Part shown: positions 1 to 64,000 of the stretch, one piece after another | How the letters are laid out: each line of letters starts with the position of its first letter | Numbering within the stretch: the first letter of the stretch is position 1 | Source: an uncultured delta proteobacterium | GTDB taxonomy: Bacteria > Desulfobacterota > Binatia > UBA9968 | DNA: 64,000 bases | Assembly: GCA_963745035.1 (NCBI GenBank) | Contig: CAVUVW010000014.1 | Span: forward strand, 864,001-928,000 | Reading direction: 5' to 3' | The notes under the pieces: model-generated | Told to the model about the DNA's origin: nothing | Databases searched by the model: none | What the model saw: the letters and a program-made list of their open reading frames with translations, nothing else | Position numbers and translations under genes: made by a program

Positions 1-1002
1 GCGCTCATCGCTGGACCGCTCGGCGCAAGTCTGGCTGCCTTGTGCGTGGTGTGGGCTCCCGGGTTCTTCGTGATCTTATTTCTGGCATTGATGATGGGCG
101 CTGCAGATAGTTTGTGGTCCATCGCGCGCGAGGTGGCAGGTATCGATCTCGCGCATCGCAGCCAGCGTGGCAGAGTGATCAGCGGGCTGCACGGCGTGCA
201 CACCATTGGCGCGGCGTTTTCGCCGTTTGCCGGCGGCTGGCTTACCGAAACATTCGGCTTCGAGGCGGCCTTCGTCGGCTACGCCGTTGCGACCGCGTTG
301 TCCGTTCCGTTGGGCCTTGCGGCACCGAAAGCAATCGTTCACCACGCGGAGAAACCCAACGATGTGCCCCGAGGCTGGAGTCCGCTGGCAATCATCAAGC
401 GCCTGCGTGGGATAAAGGATCTCTATCGGGAAATCGATCCGAGCTTGCGGCCGACTTATTGCGCGATCACCTTCGCGACCTTGGTCAATCAGTCCCAGCG
501 CGTGATCGTGCAGAGCATGCTGCCGCTCTACGCCGCTTATTACTTGCATCTTTCGCCCACGCAAATCGGCATGCTGTTCACCGTCTCGGGGGTCATTGTT
601 TTTGCCATGATCTTGCCGGCGGGCTACCTCATGGATCGCGTCGGGCGGAAGTGGTGCACGGTTCCAAGCACGGCGATTCCCGGGGTCGTGTTTTTGCTTA
701 TTCCCATGACCGGCAGCTTTGCGCAGCTTGCTATCCTGGCGGGCGTGACCGGCTTGGCGCAGGGACTTTCATTGGGATCGCTCGCGACTTCGACCTACGA
801 CGTCGTGCCGGCGCACGCGCGCGGCCGCTTGCAGGCGCTGCGCCGGACCATCGCCGAATTGGGCAGCGGCGTTGCGCCTCTGATCGGCGGCTATCTGGCC
901 AACGTGTATAACCCCGGCGTGCCGTTTTTGATCTACGCGCCGTTGCTTTTGCTCTCGGGGGCGCTGCTCGCGGTAATCGGCAAAGAGACGCTGCAGCGAT
1001 GA
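1..1002 (+). CDS. MFS transporter (5' end outside window)
   Basis: Frame open from base 1. Multiple TM helices and MFS motif A (GYLMDRVGRK) in the C-terminal half. Confidence 0.85.
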   Translation, partial: ALIAGPLGASLAALCVVWAPGFFVILFLALMMGAADSLWSIAREVAGIDLAHRSQRGRVISGLHGVHTIGAAFSPFAGGWLTETFGFEAAFVGYAVATALSVPLGLAAPKAIVHHAEKPNDVPRGWSPLAIIKRLRGIKDLYREIDPSLRPTYCAITFATLVNQSQRVIVQSMLPLYAAYYLHLSPTQIGMLFTVSGVIVFAMILPAGYLMDRVGRKWCTVPSTAIPGVVFLLIPMTGSFAQLAILAGVTGLAQGLSLGSLATSTYDVVPAHARGRLQALRRTIAELGSGVAPLIGGYLANVYNPGVPFLIYAPLLLLSGALLAVIGKETLQR

Positions 1003-1173
1003 GGAGGGCGATTCGGCTGCGAATACGTCTATAAACCTCAAACCTCTCGGAATCGCGCGGCTAAATACTCCGGCAGAGCAGTGGCCAGAACCGTCTCGGC
1101 AATCGGCAATCGACGATAACCTTTCGGGCGAACAGCCGGCATGGTCGCGACCAACCACTCATATGATCGGATG

Positions 1174-1647
1174 CTATGCCCCTCGGTCGCTGCGTCTCAA
1201 GTACATTTTTATGCCGAAATCGTAGAGAGTTTCGGGTGAGAAGCTCTCCATGTCATCGTCATAAGTCACCGTTGCCGAATTCTTCGACCAGTGAATGATA
1301 AATCGGCCGGCGCTTTTTCGGTCCAAGTAGTCGCCGAGCACACGTAAAGCGAAGGATAGATCGCGACGGTCTCGCGGGCTACCCGGTTCGCGCTGCAATC
1401 TTCGCTGCGTGTCGACCCGAAGAATTTCTGAAGCTGTAAATGATACGGGGTTGGGAATTTCCAGATCGTGCTGGCCGAAAAGTTTGCTCCTGACTTTTGC
1501 AAGAAGCCCTCGCTGTCGTTCTTTGCTAAACTCCGCCGAGGACACGATATATTCATCTCCGATTTTCACCAATTCGAAGGAGTCCAAGGACAGAACGCCC
1601 AAATTTTGACCGATGACCCTCAGAGATTGCGCGTTTGAAAGCGGCAT
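1174..1647 (-). CDS. Hypothetical protein with an internal two-fold repeat
   Basis: 157-aa ORF with protein-like composition. Repeated motif QSLRVIGQNL / FALRVLGDYL. Confidence 0.7.
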   Translation of the reverse strand: MPLSNAQSLRVIGQNLGVLSLDSFELVKIGDEYIVSSAEFSKERQRGLLAKVRSKLFGQHDLEIPNPVSFTASEILRVDTQRRLQREPGSPRDRRDLSFALRVLGDYLDRKSAGRFIIHWSKNSATVTYDDDMESFSPETLYDFGIKMYLRRSDRGA

Positions 1648-1740
1648 TGGTTTCGCTGCCGATGCGCCATGAACTCTTTCAAAGCTGCACGAATAGAGTA
1701 CAACTTGGTTCCCCGCCTAACAACGGGCAACCAACGCAAG

Positions 1741-2054
1741 AACAAAATCTACTCGCTTAGAGACCTGAGGCTTTGACGTTCACCGAGATGGCGCAAAAGC
1801 TATCGAGAGCCGTCGGGCGCATGATCACATTTATCGATGTGCCACCGGAGTCCATGCGCGCGGCGCTTGACGGCTTTGGATTCCCGCCCTGGCAGGCGGA
1901 CGGCCTGTTCGAGGAATTCGCGATTTATCGACGCGGCGAGGCTGCTACCGTCGAACCAGGTATGGATGAAGCCTTGCGGCGGCCCGCTCGTTCGTTCGAG
2001 GAGTTCGCGCGCGCGATTACGCGTCTACGCTCATGTGATGAATACGCCGTGTAA
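1741..2054 (+). pseudogene. C-terminal remnant of an NmrA/AzoB-type NAD(P)H-binding protein
   Basis: Decayed NKIYSL..PEALTF then EMAQKLSRAVGRMITFIDVPPE...RPARSFEEFAR. No Rossmann N-terminus. Confidence 0.7.
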
Positions 2055-2124
2055 TCGAGGTTGTCGTTTTCACGGGGGTAAGGACCCTCAGCGAATTGTT
2101 CAGCGCGATACTCCGGTTGTCCGG

Positions 2125-3027
2125 TTAGCCTTCATACGCCTTGTGCAACTCGGCGAGATTGAACTTTTTCATTTTGAGGAACGCCTGCGTCACACGCGCG
2201 ATTTGCTCGGGACTGCCGTCGCGCATCATTTTATCCATCTCGGTCGGAACGATCTGCCAGGAAATGCCGAATTTATCCTTGAGCCAGCCGCACTGCTCGG
2301 CTTCAGGAACGGCGGATAGTTTCTCCCAGCAATAATCAATTTCTTTCTGTGTGTCACAGTTCACCATTAATGAGATCGCCTCGTTGAATTTGAAATTATG
2401 TTCGTGCGCGCTGTCCATCGCGGCGAACCATTGACCTTCGAGCATGAAATCAGTGAACATGACGGCTCCTTCTTTGTCGGGCGCCTGTCCTGCGCCGTAG
2501 CGGACAATCGCGCCGCGCTTGGCGTGCTTGAATGTTGAAAGATATAAATCAGAGGCTTCTTCCGCCTTGCCGTAAACATTTCCTACGAACAGAAGAGACG
2601 GAATAATGACTGGCCGCTCCTCGCCTTCGGGGTTTGTGAGGATGAGCTGCCACGACAGACCATAACGATCCTGTACCCAGCCGTAGCGCTCGCTGAATGG
2701 ATATTTATCGAGCGGCATCAATATATTCCCGCCCGCCGATAGTTTCTCCCACAGTTTGTCGATCCGCGTTTTGGCATCTTTGTCTTGCGACGGATCGAAG
2801 TTAACCATGAAAGATATTGATGGATTGAATTTGAACAGGGGGCCGGCACTGATGGCCATGAAACGGTATCCCCACAGCTCAAATGACACAAGATCGCAAT
2901 CTCCCGATGGCGTGTTATGGAGTGTGGTTATGTTCGTTACTTTTGAGTCTGGAAAAGTAGAAGTGTAGAACTCGGCCGCTTCTTTGGCCTCTTTATCGAA
3001 CCATAAGTGTGGAATGATCTTTTGCAT
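2125..3027 (-). CDS. Double-domain VOC family protein (PhnB / 3-demethylubiquinone-9 3-methyltransferase-like)
   Basis: [19 protein letters not shown]. Two repeats ending [14 protein letters not shown] and [16 protein letters not shown]. Confidence 0.9.
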
Positions 3028-3122
3028 AGGAGCTCCTTTCCATCAGTTTTGTTGTGAATAGCGTGAATCGAACTTGTTGGCGTTACATGTAGCCATCCGA
3101 TACGCGACGAAGGCGGCGGACA

Positions 3123-4070
3123 CTACCGGTAGTCGTTCGGGTCGGCATTTCGATCGCCATTCTCGACGGCCTGACTGTATCGCCACACGTCGGGGCGGGA
3201 CCCGTCAATGTCCGTGAAACCGTATTCCGCCGCGACCTGGGCCGATGTCACGGACTGCTGGTTCCATCGCTGACGCCTCGGGTCAGTCGCAAGCGCCACA
3301 ACCGCACGTCCCACATAGCGCGGCGATTCGGATACCGCGAACCCGGGCGGAGCCGCCGCCGTGCGCCAGTTGTTCTCGGTGACCTTGTAGGCGTCCAGCA
3401 TCATCTCTGACCGAAGCCATCCAGGTGTGATCGCCACTGCCGTCGCCTGGTGCTGCGTGAGCTCATGCCCTTGGGAGAACGCCAGGCGATTCACCGCCAC
3501 CTTGGCCAAGTCGTAGAACACCGAGATGCGGTATCGCGATGCGTTGTAATCCGACGTTCCGTCGGTCACCTCGACTAGGAGGCCTCCGGGGCGGTTAATC
3601 AGGAGCGGCAGGAGGTGGAACGAGGTTATCAGATGGGTATCAACGGCGAGGCGAACGATCCGGAGGCCTTTCTGTAGATCAAGTTGCCAGATGGGTTTGT
3701 TCCAGTCGGGTGGTCCGCCTTTGAGCTGTTCCGCGCCCCAGATGTCGTTCACCAATATGTCAATGTGGCCGTGCGCCTCTCGAATCTGGTCAGCCAGACG
3801 CCTGACTTGGTCGGCATCGAGATGGTCGACAATGACCGCAATGCCGTGGCCACCTAACGACGTGACGAGTTCAGCGGTTTCCTCGATCGTCTCAGGGCGG
3901 TCGTAGTCGGATTGCAGGGAGCGACTGCGGCTGCTGCGACCGCTACAGATGACTGTGGCGCCGGCCTCTCCCAGGGCGGCCGCGATACCACGGCCGGCCC
4001 CTCGCGTGGCCCCGGCAACGACCGCGATGCGACCATGCAAGGCGTCCGGATCTGGATACCATTTTGTCAT
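3123..4070 (-). CDS. SDR family oxidoreductase (DHRS1-like)
   Basis: VVAGATRGAGRGIA, DILVNDIWG, YDLAK catalytic motif, TPGWLRSE. Confidence 0.9.
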   Translation of the reverse strand: MTKWYPDPDALHGRIAVVAGATRGAGRGIAAALGEAGATVICSGRSSRSRSLQSDYDRPETIEETAELVTSLGGHGIAVIVDHLDADQVRRLADQIREAHGHIDILVNDIWGAEQLKGGPPDWNKPIWQLDLQKGLRIVRLAVDTHLITSFHLLPLLINRPGGLLVEVTDGTSDYNASRYRISVFYDLAKVAVNRLAFSQGHELTQHQATAVAITPGWLRSEMMLDAYKVTENNWRTAAAPPGFAVSESPRYVGRAVVALATDPRRQRWNQQSVTSAQVAAEYGFTDIDGSRPDVWRYSQAVENGDRNADPNDYR

Positions 4071-4212
4071 TGCGCCCTCCGATACCTTCTTGGGCTCCCG
4101 CCTGGTGCACCCACTTGCGCCTTCCCAGCTATAAATATACTGCCGAATGTCCGCTGGTAATCGCTTCTCCTTGCGTCATGCGACCAACGAAGCACTGGTT
4201 GTCGGAAATACG

Positions 4213-4285
4213 GCCTAACGGCATGCAGCTAAGCGGTCAAAAAACTCAATACCATAATCTACCACGGTTCCAGCGGGTTTTAGGC
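4213..4285 (-). repeat. Degenerate integron attC-like site
   Basis: Minus strand reads GCCTAA(-)AACCCGCTGGAACCG...CCGCTTAGCTGCATGCCGTTAGGC. GTTRRRY end intact, RYYYAAC end one base short, imperfect L boxes. Lies just downstream of a stop codon. Confidence 0.45.
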
Positions 4286-4316
4286 TTCGTTGAGCTCATG
4301 TTTTTCTTTCCTCATG

Positions 4317-5296
4317 TCACTTGTTCCCAAGATCATCCGCGATCTTACCGGCGTGATAGCCCTTGGATCCAACCTTTATCGACAACCGGCTACGAAACTC
4401 CTCATTAGAGCGTAACTTTCCGAGCACGTATTCAAAGTCATAAAGCGGTTTCCAAGCCAAATCTCGTCGCGCCTTTTCGTTGACATACACACGATCAATG
4501 CTCGGAAACATCTTCCAACCGCGCCGCGCGTATTCCTCTTCATAGCCGGGGAACCGTCGGCTCACCACCGGCGGCGCGTTCATGCGCAATCGAACAAGTC
4601 TTCAGGTGAAAACGGCGTTGTCGCGGTTATGATGTAGCGGCCGAAGCCAATCGAAGGAGCCCGCGCAAGCGCGAGCAAATGGGCGCTCACGACGTCCTCG
4701 AGATCCACACGGCGGTAGAGATACTCGTTCGCTTTGACGTTGCCGTCATCATACGCCTGCCGTGTCGCTTCGCAGTCGTCCTCTTCCGGAAAAAAGCGCG
4801 AAGTTCTCAGGATGACGCACGCCAAACCGTGATCGCGATGAAAGAGTTCGCAAAGATCCTCGGCCGCAGTCTTCGTCACGCCGTAGATGTTCTTGGGAAC
4901 AGGGCCGACGTCTTCGGTTATCCAAGCGGCGGGAGCGCCGACAGGCGGCGTTAATGCCCCGCCGAAAGCGCTGGTCGTGCTCGTGAAGACAAACGAGTGA
5001 ACGCCCTGCAAGGCGGCTTCTTCCAAAAGGTTGAGCGTTCCCTTGATGTTGGTTTCAACGAAGTCCTGCCGGCTATGTGTGATGACATGTGGCTTATGCA
5101 AGCCGGCCGTATGGAGCACCGCGTCGATTCCCTCCATGCACCGCTTCACATAAGCGCGGTCTGCGATCGACCCCACCCGGCTGGTAAACGGGGAGGTGAC
5201 AATGTCGAGGCCAACGACTTGGTGGCTCGTATCCTGCAACGTGCGAACGAGCGCTTCACCGAGGTGACCCGCGCTCCCAGTAACAAGCACTTTCAT
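4317..5296 (-). CDS. NAD-dependent epimerase/dehydratase (frameshift near 4590)
   Basis: MKVLVTGSAGHLG and YGVTK. C-terminus (DRVYVNEKARRDLAWKP) continues in ORF 4317-4589. Confidence 0.85.
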
Positions 5297-5505
5297 TCTT
5301 GTTCCTTTCCTTTAGGGACGTCCTCCATCGTGAGGAGCGGCCTGTGTTCGATTCTATGACGTCAATGCTCGCATTGCGCGGCGCGCACACCTTATTGCTG
5401 TCGTCAGCAATGATACCCAGTTGAATAAGCCGTTCGTTGAGGTCGTTGATCGCCACTGTTCAGTTTTTTGGTTCAGGACTTTGAACCAGCGTAACATAGC
5501 TCGTC

Positions 5506-5520
5506 GCAACGATCGTGCCC
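5506..5520 (-). promoter_or_regulatory. Sigma-54 -24/-12 promoter candidate
   Basis: Minus strand GGGCACGATCGTTGC (GG-N10-GC), upstream of the epimerase. Palindrome TGCTGA-N4-TCGGCA at 5616-5631. Confidence 0.55.
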
Positions 5521-5880
5521 AACCGCATCGAACCTTACCTGATCAATAAGTCGCGAGAATCTCGGGCTTAGAAGCGTCACGTTTCGCGACGATGGAATGT
5601 TTGACTAATAGAATGTGCTGATGTATCGGCATCCGCCGAAATGATGGCATTGAGAAATTGAAGCGATAATGGTTGTGGTGATGGCGGCACAGGAACTCGA
5701 AACGTGCTCGTTGTCATTCGACAGCCGGGTCGCCTCCCGGTAGCCGCCCCTCACCGCTTGTGGTCCGCGGCCGACTCACCGAAGTGGGGAAGGGCCCGAT
5801 TGCTTGAGCCGTCGTGGCGCGGGATCGGAACGCTCTGTGAGCAGTCGTTGGGTTCATACCCCCCAACCACAGCCTCGGAG

Positions 5881-6372
5881 CTACTCGCCGATGAGGCGCA
5901 GGTTGTAGGCCGCCTTGAGGCTGGGAATCCAGTCGTCGAAGAATCGGATGCCGTGCGGCTCGCCAAGGCGATTCAGTTCGTCGAGTCCGATCGGCCCTTG
6001 GCGCAACCGCTCTCCGAAGTCCTTGAAGAAGAGCTCGAACCCACCCGGCGTGTACAGCTCGATGATGCGTGCGGGCTCGGGCCCCGCGTTCCACATGGTG
6101 TGGGGAATCCGGCGAGGCTTCAGCACCCAGCTGCCGGGCGTCGCCTTGACGACCTCATCGCCGACCCGAGCGTGCATCTCCCCCTCGAGCACGTAGAGCC
6201 ACACATCGTTCTCGTGCACGTGTGGCGGTAAGAGAAGACCCGGCTCGAACGGCTGCTCGATGATCGAGATGACCCCGTTCGTCTCCTCGCCGTAAAGCTT
6301 GATGATGACGCCGCTGGCGTCGTCACCCTCATCCCTAGCGATCAGCTTCTTGCCTTTGATGCGTTCACGCAT
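5881..6372 (-). CDS. Cupin domain protein
   Basis: PPHVHEND..YVLEGEM...PRRIPHTMWN motifs. RBS AAGGAGG. Confidence 0.9.
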   Translation of the reverse strand: MRERIKGKKLIARDEGDDASGVIIKLYGEETNGVISIIEQPFEPGLLLPPHVHENDVWLYVLEGEMHARVGDEVVKATPGSWVLKPRRIPHTMWNAGPEPARIIELYTPGGFELFFKDFGERLRQGPIGLDELNRLGEPHGIRFFDDWIPSLKAAYNLRLIGE

Positions 6373-6470
6373 GGCTCGCCTCCTTGTGATGTATCGGTTC
6401 TTCTGGATTAAATTGTAGGTCTGGTATTTCGCGCAGCAATTCGCAAAACTTGCAGACGAGGTATGCGAAG

Positions 6471-7367
6471 ATGCACGGTTTGGATTGGGATGATCTGCGT
6501 GCTTTTCTGGCGGTGAGCGAGAGCGGCTCCGTTTCCGGCGCGGCGAAGTTTCTGAACGTGAACCATTCTACCGTGCTCCGCCGCCTCGCAAGTTTGGAGA
6601 AACGGCTCGGCGCTCGACTGTTCGACCGCTTGCCGAGAGGGTATGAGCTAACCGCGCAGGGGGAGGAGCTGCGCAATCGACTGCACGGTGTAAGCGAACA
6701 GATCGACAGCGCGCAAAGAAGTTTGAGCGGGCGAGACCTCGGAGTCGCCGGGGCCATTCGCATCACGACCACCGATACCTTGATGCACGGGTTGCTGATG
6801 CCTTATCTCGCCGAATTTCGCGCTTCGAATCCGGCGATTCAGATGGAGATCGTGATCAACAATACTTTCTTGAATTTGACCCGCCGCGAAGCCGATATTG
6901 CGGTGCGTCCATCGAACACGGTTCCGGAGAATCTTGTGGGCAGGCGCGTCGGTTGTCTTCGGACGGCTATCTATGGCTCGAAGAAATATCTGAAAGAGAA
7001 CGGGGGAAAGAAAGAGTGGGCCGCCCACGTTTGGGTCGCGCCGGACGAAGCGTTATCGCATTTGGCCCAAGCAAAATGGATGCGAGACAATATTCCCGCA
7101 GATCGCATCGTGGTCCGTATCGACAGTCTTCTAGAGATGGTTGCTGCCGTGCGAGACGGTATGGGAGTGGGACTGCTGTTATGCATTCTCGCCGACCATG
7201 AACCAGACATCGTGCCTCTCGCGGAACCGATAGACGAACTCGAAACCGACCTCTGGATACTGACCCATCCCGCTCTCAAAGGCGTGGCTCGTGTCAAAGC
7301 ATTGACTGACTTTCTCTATGACAGACTGCGCGCGAACGACAGGCTGCTTTGTGTCAGTCCACGGTAG
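6471..7367 (+). CDS. LysR family transcriptional regulator
   Basis: LDWDDLRAFLAV..GSVSGAAKFLNVNHSTVLRRL HTH. Divergent from the cupin. Confidence 0.93.
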   Translation: MHGLDWDDLRAFLAVSESGSVSGAAKFLNVNHSTVLRRLASLEKRLGARLFDRLPRGYELTAQGEELRNRLHGVSEQIDSAQRSLSGRDLGVAGAIRITTTDTLMHGLLMPYLAEFRASNPAIQMEIVINNTFLNLTRREADIAVRPSNTVPENLVGRRVGCLRTAIYGSKKYLKENGGKKEWAAHVWVAPDEALSHLAQAKWMRDNIPADRIVVRIDSLLEMVAAVRDGMGVGLLLCILADHEPDIVPLAEPIDELETDLWILTHPALKGVARVKALTDFLYDRLRANDRLLCVSPR

Positions 7368-7401
7368 TTCATGCCGGTAATATTAAAACGATCCCTCGAT
7401 T

Positions 7402-7824
7402 CTAAGGGCTTGTATACTGGGCAAATACCTCGGCTCCCGTGAGGTTCTTTGTCTCGTTGGAGAATGCATAGAACGAAGGCTTCTCATCGATGAAAATCTG
7501 TTGGTCAAAGACCCATTGCTTGCCGTCGTCGAGCAGCCCGACAGGAACCGCGTAGTGTCCCTCCTTCTTCAGGCGGTAGAAGAGATGGCTTCCACACCGA
7601 CTGCAGAAGCCGCGCTCGGCCCAATCCGAGGAATTGAAGACCGATATCTTGTCATCACCTTCGAAATGTACGTCGTGTCCACATTCGATGGCCAGCAAGG
7701 GGCCGCCGCCCCACTTCCGGCACATACTGCAATGGCAGGCACCCACGCTCTTCGTCGATGCTTTTACTGAAATACGGACCGCACCGCACAGACAGGTTCC
7801 TCTTCGTTCCTTCTCATCGGCCAT
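7402..7824 (-). CDS. GFA / CENP-V family protein
   Basis: GTCLCGAV, CHCSMCRKW, RGFCSRCGSHLF. RBS AGGAGGA before ATG 7824. Confidence 0.92.
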   Translation of the reverse strand: MADEKERRGTCLCGAVRISVKASTKSVGACHCSMCRKWGGGPLLAIECGHDVHFEGDDKISVFNSSDWAERGFCSRCGSHLFYRLKKEGHYAVPVGLLDDGKQWVFDQQIFIDEKPSFYAFSNETKNLTGAEVFAQYTSP

Positions 7825-7925
7825 ATTAATCCTCCTATCAATTGGTCGCCATCCGGTTTTCCTTTGTCTTTCGAAGCGCTCGGCTGCGGTGTTGTTAAGA
7901 TTTAGCTGGAACACTTTTCAGCCAC

Positions 7926-8495
7926 TCACTCCAGTGGGAACGATATCCAGCTGTCGATCGAGTCCAAGTCCACCAGTGAGATCTCGCCTTTTTGCCGCCG
8001 TGTGCGGCGCAGCAGTTTTCGCCTCATAACCTCGGTAATCAGGTGAGAGAGTGATACATGAGGTTCTGTCTTTAGGGAAAGGATTTCGTCACGCGAAAGT
8101 GGCGACATGAATATGCTTAGCCGTTCCACTTCAGCCAGAGCAGAGGAAGTCTGTAAGTCCCGCCCTACAAACGCATTGCCTTCGAAGAAAACGTCGCCAT
8201 GGTTCAGTGACTCCGATAAATGCTGAATGTCAAGGGCCTGTAGATCGCTGCGCACATCCAAAACGACGAACGAGTCCTTGCTCTTCAGATCTTCAATTTC
8301 GTTGCGAGAGCGAAAATGGTAGTCGACTCCGTCCACTTCCCCTGGTCGAGGCGCACGGCTGTTGTAAAGGACGAGAGGTTGTAAACTCTTTCGCAACTCA
8401 GGATAGAGTCTAGCGAGAGCTTTTGCCAAAGGGGTTTTCCCTACGCAGGAAGGGCCGGAAAGAATAACAAGACGTCCGCTGCGTTCGGTGGGCAT
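7926..8495 (-). CDS. Guanylate-kinase-like P-loop protein, probably C-terminally truncated
   Basis: [14 protein letters not shown]-loop and [16 protein letters not shown]. Ends shortly after the LID region. Confidence 0.75.
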
Positions 8496-8608
8496 GGTTG
8501 CCTCCCTTCTTCTCGCTCACGCCGGCGCCCGGCTTGGGTGGGCCGTGCCCTTTCGATTTCTGCTACGGGCTCGAAACAATCGGGCCGGCCGTACCGTGTG
8601 ACGTGGTT

Positions 8609-9202
8609 TCACCGTTTGATTTCACGAACGACGGGAAGATTCAGATCCACCTCCCAGGACAATCTTAGCTTCTCGTGACCTTTTTCCGACTCCGAATAGC
8701 TTCCCTTGCTTTTTAGCATCAGCCCCTTCCCGTCGAATTTGTAGTCAGAAAAGTATTTTTCCAGCTCTTCAGGTTTCCATGCCACGGTTCTGGCCACCGT
8801 CGTACCGGGGACCACATAACTCAGATTCGCCTGCCAGATCTTCCTGTCCTTACCCAGGTACAGCACAAGAGCCGCGTAGCTTGTCTTTCGCAATTCCTTC
8901 GCGTCATTCTCCAGAATGTCAGCTTTAGTTTTCTCCGTGACGGGCTGGGGGAAGAACTGCACTTCGAGCCCGTCGGAATTTCCCGGCATTAGGCCGTGCG
9001 CCAGTGTGACATACGCGGCTTGGGCTGCGATTTTGCTGTGCCCCGGCGTCAGCGGCCTGGAGTCTTTGACAACCAATTCAAAAACGGCCCGAGTCTGAAA
9101 GTCACGCAACGTAAAAGGCCCATACGAACTCCCGTGAAGGGGGCTCAAGGCAACCGAGATCACGACGATTACAGCTCGCGCCATCGCAGAAGTTAATCGC
9201 AT
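8609..9202 (-). CDS. Secreted hypothetical protein
   Basis: 197-aa ORF with a hydrophobic N-terminal signal-like segment and a beta-rich body. Confidence 0.65.
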   Translation of the reverse strand: MRLTSAMARAVIVVISVALSPLHGSSYGPFTLRDFQTRAVFELVVKDSRPLTPGHSKIAAQAAYVTLAHGLMPGNSDGLEVQFFPQPVTEKTKADILENDAKELRKTSYAALVLYLGKDRKIWQANLSYVVPGTTVARTVAWKPEELEKYFSDYKFDGKGLMLKSKGSYSESEKGHEKLRLSWEVDLNLPVVREIKR

Positions 9203-9301
9203 AGTTGTTTACTGCCAATGCCCGGTATATTAACCGAGTTCGTTGGTCGCGTGAACTAGCTTCTTTCAAACTGTGAGTCTGCGACAAAGACGCTCGGCTG
9301 G

Positions 9302-9331
9302 CTTAACCATAACTTAAAATTAATTTAACCT
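9302..9331 (+). promoter_or_regulatory. Pho-box-like array (3 x YTTAA heptamer, 11-bp period)
   Basis: CTTAACC (9302), CTTAAAA (9313), TTTAACC (9324), upstream of the CHAD gene. Confidence 0.55.
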
Positions 9332-9489
9332 TCGGGCTTGCTTTGCCCATGCGGCTTGGAGCGCTATGTAAATCTTCTAGCCCAGTGGCTGGAATCTTCA
9401 GCGGTGGGCAGCCCTGCGGCTATTCCTCCATTTTGTATGGGCCGGTCCGATTGTTAGTATAGATTAGACTAGGAATAGGAGCTTGATCG

Positions 9490-10449
9490 ATGTCATTTTG
9501 TTTCCAGGAAGACGAATCCGTAGAAGATGGAATTAAGCGGATGGTAAGTGAGGAAATTCGCCAAGCGATTAAGGAAATCGACAGCCGGAAATTGAAGCGG
9601 ACCGAAGCCATCCATGAGGTTCGTAAACACTGTAAGAAAATCCGAGGCGTGCTCAGACTCGTAAGACCTCAATTCGAACAGACTTATCAGTTTGAAAACG
9701 TTTGGTTTCGCGATACGGCGAAGGGGCTTGCTGAACTCCGCGACGCCGATGCGATCATCGAGACCTACGATAGCCTGCTTGATAAGTTCGGCAATCAAAT
9801 AGACCGGCGTACCTTTGCGCCCATGCGTCGGGCATTGACCCTTCGACGAAAAAGGATCTTCGAAAAGAGCGGCGACTTGAACCAAAAACTCAAAAAGCTT
9901 CGCAGTCGCATGAATAAGGCGGCAACGCGGATTGCGGATTGGAAGCTAACGGCCAAAGAATTCGACGGCATCGAAGGCGGGCTTGTCGCCACATATCGAC
10001 AAGCGCGCAAATCAATGTTTGCCGGCTACCGCGACCCGACCGCCGAGAATTTTCACGAATGGCGAAAGCAGGCCAAATATCACGATTTTCACATGAGATT
10101 GCTGGCTGAGTTGTGGAAGCCAGTCATGAATTCACTCTTAAAGGAGACAGATGAATTGTCGGACGTGCTCGGTGACGACCACAACCTCGATGTGCTGCAC
10201 AAGACTCTGCTCCAATCTCCGAAGAAATACGGCAAAAAACGGGATATCCAGGTACTACTTGGCCTCATCGACAGGAGAAGCGCTGAGCTGAGGGCGGAGG
10301 CAAATACAATCGGCAACAGAATCTTCGCTGAAAGGCCCAGGGCTTTTGCTCGCCGTTTCAGGGGCTATTGGGAAGCGTGGCGGTACGAGGCTGAGCTCCC
10401 ATCGAAAAAATTGAGCGAACAACCCGCCGTCATCACCGCGGCCGCATAG
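9490..10449 (+). CDS. CHAD domain protein (polyphosphate-binding)
   Basis: IHEVRKHCKKIRGVLRL, LRDAD, FHEWRKQAK, LGDDHNL. All-helical and basic. Confidence 0.92.
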   Translation: MSFCFQEDESVEDGIKRMVSEEIRQAIKEIDSRKLKRTEAIHEVRKHCKKIRGVLRLVRPQFEQTYQFENVWFRDTAKGLAELRDADAIIETYDSLLDKFGNQIDRRTFAPMRRALTLRRKRIFEKSGDLNQKLKKLRSRMNKAATRIADWKLTAKEFDGIEGGLVATYRQARKSMFAGYRDPTAENFHEWRKQAKYHDFHMRLLAELWKPVMNSLLKETDELSDVLGDDHNLDVLHKTLLQSPKKYGKKRDIQVLLGLIDRRSAELRAEANTIGNRIFAERPRAFARRFRGYWEAWRYEAELPSKKLSEQPAVITAAA

Positions 10450-10519
10450 GTCGATAGAATGACATCGAGGTAAATGCGCCGATACAGCCAATTTTCTAAG
10501 GAGCATGGAGGGTATCCTC

Positions 10520-11527
10520 ATGATCGAAACAAAAGCCCGCCAAATCGTCCTTGCTGCACGACCGCAAGGTAAGCCTCAGCTGACCGACTTCCGTCTTGAG
10601 GAAACCGTGATCCCGACGCCAAGTGCGGGGCGGGTTTTGCTGCGAGTTCAGTATCTATCGCTCGACCCTTACATGCGCGGCCGGATGGATGACCGGAAAT
10701 CCTATGCGAAGCCGGTTGCGCTCGGTGGTGTCATGGAGGGCGAATCCGTTGCGACGGTGATCGCCTCGCAACATCCCGGCTACTCGGAAGGCGACATCGT
10801 CGTTGCCCGGACGGGCTGGCGCACCCACGCGCTGTCGGATGGCGCGGACCTGCGCAAGCTCGATCCGGCCCTCGCGCCGGTCACGACGGCGCTCGGCGTG
10901 CTCGGAATGCCCGGGCATAGCGCGTATGTCGGGCTACTCGATATCGGTCAACCAAAAGCAGGCGAGACTGTGGTGGTCTCGGCGGCGTCGGGCGCAGTCG
11001 GTTCGGTGGTCGGCCAGATCGCCAAGATCAAAGGCTGCCGCGTCGTCGGCGTCGCCGGCGGCGAGGCAAAGTGCCGCTACGTTACGGACGAGCTCGGTTT
11101 CGATGCTTGTGTCGATCATCGCGCGCCCGACTTTGTCGCGGCGCTCGCGCGCGCGTGTCCGAATGGCATCGACGTCGATTTCGAAAATGTTGCGGGGCCA
11201 GTGCTGCAGGCGATTTGGCCGCTACTCAACAATTTCGCGCGCGTGGTCGTCTGTGGTCTGATCGCGCATTACAACGACGCCGCACCACCGCCTGGTCCGG
11301 ACTTGAGATATGTGTTGACTAAGCGTCTCACGGTGCGGGGTTTCATTATTCTCGATCACAGCGCGCGCTTCGGCGACTTCTTGCGCGACGTGTCCGCGTG
11401 GCTGCGCGAAGGGCGGATTAAATACCGCGAAGATATTGTCGAAGGGCTGGAACACGCGCCCGAAGCCCTTGTCGGCATGCTGGAAGGACGCAATTTCGGC
11501 AAGCTGATCGTCCGAGTGGCCGCCTAG
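10520..11527 (+). CDS. NADP-dependent oxidoreductase (CurA/YncB, PGR-like MDR)
   Basis: LAARPQG, YLSLDPYMRGRM, VSAASGAVGSVVGQIAK, GRNFGKLIV. Confidence 0.93.
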   Translation: MIETKARQIVLAARPQGKPQLTDFRLEETVIPTPSAGRVLLRVQYLSLDPYMRGRMDDRKSYAKPVALGGVMEGESVATVIASQHPGYSEGDIVVARTGWRTHALSDGADLRKLDPALAPVTTALGVLGMPGHSAYVGLLDIGQPKAGETVVVSAASGAVGSVVGQIAKIKGCRVVGVAGGEAKCRYVTDELGFDACVDHRAPDFVAALARACPNGIDVDFENVAGPVLQAIWPLLNNFARVVVCGLIAHYNDAAPPPGPDLRYVLTKRLTVRGFIILDHSARFGDFLRDVSAWLREGRIKYREDIVEGLEHAPEALVGMLEGRNFGKLIVRVAA

Positions 11528-11643
11528 ATGCCTGAAGGGAAGGACACACATGAAGATTCCACAATCGGTGCGCGAGCTGTTATCCAAAGCATACGCTGAT
11601 CCGAGAACCGAAGCCCATCAGTGCTCTGAGTCGTTCTCTCGGT

Positions 11644-11736
11644 TGCCGACAGTTCAGCAAATGCTGAAATTTCGGCAGTCTTTTTCGATCGGCAGCTTAG
11701 GTATTTCCGAAGGTTATGCTTGGTCTTCTCATTGCT
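11644..11736 (+). promoter_or_regulatory. Conserved sigma-54 promoter/enhancer block, copy 1
   Basis: Similar to 22131-22222. Palindrome TGCTGAAATTTCGGCA, AT-rich spacer, then TGGTCTTCTCATTGC at 11721-11735. Confidence 0.65.
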
Positions 11737-11792
11737 AGTCTGCCCTCGTCGAGAAGCAGTCAGCGAGAAGCAGTTAGAAGGGAGCAACGGTT

Positions 11793-12410
11793 GTGACATC
11801 AAAGCATTTTTTCGTTGTCATCTGTTATTCAGCGTTACTATTCATCGCGGCCTGTTCGGGAGTCGGCGGCGATGTTCTGGCCGGCCGTAACGCACTACAA
11901 ACCGGGCGGGCCAACGATGCCATAGGGTACTTGGCTCGGGCGGCTGATGCTGATCCCACCTACAAACTTCCCCAGCGGTTCCGGTCGGGGGTGTCGGTCT
12001 ACCTTGGACGAGCATACCTCGAAGCAGGAAGAGACATAGAAGCTCGAAAGACTTTGGAGAGAGCGGTCGCACTCGATAAGAATGATCCGTTGGCACACCT
12101 GTATTTTGGAATCGCGCTGTCAAAGACCGGCGAGCGCGAGCGCGGTCGCAAAGAAATCGAAGACGGTCTTAAAGCGATCGATGACACGCTCGAGTACATC
12201 GCAGAAGACCGCGTCTACGGCTTGTTTTGGGACCCCGCCATGCAAATTCGCAACGATATCCGAAAGTCTTTAGCCGCAAAGCTTGATGATACCCAGCTAA
12301 TCATGGCAGCCGAGCGCATCGGTCGTGACTTCGACGAGGAGATCGACAAAGCGCGACGCGATGAGGCGCGGCGACGCGGCGGCTCTGACAGCGGCGGCGG
12401 CGGGAATTGA
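11793..12410 (+). CDS. Tetratricopeptide-repeat lipoprotein
   Basis: Lipobox FIAAC. TPR patterns YLGRAYLEAG..EARKTLERAVALD and AHLYFGIAL. Confidence 0.8.
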   Translation: MTSKHFFVVICYSALLFIAACSGVGGDVLAGRNALQTGRANDAIGYLARAADADPTYKLPQRFRSGVSVYLGRAYLEAGRDIEARKTLERAVALDKNDPLAHLYFGIALSKTGERERGRKEIEDGLKAIDDTLEYIAEDRVYGLFWDPAMQIRNDIRKSLAAKLDDTQLIMAAERIGRDFDEEIDKARRDEARRRGGSDSGGGGN

Positions 12411-12446
12411 TCGTCCGAGGTTGAAACCACATGGAAGGAACGCATC

Positions 12447-12564
12447 ATGAAAGCTAACGGACTGTTTCTCGCGGCCATACTCGCCGAAGCCCATCGCTGA
12501 TCGACAGTTCGAGATCGAGTTCGTGAGTCCAGACGTGGAGGCGTTTGCGTTTATCTTCGGTTAA
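12447..12564 (+). pseudogene. Internally deleted DipZ-like thioredoxin gene
   Basis: RBS and MKANGLFLAAILA joined out of frame to PKPIADRQFEIEFVSPDVEAFAFIFG*, the typical DipZ C-terminus. Confidence 0.7.
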
Positions 12565-12890
12565 CTCGATGGCGGGTTTCGTAAATTTCACTTTTCTAAA
12601 CGGCCCGTACCGTAAGCACGCGGGTGATACTTGTACTTACTGGACGAAAGTGATCTTAGCTTTAAAGGGAGTATCTGAAATATGGCGCAGGGTCCTGCAG
12701 TTCTTTTATAGCGCGAACGGGCTTTGCAGATCTTTCAACAACTCTTCGCCTAGAACTCGCGATGCCGGTATCTTGGGCAATCCGGCTGAATCGGGAATTC
12801 TAGATTTTTTCTTTGCCCGCGGCATAGACGAGGCGGCTATTTCGACTGGCAGCGCTGCACGAACGCACGTCCGACACGAGGAGAAAAGAA

Positions 12891-13340
12891 ATGAGAAAAT
12901 TCAGCAAGGACCCCGACGCCATCTCGAAGCTCACGCCGGAGCAGTATCGCGTAACGCAGCAAAGCGGCACGGAGGCTCCCGGAACCGGGGAATATCTGGA
13001 TAACAAGGAACCGGGCATCTACGTCGATGTTGTGTCCGGCGAGCCGCTGTTCGTGTCCTCCGACAAGTTTGAATCGGGATGCGGCTGGCCTAGCTTCACC
13101 AAGCCCATCGAACCGGCCAACGTCAACGAGCTGCGAGACACCGCGCACGGCATGGTTCGCACCGAAGTGCGTTCGGCGCACGCCGACAGCCATCTCGGGC
13201 ACGTGTTTCCCGACGGTCCGAAGGACCGCGGCGGATTGCGCTATTGCATCAACTCAGCCTCCCTGCGGTTCATCCATCGGGACGATATGGAAGCCGAGGG
13301 TTATGGGGCTTACTTGAACCAAGTGGAGGATGTCCAATGA
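12891..13340 (+). CDS. msrB: Peptide-methionine (R)-S-oxide reductase
   Basis: [40 protein letters not shown]. Confidence 0.97.
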
Positions 13341-13858
13341 CTGAGGAACGCGCTGTTCTCGCCGGCGGTTGCTTTTGGGGCGTGCAGGATCTCATTCGCC
13401 GCTACGACGGCGTTCTGTCGACACGGGCCGGCTACACCGGCGGCACCAACTCCCATGCGACGTATCGCAATCATACGGGACACGCGGAAGCAGTCGAGAT
13501 CATCTTTGATCCCGCGCGGGTCAGCTATCGGCAGATCCTCGAATTCTTCTTCCAGATTCACGACCCAAGCACGCGCAATCGCCAGGGCAACGACGTTGGG
13601 ACCAGCTATCGATCTGCGATCTTCTACACCAGTGACGAGCAGAAACGGATTGCCGAAGACACCATCGCCGACGTCGATGCTTCAGGCCTGTGGCCGGGCA
13701 AGGTTGTTACCGAAGTCGTTCCGGCAGGCGACTTCTGGGAGGCCGAACCCGAGCATCAGGATTATCTCCAACGATATCCCGATGGCTACACCTGCCATTT
13801 CGTCCGGCCCAACTGGAGATTGCCGGTTCGGACCGACAAGGTTGCAAAGCAGGCCTAA
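13337..13858 (+). CDS. msrA: Peptide-methionine (S)-S-oxide reductase
   Basis: [35 protein letters not shown] overlap with msrB. Confidence 0.97.
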
Positions 13859-14019
13859 CAGCAGATCGTCCAGCGAATCGCACGTTAGAGGTGTGCAAAC
13901 CAATGCACAGCGCCGGTACGTAGTACGTTGCTTTGTTGTTGCTGTGCGAGCGATTTCCTTTTGCACCGTCTTTTTGCCGTTGGCCGGATTCCGTGGGTCA
14001 CGACCAACAGGAGCATGCA

Positions 14020-14784
14020 ATGTCCGAAGGTATTATTGGGGCGGTATGGGCCTTCTGCTGGGGATTAGCTGCGGCGTCCGGCGCGCTTGTCGGGGCAATT
14101 CTGGGGCTAATAACGCACCTCCGGCACCGGAGCATCGCGGCTTTCATGTCACTCGGGGCGGGCGTGCTGCTTTCAGCTGCCTCGTTCAAGGTCGTATCCG
14201 AAGCGCTCATGCTGGCCAGCGCAGCATCCGCGGTAAGCGGAATTGTTGCCGGTGCCGCTACGTTCAGCATCGCAAACGCAGCTCTCGCAACCGCCAACGA
14301 CCGGAAGCGCTGCGGGGAATGCAAGCCGCAGCCGTCGGAAGCCGAGGCGCCGGGTAGCGGCACCTCCATTGCGCTCGGCACCGCCCTTGATGCTGTGCCG
14401 GAGGCGCTGGTCCTTGGCGTCACCCTGAGGGCCGGGGGACCGGATCTGGCACTGGTCATCGCGCTTTCGCTCGCGAACGTGCCGGAGGCACTTTCCGGGA
14501 CGGCCGGTATGCGTCTCGCGTCCCGCTCATCCAGCTATGTGCTGATCCTATGGAGCGGTACTGCGCTTGTTACTGCGGCGATCACCGCTCTTGCCTTCTA
14601 CTTCCTGAGTGACCTTGGCCCTCACGCGACGGGAATTCTCAAGTCATACGGAGCCGGGGCGCTCATCGCCATGACGGCGGAAACCATGATCCCGGAGGCC
14701 TTCCACAATGGACCCCGCTATTCCGGCGTTCTCGCCGCTGCGGGGTTCGCAGCCCTCATCCTTCTCGGCGAACTCGCCCGGTGA
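14020..14784 (+). CDS. ZIP family zinc transporter
   Basis: GAGVLLSA, LDAVPEA, LANVPEALSG, ETMIPEAF. About 8 TM segments. Confidence 0.88.
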   Translation: MSEGIIGAVWAFCWGLAAASGALVGAILGLITHLRHRSIAAFMSLGAGVLLSAASFKVVSEALMLASAASAVSGIVAGAATFSIANAALATANDRKRCGECKPQPSEAEAPGSGTSIALGTALDAVPEALVLGVTLRAGGPDLALVIALSLANVPEALSGTAGMRLASRSSSYVLILWSGTALVTAAITALAFYFLSDLGPHATGILKSYGAGALIAMTAETMIPEAFHNGPRYSGVLAAAGFAALILLGELAR

Positions 14785-15026
14785 CTAGTGCGTATCTAAT
14801 TTAGCGGTGGCGGTTTACGGAGAATTGGCCCAAAGCGCTCCAAAAACTCGCGGTGCTATAAATGATGGAGTGTCCTTTGTAAAGAAAACTGCTCAACATG
14901 TCGCAAATGACAGTCTCCCAGATGAGCATCCGGAACACCACGCCGAGCCCTCAGCAGCGGCAGCATTGGCTCAGCGCTAATGTTGTCTTATTTCGATAGT
15001 TCCATACTTCATTACGAGGTTCACAG

Positions 15027-15476
15027 ATGAAGATTTTTGTTGTCAGGCACCGGACGTTCCTCGCACTTGCCGTCTGGGTCGTCATCGGGGTCGGCGGGAT
15101 GAGCCTGGCCCAACAAACCGGGAAGGGCGAAGTGAAGTCGACCCAGCTGTCCCGGCGGGACATCATCGAGAAGCTGGACGGGAAGGACGCTAGTGCGACG
15201 ATGCGAGAAGTGACCTTCGAGCCCGGCCAGAATGATTCGCCGCACCGCCACGCCGGCCCGGTGTTCGGCTACGTCCTGGAGGGCGAATACGAGCACGCCA
15301 TGGACGACGAGCCGGTCAAGACCTACAAGGCCGGTGAAACGTTCTTCGAACCGTCGGGGTCTGTGCACCGGGTGGCCCGGAACCCGAGCGACAAGACCAA
15401 GACCCGCCTCCTGGCTGTGGTCCTGCACCCCCGCGACGCCAAGAACATTACGGTCCGGGAGAAGGGCAAGAAATAG
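15027..15476 (+). CDS. Secreted cupin domain protein
   Basis: Signal peptide; PHRHAGPVFGYVLEG...FFEPSGSVH. Confidence 0.88.
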   Translation: MKIFVVRHRTFLALAVWVVIGVGGMSLAQQTGKGEVKSTQLSRRDIIEKLDGKDASATMREVTFEPGQNDSPHRHAGPVFGYVLEGEYEHAMDDEPVKTYKAGETFFEPSGSVHRVARNPSDKTKTRLLAVVLHPRDAKNITVREKGKK

Positions 15477-15528
15477 GGATCGTGGGGGTAACCGATCGGC
15501 TGCACTTCGAACGCCCGGAGGGTGCTCC

Positions 15529-15672
15529 ATGAAAGCCATTCGACGCGGGGCCGCGGCGGGCCCGAGTCACTCGGCCTTCGAGGACGCACCGGCACCGTTG
15601 CCGGCGTCGGGCGCGGTCCTGGTCCACGGGCTTTCACCTCGCGGCCAAGCACCGGGTTTGTGTTATTCATAG
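15529..15672 (+). pseudogene. N-terminal remnant of an NADP-dependent (quinone) oxidoreductase
   Basis: RBS GGAGG, MKAIR...FEDAPAPLPASGAVLVH, then homology is lost. Confidence 0.55.
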
Positions 15673-15697
15673 TTCCATTCTCCAAAAGGAGGTTCAC

Positions 15698-16639
15698 ATG
15701 AAGATTTTTGTTGCAGGGGGAACGGGAGCGATCGGTCGTCCGCTGATCGCGCAGTTGCTTGCCAAAGGACACACTCTAGTTGCTCTGACCCGTGCCTCAG
15801 AAAAAACTCAGGCTTTAGTGGAGCAAGGCATAGAACCTGCGATCGCCGATGTATTTGATGCCGATGCGGTCAAAGCAGCTGTCAGTCGCGCTCAGCCGGA
15901 AGTCGTGATCGAACAACTCACCGCCCTACCCAGAACCTATACCCGTGAGTCAATGAGTGCCGCCGCTGCGTTCAACACTCGCATCCGTTTAGAAGGGGGT
16001 GCCAATGTGCTGGCAGCCGCGCAAGCGGCGGGTGTGCGGCGTTACCTGAGGCAGTCAATCGCATTCTGGGCGGTTCCTGGTCCTGGCTTGGCAGATGAAG
16101 AAACGCCTCTAGCATTTGATGCCTCGCCAGCGGTTGCAGCAGATGCCCGCGTAGTAACTGAGCTTGAGAAGCGCTTACTAGGAAATCCCAACATAGAAGG
16201 GATTGCTCTGCGTTATGGCTTCTTATATGGGCCCGGCACCTGGTTCAACCCCGATGGCGATGTTGCCCAACAGGTGCGACAGCAACAGTTCCCGATCGTC
16301 GGGAATGGCGAAGGCGTCTGGTCGTGGTTACACATTGAGGACGCGGCGATTGCCACCGTTGCAGCAGCAGAGCAAGGCAATCCTGGGATTTATCTGATTG
16401 CGAATGATCAACCTTTAGCGGTGCGCGAATGGCTCCCTGCGTTTGCTCAATGGCTGAATGCTCCACCACCGCCGCAGATATCGGTTGAGGATGCTCTGAA
16501 AGCGAGTGGTGCGGATGCGGTTTACTACGGGACTCGGATGCGAGGCGTATCGAATGCCAAGGCAAAACGCGAACTGAATTTTCAGCCGCGGCCGTTGGAG
16601 TGGCTCGTTGACACCCATAGCACAATCACAAGCCATTGA
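15698..16639 (+). CDS. NAD-dependent epimerase/dehydratase family protein
   Basis: MKIFVAGGTGAIGRPL, LRYGFLYGPG, SWLHIEDAA, SNAKAKREL. Confidence 0.92.
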   Translation: MKIFVAGGTGAIGRPLIAQLLAKGHTLVALTRASEKTQALVEQGIEPAIADVFDADAVKAAVSRAQPEVVIEQLTALPRTYTRESMSAAAAFNTRIRLEGGANVLAAAQAAGVRRYLRQSIAFWAVPGPGLADEETPLAFDASPAVAADARVVTELEKRLLGNPNIEGIALRYGFLYGPGTWFNPDGDVAQQVRQQQFPIVGNGEGVWSWLHIEDAAIATVAAAEQGNPGIYLIANDQPLAVREWLPAFAQWLNAPPPPQISVEDALKASGADAVYYGTRMRGVSNAKAKRELNFQPRPLEWLVDTHSTITSH

Positions 16640-16677
16640 ACGAGAGAGCAACTTTAATGAAGATGGAGAACAAGGCC

Positions 16678-16880
16678 ATGAGTGAGAAAAATTCAAAGGC
16701 AACGCCGACCGATCTCAGCGGAAATGCGGTTAAGGAAATTTCAAGCGCCTTGCGGCGGCTGCTTGCCGACGTGTTTGCGCTATACGTGAAGACGAAGAAC
16801 TTTCACTGGTACATCAGCGGGCGGCACTTTCGCGATTACCACCTGCTGCTCGACGACCAGTCCACGCAAATCTTTGCGGT
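16678..16880 (+). pseudogene. dps: Truncated Dps N-terminal half, in frame with the downstream cupin
   Basis: LADVFALYVKTKNFHWYISGRHFRDYHLLLDDQ, then homology stops. Near-duplicate of the 23318 copy. Confidence 0.8.
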
Positions 16881-16908
16881 GCCTCGGGCAAAGAACGAAA
16901 GGTCAATT

Positions 16909-17301
16909 ATGCTGAGGAAGAAGATAATAATGGTGGTTCTGCTATCTCTCATGGCCGGCCCGCTGATGGCTCAGGAGGGCAAGGTCACGTCGCTCATAAC
17001 CAAGGATCTGACAGAATTCTCCGGGAAGGAAGGTCTGATGATAACCGTGGAGTATGCGCCCGGCGGATCAGACCCTGTCCATCGACACGATGCACATGCG
17101 TTTGTTTACGTGCTGGAAGGCTCCATCGTGATGCAGGTGAAGGGCGGAAAAGAAGTCACTCTGACACCAGGGCAGACCTTTTACGAAAGCCCCAAAGATG
17201 TCCATGTCGTCAGCCGGAACGCAAGCAAAACCACGCCAGCCAAATTCCTGGTTTTTTTTGTTAAGGACAAGAGCGCTCCGGTGCTAAAGCCAGTGAAGTG
17301 A
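16909..17301 (+). CDS. Secreted cupin domain protein
   Basis: Own RBS (GAAAGG) and signal peptide; VHRHDAHAFVYVLEG...FYESPKDVH. Confidence 0.88.
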   Translation: MLRKKIIMVVLLSLMAGPLMAQEGKVTSLITKDLTEFSGKEGLMITVEYAPGGSDPVHRHDAHAFVYVLEGSIVMQVKGGKEVTLTPGQTFYESPKDVHVVSRNASKTTPAKFLVFFVKDKSAPVLKPVK

Positions 17302-17469
17302 CGCGTGGAGTGTCTTTTCCGCTTGCTCCCATCATTGGCGACGGAGCGCAGGGAATGATGGCTGACGATGTAGCCGACCTCTTCTTTAAGGGACAAGTTG
17401 ATTCTACCGGCGGACGCTCGCATCAACAAATCTCACTTTCGCTGAGACGACTGCATAGGAGCAAAAAAC

Positions 17470-18387
17470 ATGGCAAGTCCCATTCTGGTCACCGGCGCCG
17501 CGGGGCGCGTCGGCGCGGTAGGGCGCACGGTCACCGAACTACTGTTGAAGGAAGGCAAAGCAGTGCGTGCGATGGTGCGAAATGAAGACGAGCGCGCGCA
17601 GGCGTTGCGCGACATGGGTGCCGAAGTCGTGGTCGGAGATCTGCTCGATCTCGATTCGATGCATAGGGTGATTGCCGGCTGCCAGACGATGTACTTCGGC
17701 ATGTCGGTTTCGGATACCTATCTGGCCGCGACGGTCAACGCGGCGGCGGTGGCCAAGCATCACGGCGTGAAGGCGTTCATCAATATGTCGCAGATGACGC
17801 TCGCACAGATGAGCATTACCGAAACCACCCCGAGCCCGCAGCACAAGCTCCACTGGCTCTCCGAGCAGGCGCTGAACTGGTCCGGTCTGCCGGTCGTGCA
17901 CGTACGGCCGACAGTGCTTCTCGAAGGCTTCTTCCTGATTTTCACTGCGGATTCGGTCCGGCAATCAAATCAGATCAGACTACCGTTCGGCGAGGGCAAG
18001 ACTTCGCCGGTCGCAGTGGAAGACGTTGCCCGTGTGCTCGCCGCGCTGCTCGCCAATCCGCAGCCGCACATCGGCAAGATCTATCACCTGACCGGTCCGC
18101 AGTCCGAGAACATGCATTTCTATGCACAGGAATATTCGAAGGCGCTTGGCCGCACGATCACCTTTCAGGACATTCCGGTCGAGCCGTGGCGGGATGGGCT
18201 GCTCCAGCGCGGCTTGCCGGTTCACCTGGTGAACCACCTCGCGACGATGGCCGATCTGCACCGCGCGGGCCGCTACGACCGGATGTCGGACGACGTGCGC
18301 ACCCTAGTCGAGCGAGAGCCGCTGAGCCTGCAGGAGTTCGTCAGGAAGAATGCGGCGGCATTCACCGCGTCGGCGAAAGCGGTCTGA
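17470..18387 (+). CDS. NmrA family NAD(P)H-binding protein
   Basis: ILVTGAAGRVGAVG, SPVAVEDVARV, IYHLTGP. Confidence 0.9.
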   Translation: MASPILVTGAAGRVGAVGRTVTELLLKEGKAVRAMVRNEDERAQALRDMGAEVVVGDLLDLDSMHRVIAGCQTMYFGMSVSDTYLAATVNAAAVAKHHGVKAFINMSQMTLAQMSITETTPSPQHKLHWLSEQALNWSGLPVVHVRPTVLLEGFFLIFTADSVRQSNQIRLPFGEGKTSPVAVEDVARVLAALLANPQPHIGKIYHLTGPQSENMHFYAQEYSKALGRTITFQDIPVEPWRDGLLQRGLPVHLVNHLATMADLHRAGRYDRMSDDVRTLVEREPLSLQEFVRKNAAAFTASAKAV

Positions 18388-18403
18388 GTGTCTGCGGGTG
18401 CCA

Positions 18404-19552
18404 ATGAGCGCGCCTTTCCAAATCCAAACTCCGCCGCTCGCCGCCAATTGCCTGGTCTGCGGCATTCCGCTCGTGGGCTTGACCGCCGTCTTCTTGCGGT
18501 GGCGAGGCATTGGTCGAAGCCCGCGTAATCCTAATTGCTGCACACGGTGCGGCGCCCACCTAGAGGAGGGCCGCCTTGTGGAGATAACGGTGGTCTTCGC
18601 CGATCTCTCCTCTTTTACGGAGATAACCGGCCGCCTCGGGGCAACGACCACCTATTCGGTAGTCGATGAGTTCCTGCGCTTGGCTTCGGCCACACTGGTG
18701 AGCCACGGAGCCTTTATCGACAAGTACATCGGCGATGCGGTGATGGCCTTATTCAATGTTCCGATAAAACGCGCCGACCACGCGGCGGCTGCGGTCGCTG
18801 CGTCTGCAAAGCTGCAAGAGCTTCTTCCCGAGCTTTCCGAGCGGCTGGGCATGCCCCTGCAGGCCTCGATCGGCATAGCCTCAGGCTTTGCTCGTGTCGG
18901 GCGGCTGGGCTCAGATGACATCAAGGATTATACGGCCATCGGCGACGCCGTTAACCAGGCTGCGCGCCTGCAGGCGCAAGCCGGTCCCACCGAAATACTC
19001 GTGTCAGAGGACGTCTATAGAGAGGTAGCGTCAGCCTATCCGGGTGTCCCAGCCGAGACGCTCGTCCTCAAGGGATTCCCGCAACGCACCGTGGCCTATC
19101 GGTTGAACGGCAAGCCGCGTTCTGTGCTCTCCGCTGCCTCGTGGATGCCTGAAGGTCGGCCGGCGATGAACTGGAGCGCCGTGACGCTCGCCTTCCTCGG
19201 CAGCGGCTGCCTTGGGAGCAATATCGCCGCCGCACTGGTGCTTGCCTTTGGCGGAGGCTCGGCGGGTGCGCTTTATGCGCTCGCAAACTGGTTGGACGAC
19301 AGCGCCGCGCGCGTGCCCCTCCTCATGATATCGACATTGGTGGCTTCGATCGTCCTGGTCTCACTCGAGCGTCAACGCCGCATGCGCCGCGACTGTATAG
19401 CCCGTCGCTCGTGCCTTGAGATGACACCCCAGGAAAGTCGTCAGGTGCGGCTTGCGGCCGGCTTGGCGGCGGCGTCTTTGATGCTCATTGCCGTAGAACT
19501 CTTGCTGCACTACGTGATCGGCCATCCGCTGGTTAGACGACCTACCTTATGA
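18404..19552 (+). CDS. Class III adenylate cyclase with Cys-rich N-terminus and 3-TM MerT-like C-terminus
   Basis: VVFADLSSFT, DKYIGDAVMA, DYTAIGDAVNQAARLQ (ATP-specific K/D). N-terminal CLVC...CCTRC. Three C-terminal TMs with a CIARRSC loop. Confidence 0.9.
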   Translation: MSAPFQIQTPPLAANCLVCGIPLVGLTAVFLRWRGIGRSPRNPNCCTRCGAHLEEGRLVEITVVFADLSSFTEITGRLGATTTYSVVDEFLRLASATLVSHGAFIDKYIGDAVMALFNVPIKRADHAAAAVAASAKLQELLPELSERLGMPLQASIGIASGFARVGRLGSDDIKDYTAIGDAVNQAARLQAQAGPTEILVSEDVYREVASAYPGVPAETLVLKGFPQRTVAYRLNGKPRSVLSAASWMPEGRPAMNWSAVTLAFLGSGCLGSNIAAALVLAFGGGSAGALYALANWLDDSAARVPLLMISTLVASIVLVSLERQRRMRRDCIARRSCLEMTPQESRQVRLAAGLAAASLMLIAVELLLHYVIGHPLVRRPTL

Positions 19553-19693
19553 GCTGGCAAATTCGACTGGTTCTAAAGAAGGAGTTTCGCCTGAACGGAT
19601 TTTAATCGGAGTTAGAAAAATGGTCGAAGAGATCAACCACGATCGTCGTCGCTTTCTAGCCACCGCGATAGTGGTTTCAGAAAAGGAGACGCG

Positions 19694-20701
19694 ATGAATG
19701 CTAAAGCATGGGTTGCAAAGGCGGCAAAACAGCCGATGGTGCTCGAAACCGTTGATCTCGGACCGCTCGGGGCCGAGGAGGTTGAAGTCGCTGTCGAACA
19801 CTGCGGTTTGTGTCACTCCGATCTCTCCGTCTTGAACAATGAGTGGGGTATTTCGCAGTACCCCGCGATTCTCGGCCACGAGGTCGTCGGTCATGTCACG
19901 GCCGTAGGTCCGAATGCCAAGGGACTCAAGGTCGGACAGCGCGTCGGCGTCGGCTGGTACTCGGGTAGCTGCATGCATTGTCATCAGTGCATGTCGGGAA
20001 GCCATCACCTTTGCCCGCAAGTGCAACCGACCATCGTCGGTCATCGCGGCGGCTTCGCGACCCACATCCGCTCGCACTGGGCTTGGGCCATCCCGCTGCC
20101 GGAAAGGCTGAACTTCGCCGAAGCCGGGCCGCTCCTGTGCGGGGGCATCACCGTCTTCGCGCCGCTGGCCATGTACGCCAAGCCGACCGACCGGGTAGGC
20201 ATCATCGGCATCGGCGGGCTGGGGCACATGGCCGTGAAGTTCGCCGCCGCGTACGGCTGCGACGTGACAGCGTTCACGTCGAGCGAGAGCAAGTTCGATG
20301 AGGCGAAGGGTTTCGGGGCGAACCACGTCGTCTCGAGCAAAGACTCGGCGGCGATCAGGAAGCTCGGTGGCAGCTTCAACCTCCTGATCAGCACCGTCAA
20401 CGTGAAGCTCGATTGGGATGCGATGATCGGCACGCTCGCGCCGAACGGCCGGCTGCATGTCGTCGGTGCCGTGCTGGAACCGATCCCGGTCGCGGCATTC
20501 TCACTCATCCTGCAGCAGCGTAGCGTCTCGGGTTCGCCGACTGGCTCGCCGGTGGCGATCGCGACGATGCTCGACTTTGCTTCACGACACAATGTCGCGC
20601 CGCAGACCGAGCATTTCCCGATGAGCAACATCAAGGAGGCCTTTGCCAGACTCGAATCAGGCAAGGCCCGTTACCGCATCGTGCTGGACGCGGATTTCTG
20701 A
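19694..20701 (+). CDS. NAD(P)-dependent Zn alcohol dehydrogenase (Ahr/CAD-like)
   Basis: CGLCHSD, GHEVVG, structural Zn Cys cluster, PLLCGGITVF, GIGGLGH. Confidence 0.93.
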   Translation: MNAKAWVAKAAKQPMVLETVDLGPLGAEEVEVAVEHCGLCHSDLSVLNNEWGISQYPAILGHEVVGHVTAVGPNAKGLKVGQRVGVGWYSGSCMHCHQCMSGSHHLCPQVQPTIVGHRGGFATHIRSHWAWAIPLPERLNFAEAGPLLCGGITVFAPLAMYAKPTDRVGIIGIGGLGHMAVKFAAAYGCDVTAFTSSESKFDEAKGFGANHVVSSKDSAAIRKLGGSFNLLISTVNVKLDWDAMIGTLAPNGRLHVVGAVLEPIPVAAFSLILQQRSVSGSPTGSPVAIATMLDFASRHNVAPQTEHFPMSNIKEAFARLESGKARYRIVLDADF

Positions 20702-20775
20702 TTCAGACCAGCGAAATTGCTTCGCTAATGGCGGCGCTCATTTCGGTCGCTGGTAAATGAAAGGAGTTTTCTTCA

Positions 20776-21858
20776 TGACCATAAACGCAACAAACGCCGA
20801 TGAAAGGTCCGAAGAAGTCAAATATGATCGCCGCCGCTTTTTGAGCACTGCCGCGATGAGCATTGCCGCCGCCCAGCTCGGCATGGCCGGCTTTGCGGAC
20901 GCACAATCCAACAAAACAAAATCGGCACACTCGCCCAAGATGAAGCGCGGCATGAATACCTCGTTCGGATCATTGAAGCAGATCGATGCCGGGGTTCTGA
21001 ACATTGGCTATGCCGAATCGGGTCCAAGCGGTGGTCCTCCGGTCATACTTCTTCATGGCTGGCCCTACGACATTCACAGCTTCATCGATGTTGCCCCTCT
21101 GCTGGCTTCGGCGGGTTACAGGGTGATTGTTCCGTATGTGCGCGGCTACGGCACGACGCGCTTTCTGTCGAATGATACGTTACGGAACGGCCAGCCATCG
21201 GCACTTGCTGTCGATATCATCGCCTTCATGGATGCTCTCAAAATCGACAGGGCGATCCTCGCCGGTTTTGACTGGGGGGCGCGGACCGCCAACATCATCG
21301 TGGCGTTGTGGCCGGAGCGCTGCAAGGCGATGGTGTCGGTGAGCGGGTATCTGATCGGCAGTCAGGAAGCCGGCAAGATGCCGCTGCCGCCAAAGAATGA
21401 GCTCCAATGGTGGTACCAATATTATTTTGCCACTGAACGGGGCCGAGCCGGCTACGAAAAACATCGTAACGATTTTGCGAAGCTCATTTGGCAGATCGCT
21501 TCGCCGAAGTGGAGGTTCGATGATGCCACGTTCGAACGCACTGCGGCATCCTTCAACAATCCGGATCACGTCCAGCATCGTGATTCATAACTATCGCTGG
21601 CGGCTCGGACTGGCCGAAGGCGAGTCGAAATACGACGATTTCGAAAAGCGGCTTGCCGCATTTCCGGTGATCACCGTCCCGACGATTACTCTTCAAGGTG
21701 ATGCCGACGGCGCGCCGCGTCCGGACCCCAGCTCTTATGCCAAGAAATTCTCCGGCAAGTATTCGCACCGGACTATCAAGGGCGGTGTCGGCCACAATCT
21801 GCCGCAGGAAGCGCCGCAGGCCTTTGCCAAGGCTGTCATCGATGTCGACCGCTATTGA
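20776..21858 (+). CDS. Tat-exported alpha/beta hydrolase (frameshift near 21575)
   Basis: DRRRFL Tat motif, LLHGWPY, GFDWGAR. C-terminus GHNLPQEAP lies in the next frame. Confidence 0.85.
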
Positions 21859-21928
21859 TCAGTCGTTATGAGGAGCATCGGTATAAAATCTGTCAGCTCA
21901 TCAGAAGGGTTTTCAGAGATCGGCTAGC

Positions 21929-22069
21929 ACCGACGATTTGAAAAAAATGTGCCGGATCAGTAATGCTGATCTGCTGGCGTTCATCAAGGAGTTAGCGACG
22001 AGTCTCGCCGGTTGTTGGAATTGAGCCAACTTCAACGGATCCGGGGCCCAGCCGATTGTCTAAGCCATG
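21929..22069 (+). pseudogene. Fragments of additional Cpo-like hydrolase copies
   Basis: TDDLKKM, NADLLAFIK and a decayed GSG-QPIV-SH. 13 nt (CAGCCGATTGTCT) are identical to the adjacent cpo. Confidence 0.5.
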
Positions 22070-22130
22070 ATCAAGTTCTTCCGCTTCTCACCGAGCCGAT
22101 CGCGCGACTTTTCCGGTGGTTTCGTTCTTC

Positions 22131-22222
22131 TGCCGACGAGTCAGTAAATGCCGAGATTTCGGCAGCCGGTTCGACCGGCAGCTTAGATATTTCAGAAAGT
22201 TATGTTTGGTCCTAGCCTTGCA
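22131..22222 (+). promoter_or_regulatory. Conserved sigma-54 promoter/enhancer block, copy 2
   Basis: Palindrome TGCCGA-GATT-TCGGCA and TGGTCCTAGCCTTGC at 22207-22221. Matches 11644-11736. Confidence 0.65.
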
Positions 22223-22307
22223 GTTATTCGCGCGTAGCAAAAGCATAATTCACGATCGTCGAAACCGAACTAGATAGTCTCAATTTTGTTTATTAAGGAG
22301 AACGCCA

Positions 22308-23145
22308 ATGCCTCACATCACTGTCGGTAAAGAAAATTCCAGCAACATCGACATCTACTACAAGGACTGGGGCAGCGGACAGCCGATTGTCTTCAGTCAT
22401 GGCTGGCCGCTGTCAGGCCGACGACTGGGACACGCAGATGCTGTTCTTCCTCAAGCATGGCTATCGCGTCATAGCCCACGACCGGCGCGGCCATGGCCGC
22501 TCCACCCAGACCGGTGGCGGCCATGACATGGATCATTACGCCGACGACCTAGCGGCGCTGACCGCACATCTCGACCTCAAGGAGGCGGTGCATGTCGGCC
22601 ACTCGACCGGCGGCGGCGAAGTGGTGCACTACCTGGCGCGCCATGGCGAAAAGCGCGTCGCAAAAGCGGTGATCATCGCCGCAGTGCCGCCGCTGATGGT
22701 AAAGACCGCAGCCAATCCGGGTGGGCTGCCCAAGGAGGTGTTTGACGGGCTCCAGGCGCAGCTCGCCGCCAACCGCGCGCAGTTCTACCACGATCTGCCG
22801 GCTGGACCGTTCTATGGTTACAACCGGCCTGGTGCGAAACCTTCTCAGGGCGTGATCTGGAATTGGTGGCGCCAGGGCATGATGGGAGGCGCAAAGGCGC
22901 ACTATGACGGGATCGTTGCCTTCTCCCAGACAGACTTCACCGAAGACTTGAAGAAGATCACCGTGCCCGTCCTGGTGATGCATGGCGATGACGACCAGAT
23001 CGTGCCTTATGCCGATTCGGCACCGCTGTCGGCAAAGTTGCTGAAGAATAGCACACTGAAAACCTACAAGGGTTTTCCGCACGGCATGCCCACGACCGAG
23101 GCCGACACCATTAACGCCGACCTACTGAGCTTCTTGAAGGCGTAA
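22308..23145 (+). CDS. cpo: Non-heme chloroperoxidase / arylesterase (frameshift near 22417)
   Basis: [51 protein letters not shown]. Confidence 0.9.
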
Positions 23146-23317
23146 CGCAGCCCATGGAACGGAAACGAGATGGAGCGCATCCTGTGTTTTGTGGCTCGAT
23201 CGACATGGCCGAGGTGCTTTCCTAATATGTCAAAAACGGTAGGCGCCTCGCCGGCACCGGAGATTATTTCGCTGAGCTTCAATCAATGAACTAAAGACCT
23301 GAAAGGAGAGCAGGACG

Positions 23318-23811
23318 ATGGGACAGAAAGATACAAAGGGAACGCCGACCGATCTCAGCGGCGACGCGGTCGAGGAGATATCGAGCAGCTTACGGCGAAT
23401 GCTTGCCGACGTGTTCGCGCTCTACGTGAAGACGAAGAATTTTCACTGGCACATCAGCGGCCGGCACTTTCGCGATTATCACTTGCTCCTTGATGAGCAG
23501 GCCACGCAAATCTTCGCGATGACGGATACGATCGCCGAACGGGCGCGCAAGATCGCGGCACGACGATTCGTTCGATCGGCGATATCGCGCGCAATCAGCG
23601 GCTCAAAGACAACAATAAAGAAGGCGTGAGCCCGCAGGAAATGATCGCCGAGCTGTGTGAGGACAACCAGCAGCTCACGCGGAGCTTGCGGGCAGTGCAC
23701 GAGGTTTGCGATCGACACAACGACGTCGCGACGGCGAGTTTGATCGAGGTCTGGATCGATGAGAGCGAGCGGCGCACGTGGTTTTTGGCGGAGATCAATC
23801 GCGAACTCTAA
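23318..23811 (+). CDS. dps: Dps DNA-protection protein (frameshift near 23556)
   Basis: KTKNFHWHISG..YHLLLDEQ..IAERARKI. C-terminus DVATASLIEVWIDESERRTWFL lies in the next frame. Confidence 0.9.
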
Positions 23812-23829
23812 TTGAAGGGAGGTGAAGCG

Positions 23830-24501
23830 ATGGCCAGAGTTCTATCGGTCAACGTTGGACGGGCGCGCGAGTTTGATTACAACGGTCGACCGGCCAAAAG
23901 CGCGATTTGGAAATCGCCGGTTGCCGGCCGTATTGCGGCCCGGGGCGTAAATCTTGAGGGAGACGATCAGGCCGATCGTAAAGCGCACGGGGGGCCGGAT
24001 AAATCAGTGTATGCCTACTCCATAGAAGATCTGCGGTGGTGGCAAGAGAAACTCGGCCGATCGCTTCAATACGGCGTGTTTGGGGAAAACCTCACGACGG
24101 AAGGAATTATGGTGAACGACGCGCTCGTTGGCGAGCGTTGGGAGATCGGCACGGCCGTATTTGAAGTATCCGAACCGCGTATCCCTTGCTGGAGGCTGGG
24201 CTTTCGGATGAACGATCAGGGGTTTGTACGTCGTTTTACCGAGGCGCTGCGACCCGGGACGTACCTGCGCATCGTCGTTGAGGGCGCCGTCGGCGCTGGA
24301 GATGAGATCAGAATCATCGAACGGCCCGATCACGATCTCACGGTTCGAGACATATTTCGAATTTACACTCGAGATCGAGAAGAGGTTGAGCGATTGCTCG
24401 CCGTTCCTCGCATCTCGGAGAGCTGGCGGGGATGGGCGCAACATTTTCTCGAGGAAACGAAAGCTCGGCGCGCAGGCTCGGCTGCTCCTGGATGTTGCTG
24501 A
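23830..24501 (+). CDS. MOSC domain protein (YiiM-like)
   Basis: GDDQADRKAHGGPDK, FGENL, VSEPRIPCWRL, PGTYLRIV. Confidence 0.92.
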   Translation: MARVLSVNVGRAREFDYNGRPAKSAIWKSPVAGRIAARGVNLEGDDQADRKAHGGPDKSVYAYSIEDLRWWQEKLGRSLQYGVFGENLTTEGIMVNDALVGERWEIGTAVFEVSEPRIPCWRLGFRMNDQGFVRRFTEALRPGTYLRIVVEGAVGAGDEIRIIERPDHDLTVRDIFRIYTRDREEVERLLAVPRISESWRGWAQHFLEETKARRAGSAAPGCC

Positions 24502-24681
24502 TCTCCAAGCCCTGCACGCGTGACACGCAGCTTTGATCGGCGACTTTAACGATGGCGCGATCGCTAGTCTGATCGTGATTCTTGGCGGAGACCCTACACA
24601 ATATTTAAGAGGCACAGACAATTAATTTGTTTTTTGACCGGTGACTATTAACGTCGCCGCCTAACAAAAAAGGAGGATTTT

Positions 24682-25383
24682 ATGGCTATCTTCGAACCGG
24701 ACGGCAAGAACGCAATTCACGATGGAGTCGAACACGAACCCGGTGGAGGCAAGGGTTTGCTCGACCCCACGGATGCAGTCTTGTTGTTACTCGATCACCA
24801 AGCGGGGCTGTTTCAATCGGTGAAAGACATCAGCGTAGCTGAATTGCGGGCCAACACCACCATGCTGGCGAAGCTCGCGACTCTGATGAAACTGCCGGTC
24901 ATCACGACCGCCTCGGAGCCGAACGGACCCAACGGTCCGCTCATGCCGGAGATTCACGAGTCAGCGCCGCACGCGGTCTTTGTGCCGCGCAAGGGAGAAG
25001 TCAATGCATGGGACAATCAACTTTTCGTCAAAACCGTGCGGGAAACCGGTAAAAAGACTTTGATCATGGCCGGTGTCTGGACGAGCGTCTGCGTCATGTT
25101 TCCGGCGCTCGATGCGAAAGCGGCAGGCTTCAAAGTGTACGCCGTCATGGATGCGTCAGGCGACCCGAGCGAGATGGCATCGAGAACAACACTCGCGCGT
25201 TTCATACAAGCCGGCGTCATCCCCACCTCGGCCAACGCGGTCCTGTGCGAAATTCACCGCACGTGGAACCGCCCCGAAGCCGCCGAGCTGGCCAAGCTGT
25301 ATACGATGGTGGCGCCGAATTACCAGGCTCTCATAGAGAGCTATCAAAAGGCGCAAGACGTGATCAAGCAGCAGAATAAGTAA
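24682..25383 (+). CDS. Isochorismatase family hydrolase (YcaC-like)
   Basis: LLDHQAGLF, GPNGPL, RKGEVNAWDN, AGVWTSVCV. Confidence 0.9.
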   Translation: MAIFEPDGKNAIHDGVEHEPGGGKGLLDPTDAVLLLLDHQAGLFQSVKDISVAELRANTTMLAKLATLMKLPVITTASEPNGPNGPLMPEIHESAPHAVFVPRKGEVNAWDNQLFVKTVRETGKKTLIMAGVWTSVCVMFPALDAKAAGFKVYAVMDASGDPSEMASRTTLARFIQAGVIPTSANAVLCEIHRTWNRPEAAELAKLYTMVAPNYQALIESYQKAQDVIKQQNK

Positions 25384-25560
25384 AAGCGATGGTCGCCAGT
25401 TATAGCCTGTAAACGCGAGATGCCGGGCGGAGCACATGCGCCAGCACGAGCGGTCACGGTGGCGGCTCACGAGGCCGAAGAAATGGCACGAGGCTTTCAC
25501 ATCGGTGATCGACCACGAGTTGTCGCGCATTTTATTTCCGCCGGCGAGTAAGGAGGCAAG

Positions 25561-26263
25561 ATGATTACCGTGCGCCATGGCGATGAAAGGGGACGTACGA
25601 GATTCAACTGGCTCGACAGCCGCCACACGTTTTCCTTCGGCGATTACCGCGATCCACAGCACATGGGCTTCAGCGATCTTAGAGTTATCAATGAAGATCG
25701 AGTCACACCGGGCGCGGGATTTCCGACCCATTCGCATAGCGACATGGAAATCATCACCTATGTTCTGGAAGGCACGCTTGCGCACAAGGACAGCACGGGT
25801 ACGAGCTCGGTGATTCGCGTCGGAGACGTCCAACGCATGAGCGCCGGAACAGGCATCAGCCACAGCGAATACAACGCGTCACCAACCGAGCCGGTGCATT
25901 TTCTGCAGATCTGGATCTTGCCCAACCAATCGGGATTGAAGCCAGGGTATGAACAACGCTCATTTGATTTAGAGAAGAATAGCGGAAGCTGGGTTCTTGT
26001 CGCAGCGCCGGATGCTCGCGATGGAGCAGTCAAGGTCCATCAGGATGCCGAGCTATCGCTTGCCGTTCTGCCTGAAGGTCAGACCCTTAGTTATTCTTTA
26101 AAGCCGCGGCCGGGCCGCCTGGCTGCAGGTCGCGCGCGGAAGTGTGACTCTGAATGGAACAGCGCTGCGCGCTGGCGATGGCGCCGCGATCTATCAAGAA
26201 AGCATGTTGGAGGTGAAAGCTGTCGAACGCGCTGAGGTTCTTGTGTTCGATTTGGCTGCCTAG
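25561..26263 (+). CDS. Pirin family protein (YhhW-like; frameshift near 26107)
   Basis: [36 protein letters not shown]. Tail WLQVARG...VLVFDLAA* is in the shifted frame. Confidence 0.9.
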
Positions 26264-26673
26264 ATGACAGTGATAAGGATAGCGCTGCTCACTCCAGACC
26301 CCAAACATAGATGTGGATGGCGCAGATAAGAAGGTGACTGTTGTCAAAGAGTCACGCATTGTTCGCAATGCCAAAGGAAAGTCGACCGACGGTTCGGTGG
26401 CCGCTCTAAGTGAGGCGCTCGGAGATCTGAGTCGGGGAATTGCTGACGCTGTTAGCGCGATCGACGAGAGGAAATAGGAGGAGCGAAAGAAGTGTTTTGG
26501 TGCCGTGCTCGGCAGTATCGTCGGTGTCCTGTCGGCTACCAGACACGAACACGACTCGTAAAAGCATGGGCTACAGGAGACTTTTACATCGCTCCAACGA
26601 GGATCTCCTGGCGGTCGCCGGCTCGTTATGGGTGGTGTCGGAATTTTGACGGCAGAACAGATCGGAGGAACAT

Positions 26674-26948
26674 ATGGCAACGCATGTGAGCATTTGAAAG
26701 ATTTAGCGGCGAAAGATTTTCCCCCGCAGAAAACTCCGAACGCCTGTGAGGAGTGCTTGAGCGAGGGGACGGTATGGGTGGCGCTGCGCGAATGCCAAGC
26801 GTGCGGCCACGTGGGTTGCTGCGACTCTTCGACTGGCAAGCATGCAACCAAACACTTTCACGCGACGCAGCATCCGGTCATGCGCGCGGTGCCGCCGGCG
26901 GCTTGGACTTGGTGCTATGTTCATGAGGCGCAGTCCAGTCTCGGCTGA
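26674..26948 (+). CDS. UBP-type zinc finger protein (probable 1-nt indel just after the start)
   Basis: CEEC...LRECQACGHVGCCDSS..KHATKHF...HP..WTWCYVHE. RBS-ATG at 26674 is out of frame by one base. Confidence 0.88.
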
Positions 26949-26996
26949 GCTGGATTGCGCTGCATTGTCCCGCGTAATATTTCTCGGAGAGCGATT

Positions 26997-27204
26997 TTGG
27001 ACGAAACGATCCAGTTTCTGATCCGGCACGGCTACGCGCTGCTGTTCGACTGGGTGCTGATCGAGCAGATGGGCTTGCCGATACCGGCGGTGCCGCTGCT
27101 GCTCGCGGCGGGCGGTCGCGGGCGGCATCGACGGCTGGCTGGAAAATAAGTGTCCGTTCGAAGTGCTGACACCCTCAAGTCATCCGCCTCCGCTGCCTCT
27201 GTGA
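26997..27204 (+). pseudogene. Internally deleted DedA(VTT)-rhodanese fusion gene
   Basis: HGYALLF.WVLIEQMGLPIPAVPLLLAAG joined out of frame to the rhodanese-like end AGGIDGWLENKCPFE. Confidence 0.7.
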
Positions 27205-27253
27205 CGGGCGCGGACGAGGGGCGGTGGAAGCAGCAAGAGCGAAAGGGAAACGT

Positions 27254-28171
27254 ATGAGTTGGCAATCTGCCGAAGAGCCGGAAACCAAAACGCCGTCCGG
27301 CTGTAAGGCTCTCGATAGAGTGATCGTGCCGCGCCCGCGCGACCTTGGCGGCTTCGAGGTCAGGCGCGTGCTGCCGGCTCTCGAGCGGCGCAGCGTCGGG
27401 CCGTTTGTTTTCTTCGATCAGATGGGGCCCGCGGATTTCGAGTCGGGCAGGGGTATCGACGTGCGGCCCCATCCGCACATCGGTCTCGCCACCGTCACGT
27501 ATCTTTTCGCCGGGACGATCATCCATCGCGACAGTCTCGGCACGATGCAAGCCATCGAGCCCGGCGAAGTGAACTGGATGACCGCGGGGCGCGGCATCGT
27601 CCACTCGGAGCGCTCGGACGCCGAGCTCCGAAAGCAGCGCCAAAAGCTCTACGGCATACAGATCTGGGTGGCTCTGCCCAAGCGGCACGAGGAGACAGCC
27701 CCTAATTTCGCCCATTATGACGCCGGGTCGTTGCCCCGGCTCGAAGGCGAAGGAAAGTCGGTGCGCGTCATCGCCGGCTCGCTGTTCGGCAAAACCTCGC
27801 CGGTCAAAGCTTTCTCGGAGCTGTTCTACGCCGACGCCGCGGCGCAGGCCGGAGCCGACCTCGTGCTCGCGGGCGAGCACGAGGAACGCGCGCTCTACCT
27901 TTTGGAAGGAGCGGTGGAAATCGCCGGCGAGCGCTTCGAAGCCGGGCGGCTTCTGGTTTTTTCCGCGGGCGACGAAGTGGTCGTCCGTGCGCTCTCCGCC
28001 GCTCGGCTTCTGCTTTTCGGCGGCGAGTCGCTCGACGGCCCGCGCCATGTCTGGTGGAACTTCGTTTCCAGCTCACGCGAGCGCATCGAGGCGGCAAAGG
28101 CCGACTGGAAAGAGGGTAGGTTCGCTGCCGTGCCTGGCGACGGCGAATTCATTCCCCTGCCGGAGAAGTAG
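27254..28171 (+). CDS. Pirin family protein
   Basis: [50 protein letters not shown]. Confidence 0.95.
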
Positions 28172-28266
28172 GCTCCAGCGCCATACCGCTAATCGAAATT
28201 TTCCCAGCGGGGGTGAAAGCGGCGTAATTCTCCGCCATACTAAGATTGAGCGCTTAAAAATTTCGC

Positions 28267-28896
28267 ATGGCACAAAGCAGTCTGGGCCGTGACAGTTTGC
28301 GGCACGCGCCGGACCGAGCCGAGACGGCGCTTTTGCTTATCGATGTGATCAACCCGCTCGATTTCGCGGGTGGCGACAATCTGCTGCGACAAGCTCTGCC
28401 GATGGCCCATGCTTTGGCGTCGTTCAAGCGCCGCGCCAAGGCCGCGCGCGTTCCGGCGATTTATGTGAACGACAACTTCGGCCGCTGGCGCTCGGACTTT
28501 CCCAAATTGGTCGAACAATTTCTGCGGCCGGAAGTGCGCGGCAGATCGATCGTAGAGCTTTTGATTCCCGAAGACGATGACTACTTCGTTTTGAAGCCCA
28601 AGCATTCGGCGTTTTTTCAGACCAACCTGGATATCCTGCTCAGATACCTCGGCGTAAGCAGCCTGATTCTGACCGGTATAGCGGGCGATATCTGCGTGCT
28701 CTTCAGCGCCAACGATGCCTACATGCGCGATTTTAAGATCATCGTGCCGTCCGATTGCACGGCTTCGGAGGACGCCGAACACAACCGTCAAGTATTGATG
28801 CTGATGCAGCGCGTACTCAAAGCGCGGATTCTTTCCTCCTCCAAGATTCAATTCGAAAGCGCCACGGCGCAAGCGCGGACCGAGATGGACGATTGA
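28267..28896 (+). CDS. Isochorismatase family cysteine hydrolase
   Basis: ALLLIDVIN, YVNDNFG, LKPKHSAFF, TGIAGDICVLFSANDAYMRD. Confidence 0.92.
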   Translation: MAQSSLGRDSLRHAPDRAETALLLIDVINPLDFAGGDNLLRQALPMAHALASFKRRAKAARVPAIYVNDNFGRWRSDFPKLVEQFLRPEVRGRSIVELLIPEDDDYFVLKPKHSAFFQTNLDILLRYLGVSSLILTGIAGDICVLFSANDAYMRDFKIIVPSDCTASEDAEHNRQVLMLMQRVLKARILSSSKIQFESATAQARTEMDD

Positions 28897-29068
28897 GCGG
28901 CCGGCGCAGAGATGGAGAGAATGACTGCGAATCGCACCCATAGGTCGATTCCTCGCGCGAGAAGATGTTTGAACGCGCGCGAGCGCGACTGAAACAGCTG
29001 GGACTTTGACTGCGCAGGCGATTTCACTTAATTTATGAGTTCGTCCCTGGAACCCCGGAGAAGATAGG

Positions 29069-29626
29069 ATGCCATTCGACACCGACGGTATGGACGGCGC
29101 GCTTTCGCTCAGCCAGCTCATTGAAGTTCTGAAAGAGGCAGCGGGCAATCTGGAGCCGGCGGGCATGGAGGCCATTCTTCAGCGGCTGGTTATCCCGGCG
29201 GCTGAGATTCAACAGCACACGCGCTTTTCCGATTTGACATACGCCCGCAATCTGGTTCATAAGTCCGACCGCTTCGAAGTCATGGTGATGTGCTGGCATG
29301 CAGGCCAGCGCTCGTCGATCCACGATCACGCGGGATCATTGGGCGGCTTGAAAGTCTTGCAGGGCGAGCTCACCGAATCGCTGTTCGGCAAGGCGCCCAA
29401 CGGCATGATCAAGTCCCTGACGTCTGCAGACTACGGGGCGGGTGCCATTCGCGTCGAGGAGACTTCGTTAATTCACCAACTCTCCAATCTCCAGAGTGAC
29501 AGTGGCAAATCGGTTTCGCTGCACGTCTACGTTCCGCCGCTGACGCGCATGAACGTGTATTCGCTCGAAGACCCCTCGGTGAGACACATCCTGCCGCGAT
29601 ATTTCAACTCGGGAGCGGGAATCTAG
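29069..29626 (+). CDS. Cysteine dioxygenase family protein
   Basis: YARNL, CW..GQRSSIHDHAGS, IHQL, SLHVYVPP. Confidence 0.9.
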   Translation: MPFDTDGMDGALSLSQLIEVLKEAAGNLEPAGMEAILQRLVIPAAEIQQHTRFSDLTYARNLVHKSDRFEVMVMCWHAGQRSSIHDHAGSLGGLKVLQGELTESLFGKAPNGMIKSLTSADYGAGAIRVEETSLIHQLSNLQSDSGKSVSLHVYVPPLTRMNVYSLEDPSVRHILPRYFNSGAGI

Positions 29627-29662
29627 CAGCACCTCCGTCACCTAAATACGACTTTAAGCCTA

Positions 29663-29690
29663 TCAATGATGGCTAATATTCCATCATTGA
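29663..29690. promoter_or_regulatory. Perfect 10-bp inverted repeat (possible operator)
   Basis: TCAATGATGG-N8-CCATCATTGA in the AT-rich region before the response regulator. Confidence 0.45.
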
Positions 29691-29726
29691 CCGCAATAAT
29701 ACTTCGATAGTAGTATCTGACGTCTC

Positions 29727-30401
29727 ATGGACGTGATCAAAGTCGTCATCGCAGACGACCATCTACTATTCCGGGAGGGGCTCAAACGAATCCTTTCGCT
29801 GGAGAAAGATATCCTGGTTATCGGCGAGGCGTCGTCGTTTGCCGAAGCGATTCAGATCAGCGCCAGGATGCGCCCCGACATTCTCCTTCTGGATCTAAAA
29901 ATGCCTGCGGGCGACGCGATCGAGTCGCTGCGCAAGATCACGGAAAAGAGTCCCGCTACCAAAGTCATCATTCTCACCGCCTATTCAGAGGAGCAGAGCG
30001 TCCTGAGCACGGCGCACGCCCACGCGCGAGCATATGTCCTGAAAGGGATATCCGTGCCGACGCTGCTGACGGCGATCCGCAAAGTAAACGGTGGCGAGAT
30101 CTGGGTCGACCCGGAGTTGCCCTCGGGAATGGACTTCTCGCGCATCGCGCGCAGCCTGCTGCTGGAAGTCGGCCCGCCGGCCAACGAGACGGTGCACGGA
30201 CTCACCAAGCGGGAGCTGGAGATCCTGCAACTTGTCGCCGAAGGTTTATCGAACGAAGAGATCGGCAGAAAAATTTTTATCAGCAGAAAAACCGTCAAGA
30301 CTCATCTGGCCAACATCTTCGACAAGCTTCAAGTCAACAATCGCTTCAAGGCCGCTCTCTGGATCATGCCCAACTGGAAAAAAACCGGCGCAGAGAAATG
30401 A
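29727..30401 (+). CDS. NarL/LuxR family response regulator
   Basis: IADDHLLFREG, LLDLKMP, LTKRELEILQLVAEGLSNEEI...TVKTHL. Confidence 0.95.
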   Translation: MDVIKVVIADDHLLFREGLKRILSLEKDILVIGEASSFAEAIQISARMRPDILLLDLKMPAGDAIESLRKITEKSPATKVIILTAYSEEQSVLSTAHAHARAYVLKGISVPTLLTAIRKVNGGEIWVDPELPSGMDFSRIARSLLLEVGPPANETVHGLTKRELEILQLVAEGLSNEEIGRKIFISRKTVKTHLANIFDKLQVNNRFKAALWIMPNWKKTGAEK

Positions 30402-30574
30402 TTGGCCGGAGCGCGTCAGCGCTGTGACGCCGGATACGCTCGGCCAACGATCCGGTAATTCGGGTTTCACCTTGCCAGCCTGTGACCTCAGCGGGTTTTG
30501 CAACGAGAATCGGCAAAATTTCCCCTTGACGCTGGAGATGCGACTCAGTAGCTTTGGCCGTGGATGGAGCGGTC

Positions 30575-31312
30575 ATGACTATTTCATCTCTTTTAGGGGC
30601 CGAGCTGGCACCGGCGGGGAGGCTGCGGGCTGGCATCAATTACGGCAATCCCGTGCTCGCGAGCCGGGATCCGGCGAGCGGCGAGCTTCGCGGCGTCGCG
30701 GTCGATCTGGCGCGCGAACTCGGGCGTCGCGTCGGGCTGCCGGTGGAGCTCGTCGCCTTCGACGCGGCGGGAAAGTTGTTCGAGGCGGTGAAAACCGGCG
30801 GATGGGATCTCGCGTTTCTCGCCATTGACTCGGAACGCGCTCAGGAGATCGATTTCACCGCGGCCTATGTGCTCATCGAAGGCACGTATCTGGTCCCGCC
30901 CGGCTCGCCGTTTCGCACCAACGAAGAAATCGATAGCGCAGGCGTGCGCATCGGCGTATCGGCCAACAGCGCGTATGATTTATTTCTAAGCCGCAGTATC
31001 AAGCATGCCGAGCTTGTGCGCGGCTCCGGCCCCGAATCCGCCTTCGAATTGATTCTCGAGGGCAAAGTTGACGTCGTCGCCGGGGTACGCCAGTCACTCA
31101 ACGCCAATGCGGTGAAGTTGCCCGGCTCGCAGGTCTTTGCCGGCCGATTCATGGCAATCGAGCAAGCCGTCGGCATACCCAAAGGTCGCGATCGAGCGAC
31201 AAAGTATTTGCGCGAGTTTGTCGAAGACGTGAAAGCATCTGGGTTTGTTGCCCAGGCGATCGAGCATGCGGGCGTGCGCGGCGTGGCGGTTGCGCCCGCC
31301 GCCGCGCCTTGA
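30575..31312 (+). CDS. ABC solute-binding protein (family 3-like)
   Basis: LAPAGRLRAGINYGNPVL, GVAVDLARELG, EDVKASGFV. No obvious signal peptide. Confidence 0.88.
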   Translation: MTISSLLGAELAPAGRLRAGINYGNPVLASRDPASGELRGVAVDLARELGRRVGLPVELVAFDAAGKLFEAVKTGGWDLAFLAIDSERAQEIDFTAAYVLIEGTYLVPPGSPFRTNEEIDSAGVRIGVSANSAYDLFLSRSIKHAELVRGSGPESAFELILEGKVDVVAGVRQSLNANAVKLPGSQVFAGRFMAIEQAVGIPKGRDRATKYLREFVEDVKASGFVAQAIEHAGVRGVAVAPAAAP

Positions 31313-31349
31313 GGTTGACTTGTCCGCCGAGCGAGAAAGAGGACATTGC

Positions 31350-32156
31350 ATGGATCCGAACACGACGGTTGAAATTCCCTACACGGTGGAGACCGGAGAG
31401 AACCTGGTCAACGAAACCTTTGGTCCGAATAACATCCGCCGCCGCAAGACCGGCGCCCATGAGCTCAAGCCGATGGCGGTGCGGAACGGCCGGTTGTTCG
31501 CCGATCAACTTTCCCTCGACCAGAACGGTTTTATCCTGGTCGAGCACAAGACCAAGGTGCGCGACTTCTTCGACGCCGGGGAGTTGGAATCCGTCTATTA
31601 TCCCGAGGTCGAGCAGCTGATAAAGTCGGCGTCAGGCGCGGCGCGGGTGGCGATCTTCGATCATACGTTGCGCTCGGGCGACGAGACGGAGCGTGAAGAA
31701 AAGCTGATTCGCGAGCCGGTGCTCTCGGCGCACAACGATTACACCGAGTGGTCGGGACCCAATCGAGTGCGTGAGTTTCTCCCAGAAGAAGCCGACAGTT
31801 TGCTCGCGCGCCGCTTCGCGATCATTCAAGTCTGGCGCGCGATCAACCAGCCGATTCAGTCGAATCCGCTGGCGCTGGCCGACGCGAAAAGCGTTGCGAT
31901 GGAAGATCTGCTCGTAGCCGAGCGCCGCTACCCGCACAGAGTCGGCCAAACCTACCGGCTGAAATACAACGCCAAGCACCAGTGGTATTATTTTCCTCAA
32001 ATGCGGCGGGATGAGGCTTTGGTTTTCAAGGTCTATGACTCGGCGAACGACGGACGAGCGCGTTTCACGCCGCACACGTCGTTTGAAGATCCCGCAACCC
32101 CGGACCACGCTCCGCGCCGGCAGAGCATCGAAGTCCGAGCATTCGCATTTTTTTGA
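31350..32156 (+). CDS. CmcJ/NvfI (AsaB-like) family oxidoreductase
   Basis: YYPEVE, FDHTLR, AHNDYT, VWRAI, PLALADA, FTPHTSF, RQSIEVR. Confidence 0.88.
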   Translation: MDPNTTVEIPYTVETGENLVNETFGPNNIRRRKTGAHELKPMAVRNGRLFADQLSLDQNGFILVEHKTKVRDFFDAGELESVYYPEVEQLIKSASGAARVAIFDHTLRSGDETEREEKLIREPVLSAHNDYTEWSGPNRVREFLPEEADSLLARRFAIIQVWRAINQPIQSNPLALADAKSVAMEDLLVAERRYPHRVGQTYRLKYNAKHQWYYFPQMRRDEALVFKVYDSANDGRARFTPHTSFEDPATPDHAPRRQSIEVRAFAFF

Positions 32157-32179
32157 CGAGAGCGGTGGCGGGAAAAAAA

Positions 32180-32216
32180 CAAGCTACGGGAAGAATGATC
32201 ATCTTCCCGTAGCTTG
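32180..32216. terminator. Hairpin between convergent genes (probable bidirectional terminator)
   Basis: CAAGCTACGGGAAGA...TCTTCCCGTAGCTTG, 15-bp stem preceded by an A-run. Confidence 0.75.
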
Positions 32217-32253
32217 CATTCGACAGCGAATAGACTATCTCAAATCCATTCGG

Positions 32254-32835
32254 TTACTGCACCGGCGCGCGCGGAGTAGGCGACGACGAAGAGCTTCCGC
32301 TTTTGCCGCTGCCGCCTTCAGTAGTGCCGCTGCGTTCGCGCTGGGGCAGCGATTTTCCGTCGTCCATCTTGACTCCCAACTTGTTAGCGGTTTTCTCGTC
32401 CAGTACGCCGGTCGCGGGAAGATCGTTGGCCTTTTGGAAGTCCCGGAGCGCTTGCTGAGTCTGCGTATCCATCTTGCCGTCCGTCCCCGGATTGTGGCCC
32501 TTCGCCTTGAGCGCTTCCTGGGCCTTTTTGATGTCGGCCGACGAGATTACCATATCCCGCTCGGTGCCGGCTCTCGGCTGCTGCATTCTTTCCGGGATCG
32601 TTCCCGGCTGGCCGGGAATCGGCTCGGTCTGCGGCAGGCCCGGCGACGGCGCCGGCTGCCCAGGGATAGTCGGCTGCGTGCGAGGTCCCGGCTGTGGTAC
32701 CGCCGGCCCCGGCTGGGTTGGTCCTCCCGGCATCGAAGTTCCGCCGGGTGAATTTTGCGCAAAGACCGATTGCGCCCCCAAGCCCATGCTCGCGGATAAC
32801 AAAGCCGCTGTCAGAACTTTTCTTTTCTGGTTCAT
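32254..32835 (-). CDS. Secreted Pro-rich peptidoglycan-binding domain protein
   Basis: Signal peptide, PGQP-rich linker, IKKAQEALKAKGHNPG.DGKM..T..ALRDFQ....LPATGVLD. Confidence 0.88.
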   Translation of the reverse strand: MNQKRKVLTAALLSASMGLGAQSVFAQNSPGGTSMPGGPTQPGPAVPQPGPRTQPTIPGQPAPSPGLPQTEPIPGQPGTIPERMQQPRAGTERDMVISSADIKKAQEALKAKGHNPGTDGKMDTQTQQALRDFQKANDLPATGVLDEKTANKLGVKMDDGKSLPQRERSGTTEGGSGKSGSSSSSPTPRAPVQ

Positions 32836-32889
32836 GAGTTTCCTCCTTCTTTATTTTGCAAAATCTACACGCCCCTGTTGCCTTTAACC

Positions 32890-32904
32890 GCAATCGATAT
32901 GCCA
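32890..32904 (-). promoter_or_regulatory. Sigma-54 promoter
   Basis: Minus strand TGGCATATCGATTGC, about 55 bp before the ATG. Confidence 0.75.
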
Positions 32905-33116
32905 GAATGCAAAACCGCGTAGGTCATTGAAAATTGGGAAGTTCGCGAGAGACCGAGAGAGTTTGTCGGGGCAACCCCGGAATGTTGCTGTCGGATTTCT
33001 TCAGACCGAAGTGTCGTCAAATACGGAGGAATTCACCGGCGTGATTTGCAAGAATGCGACAGGCGAAATTTCAGCCTGAAAGACAATCAACAATTCGAAG
33101 GGGAGATCGTCGGAGA

Positions 33117-34277
33117 TCAGATCGCAAAAAGCGCGCGCGCGTTATCGCGAAAGACTTTTTGCCAATCGTTTTTGGAAAGGCTTTCTTTGCTTTCCTCGAG
33201 CACTTTTTGCGAATCAGGCCATGTGCTCGCCGGGTGCGGATAGTCGGAGCCGAACATGATCTTATCTACGTCGAGCACGCTGCCGACCATTTTCACGCCC
33301 AGCGGATCGTCAACGAAGCTGATCCAGATCTGTCGGTGGAAGTATTCGCTCGGCGGCATTTTCGGCAGGCTGACCGGACCATCGCCCGTAAGCCTGCGGC
33401 CGTCGCGGGTGCGCTGGTACCAGATGTCCAGTCCCTGAATCATGCTCGGCACCCAGGCAAGCCCCGCTTCGGCCATCACGATTTTCACTCTCGGATGACG
33501 ATCGAGCATGCCGGAGAAGATAAGACCGGTCATCGGCTCCAAGAGTTGTATGCCCGGCGGCTCTTGCGCGAAGCGCGACGCGGTGGCGACGACAACATTC
33601 GCCGCGCCGCGATTTCCTTCGTCAAGGCGCGTCTTCTTGACGAGCACCGCGAGATGAAATCCGATGGGTATGCCGACTTCTTCCGCGAGCGCCCAGAACG
33701 GCTCCCAGGCTTCATCATAAACCGGCGGATTCGCGCGCGACGCGAGAATGTTGACGTGACGGAGCCCGCCGCGTTTGCTCAGGCGTTCGAGCTCGTCGCG
33801 CGCCGCTTGCGGATCTTCCATCGAGAGCTGCGCTACGCCGATCAATCGTTCCGGCTTGGCGGCGCAGAATTCCGCCAGCCAATCATTGTAGGCCTCATAA
33901 CAGCGCCGCCGCAGCTCCGCATCGATGATCGGCATCGGGTCGGTCGGACCGTACATGATCGACGCATCGGCGCCGTCGCGATCCATGTCGTTCAGACGCA
34001 GATCGGCGGTGGTGGGGCGAAGCTCGCCCGGGCGCATCACGCCGCCGCGCTCGATCGCCCACATGGCCCCGCTGCCTTGCGCCGCCGTGTAGTAGCCATG
34101 CGGGCTGAAGGTCTGTCCCTCCCAGGTCCAGAATTCGCCTTTCTCTGTTTCCACGACTCGCGGCCCGCGCGCGCGCAAGTTTGCGGGCAGACGCTCGATC
34201 CAGAGATCCTTGGGCAGCCAACGCAAATCGATATGATCGTCAGCGGAGACAAAGCGCGTTTGAATACTATTTGCCAT
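33117..34277 (-). CDS. Amidohydrolase family protein (amidohydro_2)
   Basis: SADDH, DMDRDG, AYNDWLAEFC, IGFHL, MFGSDYPH. Confidence 0.92.
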   Translation of the reverse strand: MANSIQTRFVSADDHIDLRWLPKDLWIERLPANLRARGPRVVETEKGEFWTWEGQTFSPHGYYTAAQGSGAMWAIERGGVMRPGELRPTTADLRLNDMDRDGADASIMYGPTDPMPIIDAELRRRCYEAYNDWLAEFCAAKPERLIGVAQLSMEDPQAARDELERLSKRGGLRHVNILASRANPPVYDEAWEPFWALAEEVGIPIGFHLAVLVKKTRLDEGNRGAANVVVATASRFAQEPPGIQLLEPMTGLIFSGMLDRHPRVKIVMAEAGLAWVPSMIQGLDIWYQRTRDGRRLTGDGPVSLPKMPPSEYFHRQIWISFVDDPLGVKMVGSVLDVDKIMFGSDYPHPASTWPDSQKVLEESKESLSKNDWQKVFRDNARALFAI

Positions 34278-35259
34278 AGACTTTCTCGATATAACCGCTC
34301 GCTTCGATTTCCTTCAATACCGAGTTGTCGATGAAGTCTCTTGCATCGGCGTCCTTGGCCTTGGGTAGATCTTTGGCGAGCACGTCCAGGGTATCTTTGA
34401 TTGCTTGAGTCGAAGGGTAGGGTCTCTTGAGAAAATACGGCCGCAAGTAAGCGTAGCTCTGGCGGAGAACGTCGCGGTCGGAAATGCGCGTGTGTTTGGC
34501 GAGCACGCGCAACGAAAACTCTTCGTCGGTGGTCAAGATCTTCGCGCCCTCGATCATGGCCATGAGAAATTGCTTCGCTTCCAACCGATTCGCCGCCAAC
34601 GCGCTCTTCTTGACGCCGAGGCCGGACGAGACATAGTCCACGCCCAGGGTCGACATGTCGAAGAGCATCTTGAAGCCGGCCTTCTGCGCGACGAACGATG
34701 AGGGCGGCGACAGTGTGCCGGCGTGCACAAGCTTCGCTCGCAGCGCCGCCACCGTTTCCGGCACGCCGCCGACGCCGCGAATCATCACGTCCTTGTCCGG
34801 AACGAGTCCGGCTTGGCTCAGCGCAAGCCGCGTCGCGAAATCGGTGCTGCCGCCGAGGCCGGAGACGCCGACGATTTTGCCTTTCAAGTCTTGGAGCGAA
34901 TTGATTTCCGGCGCGCTGTGCATGGTGAAAAGCAGCTTGTCGCTGAAGTTGGCGATCAAAACCGCGTCGGCGCCCGCCAAACCGGCGGCGGGCACGGTGC
35001 GGCTGGAAACACCCTGAGCGAACTGCACTGAGCCGCCGACGAGCGCTTGAATCGTCCGGGCTCCGGTGACGATGTAGCGCACTTCCATGTTGTGTTTTTT
35101 GAATGCGCCGGCGTCGATGGCGATGAACAACGGTCCTTGCAGCAAGGACACCGCCGGTACGGCGACGTTGATCAGCTTGAGCGGCTCCGCGGAAACTGCC
35201 GGCGTTGCCCACGCAAAGAGAAGAACAGCGATCAGAAAACACAGGCTCGAGCGCTTCAT
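34267..35259 (-). CDS. ABC solute-binding protein (NMT1/SsuA-like)
   Basis: Signal peptide, DLKGKIVGVS..GGSTD, FIDNSVL.EIE.SG tail. Confidence 0.9.
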   Translation of the reverse strand: MKRSSLCFLIAVLLFAWATPAVSAEPLKLINVAVPAVSLLQGPLFIAIDAGAFKKHNMEVRYIVTGARTIQALVGGSVQFAQGVSSRTVPAAGLAGADAVLIANFSDKLLFTMHSAPEINSLQDLKGKIVGVSGLGGSTDFATRLALSQAGLVPDKDVMIRGVGGVPETVAALRAKLVHAGTLSPPSSFVAQKAGFKMLFDMSTLGVDYVSSGLGVKKSALAANRLEAKQFLMAMIEGAKILTTDEEFSLRVLAKHTRISDRDVLRQSYAYLRPYFLKRPYPSTQAIKDTLDVLAKDLPKAKDADARDFIDNSVLKEIEASGYIEKVYGK

Positions 35260-35539
35260 CGGTTGCTCCGCGACTGTTGATCTATGCCCCGATTACTCCA
35301 AGAGCAGGAGAATGTCCAGTTGCACTCGATCAATGACAGATTGTTGACGTTTTGTTTCAGCCGTCTTGCCGAGGCATCGACAAAGGCGTATTTTCACCTC
35401 GCTGCCAGCTTTGTCCGACCCGCATGCCTTTCTTGGGCGAGTTAGTTGTGTCTTTTACATCGGAGGTATTTGTTTAGCTCCTATCCGTCTCATGTGAACG
35501 AATCCTTGCAAACAATCTAACCACCGAAAGGAGATCGAC

Positions 35540-36592
35540 ATGAAAAGGCGAAATCCTTGGGTAGTGTTGGTTCTTTCACTGCTCGTCATCTATTTCGGAG
35601 CTTCACGTGAGGCGGGAGCGCAAAGCGACCCTTTCTATAGAGGAAAAACGATTCGCATCTATGTCGGTTCGACGGCCGGCGGATTTTATGACCGATGGGC
35701 TCGGCTGTTTGCCCGATACATGGGTAAATATATTCCCGGCAATCCCGAGATCATCGCGCAGAACATGCCGGGCGCCGGCTCGGTCATCGCCGCCAATCAC
35801 GTCTTCAACGTGGGCAAGCCCGATGGGCTGAGCCTGGTCATGCCGCTCAACAGCGTCTACGTCGACCAGCTCGCCGGACGGAAAGAAGTGCAGTTCGATC
35901 TCAGAAAGTTTCACTGGATCGGCTCTCCCGCGGTGGAGTCGGTGATTTTTTACATGCGCGCCGACACGCCGTACAAGTCGATTGCGGATATCATCAAGGC
36001 GAAGGAGCCACCCAAATGCGGCGGCACCGGTACCGCGAGCAGCGATTACATTCTGTCGAAGATATTGGAAGAGTTCGTAGGAGCCAAATTCAACAGCGTG
36101 CTCGGCTACGCCGGCGGCACGGAGATCGATATCGCGGTGGAAAAGGGCGAGGTGGTATGCCGCGCGCACAGCACGTCGGCGCATTTCGGCCGCGAACCCT
36201 TCGATACCTGGCACAAGAAGGGCTTTGACCGCCATCTGGTGCAGACTTCACGCAAGCGTGATTCCCGCGCCGCCGACGTACCAACGACCCACGAGATCTT
36301 CGATCAATATAAAGTTTCAGCGAACAACCGCCGCGTCGCCAATATCGTCTTGGCCGCCGGAGATTTCGGCCGCCCGATGATGGCGACTCCCGGCACTCCC
36401 GCAGACCGCGTCAAGATCCTGCGCGATGCTTTTGTCAAAACTTTGAGCGATCCCGAAGCCGTTGCCGAAGCGAAAAAGTCCAGAATGGATATCGATCCGA
36501 CGTCGGGCGAGGAATTGGAATCGCTCGTCAAAGAGATTTTCGACGCTCCACCGGAGGTTGCCGAGCGGGTAAAGAAAATTTTCGCCAACTGA
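35540..36592 (+). CDS. Tripartite tricarboxylate transporter (Bug/TctC-like) solute-binding protein
   Basis: FYRGKTI..VGSTAGGFYD, IPGNP...QNMPGAGS, FGRP..A.PGTP.DRV. Confidence 0.9.
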   Translation: MKRRNPWVVLVLSLLVIYFGASREAGAQSDPFYRGKTIRIYVGSTAGGFYDRWARLFARYMGKYIPGNPEIIAQNMPGAGSVIAANHVFNVGKPDGLSLVMPLNSVYVDQLAGRKEVQFDLRKFHWIGSPAVESVIFYMRADTPYKSIADIIKAKEPPKCGGTGTASSDYILSKILEEFVGAKFNSVLGYAGGTEIDIAVEKGEVVCRAHSTSAHFGREPFDTWHKKGFDRHLVQTSRKRDSRAADVPTTHEIFDQYKVSANNRRVANIVLAAGDFGRPMMATPGTPADRVKILRDAFVKTLSDPEAVAEAKKSRMDIDPTSGEELESLVKEIFDAPPEVAERVKKIFAN

Positions 36593-36657
36593 CTACCCGT
36601 TCAGTTTCTTTGCCGAGACGCGCAATCTCGCGCCGCGCTCGACAACTTCGCAATCCG

Positions 36658-37182
36658 TCACCCGCACGTCCACAGCTGCGAGCTTTGCGCCGCGCCTTCG
36701 GGCGCATCCATCGGGATGCGGCTGCGCGCCAACGCCGCGGCGTCGAGCTCGCCGATGCCGGCGAAAGCGTCGGCGACTGCGTGCAGTCCCTGCGCGCTCC
36801 GCTGGTTCTGTGCCGCGATCATCGCTCGCACCAGTGTGGTACGCGTGGCGAAATAGTTATCGCGTGGCCTCTCGAGTTTTTTGAGACCGCAGGCTGCCGC
36901 GAGGATGCCGGTCCAATCGTCGGTCCACGAGGCGATGCGCGCGGTTTGGGAATAGAGACTCCGCGCGGAGTAGATGTCGCCGTTGCCCATTGCGGCTTCC
37001 GCCTCATTCAAGCGGTCTTGCCAGCGCGCGCTTGGCAGTTCTCTCGCTTCCCGCAACGATCCGAGGACGAGGAGTGCCAAGAGGCAGGCCAAGGAAGCGC
37101 TGGCCAATGCGGCCCGGCGGAGGAGTCCGGCGATCGCATAACTTGAGCATGCTCTCCCGGTAGCTGGCTCCAGAGAGTTCAT
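36658..37182 (-). CDS. Membrane-anchored helical hypothetical protein
   Basis: RBS AAGGAG, one TM segment, TPR-like helical body. Divergent from LysR. Confidence 0.6.
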   Translation of the reverse strand: MNSLEPATGRACSSYAIAGLLRRAALASASLACLLALLVLGSLREARELPSARWQDRLNEAEAAMGNGDIYSARSLYSQTARIASWTDDWTGILAAACGLKKLERPRDNYFATRTTLVRAMIAAQNQRSAQGLHAVADAFAGIGELDAAALARSRIPMDAPEGAAQSSQLWTCG

Positions 37183-37354
37183 ATTTCATTCTCCTTTACA
37201 GCGTATTATTCGGCGGCATGGCGGCGCGCTCAAATGGCTTGTTTTCATGGCTGTCATCTCATTTATGAATGAAGCGTCCGTTGCCGCGTTTCCCGCGCTT
37301 GGATAGAATCGCCGCCGGATACGAACCGATCAAATGTGAAAGGCGGAACGCACG

Positions 37355-38230
37355 ATGGATGCGTGGGATTTTCAAGTATTCGCCGCGGTCGCCAAAGAAG
37401 GCGGCATGACCAAAGCCGCCGACGCCCTACATACGGTGCAGTCCAACGTGACCAAGCGCATCCGGCTGCTCGAAGACGAGCTGGGCACGACGTTGTTTCA
37501 TCGCCGCAAAAAAGGAATTTCGCTCACCACGGCGGGCGAGCAGCTTTTGCCCTACGCGGAAAAGATTCATCAGCTTCTCATCGAGGCAAAAGGAGCCGTA
37601 ACCCAATCGTCGGCGCCGAAAGGGCCGCTGCGCATCGGCGCCATCGAAACGACGGTCGCGCTGCGTTTGGCGCCGGTGTTCACGCGTTACGGCAAACTTT
37701 ATCCCGAGGTCGATCTCTCGATCGCCACAGATACCACCGGCGCGTTGATCGCGGAGGTGCTCGACTACAATCTCGAAGGCGCCTTCGTCGCCGGCCCGGT
37801 CACTCATCCGCGGCTGACGAGCACGCCGGTTTTCGAGGAAGAGCTGGTGCTCTATGCTCCGGGCGACGTCAAGGATGTTTTTCAATTCATCCGAGCCAGA
37901 ACACCCAAGGTGCTGGTATTCCGCGGCGGCTGCTCCTATCGCGAGAAGCTCGAGAAACTCTTTTCTCAGTGGGGCATGGCGCAAGTCCGCTTCCTCGAAT
38001 TCAGCTCGCTCGATGGGATCTACGGCTGCGTTTCGGCGGGATTGGGCGTGACGCTCTTCCCCCGTGGGCTGAGCGAGCAGCGCCTGTGGAAGGCGCGCTG
38101 GGGCAAAACGATTTCAGTTCATCGCTTGCCGAAGAAAGACGCCATGGTGCCGACGGTTTTTATCCGGCACACCGATGCCTACGTTTCAGCGGCCATGGCG
38201 CGCTTGATCGAACTCCTGCCGAGCCATTGA
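37355..38230 (+). CDS. LysR family transcriptional regulator
   Basis: F.AVAKEGGMTKAADALHTVQSNVTKRIRLLEDELG. Confidence 0.93.
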   Translation: MDAWDFQVFAAVAKEGGMTKAADALHTVQSNVTKRIRLLEDELGTTLFHRRKKGISLTTAGEQLLPYAEKIHQLLIEAKGAVTQSSAPKGPLRIGAIETTVALRLAPVFTRYGKLYPEVDLSIATDTTGALIAEVLDYNLEGAFVAGPVTHPRLTSTPVFEEELVLYAPGDVKDVFQFIRARTPKVLVFRGGCSYREKLEKLFSQWGMAQVRFLEFSSLDGIYGCVSAGLGVTLFPRGLSEQRLWKARWGKTISVHRLPKKDAMVPTVFIRHTDAYVSAAMARLIELLPSH

Positions 38231-38297
38231 AACTAACGGCGCGCGAAGTTAACGCGTGTCGTGCCGGACTTGGCATCGGGGGTAGTTCGACAGCTTT

Positions 38298-39071
38298 TTA
38301 CGCGGTGTACGGCGGAATCTGCCGGTGAAACATGGCAAAAATATTTTCCCAATCTCGCGCCGTGCCGTGCTTGTCGTAGACATCGCGGTCCGGCAGCGAG
38401 TAGCCGTGCTCCGTGCCCGCGTGCACGTTGTGGCGATAGCGCACGTCGCACGGCTTTAAGAGCTGTCTCCAGCTCCTCACCATAGCAAGCGGCGCGTGCG
38501 AATCGCGCTCGGCAAAGCCGCAGTAGAACTCGCCGCGGAGGTTTTGCGCGAGCAAGTGCGGCGAGTCGCTTCGGTCGGAAATCAGCGTCGTTCCGTGTAA
38601 CGAGGCCGATGCGATGATGCGATCGGGATAGGTGCCGGCTGCGCCCATGACATAGCGCCCGCCCATGCAAAAGCCGACCGCGCCGACCCCGCCAGGGCGC
38701 ACGTCATTGTTATCGGCGAGAAAATTCAAAACGGCGCCCGTGTCGTCGAGCACCATCTTGTTCGTGAGTTTCGGTCGCGTTTCAATTTCTTTCGCCGCCT
38801 CCCCTTGGAGCCGGTTCATGGAAATGGTTTGATTGTCCGGATTTCTGAAGTTGTAGTGAATTCTCTTACCGGCGCGATAGTAAAGATCCGGAACCAAGCA
38901 GTAGTAGCCGACCGTGCCGACACGGCGGGCGATATCGTAGAGCTCTTCGCGCACACCCCAGATATCCATATAGATGATGACTGCCGGAAATGGGTCGCCT
39001 TCTTCCGGCCGTGTGACGAACGCCTCCATAACGCCTTCGGCGGTCTTGATCTCCACGAATTGTTCTCGCAT
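38298..39071 (-). CDS. Dienelactone hydrolase family protein
   Basis: YMDIWGVRE, PDLYYR, GFCMGG nucleophile motif, EHGY. Confidence 0.9.
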   Translation of the reverse strand: MREQFVEIKTAEGVMEAFVTRPEEGDPFPAVIIYMDIWGVREELYDIARRVGTVGYYCLVPDLYYRAGKRIHYNFRNPDNQTISMNRLQGEAAKEIETRPKLTNKMVLDDTGAVLNFLADNNDVRPGGVGAVGFCMGGRYVMGAAGTYPDRIIASASLHGTTLISDRSDSPHLLAQNLRGEFYCGFAERDSHAPLAMVRSWRQLLKPCDVRYRHNVHAGTEHGYSLPDRDVYDKHGTARDWENIFAMFHRQIPPYTA

Positions 39072-39144
39072 CTGTACCTCACTAAGACGCAGGGTCCAAT
39101 TCCCTGCCGCTTGTTTCGCGTTAAGCGGATCTTATTTCCGCGGT

Positions 39145-39177
39145 TGTCATTCCCGCACGTATTAAGCGGGAATCCAG
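39145..39177. repeat. Half copy of a REP/dRS3-like palindrome
   Basis: TGTCATTCCCGC-ACGTATTAA-GCGGGAATCCAG. Confidence 0.55.
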
Positions 39178-39338
39178 GCGAAATCAAATTGCATCTGCGC
39201 ATCCATCATACCGAGATCTGTGATTGACTCCGTCAAAGCTTTTCAGATAACTTTCCGAACGACGTACCGAGAAACCTCAAAGCATCGTCAGCCGCCCTAA
39301 TTTCTAATTCAAGTCATCAAGACAAGGAGGACAAAGCC

Positions 39339-39731
39339 ATGGCAAAGACAACGATGAATCCGGACGGGCTGCCGACGCCGCGCGGCAGCTACTCCCTGGT
39401 CAATATCGCTCAGCCCGGCCGGATGGTTTTTATCGCCGGGCAAACCGCTTCGGATCCCCAGGGCAATGTGGTAGGTGTCGCCGACGTGCGAGCGCAAACG
39501 CGCTACATCCTGGAAAAAATCAAACGAGCCGTCGAGGCCGCGGGCGGCACAATCAACGATGTGGTTGCGCTGAGCGTATTCACGACCGATGTGCGCTATC
39601 ACCGCGACATCAACGAAGTGAGACGCGAGTTTCTGGAAGCCAACTTCCCCACGAGCACGATGGTGCAGGTGGTCGCCCTCGCGCGGCCGGAGTTGTTGCT
39701 CGAAATCAATGCGACGGCCGTTATCCCTTAG
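39339..39731 (+). CDS. RidA family protein
   Basis: YS....FIAGQ, VRREF...FPTSTMVQVVALARPELLLEINATA. Confidence 0.92.
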   Translation: MAKTTMNPDGLPTPRGSYSLVNIAQPGRMVFIAGQTASDPQGNVVGVADVRAQTRYILEKIKRAVEAAGGTINDVVALSVFTTDVRYHRDINEVRREFLEANFPTSTMVQVVALARPELLLEINATAVIP

Positions 39732-39798
39732 ATGGCAGGAGTCTTGCGGCTCCTTGGCGCAGGCAAATGTTTCGCAGCTTCCGAGAAAGGAAAATGGC

Positions 39799-40773
39799 AT
39801 GAAAGCAACGCTTGTTGCTCTCTTGGCGATGCTCCTTCACACAGCAAACGTCGAAGCTGCCGACAAGATGACCGTTGCCTATGCAACCCTAGGTCCGGCA
39901 TTGAGTCCGGGCTGGGTGACTTCGGAAAAGCGCATCTGGCAAAAGCATGGGCTGGACGTTGATCTGGTCTATCTCGGCGGCGGGGCGCGCTCCGTTCCGG
40001 CGCTTTTATCGAACAGCATTCAACTCTTTTTCGGCTCTGACACGGCAGCTTATGTCGCTGCCATTCAAGGCGCTAAGGTCGTGAAGCTCGGCGTTACCAT
40101 GAATACGCTTGGCTACTTTCTGATGACGGCGCCGGAGATTCGGTCGATCGCCGATCTCAAAGGAAAGGTATTGGGCATCGGGCTCGGACGCGATCTGCCT
40201 TACGCCCACTTGACGAAAATTCTTCGAGACAACGGCATCGATCCCAAGACGGATGTGAAAATTCTACCGCTTGGCGGCGGTCCCGGCGGATACATCGCGG
40301 CGCTAAAAGCTGGACGAATACAAGCATCGCTCATCATACCGCCGAATCACCTGGTCGCGGAAAAGGCCGGCCTGAAAGCGCTCACGAAAATCGATGTGCC
40401 GACCCTCGCCGGCGGGCTGAACACCACCCAGCCGTTGCTGGAAAAAAACCGGGACATGTTCCTGCGGTTTGTCAAAGGTTACCTCGAAGGCATTCATTTC
40501 ATGATCCGCAACAAGGAAGACAGCCTCAAGGTGTTCGCTAAGTACCTGCAAAATTCCGATCCCGCCGTGAACAACTATCTCTACGACGACATTACCGGCA
40601 GGATCGAAAAAGATCTGCGGCCGAGCAGCGAGGCGATTCGCTATATGCTCGATCTCATCGTGCTCGATCATCCGCAAGCGCAGCGCGTCACCGACAAAGA
40701 CTACTGGGATCTAAGCCTGCTCGACGACATCCGCCGCTCGGGGTTTATCGCTCAACTGCAAAAGGGCCACTAA
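39799..40773 (+). CDS. ABC solute-binding protein (NMT1/SsuA-like)
   Basis: Signal peptide, KHGLDVDLV, DLKGKVLGI, DLSLLDDIRRSG tail. Confidence 0.88.
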   Translation: MKATLVALLAMLLHTANVEAADKMTVAYATLGPALSPGWVTSEKRIWQKHGLDVDLVYLGGGARSVPALLSNSIQLFFGSDTAAYVAAIQGAKVVKLGVTMNTLGYFLMTAPEIRSIADLKGKVLGIGLGRDLPYAHLTKILRDNGIDPKTDVKILPLGGGPGGYIAALKAGRIQASLIIPPNHLVAEKAGLKALTKIDVPTLAGGLNTTQPLLEKNRDMFLRFVKGYLEGIHFMIRNKEDSLKVFAKYLQNSDPAVNNYLYDDITGRIEKDLRPSSEAIRYMLDLIVLDHPQAQRVTDKDYWDLSLLDDIRRSGFIAQLQKGH

Positions 40774-40865
40774 GAGATGGGCCGCGAAGCCGATGTGCGA
40801 TGGCACACGTTCTTGAGACCCGCTGGCTTTTTCTTCGCGGCGTCGCCGATACTTGAGGAGGAAGA

Positions 40866-43034
40866 ATGAGACCTGCAAATGCGTTGTGCTTGGGTGTCGC
40901 CATTATCACGGTTGCCGTGCTTCTGGTGATGTCGTCGAATCGTCTCGGCAGCCAACAGAGGATGCCCGTGCGGATCGACAGCGATGACATCGGCGGCGTG
41001 GTGACGGGCGCCAACGGACCGGAAGCCGGAGCATGGGTGATCGCTGAGACGACCGATCTGCCGACCAAGTACGTCAAGATCGTCGTCACCGACGACCAGG
41101 GGCGCTACGTCATTACCCGATCTGCCGAAGGCGAGTTACGCGGTTTGGGTGCGTGGCTACGGCCTGGTCGATTCGCCCAAAGTGAAAAGCACGCCGGGAA
41201 AAAATCTCGACCTCAAAGCAGTCGCGGCGCCGAATGAAGCTGCGGCGGCGGAATACTATCCGGCGATTTACTGGTACTCGATGCTCAAAATCCCCGATAA
41301 GAGCCTGTTTCCCGGAACCGGCGCGAAGGGCAACGGCATGGCGGAAAAACTGGGACATCAGGGCGAATGGCTGGACGTCGTCAAAACCAACGGCTGTATG
41401 TCATGCCACCAGCTCGGCAACAAAGCGACGCGAACGATGCCCAAAGAGTTCGGCGATCTAAAATCTTCCACCGACGCTTGGCAGCGGCGCATTCTTTCCG
41501 GCCAGGCGATGACTTCCATGGTCAATGCTGCCGCTAGGATCGATTCTACTCGAGCTATGGAACTGTTTGCCGACTGGACCGATCGGGTCGCTGCCGGCGA
41601 GTTGCCCAAATCAAAGCCATCGAGGCCGCAAGGTGTCGAGCGCAATATCGTCGTCACCGTGTGGGATTGGAGCAACGCCAAAGCGTATCTCCACGATGAA
41701 ATCGCCACCGACAAGCGCAAGCCGACGATCAACGCCAATGGGCCGATCTACGGCGCGACCGAGTTGAGCACGGATCTCGTGCCCGTGCTCGATCCCGTGC
41801 GCCATCGAGCGTGGGAAATCAAACATCCGGTGCGTGATCCGAATACCCCGTCGGCGCGAACCGACGCGCTCACGCCGTCGCCTTATCTGGGGCGCCGAGC
41901 CGATCTGGGACAGCCAATCCAATCAGCACAATCCCATGCTCGATGAAAAGGCGCGCGTGTGGTTTACCGCGCGGGTCCGGTCTCCGGACAATCCGGCGTT
42001 CTGCAAAAAAGGCTCGGATCATCCCTCCGCCAAAGTGTTTCCGCTCGAGCGCGCGAACCGCCATGTATCGATGTACGATCCAAAAGCCAAGAAGTTCACG
42101 CTGATCAGCACCTGCTTTTCGACGCATCATCTGGTCTTCGCCGAAGACGCCAACAACACCTTGTGGCTCAGCAGCGGCGGCGCGGCAAGCAACGTGGTCG
42201 GTTGGATCAATCGGAAGATGTTCGAGGAGACAGGCGACGAAGTGAAGTCGCAAGGCTGGACGCCGTTCATCCTCGACACCAACGGCAACGGCAAACGCGA
42301 TGAATGGGTCGAACCGAAGGAACCGGTCGATCCGGCAAAGGACAAGCGTATCGTCGCGGGCCTCTACGGCATCGCCGTGAGCCCGGTCGACGGTTCGATC
42401 TGGGGATCGATGTTGGGATTTCCCAGCAGCATCGTGCGGGTCGTACCCGGCCCTAATCCAAGCGAGACCGCGTTGTCCGAGGTCTACGAAGTCCCGCTTG
42501 AGATGGGTGGATTCGGCATTCGCGGCAACGACATCGATCGCAACGGCGTCGTCTGGTCGTCGCTTTCGAGCGGCCATCTGGCAAGCTTCGACCGGCGCAA
42601 ATGCAAAGCGACCGCTTAACGGGCCCAAGGCCACGGGCAAGCACTGCCCCGAAGGCTGGACGCTTTACCAGTTCCCGGGACCGCAGTTTGAAAATCTTTC
42701 CGAGCCCGGCAGCGTCGAGTCGAGCTACTATACCTGGGTCGATCAGTTCGACACTTTCGGCTTGGGCAAGGACGTTCCGATCGCCACCGGCAATTTGAAC
42801 GATTCCTTGCTCGCGTTGGTCGATGGAAAGTTCGTCAACCTCCGCGTGCCGTATCCTCTCGGGTTTTACGCCAAGTGGCTGGATGGCCGCATCGACAATC
42901 CCAAAACGGGCTGGAAGGGCAAGGGCCTGTGGTCGACCACCGGCACGCGCACGCCGTTTCACATGGAAGGCGGCAAGGGCACGAAACCCAAAGTAGTGAA
43001 GTTCCAGCTGCGGCCCGATCCGTTGGCGAAGTGA
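40866..43034 (+). CDS. Secreted carboxypeptidase-regulatory-like domain / mono-heme c / beta-propeller protein, paralogue 1 (frameshifts near 41115, 41887, 42610)
   Basis: Four consecutive ORF pieces are colinear with 43342-45510. CMSCHQLG heme motif. Confidence 0.85.
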
Positions 43035-43063
43035 TGGGAACGCAGACAGTGTGGTCGAAGCAC

Positions 43064-43096
43064 TAGTCGTGGTAAAAACCGACGACTAAACTTTTT
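43064..43096 (+). terminator. Putative intrinsic terminator
   Basis: TAGTCGT-GGT-AAAA-ACC-G-ACGACTA hairpin followed by AACTTTTT. Confidence 0.5.
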
Positions 43097-43341
43097 GAAA
43101 ACGAATGTCGAAATCCGGCGTGGGGCGAAGTTATTATGTTCTGCCTACTCGCTTCGAACTTCGCCAATTCAGTCAGTGACATGATGGCAAACTACCCGCC
43201 CATCGATCACTGGGATATCGCAGTATGAAATTTATCGAATGACGATGCCACTGGATCATCGTTGAGTGCTCGGCTCCGCTGTTTGCAGCACTGCCGGTAT
43301 TCAGTAGTTCCTGTGGTGAGCTAGCGAGGAAGCAGCGTGTC

Positions 43342-45510
43342 ATGAAAAGGATCAAACCGGATTATTGCCTGTTGGTCGTCCTCGCGATTTTCTTGTTTGT
43401 GTCACCGGCTCGTTTGAGCAGCCAGCAAAACGCCGCCAGCGTCCGCATCGACGGCGACGACATTGGCGGTGTGGTCATCGGCTCTAATGGAGCCGAAGCG
43501 GGCGTCTGGGTCATTGCCGAAACGACCGAGCTTCCGACCAAGTACGCCAAGATAGTCGTAACCGACGACCGTGGACGCTACGTCCTCCCCGATCTTCCTA
43601 AAGCCAATTACAATATATGGGTGCGCGGTTACGGACTCGTTGATTCGCCGAAAGTTCGGAGCGCTCCAGGAAAGATTCTCAACCTCAAAGCTGTCGTCGC
43701 TCCGAACGAAGCCGCGGCGGCGGAATACTATCCGGCGATTTACTGGTATTCGATGTTGAAGATTCCGGAAAAAAGCGAATTTCCTCTGGGCAAAGCTCAG
43801 ACTCAGGGGCATTGGTTGGCCGGCGTCAAGACCCATGGCTGCATCTCGTGCCATCAGCTAGGCAACAAATCCACGCGCGTTATTTCGAAAGAATTAGGCG
43901 AATTCAAATCGTCTCTAGAGGCGTGGCAGCGCCGCGTCCTTTCCGGACAGGCGAGCGAAGTCATGATGCGCAACTTGAACGACGTCGAGCCTAAGCGCGC
44001 GCTGGCATTGTTTGCCGAATGGACCGATCGGATCGCTGCCGGCGAATTACCCAAGACCAAGCCTGCACGGCCGCAAGGCATCGAGCGCAACCTCGTCATC
44101 ACTCTATGGGACTGGGCCACGGGCAAGGCTTACCTGCACGATGAGATCGCGAGCGACAAGCGTAATCCAACGGTCAATGCCAATGGTTTGCTCTACGGTT
44201 CTCCGGAGGACAGCACGGACTTTATGCCGATGCTCGACCCGGTTCGCAACAAAGCGACCGAAGTTAAGGTGCCGGTACGCGATCCGAATACGCCGGACAC
44301 GATGTTTATCGCGCAGGGAAATACCCTGATGCTGGCGCCTTCGCCATTCTGGGGCACGGAGCGTGTGTGGCAGAGTCAGGCGTCGGTTCACAATCCGATG
44401 TTCGACGAGAAAGGTCGGGTGTGGCTTACCTCGAGAATTCGTCCGCCACAAAATCCGGCGTTTTGCAGGAAAGGCTCCGATCATCCGTCGGCAAAACTTT
44501 TCCCGATCGAAAGAGCTGGACGACATCTTTCAGTGTACGAGCCGAAGACCCAGAAATTTACGCTTATCGATACCTGCTTCAGCACGCACCATTTGATTTT
44601 TGCCGAAGACGCCAACAACACGCTCTGGCTCAGCAACGGCGGCTCGGCCGGCAACGTGCTCGGCTGGTTGAATACGAAAATGTTCGACGCCACCGGTGAC
44701 GAGCAAAAATCTCAAGGCTGGACGGCATTCATCCTCGACACCAATGGCAATGGCCGGCGCGACGAATATGTCGAGCCTGATCAACCGCTCGACCCGACGA
44801 AGGACAAACGGATCGTAGCGGGCTACTACGGTATCGGCTTCAACCCGATAGACGGATCGATCTGGGGTTCCGTGCTGAGTTTTCCCGGCGCTGTCGTGCG
44901 CGTGAGTCCGGGCGACAATCCGCCGGCATCGGCGTTGACGGAAATTTTTGAAGTGCCGTGGAACGAGCCCAAAGCGACGGTGAACGGCTACGGCCCCCGC
45001 GGTATGGACATCGATCGAAACGGTGTCGTCTGGGTGCCGCTCGCCAGCGGCCATCTGGCGAGCTTCGACCGCCGGAAATGTAAAGGGCCTCTTAACGGTC
45101 CGGCCGCGACAGGAAAACATTGTCCCGAAGGTTGGACGCTCTATCCATTTCCCGGTCCGCAGTTCGACAGTGTGTCGGATTCGGGCAGCGCGCAGGCAAG
45201 CTACTACACTTGGGTGGATCAGCACGACACCTTCGGCTTGGGGCGCAACGTGCCATTCGCCACGGGCAATCTCGCCGATTCATTGGAAGCGTTCGTCGCC
45301 GGAAAGTTTGTCAGTCTTCGGGTTCCTTACCCGATGGGATTCCATGCAAAAGGCATGGACGGGCGGATCGATAATCCAAAGAGCGGTTGGAAGGGCAAGG
45401 GAGTGTGGTCCGCCTATGCCGGTAGAGCGACCAATCATATCGAAGGCGGCAAGGGCACGAAACCAAAAGTGATAAAGTTTCAGTTACGCCCGAATCCGTT
45501 GGCGAAGTAG
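43342..45510 (+). CDS. Secreted carboxypeptidase-regulatory-like domain / mono-heme c / beta-propeller protein, paralogue 2
   Basis: Signal peptide; VVTDDRGRYVLPDLP..Y.IWVRGYG; CISCHQLG; propeller blades (DEKGRVWL, DRNGVVWV); DTNGNGRRD Ca-loop. Confidence 0.88.
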   Translation: MKRIKPDYCLLVVLAIFLFVSPARLSSQQNAASVRIDGDDIGGVVIGSNGAEAGVWVIAETTELPTKYAKIVVTDDRGRYVLPDLPKANYNIWVRGYGLVDSPKVRSAPGKILNLKAVVAPNEAAAAEYYPAIYWYSMLKIPEKSEFPLGKAQTQGHWLAGVKTHGCISCHQLGNKSTRVISKELGEFKSSLEAWQRRVLSGQASEVMMRNLNDVEPKRALALFAEWTDRIAAGELPKTKPARPQGIERNLVITLWDWATGKAYLHDEIASDKRNPTVNANGLLYGSPEDSTDFMPMLDPVRNKATEVKVPVRDPNTPDTMFIAQGNTLMLAPSPFWGTERVWQSQASVHNPMFDEKGRVWLTSRIRPPQNPAFCRKGSDHPSAKLFPIERAGRHLSVYEPKTQKFTLIDTCFSTHHLIFAEDANNTLWLSNGGSAGNVLGWLNTKMFDATGDEQKSQGWTAFILDTNGNGRRDEYVEPDQPLDPTKDKRIVAGYYGIGFNPIDGSIWGSVLSFPGAVVRVSPGDNPPASALTEIFEVPWNEPKATVNGYGPRGMDIDRNGVVWVPLASGHLASFDRRKCKGPLNGPAATGKHCPEGWTLYPFPGPQFDSVSDSGSAQASYYTWVDQHDTFGLGRNVPFATGNLADSLEAFVAGKFVSLRVPYPMGFHAKGMDGRIDNPKSGWKGKGVWSAYAGRATNHIEGGKGTKPKVIKFQLRPNPLAK

Positions 45511-45581
45511 TACGATAGCTTATCTCGCCAATCTTAAATTCGCGGCGTCGCAACCGACGCGGGAATTAGGGTGGGAGGTTT

Positions 45582-46337
45582 ATGAAACATATTGAATTCA
45601 CGATGCCATTAAATCATCAGTGGATGCCGGACGAGATATTGCCGACCTCTGTCAAATTTTTTCTCGGGCCGAAGAACCATCAGGAAAAGGGCATGGTTAT
45701 TGGCAGTGATTCGGGCACCTGCCTGACGCTGCCTTCTGTGTTCGAAGCTTTTCGCAAAACCGCGCGGCTCGATGAGGTGCCTGTCGATAAAATGGTTTTA
45801 CGGCCTGCCGCTGTGCTCGCTGTCGCCAAGAGCGAGGGAGAAGAAATAACCAAGGCCGACGTGCAGAGGGCGTTCGAGGCGGCGCGACCGGCGAAAGGGG
45901 ACGCGATCCTGATTGCGACCGGTTGGGGCGACAAGCCCTGCGGTGAGTCGTACGTCCTCGGCAGTCCGCATCTCACGCTGGAAGCGGCGCAATATTTGGC
46001 GCCGCGCATGAACGAGAATCAAAATGACTTGCTGTTGACGGACACGGCGCTCGTCGGCTGGCCGGACAAACATCTCATGCCGGAGTGGTGCTCTTTTCTG
46101 CCGCCGCCGGCGGCCGAATCCGCCGAGGCGCGCATGTATTTGCATCTTTACGATGGCGAAAAAGCGAAAAAGGATTTTGCCGTCGAGATCGAATTTGCCC
46201 GAGCTGGAATCATGACGGTGCGGAAGTTGGTTCACTGCGGGCAGATTCAGAAAGACAGGATCAAAATTATCGTGTCGCCGTTGAAAGTTGTGCGCGGGGT
46301 TGCTTCAACGTGCAGAGTCGTAGCTTTGGAGGACTGA
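45582..46337 (+). CDS. Divergent cyclase (KynB-fold) family protein A
   Basis: IEFTMPL, LDEVPVDKMV, GDAILIATGW, PHLTLEAAQYL, PLKV..G.ASTCRVVA. Confidence 0.82.
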   Translation: MKHIEFTMPLNHQWMPDEILPTSVKFFLGPKNHQEKGMVIGSDSGTCLTLPSVFEAFRKTARLDEVPVDKMVLRPAAVLAVAKSEGEEITKADVQRAFEAARPAKGDAILIATGWGDKPCGESYVLGSPHLTLEAAQYLAPRMNENQNDLLLTDTALVGWPDKHLMPEWCSFLPPPAAESAEARMYLHLYDGEKAKKDFAVEIEFARAGIMTVRKLVHCGQIQKDRIKIIVSPLKVVRGVASTCRVVALED

Positions 46338-46338
46338 G

Positions 46339-47169
46339 ATGAGACTGATCGATTTGACGATGCCGATTTGGGAAGGCGCGGGTTACGGTGAGATTTTGCC
46401 TTTCACAAATTCTTCCGGTGCGATTGCACGAATACATGTACTACGACAAACACGGCATGCGCATGACGCGCATGAAGCTCGATGGCGAGACTGGCAGTCC
46501 GTTCATGGTGCCGCATCAACGCAACCCTTCGATCCGACGCCGCTACAACCCGATCCGAAGTTTTCATGGCTGCTCGACGAAATACCGCTCGAAAAACTTA
46601 TTCTGAGAGACACGGTGATTCTCGACATCAGAGTTCCGGAGGCGCACGAGATCACGCCCGACGAGATGGAGACGGCTATTAAACAAGCCGACTACCGAGA
46701 AGGCGACGAGGTGCTGCTCCGGACAGGTTGGGGCACGCGCGAGCGCGCCTACGAGCTTGGCATCGACTACTACAAGAGAACTCCGAGCATCCACTTCGAT
46801 GCCGCGGCGCTATTGGCGAAAAAAATGGACGGGATGGGGAGCTCGCTGTTCATGACCGATTGCGGCCTGGTGAATCCTCCGAGAGTGCAGGGCAATAACT
46901 GGTTTCGCGGTGACAAGCCGTTGGTGCCGCATCCAAAGCCGTGGCCGTCGGCTGAAGCGCGCGAGAGAGTGATCGATTTGGGCGCGCACCGGCACGGCAG
47001 CCCGCATCCGAGCAGCTACGGCGCTCTCATCAAAAAAGCGATGGCTGGCTGCAAGTGCCTGGTCGATTGCGACGAGATTTCGCAGCCGCGTGTGAAGATG
47101 ATTGTGTTGCCTCTGCTGATCAAAAAAGGGGGAGCTTCCCCTTGCCGCTTCATAGCGGTAGAGGAGTAG
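46339..47169 (+). CDS. Divergent cyclase (KynB-fold) family protein B (compensating frameshifts near 46410 and 46523)
   Basis: MRLIDLTMPI, LDEIPLEKL, GDEVLLRTGW, LPLLIKKGGASPCRFIA. The true middle segment (PVRLHEY...DGETGSPFMVPH) is in the alternate frame. Confidence 0.82.
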   Translation: MRLIDLTMPIWEGAGYGEILPFTNSSGAIARIHVLRQTRHAHDAHEARWRDWQSVHGAASTQPFDPTPLQPDPKFSWLLDEIPLEKLILRDTVILDIRVPEAHEITPDEMETAIKQADYREGDEVLLRTGWGTRERAYELGIDYYKRTPSIHFDAAALLAKKMDGMGSSLFMTDCGLVNPPRVQGNNWFRGDKPLVPHPKPWPSAEARERVIDLGAHRHGSPHPSSYGALIKKAMAGCKCLVDCDEISQPRVKMIVLPLLIKKGGASPCRFIAVEE

Positions 47170-47235
47170 TTCTCTCAAAGGCAGGATGGAAAGCGCCGCC
47201 TGGCGAGCCACGCGGCGCCTCATTTTCTGACTGAC

Positions 47236-47601
47236 TCAACTTTTGTTTGAATTTTCCACGTCTGCTCGCACCGGCCGCACGCCGAAGGGCTCGGAGCGAT
47301 TGCCGAACAGCACCAGGGTGGAGGGGCCCACACTGGTGAGCTGGTAGTATTCCTTCGCAGGTAAAAACACGATGTCGTTTTTCTCCAGCACCCTTTCGTG
47401 TCCGTCGATGCTCTTGACCGAGCACTTGCCGTCGATGACGAGAAAAGTTTCCGGCGACTGATGATAATGCATCGGCGTGCCGTCGCCCGGCTCGAAGTAG
47501 AGCATCCATGAGCGAAAATTATCGGTGCCGAAGAGTTGCACGTTTCTGAGCTTTTCCCGGCCTGCTTCGTCGATCTTTTTGCTCAAGCTGACAAACTCCA
47601 T
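47236..47601 (-). CDS. Cupin domain protein
   Basis: PGDGTPMHYHQSPETFLVIDG. RBS GGAGG. Confidence 0.85.
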   Translation of the reverse strand: MEFVSLSKKIDEAGREKLRNVQLFGTDNFRSWMLYFEPGDGTPMHYHQSPETFLVIDGKCSVKSIDGHERVLEKNDIVFLPAKEYYQLTSVGPSTLVLFGNRSEPFGVRPVRADVENSNKS

Positions 47602-47804
47602 GTCGCCTCCTGCGCGGCTGATTTGCCCTCCAAACTAGGCAGCCAAGATCGCGTTGTCAATCGCGCAAGTGGGGGCAGGCTGCCCCGATCAAACGTTTAT
47701 CGCGCCGCACATTTCCAGTTCAGTAGGTAATTTTTTACCCTTCGCAATAGCGATCGTCGAAGTGAAACAATCGGGAAATCAGGCAATTCCCGTTTTTTTT
47801 CGCG

Positions 47805-47820
47805 TGGCATGTGGGTTGCT
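47805..47820 (+). promoter_or_regulatory. Sigma-54 promoter
   Basis: TGGCATGTGGGTTGCT, 50 bp before ATG 47871. Confidence 0.75.
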
Positions 47821-47870
47821 GTAGCATGCGGTGACGAAATGGGCCGCAGATAACGGTAAAGGAGTTCAAA

Positions 47871-48464
47871 ATGAAGACTGTCAAAATCACGATCTTGGGA
47901 GCGTTTTTAACCACAGCGCTACTCACGCCAGTAATCCCTGCAGCGGCAAAGGACGACCATCATTTTCGGGTTCCTCCCGGCCATATGCCGTCAGCGGGCA
48001 AATGCCGCATTTGGTATCCGGACACACCGCCGGGCCGTCAACCCCCGTCGGGCGACTGCCGGACTCTCAGCCGGCAAGTTCCGGACGGAGCTTACCTCAT
48101 CGGCCATGACCGGAGATGGCGCTACGACGAGCTGCGCGACCGGCGGTTTCGCCATGCCGATTTCGACGGCCACCGATACAACGGTCGCAAGGAAAGATAT
48201 CAGGAAATTCGCGAGCTGCGCTCAGCGCAGCACGATGTTCGCGGCGATCGCGCCCAGCTACAAAAAGACTACGCCGAGCTGCAAAGAGATCGTGCGGAGT
48301 TGAGAGAAGATATTCGTGAGGGCGCGAGCCGCAAGGAAATCGCTCAAGGCCGCCGCGAGATCCGCCAAGATCAGAAAAAAATCGCGCAGAGCAAAAAAGA
48401 GCTGCAGCGCAGCGAGAACAGGCTCGAGGCCGCCCGCGAAGACCTCAGAGATCATCGCCGCTAG
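47871..48464 (+). CDS. Secreted protein with a PPGH/Cys domain and charged coiled-coil repeats
   Basis: RBS AAGGAG, signal peptide, VPPGHMPSAGKCRIWYPDTPPGRQPPSGDC, heptad repeats (LQRDRAE, IRQDQKK). Confidence 0.8.
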   Translation: MKTVKITILGAFLTTALLTPVIPAAAKDDHHFRVPPGHMPSAGKCRIWYPDTPPGRQPPSGDCRTLSRQVPDGAYLIGHDRRWRYDELRDRRFRHADFDGHRYNGRKERYQEIRELRSAQHDVRGDRAQLQKDYAELQRDRAELREDIREGASRKEIAQGRREIRQDQKKIAQSKKELQRSENRLEAAREDLRDHRR

Positions 48465-48483
48465 AGCCATCGCATCGGAGAAC

Positions 48484-48526
48484 AGCGGCCTGGGCAGTCT
48501 TCGGACGGCTCAGGCCGCTTTTTTTT
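48484..48526 (+). terminator. Intrinsic terminator
   Basis: AGCGGCCTG...GTC-TTCG-GAC...CAGGCCGCT followed by a T-run. Confidence 0.88.
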
Positions 48527-48716
48527 GTACGATTGCCGGATCGTAGCATCAGCGCATCACAGTAATCCCACGTTACTGATTGCGTTGCAGCATAAGCGCC
48601 CATCACAGCATGCGCTCCATCGCCGGCGGTTTGTTCTTTTCCGATTGCATTGTGTGCGCGACCGCATGGTATTGTACCGATGCGGTACATTTGCGTTCAG
48701 AGAGCGGAGGTGTTCC

Positions 48717-49028
48717 ATGGTCATATTGCACGTCACCGTTCAGGTGAAGCCCGAGCATGCGCGGGAATTTCTCGAAGCCGTGCGCCACGATGCGGAGCAT
48801 TCGGAGAGAGACGAACCCGGTTGTCTCCGCTTCGACGTGGTTCAGGACCGTGACGACGCCAACCGGTTTTACTACTACGAAGTCTACAAGGACGAGGCGG
48901 CTCTGGAAGCGCATCGTCAAACGCCGCACTTCAAACTCTACGCCGAGAAGACCGCGCCGTGGCTGGCAGCGCCGCCGGAGCGGCGCTTCGGCAAGAACCT
49001 GATTCCTGCCGACTCGGAATGGCGCTGA
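48717..49028 (+). CDS. Antibiotic biosynthesis monooxygenase family protein (LsrG/YgiN-like)
   Basis: EPGCLRFDV, YEVYKDEAALEAHRQTPHF. RBS GGAGG. Confidence 0.9.
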   Translation: MVILHVTVQVKPEHAREFLEAVRHDAEHSERDEPGCLRFDVVQDRDDANRFYYYEVYKDEAALEAHRQTPHFKLYAEKTAPWLAAPPERRFGKNLIPADSEWR

Positions 49029-49144
49029 GCGCGTTCGTCCTCAAACGTTCTTGCCTCGACATAAAGGAAATCGTATGGTACCGCGCCGAGCGCGATGGGC
49101 GCGTGGGCGCATCCAATTTCCGATCGATCTTGACCGGAGGAACC

Positions 49145-50143
49145 ATGAAACTTTCACGGCCATTCTGGTTGTTCGTTCCCGCGATTTTTCTTGCAGGGGC
49201 GTTCGTGAGCGGCGTCTGGGCGCAAGACAAAGTTAGGCTTGCGCACAGCGCGTTGGAGAGCAGCAATGCCGTGTGGTACGTGGCGCAGGCGCGCGGTTAC
49301 TATAAGAAGCACGGACTGGACGCCGATTTGCTCTTCATTCCCAGCACGACGACGAGTGTTTCGAGCTTGGTGGCCGGCGATGTGCAAGTGGCCAACGCTT
49401 CGGGCGGAGGCGTGGCGAGCGCGGTGGTTGCCGGAGCGGATCTCGTCATGGTCGCCTGCTATCTCAATTCGCTGCCTTACGAGCTGGTCGTGAATGAAAG
49501 CATCAAATCGGCCGAGGATCTCAAGGGAAAAAGTGTCGGTATAAGCCGGGTCGGCAGCGCCTCGGACGTGGCGGCGCGCGCGTTGATCCGCGGTCTGGGG
49601 ATGGAGCCGGACAAGCAAGTGATGATCATGCAGGTCGGCGGTCCCGCGGAGCGGGCTGCGTCCTTTCGCACCGGCAGGATCGCGGGGTTTCCATCGCCGC
49701 CGGGCATCATCCACCTGACCAAAGGCATACCGCACCGTATCCTAATCAGCACGGCGGACTTTCAGAAGCGTTTCGAATTTCCTTATATCTGCGCGACGAC
49801 GACGAAAAACTATCTGGCGCGCAACAGAGATATCGTGAAAAGAGTGGTGATGGCGCACGTCGAGGCGACGCACTTCTTCAAGAAACAGAAGGAAGAGACC
49901 AAGAAAATCATCTCCAAATACAGCAGAATCACCAATGAAGATTATCTGGAGTCCGCTTACGCCGCGACCGCGAAACTCTACGACATGGTGCCGCTGGTCA
50001 CCCAGCCCGGGGTAGAGGTACAGATCAAGGAAGCCACCAGCCGCAAACCCGGCATGCAGCTGCGCTTTGAGGATATGGTCGACGAAAGCCTGGTGCGCGA
50101 GTTGGAAAAAAGCGGCTTCATCGAAAAGATCTACAAGCAGTGA
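49145..50143 (+). CDS. ABC solute-binding protein (NMT1/SsuA-like)
   Basis: Signal peptide, DLKGKSVGISRVGSASD, VDESLVRELEKSGFI. Confidence 0.9.
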   Translation: MKLSRPFWLFVPAIFLAGAFVSGVWAQDKVRLAHSALESSNAVWYVAQARGYYKKHGLDADLLFIPSTTTSVSSLVAGDVQVANASGGGVASAVVAGADLVMVACYLNSLPYELVVNESIKSAEDLKGKSVGISRVGSASDVAARALIRGLGMEPDKQVMIMQVGGPAERAASFRTGRIAGFPSPPGIIHLTKGIPHRILISTADFQKRFEFPYICATTTKNYLARNRDIVKRVVMAHVEATHFFKKQKEETKKIISKYSRITNEDYLESAYAATAKLYDMVPLVTQPGVEVQIKEATSRKPGMQLRFEDMVDESLVRELEKSGFIEKIYKQ

Positions 50144-50186
50144 CGGGAAAGGATCGCTCTCGTCTCGGCGTGTTTCAAGGCGTGGC

Positions 50187-51194
50187 CTACTTGATCCCCG
50201 CCAAACCTAGGTACTGGAGATCGACAAAGCGCTCGGCGGCGGGAAGCGGCTCCTTGACTGTCCCGGCTTCGCCCATGAAAGCGATCACCTGCGCCAAGCC
50301 TTTAACGTTGATCTCCGCTTGGCGCGGCAACACGTTACGCTCCGGCTCGAAAAATAACTTGAGCGTCTGCTCTGCGATTTCCGGGCTCGAATCGATCGTT
50401 TCAACGATGATCTTGACGACGGTGGGGCGATTGGCCGGATCGCGGATGAACTTGAACGCGCCGCCGAGTGCGCGCACGTAGCGCACAAGAGCATTTTTGT
50501 TCGCCTCTGCCCACGAGCGGCGCACCGCGGTCACCGTGTAAAGAAACTCGGGGACCGCTTCATTGGATATCCCGAGCAGTCGATACCCTTCCTTCAAAGC
50601 TTGCAGGTCGTGCGGCTGGCCGAGCGGCACGGCGTCGCATTCGCCGCGCTTCAAGCAGGCGTAGCGCGCCGGCGTTCCTTCGATCGTCTTGAACCGAAAC
50701 TCTTCTTTGCGCAGCCCGCGCAGAGCGAGCAGCTTACGGATGGAAATCGTGATCGTGCCGGCTTCGTCGGCCAAGCCGATCAGTTTTCCCTTTAGTTCGG
50801 CGATGGTGGCGACGTCCGGCTTGGCAATCAAACTATAAATCGGATTGTTGAATTCGGCGGCGACGGCCACGGCGTCGGCGCCCGCGAGCGCGGCGCGGAT
50901 CAAGAACGGCGTCGCGATGTGCGTCACGTCGGCGCTGCCGTCGTTGAGTGAATCGATCATTCGATCCGCGCCCCCCGGCAGCGGCACGACGACGCGAAAA
51001 TCTAAATTCTCGCGACGAAAGAAGCCGGCGCGGTCGGCGACGGATACCGGCAGTGAAAAAATGCTGCGAAGCGCGGAATAAGTTTGCGCGTAGCGCAGTG
51101 GGGTCGTTTGCGCGGCAAGGGGCTGGACGGCGACAAAAAAGGCCGCGCCGCTAACGACCAGCAGCCAAAATCGCAAGAAAACTTGCGCGCGCAT
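50187..51194 (-). CDS. ABC solute-binding protein (NMT1/SsuA-like)
   Basis: Signal peptide, GFFRRENL, ELKGKLIG, RFVDLQYL. Confidence 0.88.
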   Translation of the reverse strand: MRAQVFLRFWLLVVSGAAFFVAVQPLAAQTTPLRYAQTYSALRSIFSLPVSVADRAGFFRRENLDFRVVVPLPGGADRMIDSLNDGSADVTHIATPFLIRAALAGADAVAVAAEFNNPIYSLIAKPDVATIAELKGKLIGLADEAGTITISIRKLLALRGLRKEEFRFKTIEGTPARYACLKRGECDAVPLGQPHDLQALKEGYRLLGISNEAVPEFLYTVTAVRRSWAEANKNALVRYVRALGGAFKFIRDPANRPTVVKIIVETIDSSPEIAEQTLKLFFEPERNVLPRQAEINVKGLAQVIAFMGEAGTVKEPLPAAERFVDLQYLGLAGIK

Positions 51195-51246
51195 AATTAG
51201 CAGGAGAAGAGTTGCCGCCAGCGCAATATCAGCGCGTCGAAGCCGC

Positions 51247-51654
51247 CTATTTCGCGCCGGTGGGCTGCATCGTGCATTCGATCTCGATCGCGGTGACCGG
51301 TTTCTTCGCGGGCGAAGTGCGGTTGAGTGTCCGGGTTTGCTTATAGCCGTCTTTGCTGCAAGAGATCGAAACTTGGCTTTGCGTAATGCCCTTGCCGAAA
51401 CCTGGTAGCCTGTACACGCCGGTGGCGTCGGTACGCGCGATCACCGAGCCAAGGCCTTTGATGTCCGCCGTTACCTTGGCGTCGCGGATAGCTCTGCCCG
51501 CGGGATCTTTGACGAAACCGAAGATCGATAGCCCATCATGGGTATGGTCGCGTGCCTCCCCAAGCTCGCCGCCCGCCCAGACCCCGGCACAAACGCACAG
51601 GCTGAGACCTACTGCGAAAATCGTGAATGTACCGCGCTTCACTCCGGGTTTCAT
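51247..51654 (-). CDS. Small secreted carboxypeptidase-regulatory-like domain protein
   Basis: Signal peptide; GFVKDPAGRAIRDAKV..ARTDATGVY..SCSKDGY; two Cys in the mature part. Confidence 0.75.
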   Translation of the reverse strand: MKPGVKRGTFTIFAVGLSLCVCAGVWAGGELGEARDHTHDGLSIFGFVKDPAGRAIRDAKVTADIKGLGSVIARTDATGVYRLPGFGKGITQSQVSISCSKDGYKQTRTLNRTSPAKKPVTAIEIECTMQPTGAK

Positions 51655-51898
51655 GCGGATTTCGCTCCTTCTTCTCTCGCGAATTTTGCGCGCCACGCTG
51701 TCGGTCAGCGCAAAGAGCAACCGACTAGAAGATAACCGAAAACAGTTATCACGGCCAGAGGGACATGCTTGAAGACAACCGCCCGCGACATGGTATCGCA
51801 CGACTCGCAACAGATGGGCGGCGCGGCCGGATACGCGCGCATCGCTTCCACACGCCCCATCAAGCTGCTATAGCTGGCGGCGAGCGGGAGAAACCATC

Positions 51899-52870
51899 GT
51901 GAAGCAGACGGTGTCGGCTTTTTTGCTGATAGCTTTTCTGGCTCCGCCGCTGGGTGCGCAGGAGAAAATCAAATTTCCCGTCGGCGTCTCGTCGAAGGTG
52001 CTGGGCTATGGACATCTGTGGGCGGCGTGGCGATTGAAGTACTTCGAGCGCGAAGGGCTCGACGCCGAAGTGGTCGTGATGCGCGGCACTGCTCCGGGCG
52101 TGCAAGCGTTGATCGCCGGATCGATCTCCGCCGGACTGATCGCCAACGACGGTCCCATCACCGCCGTGGAGCAGGGAATGGACCTCGCGATGATCGCGAG
52201 CGGCAGCAAAATCACCCACATGCTGATCGGGGGAAAAAACTACAAGACCTGGGAGGACCTGCGCGGCGCGACCATCGGCTCTTCGACTCTCACTTCCGGC
52301 ACGGCGTTCGTCTTGAGAAGAGCGCTCAAGCTCAAGGGCCTGGAATACCCGCGCGACTACAAGTTGCTCGCCGTCGGCGGCACCGGGCCGTCTTTCGCCG
52401 CCATGAACACGGGGCAGATCGCCGCGGCGATGCAAGCGGTGCCCTATGCCTTTCAGGCGCAGGACGCCGGCTTCAATGTCATTGGCCGCATCGCGGATGT
52501 GCTGCCCAATTATTTGTTGTCGGCCTATTCCATTCGTCGCAGTTGGGCGGAAAAGAATCGACCGCTGGTCGTGCGCTTTCTCAAAGCCGTAGTGCGCGCA
52601 AAAAAGTGGTTCGAGCAGGATAGAAAAGCCGCGGTCGAATTCCTGGCAAAAGAGTTCCAGCTTACGCCGAGCCTCGCCGAAAAGGGCCTCGATTATTATT
52701 TAACTCATCAGGCGTGGCATCCCGAGCTGGACATCGAAATGGACGGGCTCAAAACCGTCGTCGATATTTACGCTGAGCAGAACGGCTTCAAGGGACCGAT
52801 TCCCAATCCGGAGAAGTATGTCGATCAGAGCTACCTCAGACAGGCGCTGAAGGAGCTGGGATTACGATGA
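51899..52870 (+). CDS. ABC solute-binding protein (NMT1/SsuA-like)
   Basis: Signal peptide, YFEREGL, DLRGATIG, KYVDQSYL. Confidence 0.9.
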   Translation: MKQTVSAFLLIAFLAPPLGAQEKIKFPVGVSSKVLGYGHLWAAWRLKYFEREGLDAEVVVMRGTAPGVQALIAGSISAGLIANDGPITAVEQGMDLAMIASGSKITHMLIGGKNYKTWEDLRGATIGSSTLTSGTAFVLRRALKLKGLEYPRDYKLLAVGGTGPSFAAMNTGQIAAAMQAVPYAFQAQDAGFNVIGRIADVLPNYLLSAYSIRRSWAEKNRPLVVRFLKAVVRAKKWFEQDRKAAVEFLAKEFQLTPSLAEKGLDYYLTHQAWHPELDIEMDGLKTVVDIYAEQNGFKGPIPNPEKYVDQSYLRQALKELGLR

Positions 52871-52886
52871 AGTCAGGGAAAAATCT

Positions 52887-53978
52887 ATGAGCGTCAAAGG
52901 TCGAGCGGCAATTTTCGTCGAACCGAGAAAGCCTTTGGTCGTCGACGAGGTCGAGTTTCCCGATCCAGGCGCAGACCAGGTACTGGTGAAATTATTCTCC
53001 AGCGGCGTCTGCCACTCGCAGCTTCACACCATGGGGCGGCCGCCACGGCCGGGCCGGCGTTTGCCGGCGCTTATCGGACATGAATCCACGGGTGTCGTGG
53101 CGGCCAAGGGGAACCATGTGAAACACGTGAAGGAAGGCGATCACGTGATCACCACGTGGGTGGACCGGGATAATGCGACGACGACTCTGCCTCTGGTCGA
53201 TCACACGCTCAACGACCGAGAGCAATATACCGCGCGGTGGAAAGGCCAAGAGGTCTCGCATTCCGCCGCAACTTGGGCGGAATACGCCCTGGCGTCGGAG
53301 CGAGTCGTCTTGCCGATGCCCAACGACCTTCCCACCGATGTGACATCGATCATCGGCTGCGCCGTCATGACCGGAGCCGGCGCGATCATCAATACGTTGA
53401 AAGTTCGAAGCGGCCAGTCGGTGGCTATCTTCGGCGCGGGCGGGATCGGGCTTTGCGCCGTCGCCGCAGCAGCGGCCGTCGACGGCCATCCGATCATCGT
53501 GATCGATGTGAGTGATGACAAGCTCGCGTTCGCGCGCCGGTTCGGCGCAACTCACGTGATCAACGCGAAGTCAGCCGATCCTGTGCAGTCGATCAAGGAC
53601 CTCACCGCCGGCGGCGCCGACTTTGCCATCGATGCCATCGGGCTGCCGCAAACGCAGGAGCAGATTCTTCGCGCGGTGCGCGCGGGCTATTCCGGCATGA
53701 ATCGCGGCGGCACGGCGTTGCTCGTCGGCATTACGCCGCCGGACGCCAAAGCTATCCTTGATACGAGTTTGTTCATCGGCAATCGCTCTTTCACGCGCAC
53801 GAGCGGCGGCGACTGCAAGCCCGACCGAGACTTTCCGATTTTCCTGCGCTGGTTCCGCGAGGGCAAGCTCAAGCTGACCGAGCTGGTTACCCAGCGCTAC
53901 AAGCTGGAGCAGATCAACGCCGCGGTCGATGATTTGGAGCATGGACGGATTCTCGGCCGCGGGATCTTAGTGTTTTAG
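52887..53978 (+). CDS. Zinc-binding dehydrogenase (MDR, class-III/aryl-alcohol-like)
   Basis: GVCHSQ, GHESTG, IGCAVMTGAG, FGAGGIG. Lacks the structural Zn Cys cluster. Confidence 0.9.
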   Translation: MSVKGRAAIFVEPRKPLVVDEVEFPDPGADQVLVKLFSSGVCHSQLHTMGRPPRPGRRLPALIGHESTGVVAAKGNHVKHVKEGDHVITTWVDRDNATTTLPLVDHTLNDREQYTARWKGQEVSHSAATWAEYALASERVVLPMPNDLPTDVTSIIGCAVMTGAGAIINTLKVRSGQSVAIFGAGGIGLCAVAAAAAVDGHPIIVIDVSDDKLAFARRFGATHVINAKSADPVQSIKDLTAGGADFAIDAIGLPQTQEQILRAVRAGYSGMNRGGTALLVGITPPDAKAILDTSLFIGNRSFTRTSGGDCKPDRDFPIFLRWFREGKLKLTELVTQRYKLEQINAAVDDLEHGRILGRGILVF

Positions 53979-54009
53979 TTGAGAGCGCGGAGCTGCATAC
54001 ACGAACCGT

Positions 54010-54245
54010 GTCATTCTGAGCCGAAGGCGAAGAATCTGCTTTTGACTTTTGCTCGCCATGTTCGCGTGACTGAAAAAAGGCAGATCCTTCGTCGTCGGCA
54101 GACTGTGTGAAAACTCTGTCGGAGCCCTTCGACATGGCTCAGGGTGAGCGGATAAATAGCTAATATCCTAAGAAGCGACTCCGCTCGTGGTGGGCGCCGT
54201 CGAACCATGAGCGGAATTCTCAGACAGTCTGGCGCTCAGGATGAC
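54010..54245. repeat. REP-like palindromic element (GTCATTCTGAG...CTCAGGATGAC) interrupted by a nested insertion
   Basis: Left arm GTCATTCTGAGCCGAAGGCGAAGAATCT. Right arm AGATCCTTCG...[insert]...GCTCAGGATGAC. Confidence 0.75.
54100..54230. mobile_element. MITE-like element carrying a second REP-like palindrome
   Basis: Terminal inverted repeats AGACTGTGTGAAAA / TTCTCAGACAGTCT with GGC on both flanks. Inner CCCTTCGACATGGCTCAGGGTGAGCGGA...TCCGCTCGTGGTGGGCGCCGTCGAACC. Confidence 0.55.
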
Positions 54246-54294
54246 TGAGCACTCGTATCCATAACGTGAAAATTCTGGGAGACACTGGCCTATT

Positions 54295-55275
54295 ATGACG
54301 ACAAATACATCGAATGAAGCAACCAACCGACCCGTCGGCAGGGACACGATACGATCGCGCCTGGTTTTGGAAGTCGCATCGGAGATGGTCGATCAGCGGA
54401 GTTGGCCGCATCGTCAGGCGCAGGTAAGCTTGCGGCCACAGGGCGCGGATGGGTGGGCGGTCAATATGATCGCGAGCGACGGGCCGGCGGCGATCGAGCA
54501 AGTTGCTAGCGGCGCGATGCAGCTCGCGATCAGCAATCCGGCGGGTTTTTTGGCGCTTGCGGTGCGGGGCACGGGACCGTTCACGGCGCCGATCCCGCTG
54601 CGCGCAATTACCATCATTCCGTCACCGGATCAGCTTGCTTTCGCCGTGACGGAACAAACGGGACTCAAGTCCTTGCGCGACGTGCGCGAACGGCGCTATC
54701 CGCTGCGCGTTTCTCTGCGCGGACAGAGAGATCACGCGCTTCATCCGGTCGTCAACGAAGTTTTGGCGGCGGCCGGCTTTTCGCTCGATGACATCGTCTC
54801 GTGGGGCGGGCAGGTGCGCTACGACGACGGTCTGCCGCAGAATAAGAATCGTCTCGGAGCGGTGACGCGCGGCGAAGTCGACATGGTGGTCGACGAGGCT
54901 GTGCGCGGTTGGATCAATTCGGCGGCCGGCGACGGGATGCGCGTGCTGCCGCTCGACGACGCGATGCTGAACAAGCTCGAAGCGATTGGCTTGCGCTGCG
55001 CGGTGATTCCGCGCAAGCGCTACCCGAATTTAGCAGCCGATGTTCCTACCCTCGATTTCAGCGGTTTCGCCGTTTACACCCACGCGAACGTGCCGGACGA
55101 AGTGGTCAGCGCCATCTGCGCCGCGCTGGAAGCGCGCAAGGATCGCATCGGCTGGCAGGAGCCCGGCCCGCTGCCGCTCGATCAGATGTGCCAGGACACG
55201 CCGGATGCTCCGCTGGCGATTCCGCTCCATCCAGCGGCGGAAAAGTTTTGGCGGGCGTGCGGGTACCTAGCTTAA
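54295..55275 (+). CDS. TAXI-like solute-binding-fold protein without signal peptide
   Basis: GTGPF...LRAI, GLKSLRDV, VPDEVV..IC.AL, IPLHPAAEKFW. Hydrophilic N-terminus. Confidence 0.8.
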   Translation: MTTNTSNEATNRPVGRDTIRSRLVLEVASEMVDQRSWPHRQAQVSLRPQGADGWAVNMIASDGPAAIEQVASGAMQLAISNPAGFLALAVRGTGPFTAPIPLRAITIIPSPDQLAFAVTEQTGLKSLRDVRERRYPLRVSLRGQRDHALHPVVNEVLAAAGFSLDDIVSWGGQVRYDDGLPQNKNRLGAVTRGEVDMVVDEAVRGWINSAAGDGMRVLPLDDAMLNKLEAIGLRCAVIPRKRYPNLAADVPTLDFSGFAVYTHANVPDEVVSAICAALEARKDRIGWQEPGPLPLDQMCQDTPDAPLAIPLHPAAEKFWRACGYLA

Positions 55276-55306
55276 CGAATCCAAAATTCACCGCGCCAGT
55301 AAAAGC

Positions 55307-55332
55307 GGATCATTCGTCCCCCTCAGGATGAC
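55307..55332. repeat. Right-arm remnant of the same REP-like family
   Basis: GGATCATTCGTCCCCCTCAGGATGAC. Confidence 0.55.
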
Positions 55333-55395
55333 GCCTAGCCGCTTAAGCGATTGCCGGTCAATCTCGCTGATTTGTTTCTTGGAGTTGAGGCGCCT

Positions 55396-56181
55396 TTAGC
55401 TCATCAATCTGCCGCCAGAGACGTTGAGCGACTCGCCGGTGGTGTGCGACGAATCGCTCGAGGCGAGAAACAGCGCGGCTTTGGCGATTTCGTCATGCTT
55501 GGCGTACTTGCGTAGGGGCGTAAGGGCGAGAATTTGCGCTTCATGTGCTTCGACAGTCATACCTAAATTCTTTGCGCGCGCGGCGTACATCTCCCGAAGA
55601 TCCGGCTCGTCCATGCCGCCCGGGCAAATTACATTGGCGCGAATGCCATGCGGCCCATATTCTTTGGCGATGGTTTGAGTCAGACCGGTGACTCCCCACT
55701 TTGCGGCGCACAGCGAGCCGCGCATCGCCATGCCTTCACGGCCGGCGGTGCCGGAGATGCTGACGATGCTGCCGCTCTTTTGCTTGACCATCTGCTTGAG
55801 AACCGCGCGGCAGCACAGAAAAACCAACTTTAAATTGTAGAGAATCACGTCGTCGAATTCTTTTTCGCTGATGTCGGTGACCGCCACCAACGGGCCGCGA
55901 AAGCCCGCGCTGTTGACCAGCACGTCGATCTTGCCGAAACGGCGTACGGTGTCGTCGACCAGCGCGTTCACCTGGCGATCGTCGCTGCAGTCGGCGGCTA
56001 CGGCGATCGCCGTACCGCCTTGCTGCGCGATCGTCTGCACGACACCTTCGAGCTGCGGCTTCATTTTTTCCAAGTCCACCAGAACCAGGCTCGCGCCCTC
56101 TGTAGAAAAAGCGCGCGCGATCGCCGCGCCGATGCCGCGCGCGCTGCCGACAATGATCGCGACTTGACCGTCCAATTTCAC
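55396..56181 (-). CDS. SDR family oxidoreductase with non-canonical active site
   Basis: IVGSARGIG, DVLVNSAG, GIRANVICPG. YxxxK is replaced by LCAAK. Confidence 0.88.
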   Translation of the reverse strand: MKLDGQVAIIVGSARGIGAAIARAFSTEGASLVLVDLEKMKPQLEGVVQTIAQQGGTAIAVAADCSDDRQVNALVDDTVRRFGKIDVLVNSAGFRGPLVAVTDISEKEFDDVILYNLKLVFLCCRAVLKQMVKQKSGSIVSISGTAGREGMAMRGSLCAAKWGVTGLTQTIAKEYGPHGIRANVICPGGMDEPDLREMYAARAKNLGMTVEAHEAQILALTPLRKYAKHDEIAKAALFLASSDSSHTTGESLNVSGGRLMS

Positions 56182-56192
56182 GCTTGTTTCTC

Positions 56193-57161
56193 TTAGCCGA
56201 GCGCCTTGGAATATTTTTCGCGCAGCTTGGCGTAGCGTTGGCCGCCTTCGGTGGCTGCCTTGCGGAAGTCCTCGGGCATGACGTTGTAAGGCGGGCGGAT
56301 CGGGCCGGTTTTGCAGTAGCCGGACGCCGCCATCAAGACTTTTTCGAGCTGAATGTTGTATGAAGCGAAAACCTCCTGGGACCCGGTGATCGCGTGGTGC
56401 GGCTCGTTGGCCCAGGCGATGTCGTCGGCTACTGCTTTCGCTTGCGCGCCGTCGCGCCCCGCCAGGGCCTTCATCAAAGCCACCGCGACCTGCGGCCCGA
56501 CGGACGGAATCCAGCAGGTGGTCTGGGTCTCGGGCGAGATCTGCGCGAATTCGTAAGCGAGGCCGATGGGCGGGACGAAATTCACTTTGCCTCGGGTGAC
56601 CTCCACGACTTTTTTCAAGATCGCCTTGGTGGAGAATTTCGCCGACATCACCGTCGGCGCTCTGTCTACGACCGGTCCCCAGAAATCGGCGTCGAAGGCG
56701 AAACGGAACGCGCGCGCGTTGGCGTACACCATGATCGGAAAATCCGGAAAGGTTTGCGCCACGTCGGCGTAAAACTTGACGGCCATGTCCACCGTCGCCG
56801 GCTGCCACATGGGAATTCCGAGCAGCGTGCCCGTGGCGCCGAGTTCTTTGACGAACTTGATGCGCCGGGCGATCTCGTGACCGCCGAGCGCGGTGGCGCC
56901 GACAAACGTCGGGATGCGGCCGCGGACGGTTTTCAGCAGGCAATCCACATAAGCTTCGTAGTCGTTCTGGCTAGTGGTGGCGCACTCGCCCATGGTGCCG
57001 AGCGCCATGATGCCGGTGGCGCCGTCGCGCACCAAACTCTCGGCGAGCCGCGCGGTTTCGTCGAGATCGACGGTGTCGGTGGCGTCGAGCCGGTCGGCTC
57101 CCTCTTTTGCCGGCGTCGGCATGATCGCCAACGCGCCTTTGAGATCTTGAGCAGTCAGCAT
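56193..57161 (-). CDS. DHDPS/NAL-family hydratase-aldolase, NahE/PhdJ-like
   Basis: IMPTP...TVDLDETAR, GTMGECAT, GTLLGIPMW, VYANARAFRFAF, SAKF Schiff-base Lys, RPPY. Confidence 0.85.
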   Translation of the reverse strand: MLTAQDLKGALAIMPTPAKEGADRLDATDTVDLDETARLAESLVRDGATGIMALGTMGECATTSQNDYEAYVDCLLKTVRGRIPTFVGATALGGHEIARRIKFVKELGATGTLLGIPMWQPATVDMAVKFYADVAQTFPDFPIMVYANARAFRFAFDADFWGPVVDRAPTVMSAKFSTKAILKKVVEVTRGKVNFVPPIGLAYEFAQISPETQTTCWIPSVGPQVAVALMKALAGRDGAQAKAVADDIAWANEPHHAITGSQEVFASYNIQLEKVLMAASGYCKTGPIRPPYNVMPEDFRKAATEGGQRYAKLREKYSKALG

Positions 57162-57254
57162 AAAAGCCTCCTCAGAATTGCTGAGCCGGAAAAAATATCA
57201 GCGGCAACTGCTGCCTGTGTAACACGTCCGCTCCGCCGGTGGCAATAACGCGCG

Positions 57255-57950
57255 TCAAAGTTTGACCGCGATTCTTCCGGTCAGCAGAATGCCTTTCGGC
57301 GTCACCTTGGCGACATACGGCAGCAGCTCGACGCCGGCCTTGACGGCGCGGCGCAGCCAACGGCCGTACTCCGGGTCGATCTCGTCGGCGGGGCGAAAGT
57401 GATCGCAATCGCCGCGCTGGACTACGAAGACGACGGCGGCGCGATGGCCGCGGCGTTTGAGGCGGATCAATTCCTTTAAATGCTTGGTGGCGCGCTCGCT
57501 CACCGCGTCGGGAAAAGCAGCGGCGCCGCCGAAGGAAACCGTGACGTTCTTCACTTCGACGTAGCAACAGCCGTCGTTGCCCTCCAAACAGAGATCGAGC
57601 CGGCTACGGGCGCTGACCTTCACTTCACGCCGAATGACTTGATAACCGCATAATTCGGGAATCGCGCCGGCTTCGACAGCTTCCGCCACGAGACGGTTTG
57701 GATGAAATGTGTTGATGCCGATCCAGGTGCGTTTGATCTGAATCATTTCCCAGGTGTACGCGAGCTTGCGTCCCTTGTTTGGACTCAGCGAGAGATAGAC
57801 GACGCTGCCCGGCTCGTTGCAGCCGAGCATGCTGCCGGTGTTGGTGCAGTGGGCGGTAACCATTTCGCCGTTAGGAAGGCGCACATCGGCGAGAAAGCGC
57901 TTGTAGCGGCGCACGAGGGTGCCGCGGATGAGCCGGGAGGGAAAAAGCAT
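57255..57950 (-). CDS. sfsA: DNA/RNA nuclease SfsA
   Basis: RRYKRFLADV, AHCTNTGSMLG, RKLAYTWE, YVEVKNVT, FPDAVSERATKHL. Confidence 0.95.
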   Translation of the reverse strand: MLFPSRLIRGTLVRRYKRFLADVRLPNGEMVTAHCTNTGSMLGCNEPGSVVYLSLSPNKGRKLAYTWEMIQIKRTWIGINTFHPNRLVAEAVEAGAIPELCGYQVIRREVKVSARSRLDLCLEGNDGCCYVEVKNVTVSFGGAAAFPDAVSERATKHLKELIRLKRRGHRAAVVFVVQRGDCDHFRPADEIDPEYGRWLRRAVKAGVELLPYVAKVTPKGILLTGRIAVKL

Positions 57951-58104
57951 GGGCTTGGTTATAGCGGAAGAGCCGGCGAATCCCAATAAACAAGACGCAA
58001 GTTTTCTCGCTGCGCTTCGAAAAATGACAATTGGGGGACGGCTTTCTTGAACTGGCGGAAGCGCTTTGTTAGCTTCGGGAGACCAATTCAACCGGAAGAA
58101 CTTC

Positions 58105-60324
58105 ATGGCGAAGCGAGAGCTCAAGTACGTCGGTCGAAGCGTTGCGCGCGTGGACGGCATCGAAAAAGTCACCGGCAAGGCGAAATTCGTCGGCGACCTT
58201 GTCGTTCCGGGCATGCTCCACGGCAAGATCTTACGGAGCCCGTATCCGCACGCGCGCATTCGCGCGATCGATGCCAGACAGGCCGAAGAACTGCCGGGCG
58301 TGGTCGCGGTGCTGACCGCTGCGGACATCTCCGACCTGAATCCGATCTACAACGGCCGGCCGGTGATCGCCATGGAAAAAGCGCGCTACGCCGGCGAGCC
58401 GGTGGCGGCGGTCGCCGCCGTGGACCTGGCGAGCGCGGAAGAGGCGCTCGCGCAGATTCAAGTCGATTACGAAGAGCTGCCGGCGGTGAGCGGCATCGAG
58501 GCGGCGCTTCGGAGCGGCGCGCCGGTGATCCATGAGGACAAGGCGGGAAACATCGGCACCCACGAGAAAGTCGTCCGCGGCAACGCCGACGAAGGCTTTG
58601 CCCAGTCCGACGAGGTCGTCGAAGACACCTTCACATTTCCGATGGTCTACCACTACGCGATGGAGCCGCACTCGGTCATCGCTCACTACGGCGACGACGA
58701 GATCACGGTGTGGTCCTCGGCGCAGCACCCGTTTCAGGTGCGCGGCGACATCGCGAAGATTTTCAAGGTGCCGCAGGCCAGAGTGCGCCTGGTGATCAAC
58801 TATCTCGGCGGCGGCTACGGCAGCAAGTCGTACACGAAATTCGAGCCGCTGGTGGTGGCCTTGGCGCGCAAGGCTAAGCAGCCGGTGCGCATCTGCAACT
58901 CGGTCGGCGAATCGATGGTGACCGTGCGCCGCCACGGCGCGCGTGTGCGCATCAAGACCGGCGTCAAACGGGACGGCACCATCCTGGCGCGCGAAGCGGA
59001 GATCTATCTCGATACCGGCGGCTACGACGACAACGGCCCGCAGGTAACGGCGCGCTCGGCGACGCGGGTGCTGGGCCCCTACTGGATTCCAAATATTCGC
59101 ACCGACGCGTACCAAGTTTACACCAACACCGGCTCGGCCGGTTCCTACCGCGCCATCGGCGCGCCCCAGGTGATCTACGCCGGCGAATCGCAGATCGAGA
59201 TGATCGCGGCGAAGATCGGCATGGACCCCGCCGAGCTGCGCATGAAAAATCTCCTCAAGAGGGGGCAGGAGCTTCGCCCGGGTCTAAAGGGCATCGACGC
59301 CGATCTGCCGGCGACGCTCAAGAGCCTGGTGCGCGCAAGCGGCTGGAAGAAGACGCGCAAAAAAAGCGGCGCGGCGCTCGGCATGGGCTGCGCGATCACC
59401 AACGCCGGAGCGACCCCGGTGTCGGTGGCGATGATCCGCATGCAATCGGACGGCATCGCCAACATCGCCGCGGGCAGCACGGAAATGGGGCAAGGCGTGC
59501 GCACGACGTTGACGCAAATCGCCGCGGAGGAATTGACCCTGCCGATGGAAAGCTTTCGCATGCTCGGCGCCGATACGAGAACGACGCCGTACGACAGCTC
59601 CACCGGATCGAGCCGTTCGACGACCTTGATGGGCACGGCGGTGCAAAAAGCGGCGCGCGACCTGAAACGGCAATTCATCACCATCGGCGCGCAGGCAATC
59701 GGAGTCAGGCCGAGCCAGGTGCGCGTCGAGGAAGGCGCGCTGATTTGCGGCGAGTCACGACTTACCTTTAAAGAAGCGTTCGAGCGGCGTTTCGGCAAAG
59801 GGTCCGGCGGCGAAATGATCGGGCGCGGCGAAGCCGGCCCGGAAATTACCGACAACAAGCTGCCGGTATTTTGGGAAGTCGGCATGGGCGCCGCCGAGGT
59901 CGCCGTCGATCGCGAGACCGGCGAAGTGAAGCTCAAGAAATTTATCTCCGTCGCCGACGTCGGCAAAGCGATTCATCCCGAGCACTGTGTCGCCCAGGAA
60001 GAGGGTGCGGCGATGCAGGGGATCGGCCACACGTTTTTTGAGCAGCTCATCTACGACAATGGCCAGCTCATCAATCCGAATCTGGTCGATTACCGCGTGC
60101 CGACTTTCGCCGACGTGCCGGAGGAATTCCACACGGCGTTGGTGGAAAACGGCGACGGCCCCGGACCATTCGGCGTGCGCGGCATGGCCGAGGGCGGCAT
60201 CCTTTCGGTGGCACCGTCGGTGTGCAACGCCATCGACCGCGCCACCGGGGTGCGCATCCGCGATTTGCCGCTGACTCCCGAGCGCGTTTGGCGTGCGCTC
60301 AAGGACGCGGGCAAGCAGCGATAG
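58105..60324 (+). CDS. Xanthine dehydrogenase family molybdopterin-binding subunit
   Basis: RVDGIEKVTG, ILRSPYPHA, MEPH, GGGYGSK, YRAIG, EMGQG, GPFGVRGMAEG. Confidence 0.95.
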   Translation: MAKRELKYVGRSVARVDGIEKVTGKAKFVGDLVVPGMLHGKILRSPYPHARIRAIDARQAEELPGVVAVLTAADISDLNPIYNGRPVIAMEKARYAGEPVAAVAAVDLASAEEALAQIQVDYEELPAVSGIEAALRSGAPVIHEDKAGNIGTHEKVVRGNADEGFAQSDEVVEDTFTFPMVYHYAMEPHSVIAHYGDDEITVWSSAQHPFQVRGDIAKIFKVPQARVRLVINYLGGGYGSKSYTKFEPLVVALARKAKQPVRICNSVGESMVTVRRHGARVRIKTGVKRDGTILAREAEIYLDTGGYDDNGPQVTARSATRVLGPYWIPNIRTDAYQVYTNTGSAGSYRAIGAPQVIYAGESQIEMIAAKIGMDPAELRMKNLLKRGQELRPGLKGIDADLPATLKSLVRASGWKKTRKKSGAALGMGCAITNAGATPVSVAMIRMQSDGIANIAAGSTEMGQGVRTTLTQIAAEELTLPMESFRMLGADTRTTPYDSSTGSSRSTTLMGTAVQKAARDLKRQFITIGAQAIGVRPSQVRVEEGALICGESRLTFKEAFERRFGKGSGGEMIGRGEAGPEITDNKLPVFWEVGMGAAEVAVDRETGEVKLKKFISVADVGKAIHPEHCVAQEEGAAMQGIGHTFFEQLIYDNGQLINPNLVDYRVPTFADVPEEFHTALVENGDGPGPFGVRGMAEGGILSVAPSVCNAIDRATGVRIRDLPLTPERVWRALKDAGKQR

Positions 60325-60335
60325 CCGGCGCGAGC

Positions 60336-60845
60336 ATGAAATCCTCCGGCGCGATCCCCGGATTTCGCATCCACGCGGCCACCAAAGCCGACATCCCGGT
60401 CATTTTATCGTTCATCAAGAAGCTCGCCGATTACGAACGGTTATCGCACGAGGTCGTGGCGACGGAAGATTTGCTGCGAGAGACTCTCTTCGGCGCGCGC
60501 CGCAACGCCGAGGTGGTGCTCGGCTACTATAAAAGCCAGGCGGTGGGCTTCGTGCTGTTTTTTCACAACTACTCGACATTTCTTGGCCGGCCGGGAATCT
60601 ATATCGAAGATCTTTTCGTCGACGAGACGTTTCGCCGGCGCGGCTTTGGCGGCGCATTGCTGCGCCACGTGGCGCAGCTCGCCAAACAGCGAAAGTGCGG
60701 TCGCCTGGAATGGTCGGTGCTGGATTGGAACGAGCCGGCGATTCAGTTCTATCGAAAACTCGGCGCGGCGCCGATGAGCGAGTGGACTGTGTTCCGGCTG
60801 ACGGGCGAGGCGCTCACCAAGTTTGCCGACAGCGGAGAAAGTTAG
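60336..60845 (+). CDS. GNAT N-acetyltransferase (SSAT/diamine-like)
   Basis: LADYERL, FHNYSTFLGRPGIYIEDLFV, LEWSVLDWNEPAIQFY. Confidence 0.93.
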   Translation: MKSSGAIPGFRIHAATKADIPVILSFIKKLADYERLSHEVVATEDLLRETLFGARRNAEVVLGYYKSQAVGFVLFFHNYSTFLGRPGIYIEDLFVDETFRRRGFGGALLRHVAQLAKQRKCGRLEWSVLDWNEPAIQFYRKLGAAPMSEWTVFRLTGEALTKFADSGES

Positions 60846-60914
60846 CCTGCCTGCGCGCGTGCTCAACAATCCGGTCGCTGAATTCTCATACCCCGCGGCT
60901 TGGCGTCGGTCGGT

Positions 60915-61577
60915 TCACCGCTGTTGGAAAGGCACCGTTATTTTGATTTCCGTGCCTTTCCCCGGCGCGCTGTGAAAGTCGATCTCGCCGCCGATTTTTC
61001 GAATCCGTTCGTGCATGCCGCGCAAACCGTAATGCCCGCTGCCTTCGCCGGCGCCGCTCTCGAAGCCGACGCCGTTGTCGCGCAGGCTCGCCTCGCAGCC
61101 TTGCGCAGTGGTTTTGAGCGCCAGATGTAGCTCGGTGGCGCGGGAATGGCGCACGGCGTTCAAGATTCCTTCGCGCAAAGTAAAGTAGAGCTCGCGCTCG
61201 ATCGCCGGCGGCAAGTTGTGGGCGCCGACGGCGCATTGGAAGTCGAGCTTAAATCCGGTGCGGGTGCGAAAGATTTCCAGCTCCTGTTTCAGCCGTCTTT
61301 CGAGGGAGCCGGCTTGAAGCTCCTCGGGATCTTGGTTTTCGGTGAGCAGGTTGCGGATTTCAATGATCGCTTTGTCGATGGTCTCTTCAATCGCTTGAAG
61401 CTCGCGCTCCAACGCCGGCGGGTTGCGGAGCAGTTGGCGGCGGGAGCTCTCGGCACGCAGCCGCGCGCCGGAAAGCTGCTGGAGCACGCGGTCGTGCAGC
61501 TCGCGGGAGATGCGCTGCCGCTCTTCTGCTACCGCATCGGTCGTAGCGCGCGCTCGCTTATCGGGCTTTTTTTCCAA
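60915..61577 (-). CDS. Histidine kinase core (HisKA_3 + HATPase) with no sensor domain
   Basis: RBS GGAGG and TTG start. ERQRISRELHD, EGILNAVRHS, DNGVGF, GLRGMHER, GKGT. Confidence 0.88.
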   Translation of the reverse strand: MEKKPDKRARATTDAVAEERQRISRELHDRVLQQLSGARLRAESSRRQLLRNPPALERELQAIEETIDKAIIEIRNLLTENQDPEELQAGSLERRLKQELEIFRTRTGFKLDFQCAVGAHNLPPAIERELYFTLREGILNAVRHSRATELHLALKTTAQGCEASLRDNGVGFESGAGEGSGHYGLRGMHERIRKIGGEIDFHSAPGKGTEIKITVPFQQR

Positions 61578-61671
61578 GGTCCTCCAAGACGGCGGTCGCG
61601 CGGGCTCTCGACCTCTGACCGGACTCGCCGGGAACGCTCAACGCCGCGCGAGAAATCGGCGGCGCTCGTCA

Positions 61672-62391
61672 TCAGGCTGTTACTGTTAAGTGTCGCGCCA
61701 AGAATTCCAACGTTCTCGGCCACGAAGCTTCGTCAGCATGGCGGCGATAACTTTCCTTCGTATTGTCCAAAAAGGCGTGGCCGGCGTTCTCGTAGGAATA
61801 AAATTCATGGGGCTTGCCGAGCTTTTTAAGCTCCTCGTCGAGCTTCGTCATATCCTGCGGCGAAGGATTGCCGTCGTCGGCGCCGAAGTGGCCTTGGACC
61901 GGGCAATGGATGTCTCGGGTGCGCTCGAAAGGCGAGGGAAGATCGCGCCCCCAAGCGCGAAACGTGTTGCCCGGATAATAGGCGACCGCTGCCTTGAATG
62001 CCGGATTTGCCGCCGCTCCCAGATATGCCAAGCGCCCGCCCATGCAGAAGCCGATGATGCCGAGCCGGTTCACGTCGGCGTTGCCCTGGCGCTGGAGGAA
62101 TGCAATGGTCGCCGCCATGTCGTTGATGATGCGCCGATCGCTCAGGCGCGAGCGGCGCGCGGCGATGTCGTCTGTGCAATCCGGGCCGTCGCGATGATAC
62201 AGATCCGGCGCCGCCGCCAGGTAACCCGCCCGCGCCAGCCGCTCGGTCGCTTGCTGGAGGAACTCGTCGACGCCGCCCTGGTGCTGCATGACGAGCAGCG
62301 CCGGAAATGGGCCGGCACCCGGCGGCGCGCCGAGATAGATGCGCATCGCGCTGCCGTCGCAATCGGTTTCCCGCCAAATCGAACTAGTCAT
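61672..62391 (-). CDS. Dienelactone hydrolase family protein
   Basis: APDLYHR, GFCMGG, FGADD, AGHAF. Confidence 0.92.
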   Translation of the reverse strand: MTSSIWRETDCDGSAMRIYLGAPPGAGPFPALLVMQHQGGVDEFLQQATERLARAGYLAAAPDLYHRDGPDCTDDIAARRSRLSDRRIINDMAATIAFLQRQGNADVNRLGIIGFCMGGRLAYLGAAANPAFKAAVAYYPGNTFRAWGRDLPSPFERTRDIHCPVQGHFGADDGNPSPQDMTKLDEELKKLGKPHEFYSYENAGHAFLDNTKESYRRHADEASWPRTLEFLARHLTVTA

Positions 62392-62595
62392 CGGATCCTC
62401 ATCATTAAAAAGCTGCCGTGTAACGCAGTCGCTCGTGGCTGTCAAGCTGGAAAACCGCGGCTGGCAGTTCAGTTGAAGAAAGATCTCTCACTTCGTGCGA
62501 CATGCGCTATTTCTCGTCGTTCGGAACGGATGCGAGGAATCGTTCCCATGCGCCAATTCGCAACGAACTCAAACCGAATTACTAGCAAACCCCGG

Positions 62596-63294
62596 CTAGC
62601 CGATCAGATCGAGTAGCGCTTGCAAGCTCGCGACCCGATCGCCATCGTTCGCATCCGCCGGCGCGCGGCGGTCGACGAGGACGGCGCGCAGGCCGGCGTC
62701 ACGCGCGCCGCGCCGGTCGTTGATCTCGCTGTCGCCGACGTGCAGTCCATCTTCCGGCCTGAGCCGGTGATGCTCCAACGCGATGTGAAAAATTTTTGGA
62801 TCGGGTTTGGCGTAGCCGACGCGGCTCGATACGAAGATGTGATGGAAAAACGCGCCGGCGCCCAGGCCGTGCAGGATCGGCGTCAAGCGCGAATCGAAAT
62901 TTGAGATCACGCTCAATTGCAGGCCGCGCCGGCTAAGCGCCGCCAAGGTATCGAGCACTTCCGGGTAAAGGCTCCAGGCGCCGGGCGCCGCAAAGTAGGC
63001 GAACAGCTCGTCGAAAAAGTCATCGAATTTTTTGAATCGCCCGCAGGGCTCGAATACCCGGGCAACCACGGTCCTCCACCAATCGCGCTCGAGCACGCCG
63101 ACCGCGTCGTCGGCCGCGCCGGGAAACGCCAACCGCGGCGCGTCGGCGAAGCAACCGCGGAAGCGTTCGGAAAGATCGGCCGGCGAAACCTTGACGCCGT
63201 GGCGTGCCGCGAAGATGGCGTAACTCTCGCCCACGCCGCGGACGGGCTTGAACAAGGTTCCGGCGGCATCAAAAAAAACCGCTTGGATGGTCAT
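62596..63294 (-). CDS. HAD-IA family hydrolase (REG-2-like)
   Basis: FFDAAGTL, ISNFDSRL, KPDPKIF, HVGDS..ND..GA. Confidence 0.92.
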   Translation of the reverse strand: MTIQAVFFDAAGTLFKPVRGVGESYAIFAARHGVKVSPADLSERFRGCFADAPRLAFPGAADDAVGVLERDWWRTVVARVFEPCGRFKKFDDFFDELFAYFAAPGAWSLYPEVLDTLAALSRRGLQLSVISNFDSRLTPILHGLGAGAFFHHIFVSSRVGYAKPDPKIFHIALEHHRLRPEDGLHVGDSEINDRRGARDAGLRAVLVDRRAPADANDGDRVASLQALLDLIG

Positions 63295-63360
63295 GGCGTG
63301 GGTGGGCTCAGACGCTCGCTCCAATTGCAACGACGCTAGCATGCTTTATAATTAAAATCG

Positions 63361-63951
63361 ATGCAGGGAAAAGACGCGCTGATCGTCGTCGACGTGCAGA
63401 ACGATTTTTGTCCCGGCGGGGCGTTGGGCGTCGAGGGCGGCGACAAGATCGTTCCGATCCTGAACGGCTACATTAATCGATTCGCGGCGGCGGGGCTGCC
63501 AATCGTCGTTACGCGCGACTGGCATCCGCGACAAACCAGTCATTTCAAGGACTACGGCGGAGTGTGGCCGGTCCATTGTGTGCAGAACACGCCCGGCGCG
63601 GAGTTTCACCGGGATCTCAAGCTGCCCCCAAACTCAATTCTGGTTTCCAAGGGCTTGGGCGCGGACGAAGACGCATACTCGGCGTTTCAGGCAGCGGATG
63701 ATGCGGGAGCGCCGCTTGCCAAGCTGCTGCGCGGTCTCGGGGTCGGTCGAATCTTTGTCGGCGGTCTGGCGACCGACTATTGCGTGAAGCACACGGCACT
63801 CGACGGCCTGCGCGAAGGTTTCGCGGTGGTCGTACTCGGCGATGCGATCCGCGGCGTCGATCTTCAGCCGGACGATTCGGCGAGGGCGCTGGGCGAAATG
63901 CGCGCCGCCGGCGTATCGACTCTGGCTTCGGTTGGCGCGCTGGCAATCTAG
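63361..63951 (+). CDS. pncA: Nicotinamidase/pyrazinamidase
   Basis: VDVQNDFCPGGAL, DWHP..H, WPVHCVQ, YSAF, GLATDYCV. Confidence 0.95.
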   Translation: MQGKDALIVVDVQNDFCPGGALGVEGGDKIVPILNGYINRFAAAGLPIVVTRDWHPRQTSHFKDYGGVWPVHCVQNTPGAEFHRDLKLPPNSILVSKGLGADEDAYSAFQAADDAGAPLAKLLRGLGVGRIFVGGLATDYCVKHTALDGLREGFAVVVLGDAIRGVDLQPDDSARALGEMRAAGVSTLASVGALAI

Positions 63952-64000
63952 GACGGCCCGGCGAGTTTTCCCACCGTGGCCGGCGGTTGCTCAAATCTTC

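Follow-up and report, generated by a model that had tools for sequence, protein, structure and literature searches.

The window analysed here, a 64,000-nt stretch of DNA from an uncultured delta proteobacterium of the Binatia, carries two adjacent plus-strand genes for cyclase-fold subunits: gene A (45582..46337), an ORF of 251 aa, and gene B (46339..47169), an open frame of 276 aa. The A stop codon (TGA, 46335-46337) and the B start codon (ATG, 46339) leave 1 nt between the genes, the spacing given in the initial annotation. A purine-rich stretch, GGTGGGAGG (45570..45578, plus strand), ends 3 nt 5' of the A ATG and is Shine-Dalgarno-like in its resemblance to the consensus only. The corresponding site of B, GGAGGA at 46328..46333 (plus strand), recognized from the sequence, falls within the last A codons, 5 nt 5' of the B ATG, and its placement inside A would fit A–B translational coupling. 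A scan of positions 43000-47700 for promoters and terminators returned nothing beyond shuffled expectation. Both proteins matched the Pfam family PF04199 ('Cyclase') above its gathering cut-off of 23.1 bits, A at 44.5 bits (E 2.3e-11) and B at 41 bits (E 2.8e-10), with the open frame of B aligning to the family from residue 77 onward only; NCBIfam searches with A and B gave no match, and neither Pfam nor NCBIfam revealed a known catalytic motif in the two proteins. The motifs previously described as private to the pair were present in both translations: EILP at residues 18-21 of each protein, SAEAR at 180-184 of A and 204-208 of B, and TD..LV at 153-158 of A and 173-178 of B. Homologues of A reach 98% identity, are 251-255 aa long and share a conserved N-terminus; full-length B homologues are 276 aa long.

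The ETGSPFMVPH sequence, which the initial annotation assigned to a corrected frame of B, is absent from the 276-aa open frame and sits in a +1 ORF at 46388..46606. Protein alignment with homologues and DNA alignment with three orthologous loci (L001, L002 and L005) placed one surplus base at ~46413-46418 and one absent base at ~46524-46527 of the window, and residues 26-62 of the open frame are consequently misread. The stretch between the two indels (46413..46527, plus strand) has +1 as its true coding frame and carries ETGSPFMVPH. Contigs assembled from four runs of four other studies have no base at 46413/46418 and an added base at 46524/46527. In comparisons with 73 related loci, 1077 of 1430 differences fell at third positions of the +1 frame, and the +1 frame gave a ratio of synonymous to non-synonymous differences of 951:227, compared with 125:1096 for the open frame. 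Because homologues, codon-position statistics and the contigs of four studies all support the +1 frame, the double shift in B is most likely an assembly error and the gene intact in nature; on contigs alone, a genuine, very recent double mutation in the source strain is a less likely alternative. Programmed frameshifting was rejected, as the two opposite one-base shifts lie 110 nt apart and are without parallel in relatives or in the four data sets. The corrected frame is thus confirmed, and the earlier statement that the substitutions are too extensive to be sequencing error stands for the motif, although B does contain two one-base indels, for which assembly error is the most likely origin. 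The intact-looking B ORF conceals 36 out-of-frame codons, and compensating indels of this kind evade the usual pseudogene checks. A neighbouring gene at 41149-43034 is likewise broken across three frames.

A and a B homologue share 31% identity (E 3e-30), and an A–B profile-profile comparison returned a probability of 100 (E 1.6e-39), identifying the two proteins as paralogues at the level of sequence. Gene A is followed by gene B on the same strand in 79 of 86 related loci, with 1-5 nt from stop to start (B starting 5-9 nt past the last sense codon of A); at the other seven, the sequence ends inside A or <80 nt beyond it and is too short to tell. The coupled pair proposed from the window is therefore conserved wherever the sequence extends far enough to tell. 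Two loci, L005 and L033, hold broken copies, and most of the 86 are intact. A search for longer proteins, itself weak evidence, found no fused A–B protein. NG86 estimates of dN/dS ranged from 0.07 to 0.12 across 15 loci for A and from 0.03 to 0.10 across 13 loci for B, and B was 83-88% identical where A was 64-71% identical. As judged from these substitution rates, purifying selection acts strongly on both genes, and the constraint on B is about double that on A.

We mapped the former active site by aligning A and B against 28 canonical sequences and counting variants in homologues. The canonical H-x-G-T-H-x-D-x-P-x-H reads D-S-G-T-C-L-T-L-P-S-V in A, where the DSGTCLTLPS reported to replace it occupies residues 43-52, and E-T-G-S-P-F-M-V-P-H-Q in B; the only residues kept are G, T/S and P. 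The six positions that serve metal binding and proton shuttling in canonical members are occupied in A by D43, C47, T49, V53, E202 and R214 and in B, as read from intact orthologues, by E50, P54, M56, Q60, Y227 and K239. The canonical E-x-L position is 'RKL' in A (214-216) and 'KCL' in B (239-241), and the replacement of the metal-ligand Glu of 'ENL' noted for the window extends to all homologues examined. According to PMC6117287, the Mn ligands of the isatin hydrolase LaIHA are His69, His73, Asp75 and Gln219, with Glu172 of BaKynB at the position of Gln219, and His79, His207 and Asp193 form the proton shuttle of isatin hydrolase. Among 118 A homologues, position 43 is D in 110 and E in 8, position 47 is C in 107 and S in 11, position 202 is E in 106 and D in 12, and position 214 is R in 117 and K in 1. 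Conservation in 107 B homologues is comparably tabulated as E50 in 107, P54 in 104, M56 in 102, Q60 in 101, Y227 in 101 and K239 in 105. The pattern HxG[TS]HxD occurred in none of the 120 A homologues and none of the 120 B homologues among the matches listed, and in 32 of 150 representatives listed, these being the distant canonical ones. Because none of the listed homologues has the His motif, its loss is, by this sequence survey, a family trait and reflects neither chance nor local decay; retention of the motif in homologues, which would have pointed to such decay, was seen in 0 of the 240. Elsewhere in the source genome, on a different contig, lies a separate canonical cyclase that retains the His motif. 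The Cys-based mechanism suggested for the pair is weakened by the Ser that takes the place of Cys47 in 11 of 118 A homologues. Since Asp, Cys/Ser and Glu are kept at three former ligand positions of A, this subunit may contain an altered metal site.

The structural model of A (pLDDT 94.9) had isatin hydrolase (5nna), cyclase-phosphotriesterase (8f9x) and KynB (4co9) as its best Foldseek matches, with E ~1e-13. B was modelled from its orthologue P0391 (pLDDT 82.3), and its best matches were 8f9x, 8hmo and 5nna (E ~1e-12); modelled alone, B was poor at 17-23 and 189-215. At E <= 1e-7, Foldseek returned solely PF04199 structures for the A and B-orthologue models. By sequence, A matched no solved structure, and a B homologue matched only isatin hydrolase A, weakly (E 7e-4) and over the C-terminal 60 residues. 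A complex of the window's A with the B orthologue from L001, proteins from different genomes, was predicted with an ipSAE of 0.93, compared to 0.00 for the best control, on a model that may lean on solved KynB and isatin-hydrolase homodimers; of solved complexes, 116 of 157 attained that mark, as did 2 of 215 mismatched pairs. The prediction runs had at least 94% of contacts in common, with partner pLDDT of at least 85. In the predicted interface, residues 28-43, 46 and 52-55 of A meet residues 35-49 and 52 of B, and the contact surface adjoins the former motif. These models suggest that A and B probably form a two-subunit protein on the kynurenine-formamidase/isatin-hydrolase fold. The heteromer proposed in the initial annotation thus gains support from a predicted complex that passes its controls, a result that may itself reflect the solved homodimers.

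Genomic context was surveyed at 58 loci, taking the two nearest ORFs per side and submitting 136 of 197 candidate ORFs. An ABC ATPase with a TOBE domain lies directly upstream of the pair in 17 of the 58, accompanied, in loci with enough flanking sequence, by a permease and a solute-binding protein, the latter at 5644-6762 in L001; other neighbours included an MFS_3 transporter (5 loci), Amidohydro_2 (7), RidA (4) and Rieske (3) proteins. In the window, a convergent Cupin_2 gene encoding 121 aa (47236..47601, minus strand; PF07883, E 1.4e-11) follows B, and a Cupin_2 ORF occupies the same place and orientation at L011, L012, L019 and L023, which hold the closest relatives of the pair. Neighbours are thus mostly transporters and catabolic enzymes. 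They vary widely, and their counts are non-independent because the loci are related metagenome contigs, so they indicate no particular substrate. The substrate of the flanking ABC transporter was considered, and its NCBIfam likeness to polyamine and 2-aminoethylphosphonate systems was sub-threshold and too little for naming. An upstream 722-aa CXXCH protein was rejected as a partner, since it was not a neighbour in the other scanned loci. No kynurenine-pathway family, including tryptophan 2,3-dioxygenase and kynureninase, was found among the submitted neighbour ORFs of the 58 loci and the window; without kynurenine-pathway genes near the pair, the label 'kynurenine formamidase' in the source annotations is unsupported.

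Sources of A and B homologues were Binatia, 'Deltaproteobacteria' and Chloroflexota, and the runs containing the sequence were soil and rhizosphere samples. In the ESM Atlas, a homologue fell only in 'putative cyclase' clusters, mostly from Candidatus Binatota. Among 301 sampled genomes of the same phylum, A was detected at E <= 1e-20 in the source genome alone, a count that does not imply absence elsewhere. Three metatranscriptome runs match 0.13-0.17 of sampled words, a measure that carries no expression information. Taken at the level of homologous sequences, the A/B pair is a conserved soil-bacterial family.

The reading that we favour, to which we assign a probability of about 55%, is that A and B form an obligate heterodimer on the cyclase fold that is metal-free and uses a built-in cation in place of the metal. 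A and B would pair like canonical homodimers, and pairing of this type would set each former active-site pocket beside the interface. Two of the positions whose residues share one metal ion in isatin hydrolase and KynB hold an acid (D43 of A, E50 of B) and a base (R214 of A, K239 of B), and the base, in acid-base contact as suggested by these homologous positions, would act as the built-in cation that substitutes for the metal. The likeliest product of such an arrangement would be a putative metal-free hydrolase or lyase acting on a small, polar, probably carboxylate- or amide-bearing substrate, which would be imported by the transporters that usually flank the pair. B, the more constrained protein, would probably be the main catalytic or ligand-binding subunit. 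On this reading the pair would not act as a kynurenine formamidase. In the aligned rows, A and B have R/K in place of the Glu but lack a cation where the second His would be, and no row combines cations at these two sites. The cation pattern is limited to three or four independent clades, and certain 'ER' rows lack an acid at the first position. A quick tree grouped 47 rows, comprising A, B and the 'E-x-G-T-R' clades, with an SH-aLRT of 99, apart from 55 canonical and xYEH rows. More tentatively, and with greater doubt than the heterodimer itself, the pair may belong to a metal-free class derived from a metallohydrolase scaffold, in which an Arg or Lys held by a carboxylate would serve as electrophile or oxyanion stabiliser, duplication would have yielded an asymmetric obligate heterodimer with two different interface pockets, the reaction would be new to the fold, and the sister 'E-x-G-T-R' clades would place Arg at another former ligand position.

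Other readings of the same residues lead to different roles for the two subunits. Heteromers that pair an active with an inactive paralogue are common, and A could be a live enzyme that performs canonical-type hydrolysis with an altered metal set (Asp43, Cys47 or Ser, and Glu202), leaving B without catalysis and with the task of shaping the pocket or stabilising A. Asp, Cys and Glu bind metals well and occupy three positions that ligate or flank the isatin hydrolase metal, these positions are conserved in A as D/E, C/S and E/D, and MGS0169, with the modified motif Q-x3-Q-x-D-x3-H, remains metal dependent (PMC5341072). We nevertheless regard a live A of this kind as unlikely: Arg214, present in 117 of 118 A homologues, would bring a cation into the site at the metal-ligating Glu/Gln position, Thr, Met or Ala stands in for the motif Asp and Val, Met or Leu for the proton-shuttle His, Cys47 is exchanged for Ser in 11 of 118 homologues, and the supposedly dead B is more conserved than A. 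It also appears improbable that the pair is a heterodimeric pseudoenzyme without catalysis whose role is to bind another protein or a small molecule, as a sensor, chaperone or transporter accessory might. The loss of the entire catalytic apparatus from A and B, the failure to find any known catalytic motif in them and the ABC transporter genes directly before the pair in 17 of 58 loci fit such a role; very strong conservation, extending to numerous charged residues that are invariant in and near the former pocket, is more enzyme-like, the pair is also found without transporters and beside catabolic enzymes, and no DNA-binding or signalling domain is attached.

Decay of kynurenine formamidase copies into pseudogenes, or oddities created by sequencing artefacts, might account for a B that is twice frameshifted, a neighbouring gene split over three frames and the broken copies at L005 and L033. 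For the family, this explanation is refuted, and we give it almost no weight: the substitutions are common to all 240 homologues listed, dN/dS is 0.03-0.12 with the pair intact in most of 86 loci, the shifted stretch of B evolves as coding sequence in the +1 frame, the indels are absent from contigs of four other studies, and the same genome has its canonical His-motif cyclase separately on another contig.

The heterodimer with a built-in cation, if true, would be a clean natural case of a metalloenzyme fold turned metal-free, and an obligate paralogue heterodimer would be useful for the study of active-site re-invention; strict pairing makes A and B an easy co-expression target. Source annotations name many A/B homologues 'kynurenine formamidase' or 'cyclase family protein', and because the A/B branch cannot work like KynB, such names mislead pathway reconstruction for abundant soil lineages. 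If the metal-free class is real, a whole branch of PF04199 labelled 'kynurenine formamidase' performs other chemistry in soil bacteria.

The A/B pair belongs to the known PF04199 fold family; a literature search, with most subscription journals outside it, found nothing on His-less or heteromeric PF04199 proteins. KynB (EC 3.5.1.9; 4co9, 4cob and 4cog) shares the fold of A and B (Foldseek E ~1e-11 to 1e-13, TM 0.53-0.78), their membership of PF04199, the conserved TGW, Asp after the central strand and C-terminal P-L...R, and the dimeric architecture predicted for A/B. KynB forms homodimers whose binuclear Zn site is built from H-x-G-T-H-x-D-x-P-x-H and a later His and Glu (PMC6117287 and PMC5341072), whereas the six ligand positions, none of them as in KynB, read D, C, T, V, E, R in A and E, P, M, Q, Y, K in B, A and B are two different paralogues that each have a 40-60 residue insertion, and no kynurenine-pathway neighbours were seen at the 58 loci or in the window. 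Isatin hydrolase (IHA/IHB; 5nna, 4j0n and 4m8d) tops the structural matches of A and is the sole match of B by sequence in the PDB, and resembles both in length and in an insertion after the central Asp. It is described in PMC6117287 as a Mn enzyme that is catalytically active as a dimer and has a GLQC/GLAS signature. Its His and Asp residues are all absent from A and B, however, and its Gln position is K in B and R in A, with K-C facing Q-C in the alignment of the B homologue with 5nna. Precedent for a change of the His motif within PF04199 comes from trans-dienelactone hydrolase and from the esterase MGS0169 (5ibz), a structural match for both A and B. According to PMC5341072, one protomer of the MGS0169 dimer contributes to its partner's pocket, and the Q-x3-Q-x-D-x3-H motif keeps the Asp and last His, with Mn or Mg still stimulating activity; A and B, in contrast, have neither its Asp nor its last His. 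The cyclase-phosphotriesterase C-PTE (8f9x), the best structural match of B and the second of A, is described as a metallohydrolase (PMC12135135), but its metal ligands are missing in A and B. The closest sequence relatives of the pair (E 1e-34 to 1e-10) are the metagenome proteins of the 'E-x-G-T-R' PF04199 clades, in which Glu mostly replaces the first His and nothing of the canonical site survives; unlike A and B, these proteins have their cation as an Arg at the second His position and G, A, L or T at the Glu position.

The two genes under study, A (45582..46337, + strand, 251 aa) and B (46339..47169, + strand, 276 aa), are separated by a single nucleotide: the TGA stop codon of A occupies 46335-46337, the ATG of B begins at 46339, and a GGAGGA sequence lies 5 nt upstream of this ATG, within the 3′ end of A. 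Both products passed the PF04199 'Putative cyclase' model (44.5 bits for A and 41 bits for B; Pfam cut-off 23.1 bits), with the match in B running only from residue 77 onward. A aligned over its full length with a B homologue at 31% identity (E 3e-30), comparison of the A-family and B-family profiles gave a probability of 100 (E 1.6e-39), and the motifs EILP, SAEAR, and TD..LV, which an initial annotation made from the sequence alone had reported as common to the two proteins, were found in both. A and B are paralogous subunits. In a structure search, the A model (pLDDT 94.9) matched only PF04199 structures below E 1e-7, including isatin hydrolase (5nna), a cyclase-phosphotriesterase (8f9x), and the bacterial kynurenine formamidase KynB (4co9), at E ~1e-13 and TM 0.65-0.78. 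B was modelled via P0391, an intact orthologue from the related locus L001 (pLDDT 82.3; weak at 17-23 and 189-215), which matched the same structures. Sequence search found no close solved structure for A or B. By HMM and by fold, the pair is a member of the PF04199 fold family.

The canonical metal-site motif, searched as H-x-G-[TS]-H-x-D, occurred in 0 of 120 A homologues and 0 of 120 B homologues among the matches listed, and was present in 32 of the 150 listed representatives of an exhaustive search, all of them distant, canonical sequences. The initial annotation had left open whether homologues keep the motif; as these alignments read, its loss is not local decay. The replacement segments DSGTCLTLPS, 'RKL', and 'KCL' are likewise present as described. 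In an alignment of 32 A, 27 B, and 28 canonical sequences, the canonical H, H, D, H, H, and E correspond to D43, C47, T49, V53, E202, and R214 in A and to E50, P54, M56, Q60, Y227, and K239 in B. Across 118 full-length A homologues, position 43 is Asp in 110 and Glu in 8, position 47 Cys in 107 and Ser in 11, position 202 Glu in 106 and Asp in 12, and position 214 Arg in 117 and Lys in 1. The B residues are found in 107 (E50), 104 (P54), 102 (M56), 101 (Q60), 101 (Y227), and 105 (K239) of 107 full-length homologues.

The segment ETGSPFMVPH, assigned to B in a corrected frame, does lie in the +1 frame (ORF 46388..46606) and is absent from the open 276-aa frame. Full-length B homologues are 276 aa long; outside residues 26-62 they match the open frame, and within this stretch the +1 frame. 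DNA alignment of the window with three orthologous loci placed an extra base at ~46413-46418 and a missing C at ~46524-46527. Over the 105 nt between these indels, differences from 73 related loci fell at +1-frame codon positions 1, 2, and 3 in a 241/112/1077 distribution, and synonymous and non-synonymous codon differences numbered 951:227 in the +1 frame compared to 125:1096 in the open frame; because of this third-position and synonymous excess, the stretch still looks coding in the +1 frame. We also aligned contigs of four public sequencing runs (X1, X3, X6, X7) from four studies to the B region. Every contig spanning the first indel (X1, X6, X7) was one base shorter than the window, every contig spanning the second (all four runs) was one base longer, and one X1 contig differed from the window by just 4 letters and 2 gaps across 883 nt. 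Thus, homologue frames, orthologous loci, codon statistics, and independent contigs suggest that both indels are most likely errors in the source assembly (7.4 Mb, 28 contigs) and that the natural B gene is intact; on the contigs alone, they may instead be a very recent real double mutation. X1 is also one base shorter at 47199, between B and the cupin gene, which may be another assembly indel or a strain difference. A and/or B are similarly fragmented by frame changes at L005 (8001-9588), a long contig of an uncultured-bacterium MAG, and at L033 (1996-2494).

A B-type gene starts 5-9 nt past the last sense codon of A at 79 of 86 related loci (6 from genomes, 80 from metagenomes), and the other seven end within A or <80 nt beyond it, so there are no counter-examples to the proposed conservation of the pair. 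Where A identity was 64-71%, B identity was 83-88%. NG86 dN/dS ranged from 0.07 to 0.12 across 15 loci for A and from 0.03 to 0.10 across 13 loci for B; in several comparisons dS approached saturation. Purifying selection is strong on both genes and tighter on B. No fused A-B protein was found, which is weak evidence. The window's genome has one A/B pair and, on another contig, one canonical cyclase, and it was the only one of 301 sampled same-phylum genomes with A; the pair is therefore an accessory module of patchy distribution. The canonical cyclase (L087, 4053-4760, − strand), the genome's only one, has an intact His motif and Glu, overlaps the end of the upstream ORF, adjoins a DHDPS-like gene, and is a candidate true amidohydrolase.

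We scanned the nearest ORFs at 58 loci (136 of 197 candidate ORFs plus those of L001 and L002; the remainder were mostly < ~125 aa or from loci with a flank layout equal to a scanned one). An ABC ATPase with a TOBE domain lies directly upstream on the same strand at 17 loci, preceded, where the flank is long enough, by a permease and an SBP_bac_8 binding protein; this system resembles polyamine/2-aminoethylphosphonate importers only below curated cut-offs. Other neighbours were MFS_3 transporters (5 loci), Amidohydro_2 (7), convergent Cupin_2 (4, plus the window), RidA (4), Rieske (3), a citryl-CoA-lyase-like gene (4), and NMT1-type binding proteins (about a dozen), counts that are not independent, as the loci are related contigs. 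No kynurenine-pathway genes were among the ORFs scanned. The picture is of a self-contained two-gene module travelling among uptake and catabolic genes. In the window itself, orphan genes for periplasmic binding proteins are unusually dense, with six of NMT1 type and one of TctC type in 21 kb (34267-35259 (−), 35540-36592, 39709-40773, 48959-50143, 50187-51194 (−), 51899-52870, and 54295-55275). A 722-aa gene (43342-45510, + strand) precedes A by 72 nt in the same orientation and is not beside the pair at other loci; its product has an N-terminal signal-like segment, a weak CarboxypepD_reg match, one CXXCH haem-c motif (HGCISCH), and neither an NCBIfam family nor a PDB relative. Its tandem paralogue (41149-43034, + strand; 63-74% identical) is split into three overlapping frames (41149-41946, 41834-42619, 42498-43034) and is either a pseudogene or a site of further assembly indel errors.

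We predicted the complex of the window's A with the L001 B, using a family alignment for each. The proposed A-B association scored an ipSAE of 0.93 compared to 0.00 for the best control, a mark attained by 116 of 157 solved complexes and 2 of 215 mismatched pairs; the score may partly reflect likeness, because PF04199 homodimers are already solved, and thus the model supports binding rather than showing it. Prediction runs had at least 94% of contacts in common, with partner pLDDT at least 85. The predicted interface includes the N-terminal strands, residues 28-43, 46, and 52-55 of A and 35-49 and 52 of B, and the C-terminal strands, and the former motif loops would therefore adjoin it.

A and B would form a pseudo-symmetric heterodimer arranged like canonical homodimers. 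In characterised enzymes, the first His and Glu/Gln positions both ligate one metal ion (excerpts of PMC6117287); at these positions D43 (A) and E50 (B) are acids and R214 (A) and K239 (B) bases, and each acid-base pair probably forms a salt bridge fixing a cation at the former metal position. Two 'E-x-G-T-R' clades are the closest PF04199 relatives of the pair. Arg stands at their second His position, and their Glu position is G, A, L, or T; in A and B it is the Glu position that is cationic (R/K), and no aligned row has both cations, a pattern that lends the fixed-cation idea some support. In a quick, unrooted tree of rows from a search with A, 11 of 12 A rows and the 12 B rows each grouped with support 100, and A, B, and the 'ER' clades formed one 47-row set (SH-aLRT 99), internally unresolved, apart from 55 canonical/xYEH rows. 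This topology is consistent with the His site having been lost once, before the A/B duplication. Among metagenome representatives (P0253-P0296 and P0321-P0376), PF04199 clades other than A and B, the 'E-x-G-T-R' clades included, also lack the His motif, and an 'L-x-G-T-Y-x-E-x-x-x-H' clade forms one branch (17 rows, support 97); none of these clades appears to be characterised.

Because of the fixed-cation inference and the wider-family and tree pattern, we favour an enzyme that works without metal on a small polar compound, mainly through the pocket of B, at a probability of roughly 0.55. Alternatively, the conserved acidic and Cys positions of A could hold a metal in an altered Asp/Cys/Glu site, B being the inactive partner, an arrangement we consider unlikely, as B is the more constrained subunit. 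We are equally doubtful that the pair only binds a ligand non-catalytically. Decay or artefact, to which the broken frame of B might point, is highly improbable given that the His motif is missing from every listed homologue of either protein.

Literature searches turned up no publication on PF04199 members that lack the His motif or are heteromeric, and we found no NCBIfam model for A or B. The initial observation holds up well, and the A/B family is clearly functional. Excerpts of PMC6117287 describe isatin hydrolase A as working as a dimer with Mn ligands His69, His73, Asp75, and Gln219 and a proton shuttle of His79, His207, and Asp193, and place Glu172 of B. anthracis KynB at the Gln219 position. 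Of the sequence and gene-neighbourhood features checked as defining for KynB, for isatin hydrolase, and for esterases with a modified motif, the pair has none, and the source label 'kynurenine formamidase' is thus unsupported. In the modified-motif esterase MGS0169, as excerpted from PMC5341072, one protomer of the dimer contributes to the pocket of the other, and the Asp, the last His, and metal dependence are kept, whereas A and B retain nothing of the site; judged by their aligned residues, they depart further from it than any characterised member.
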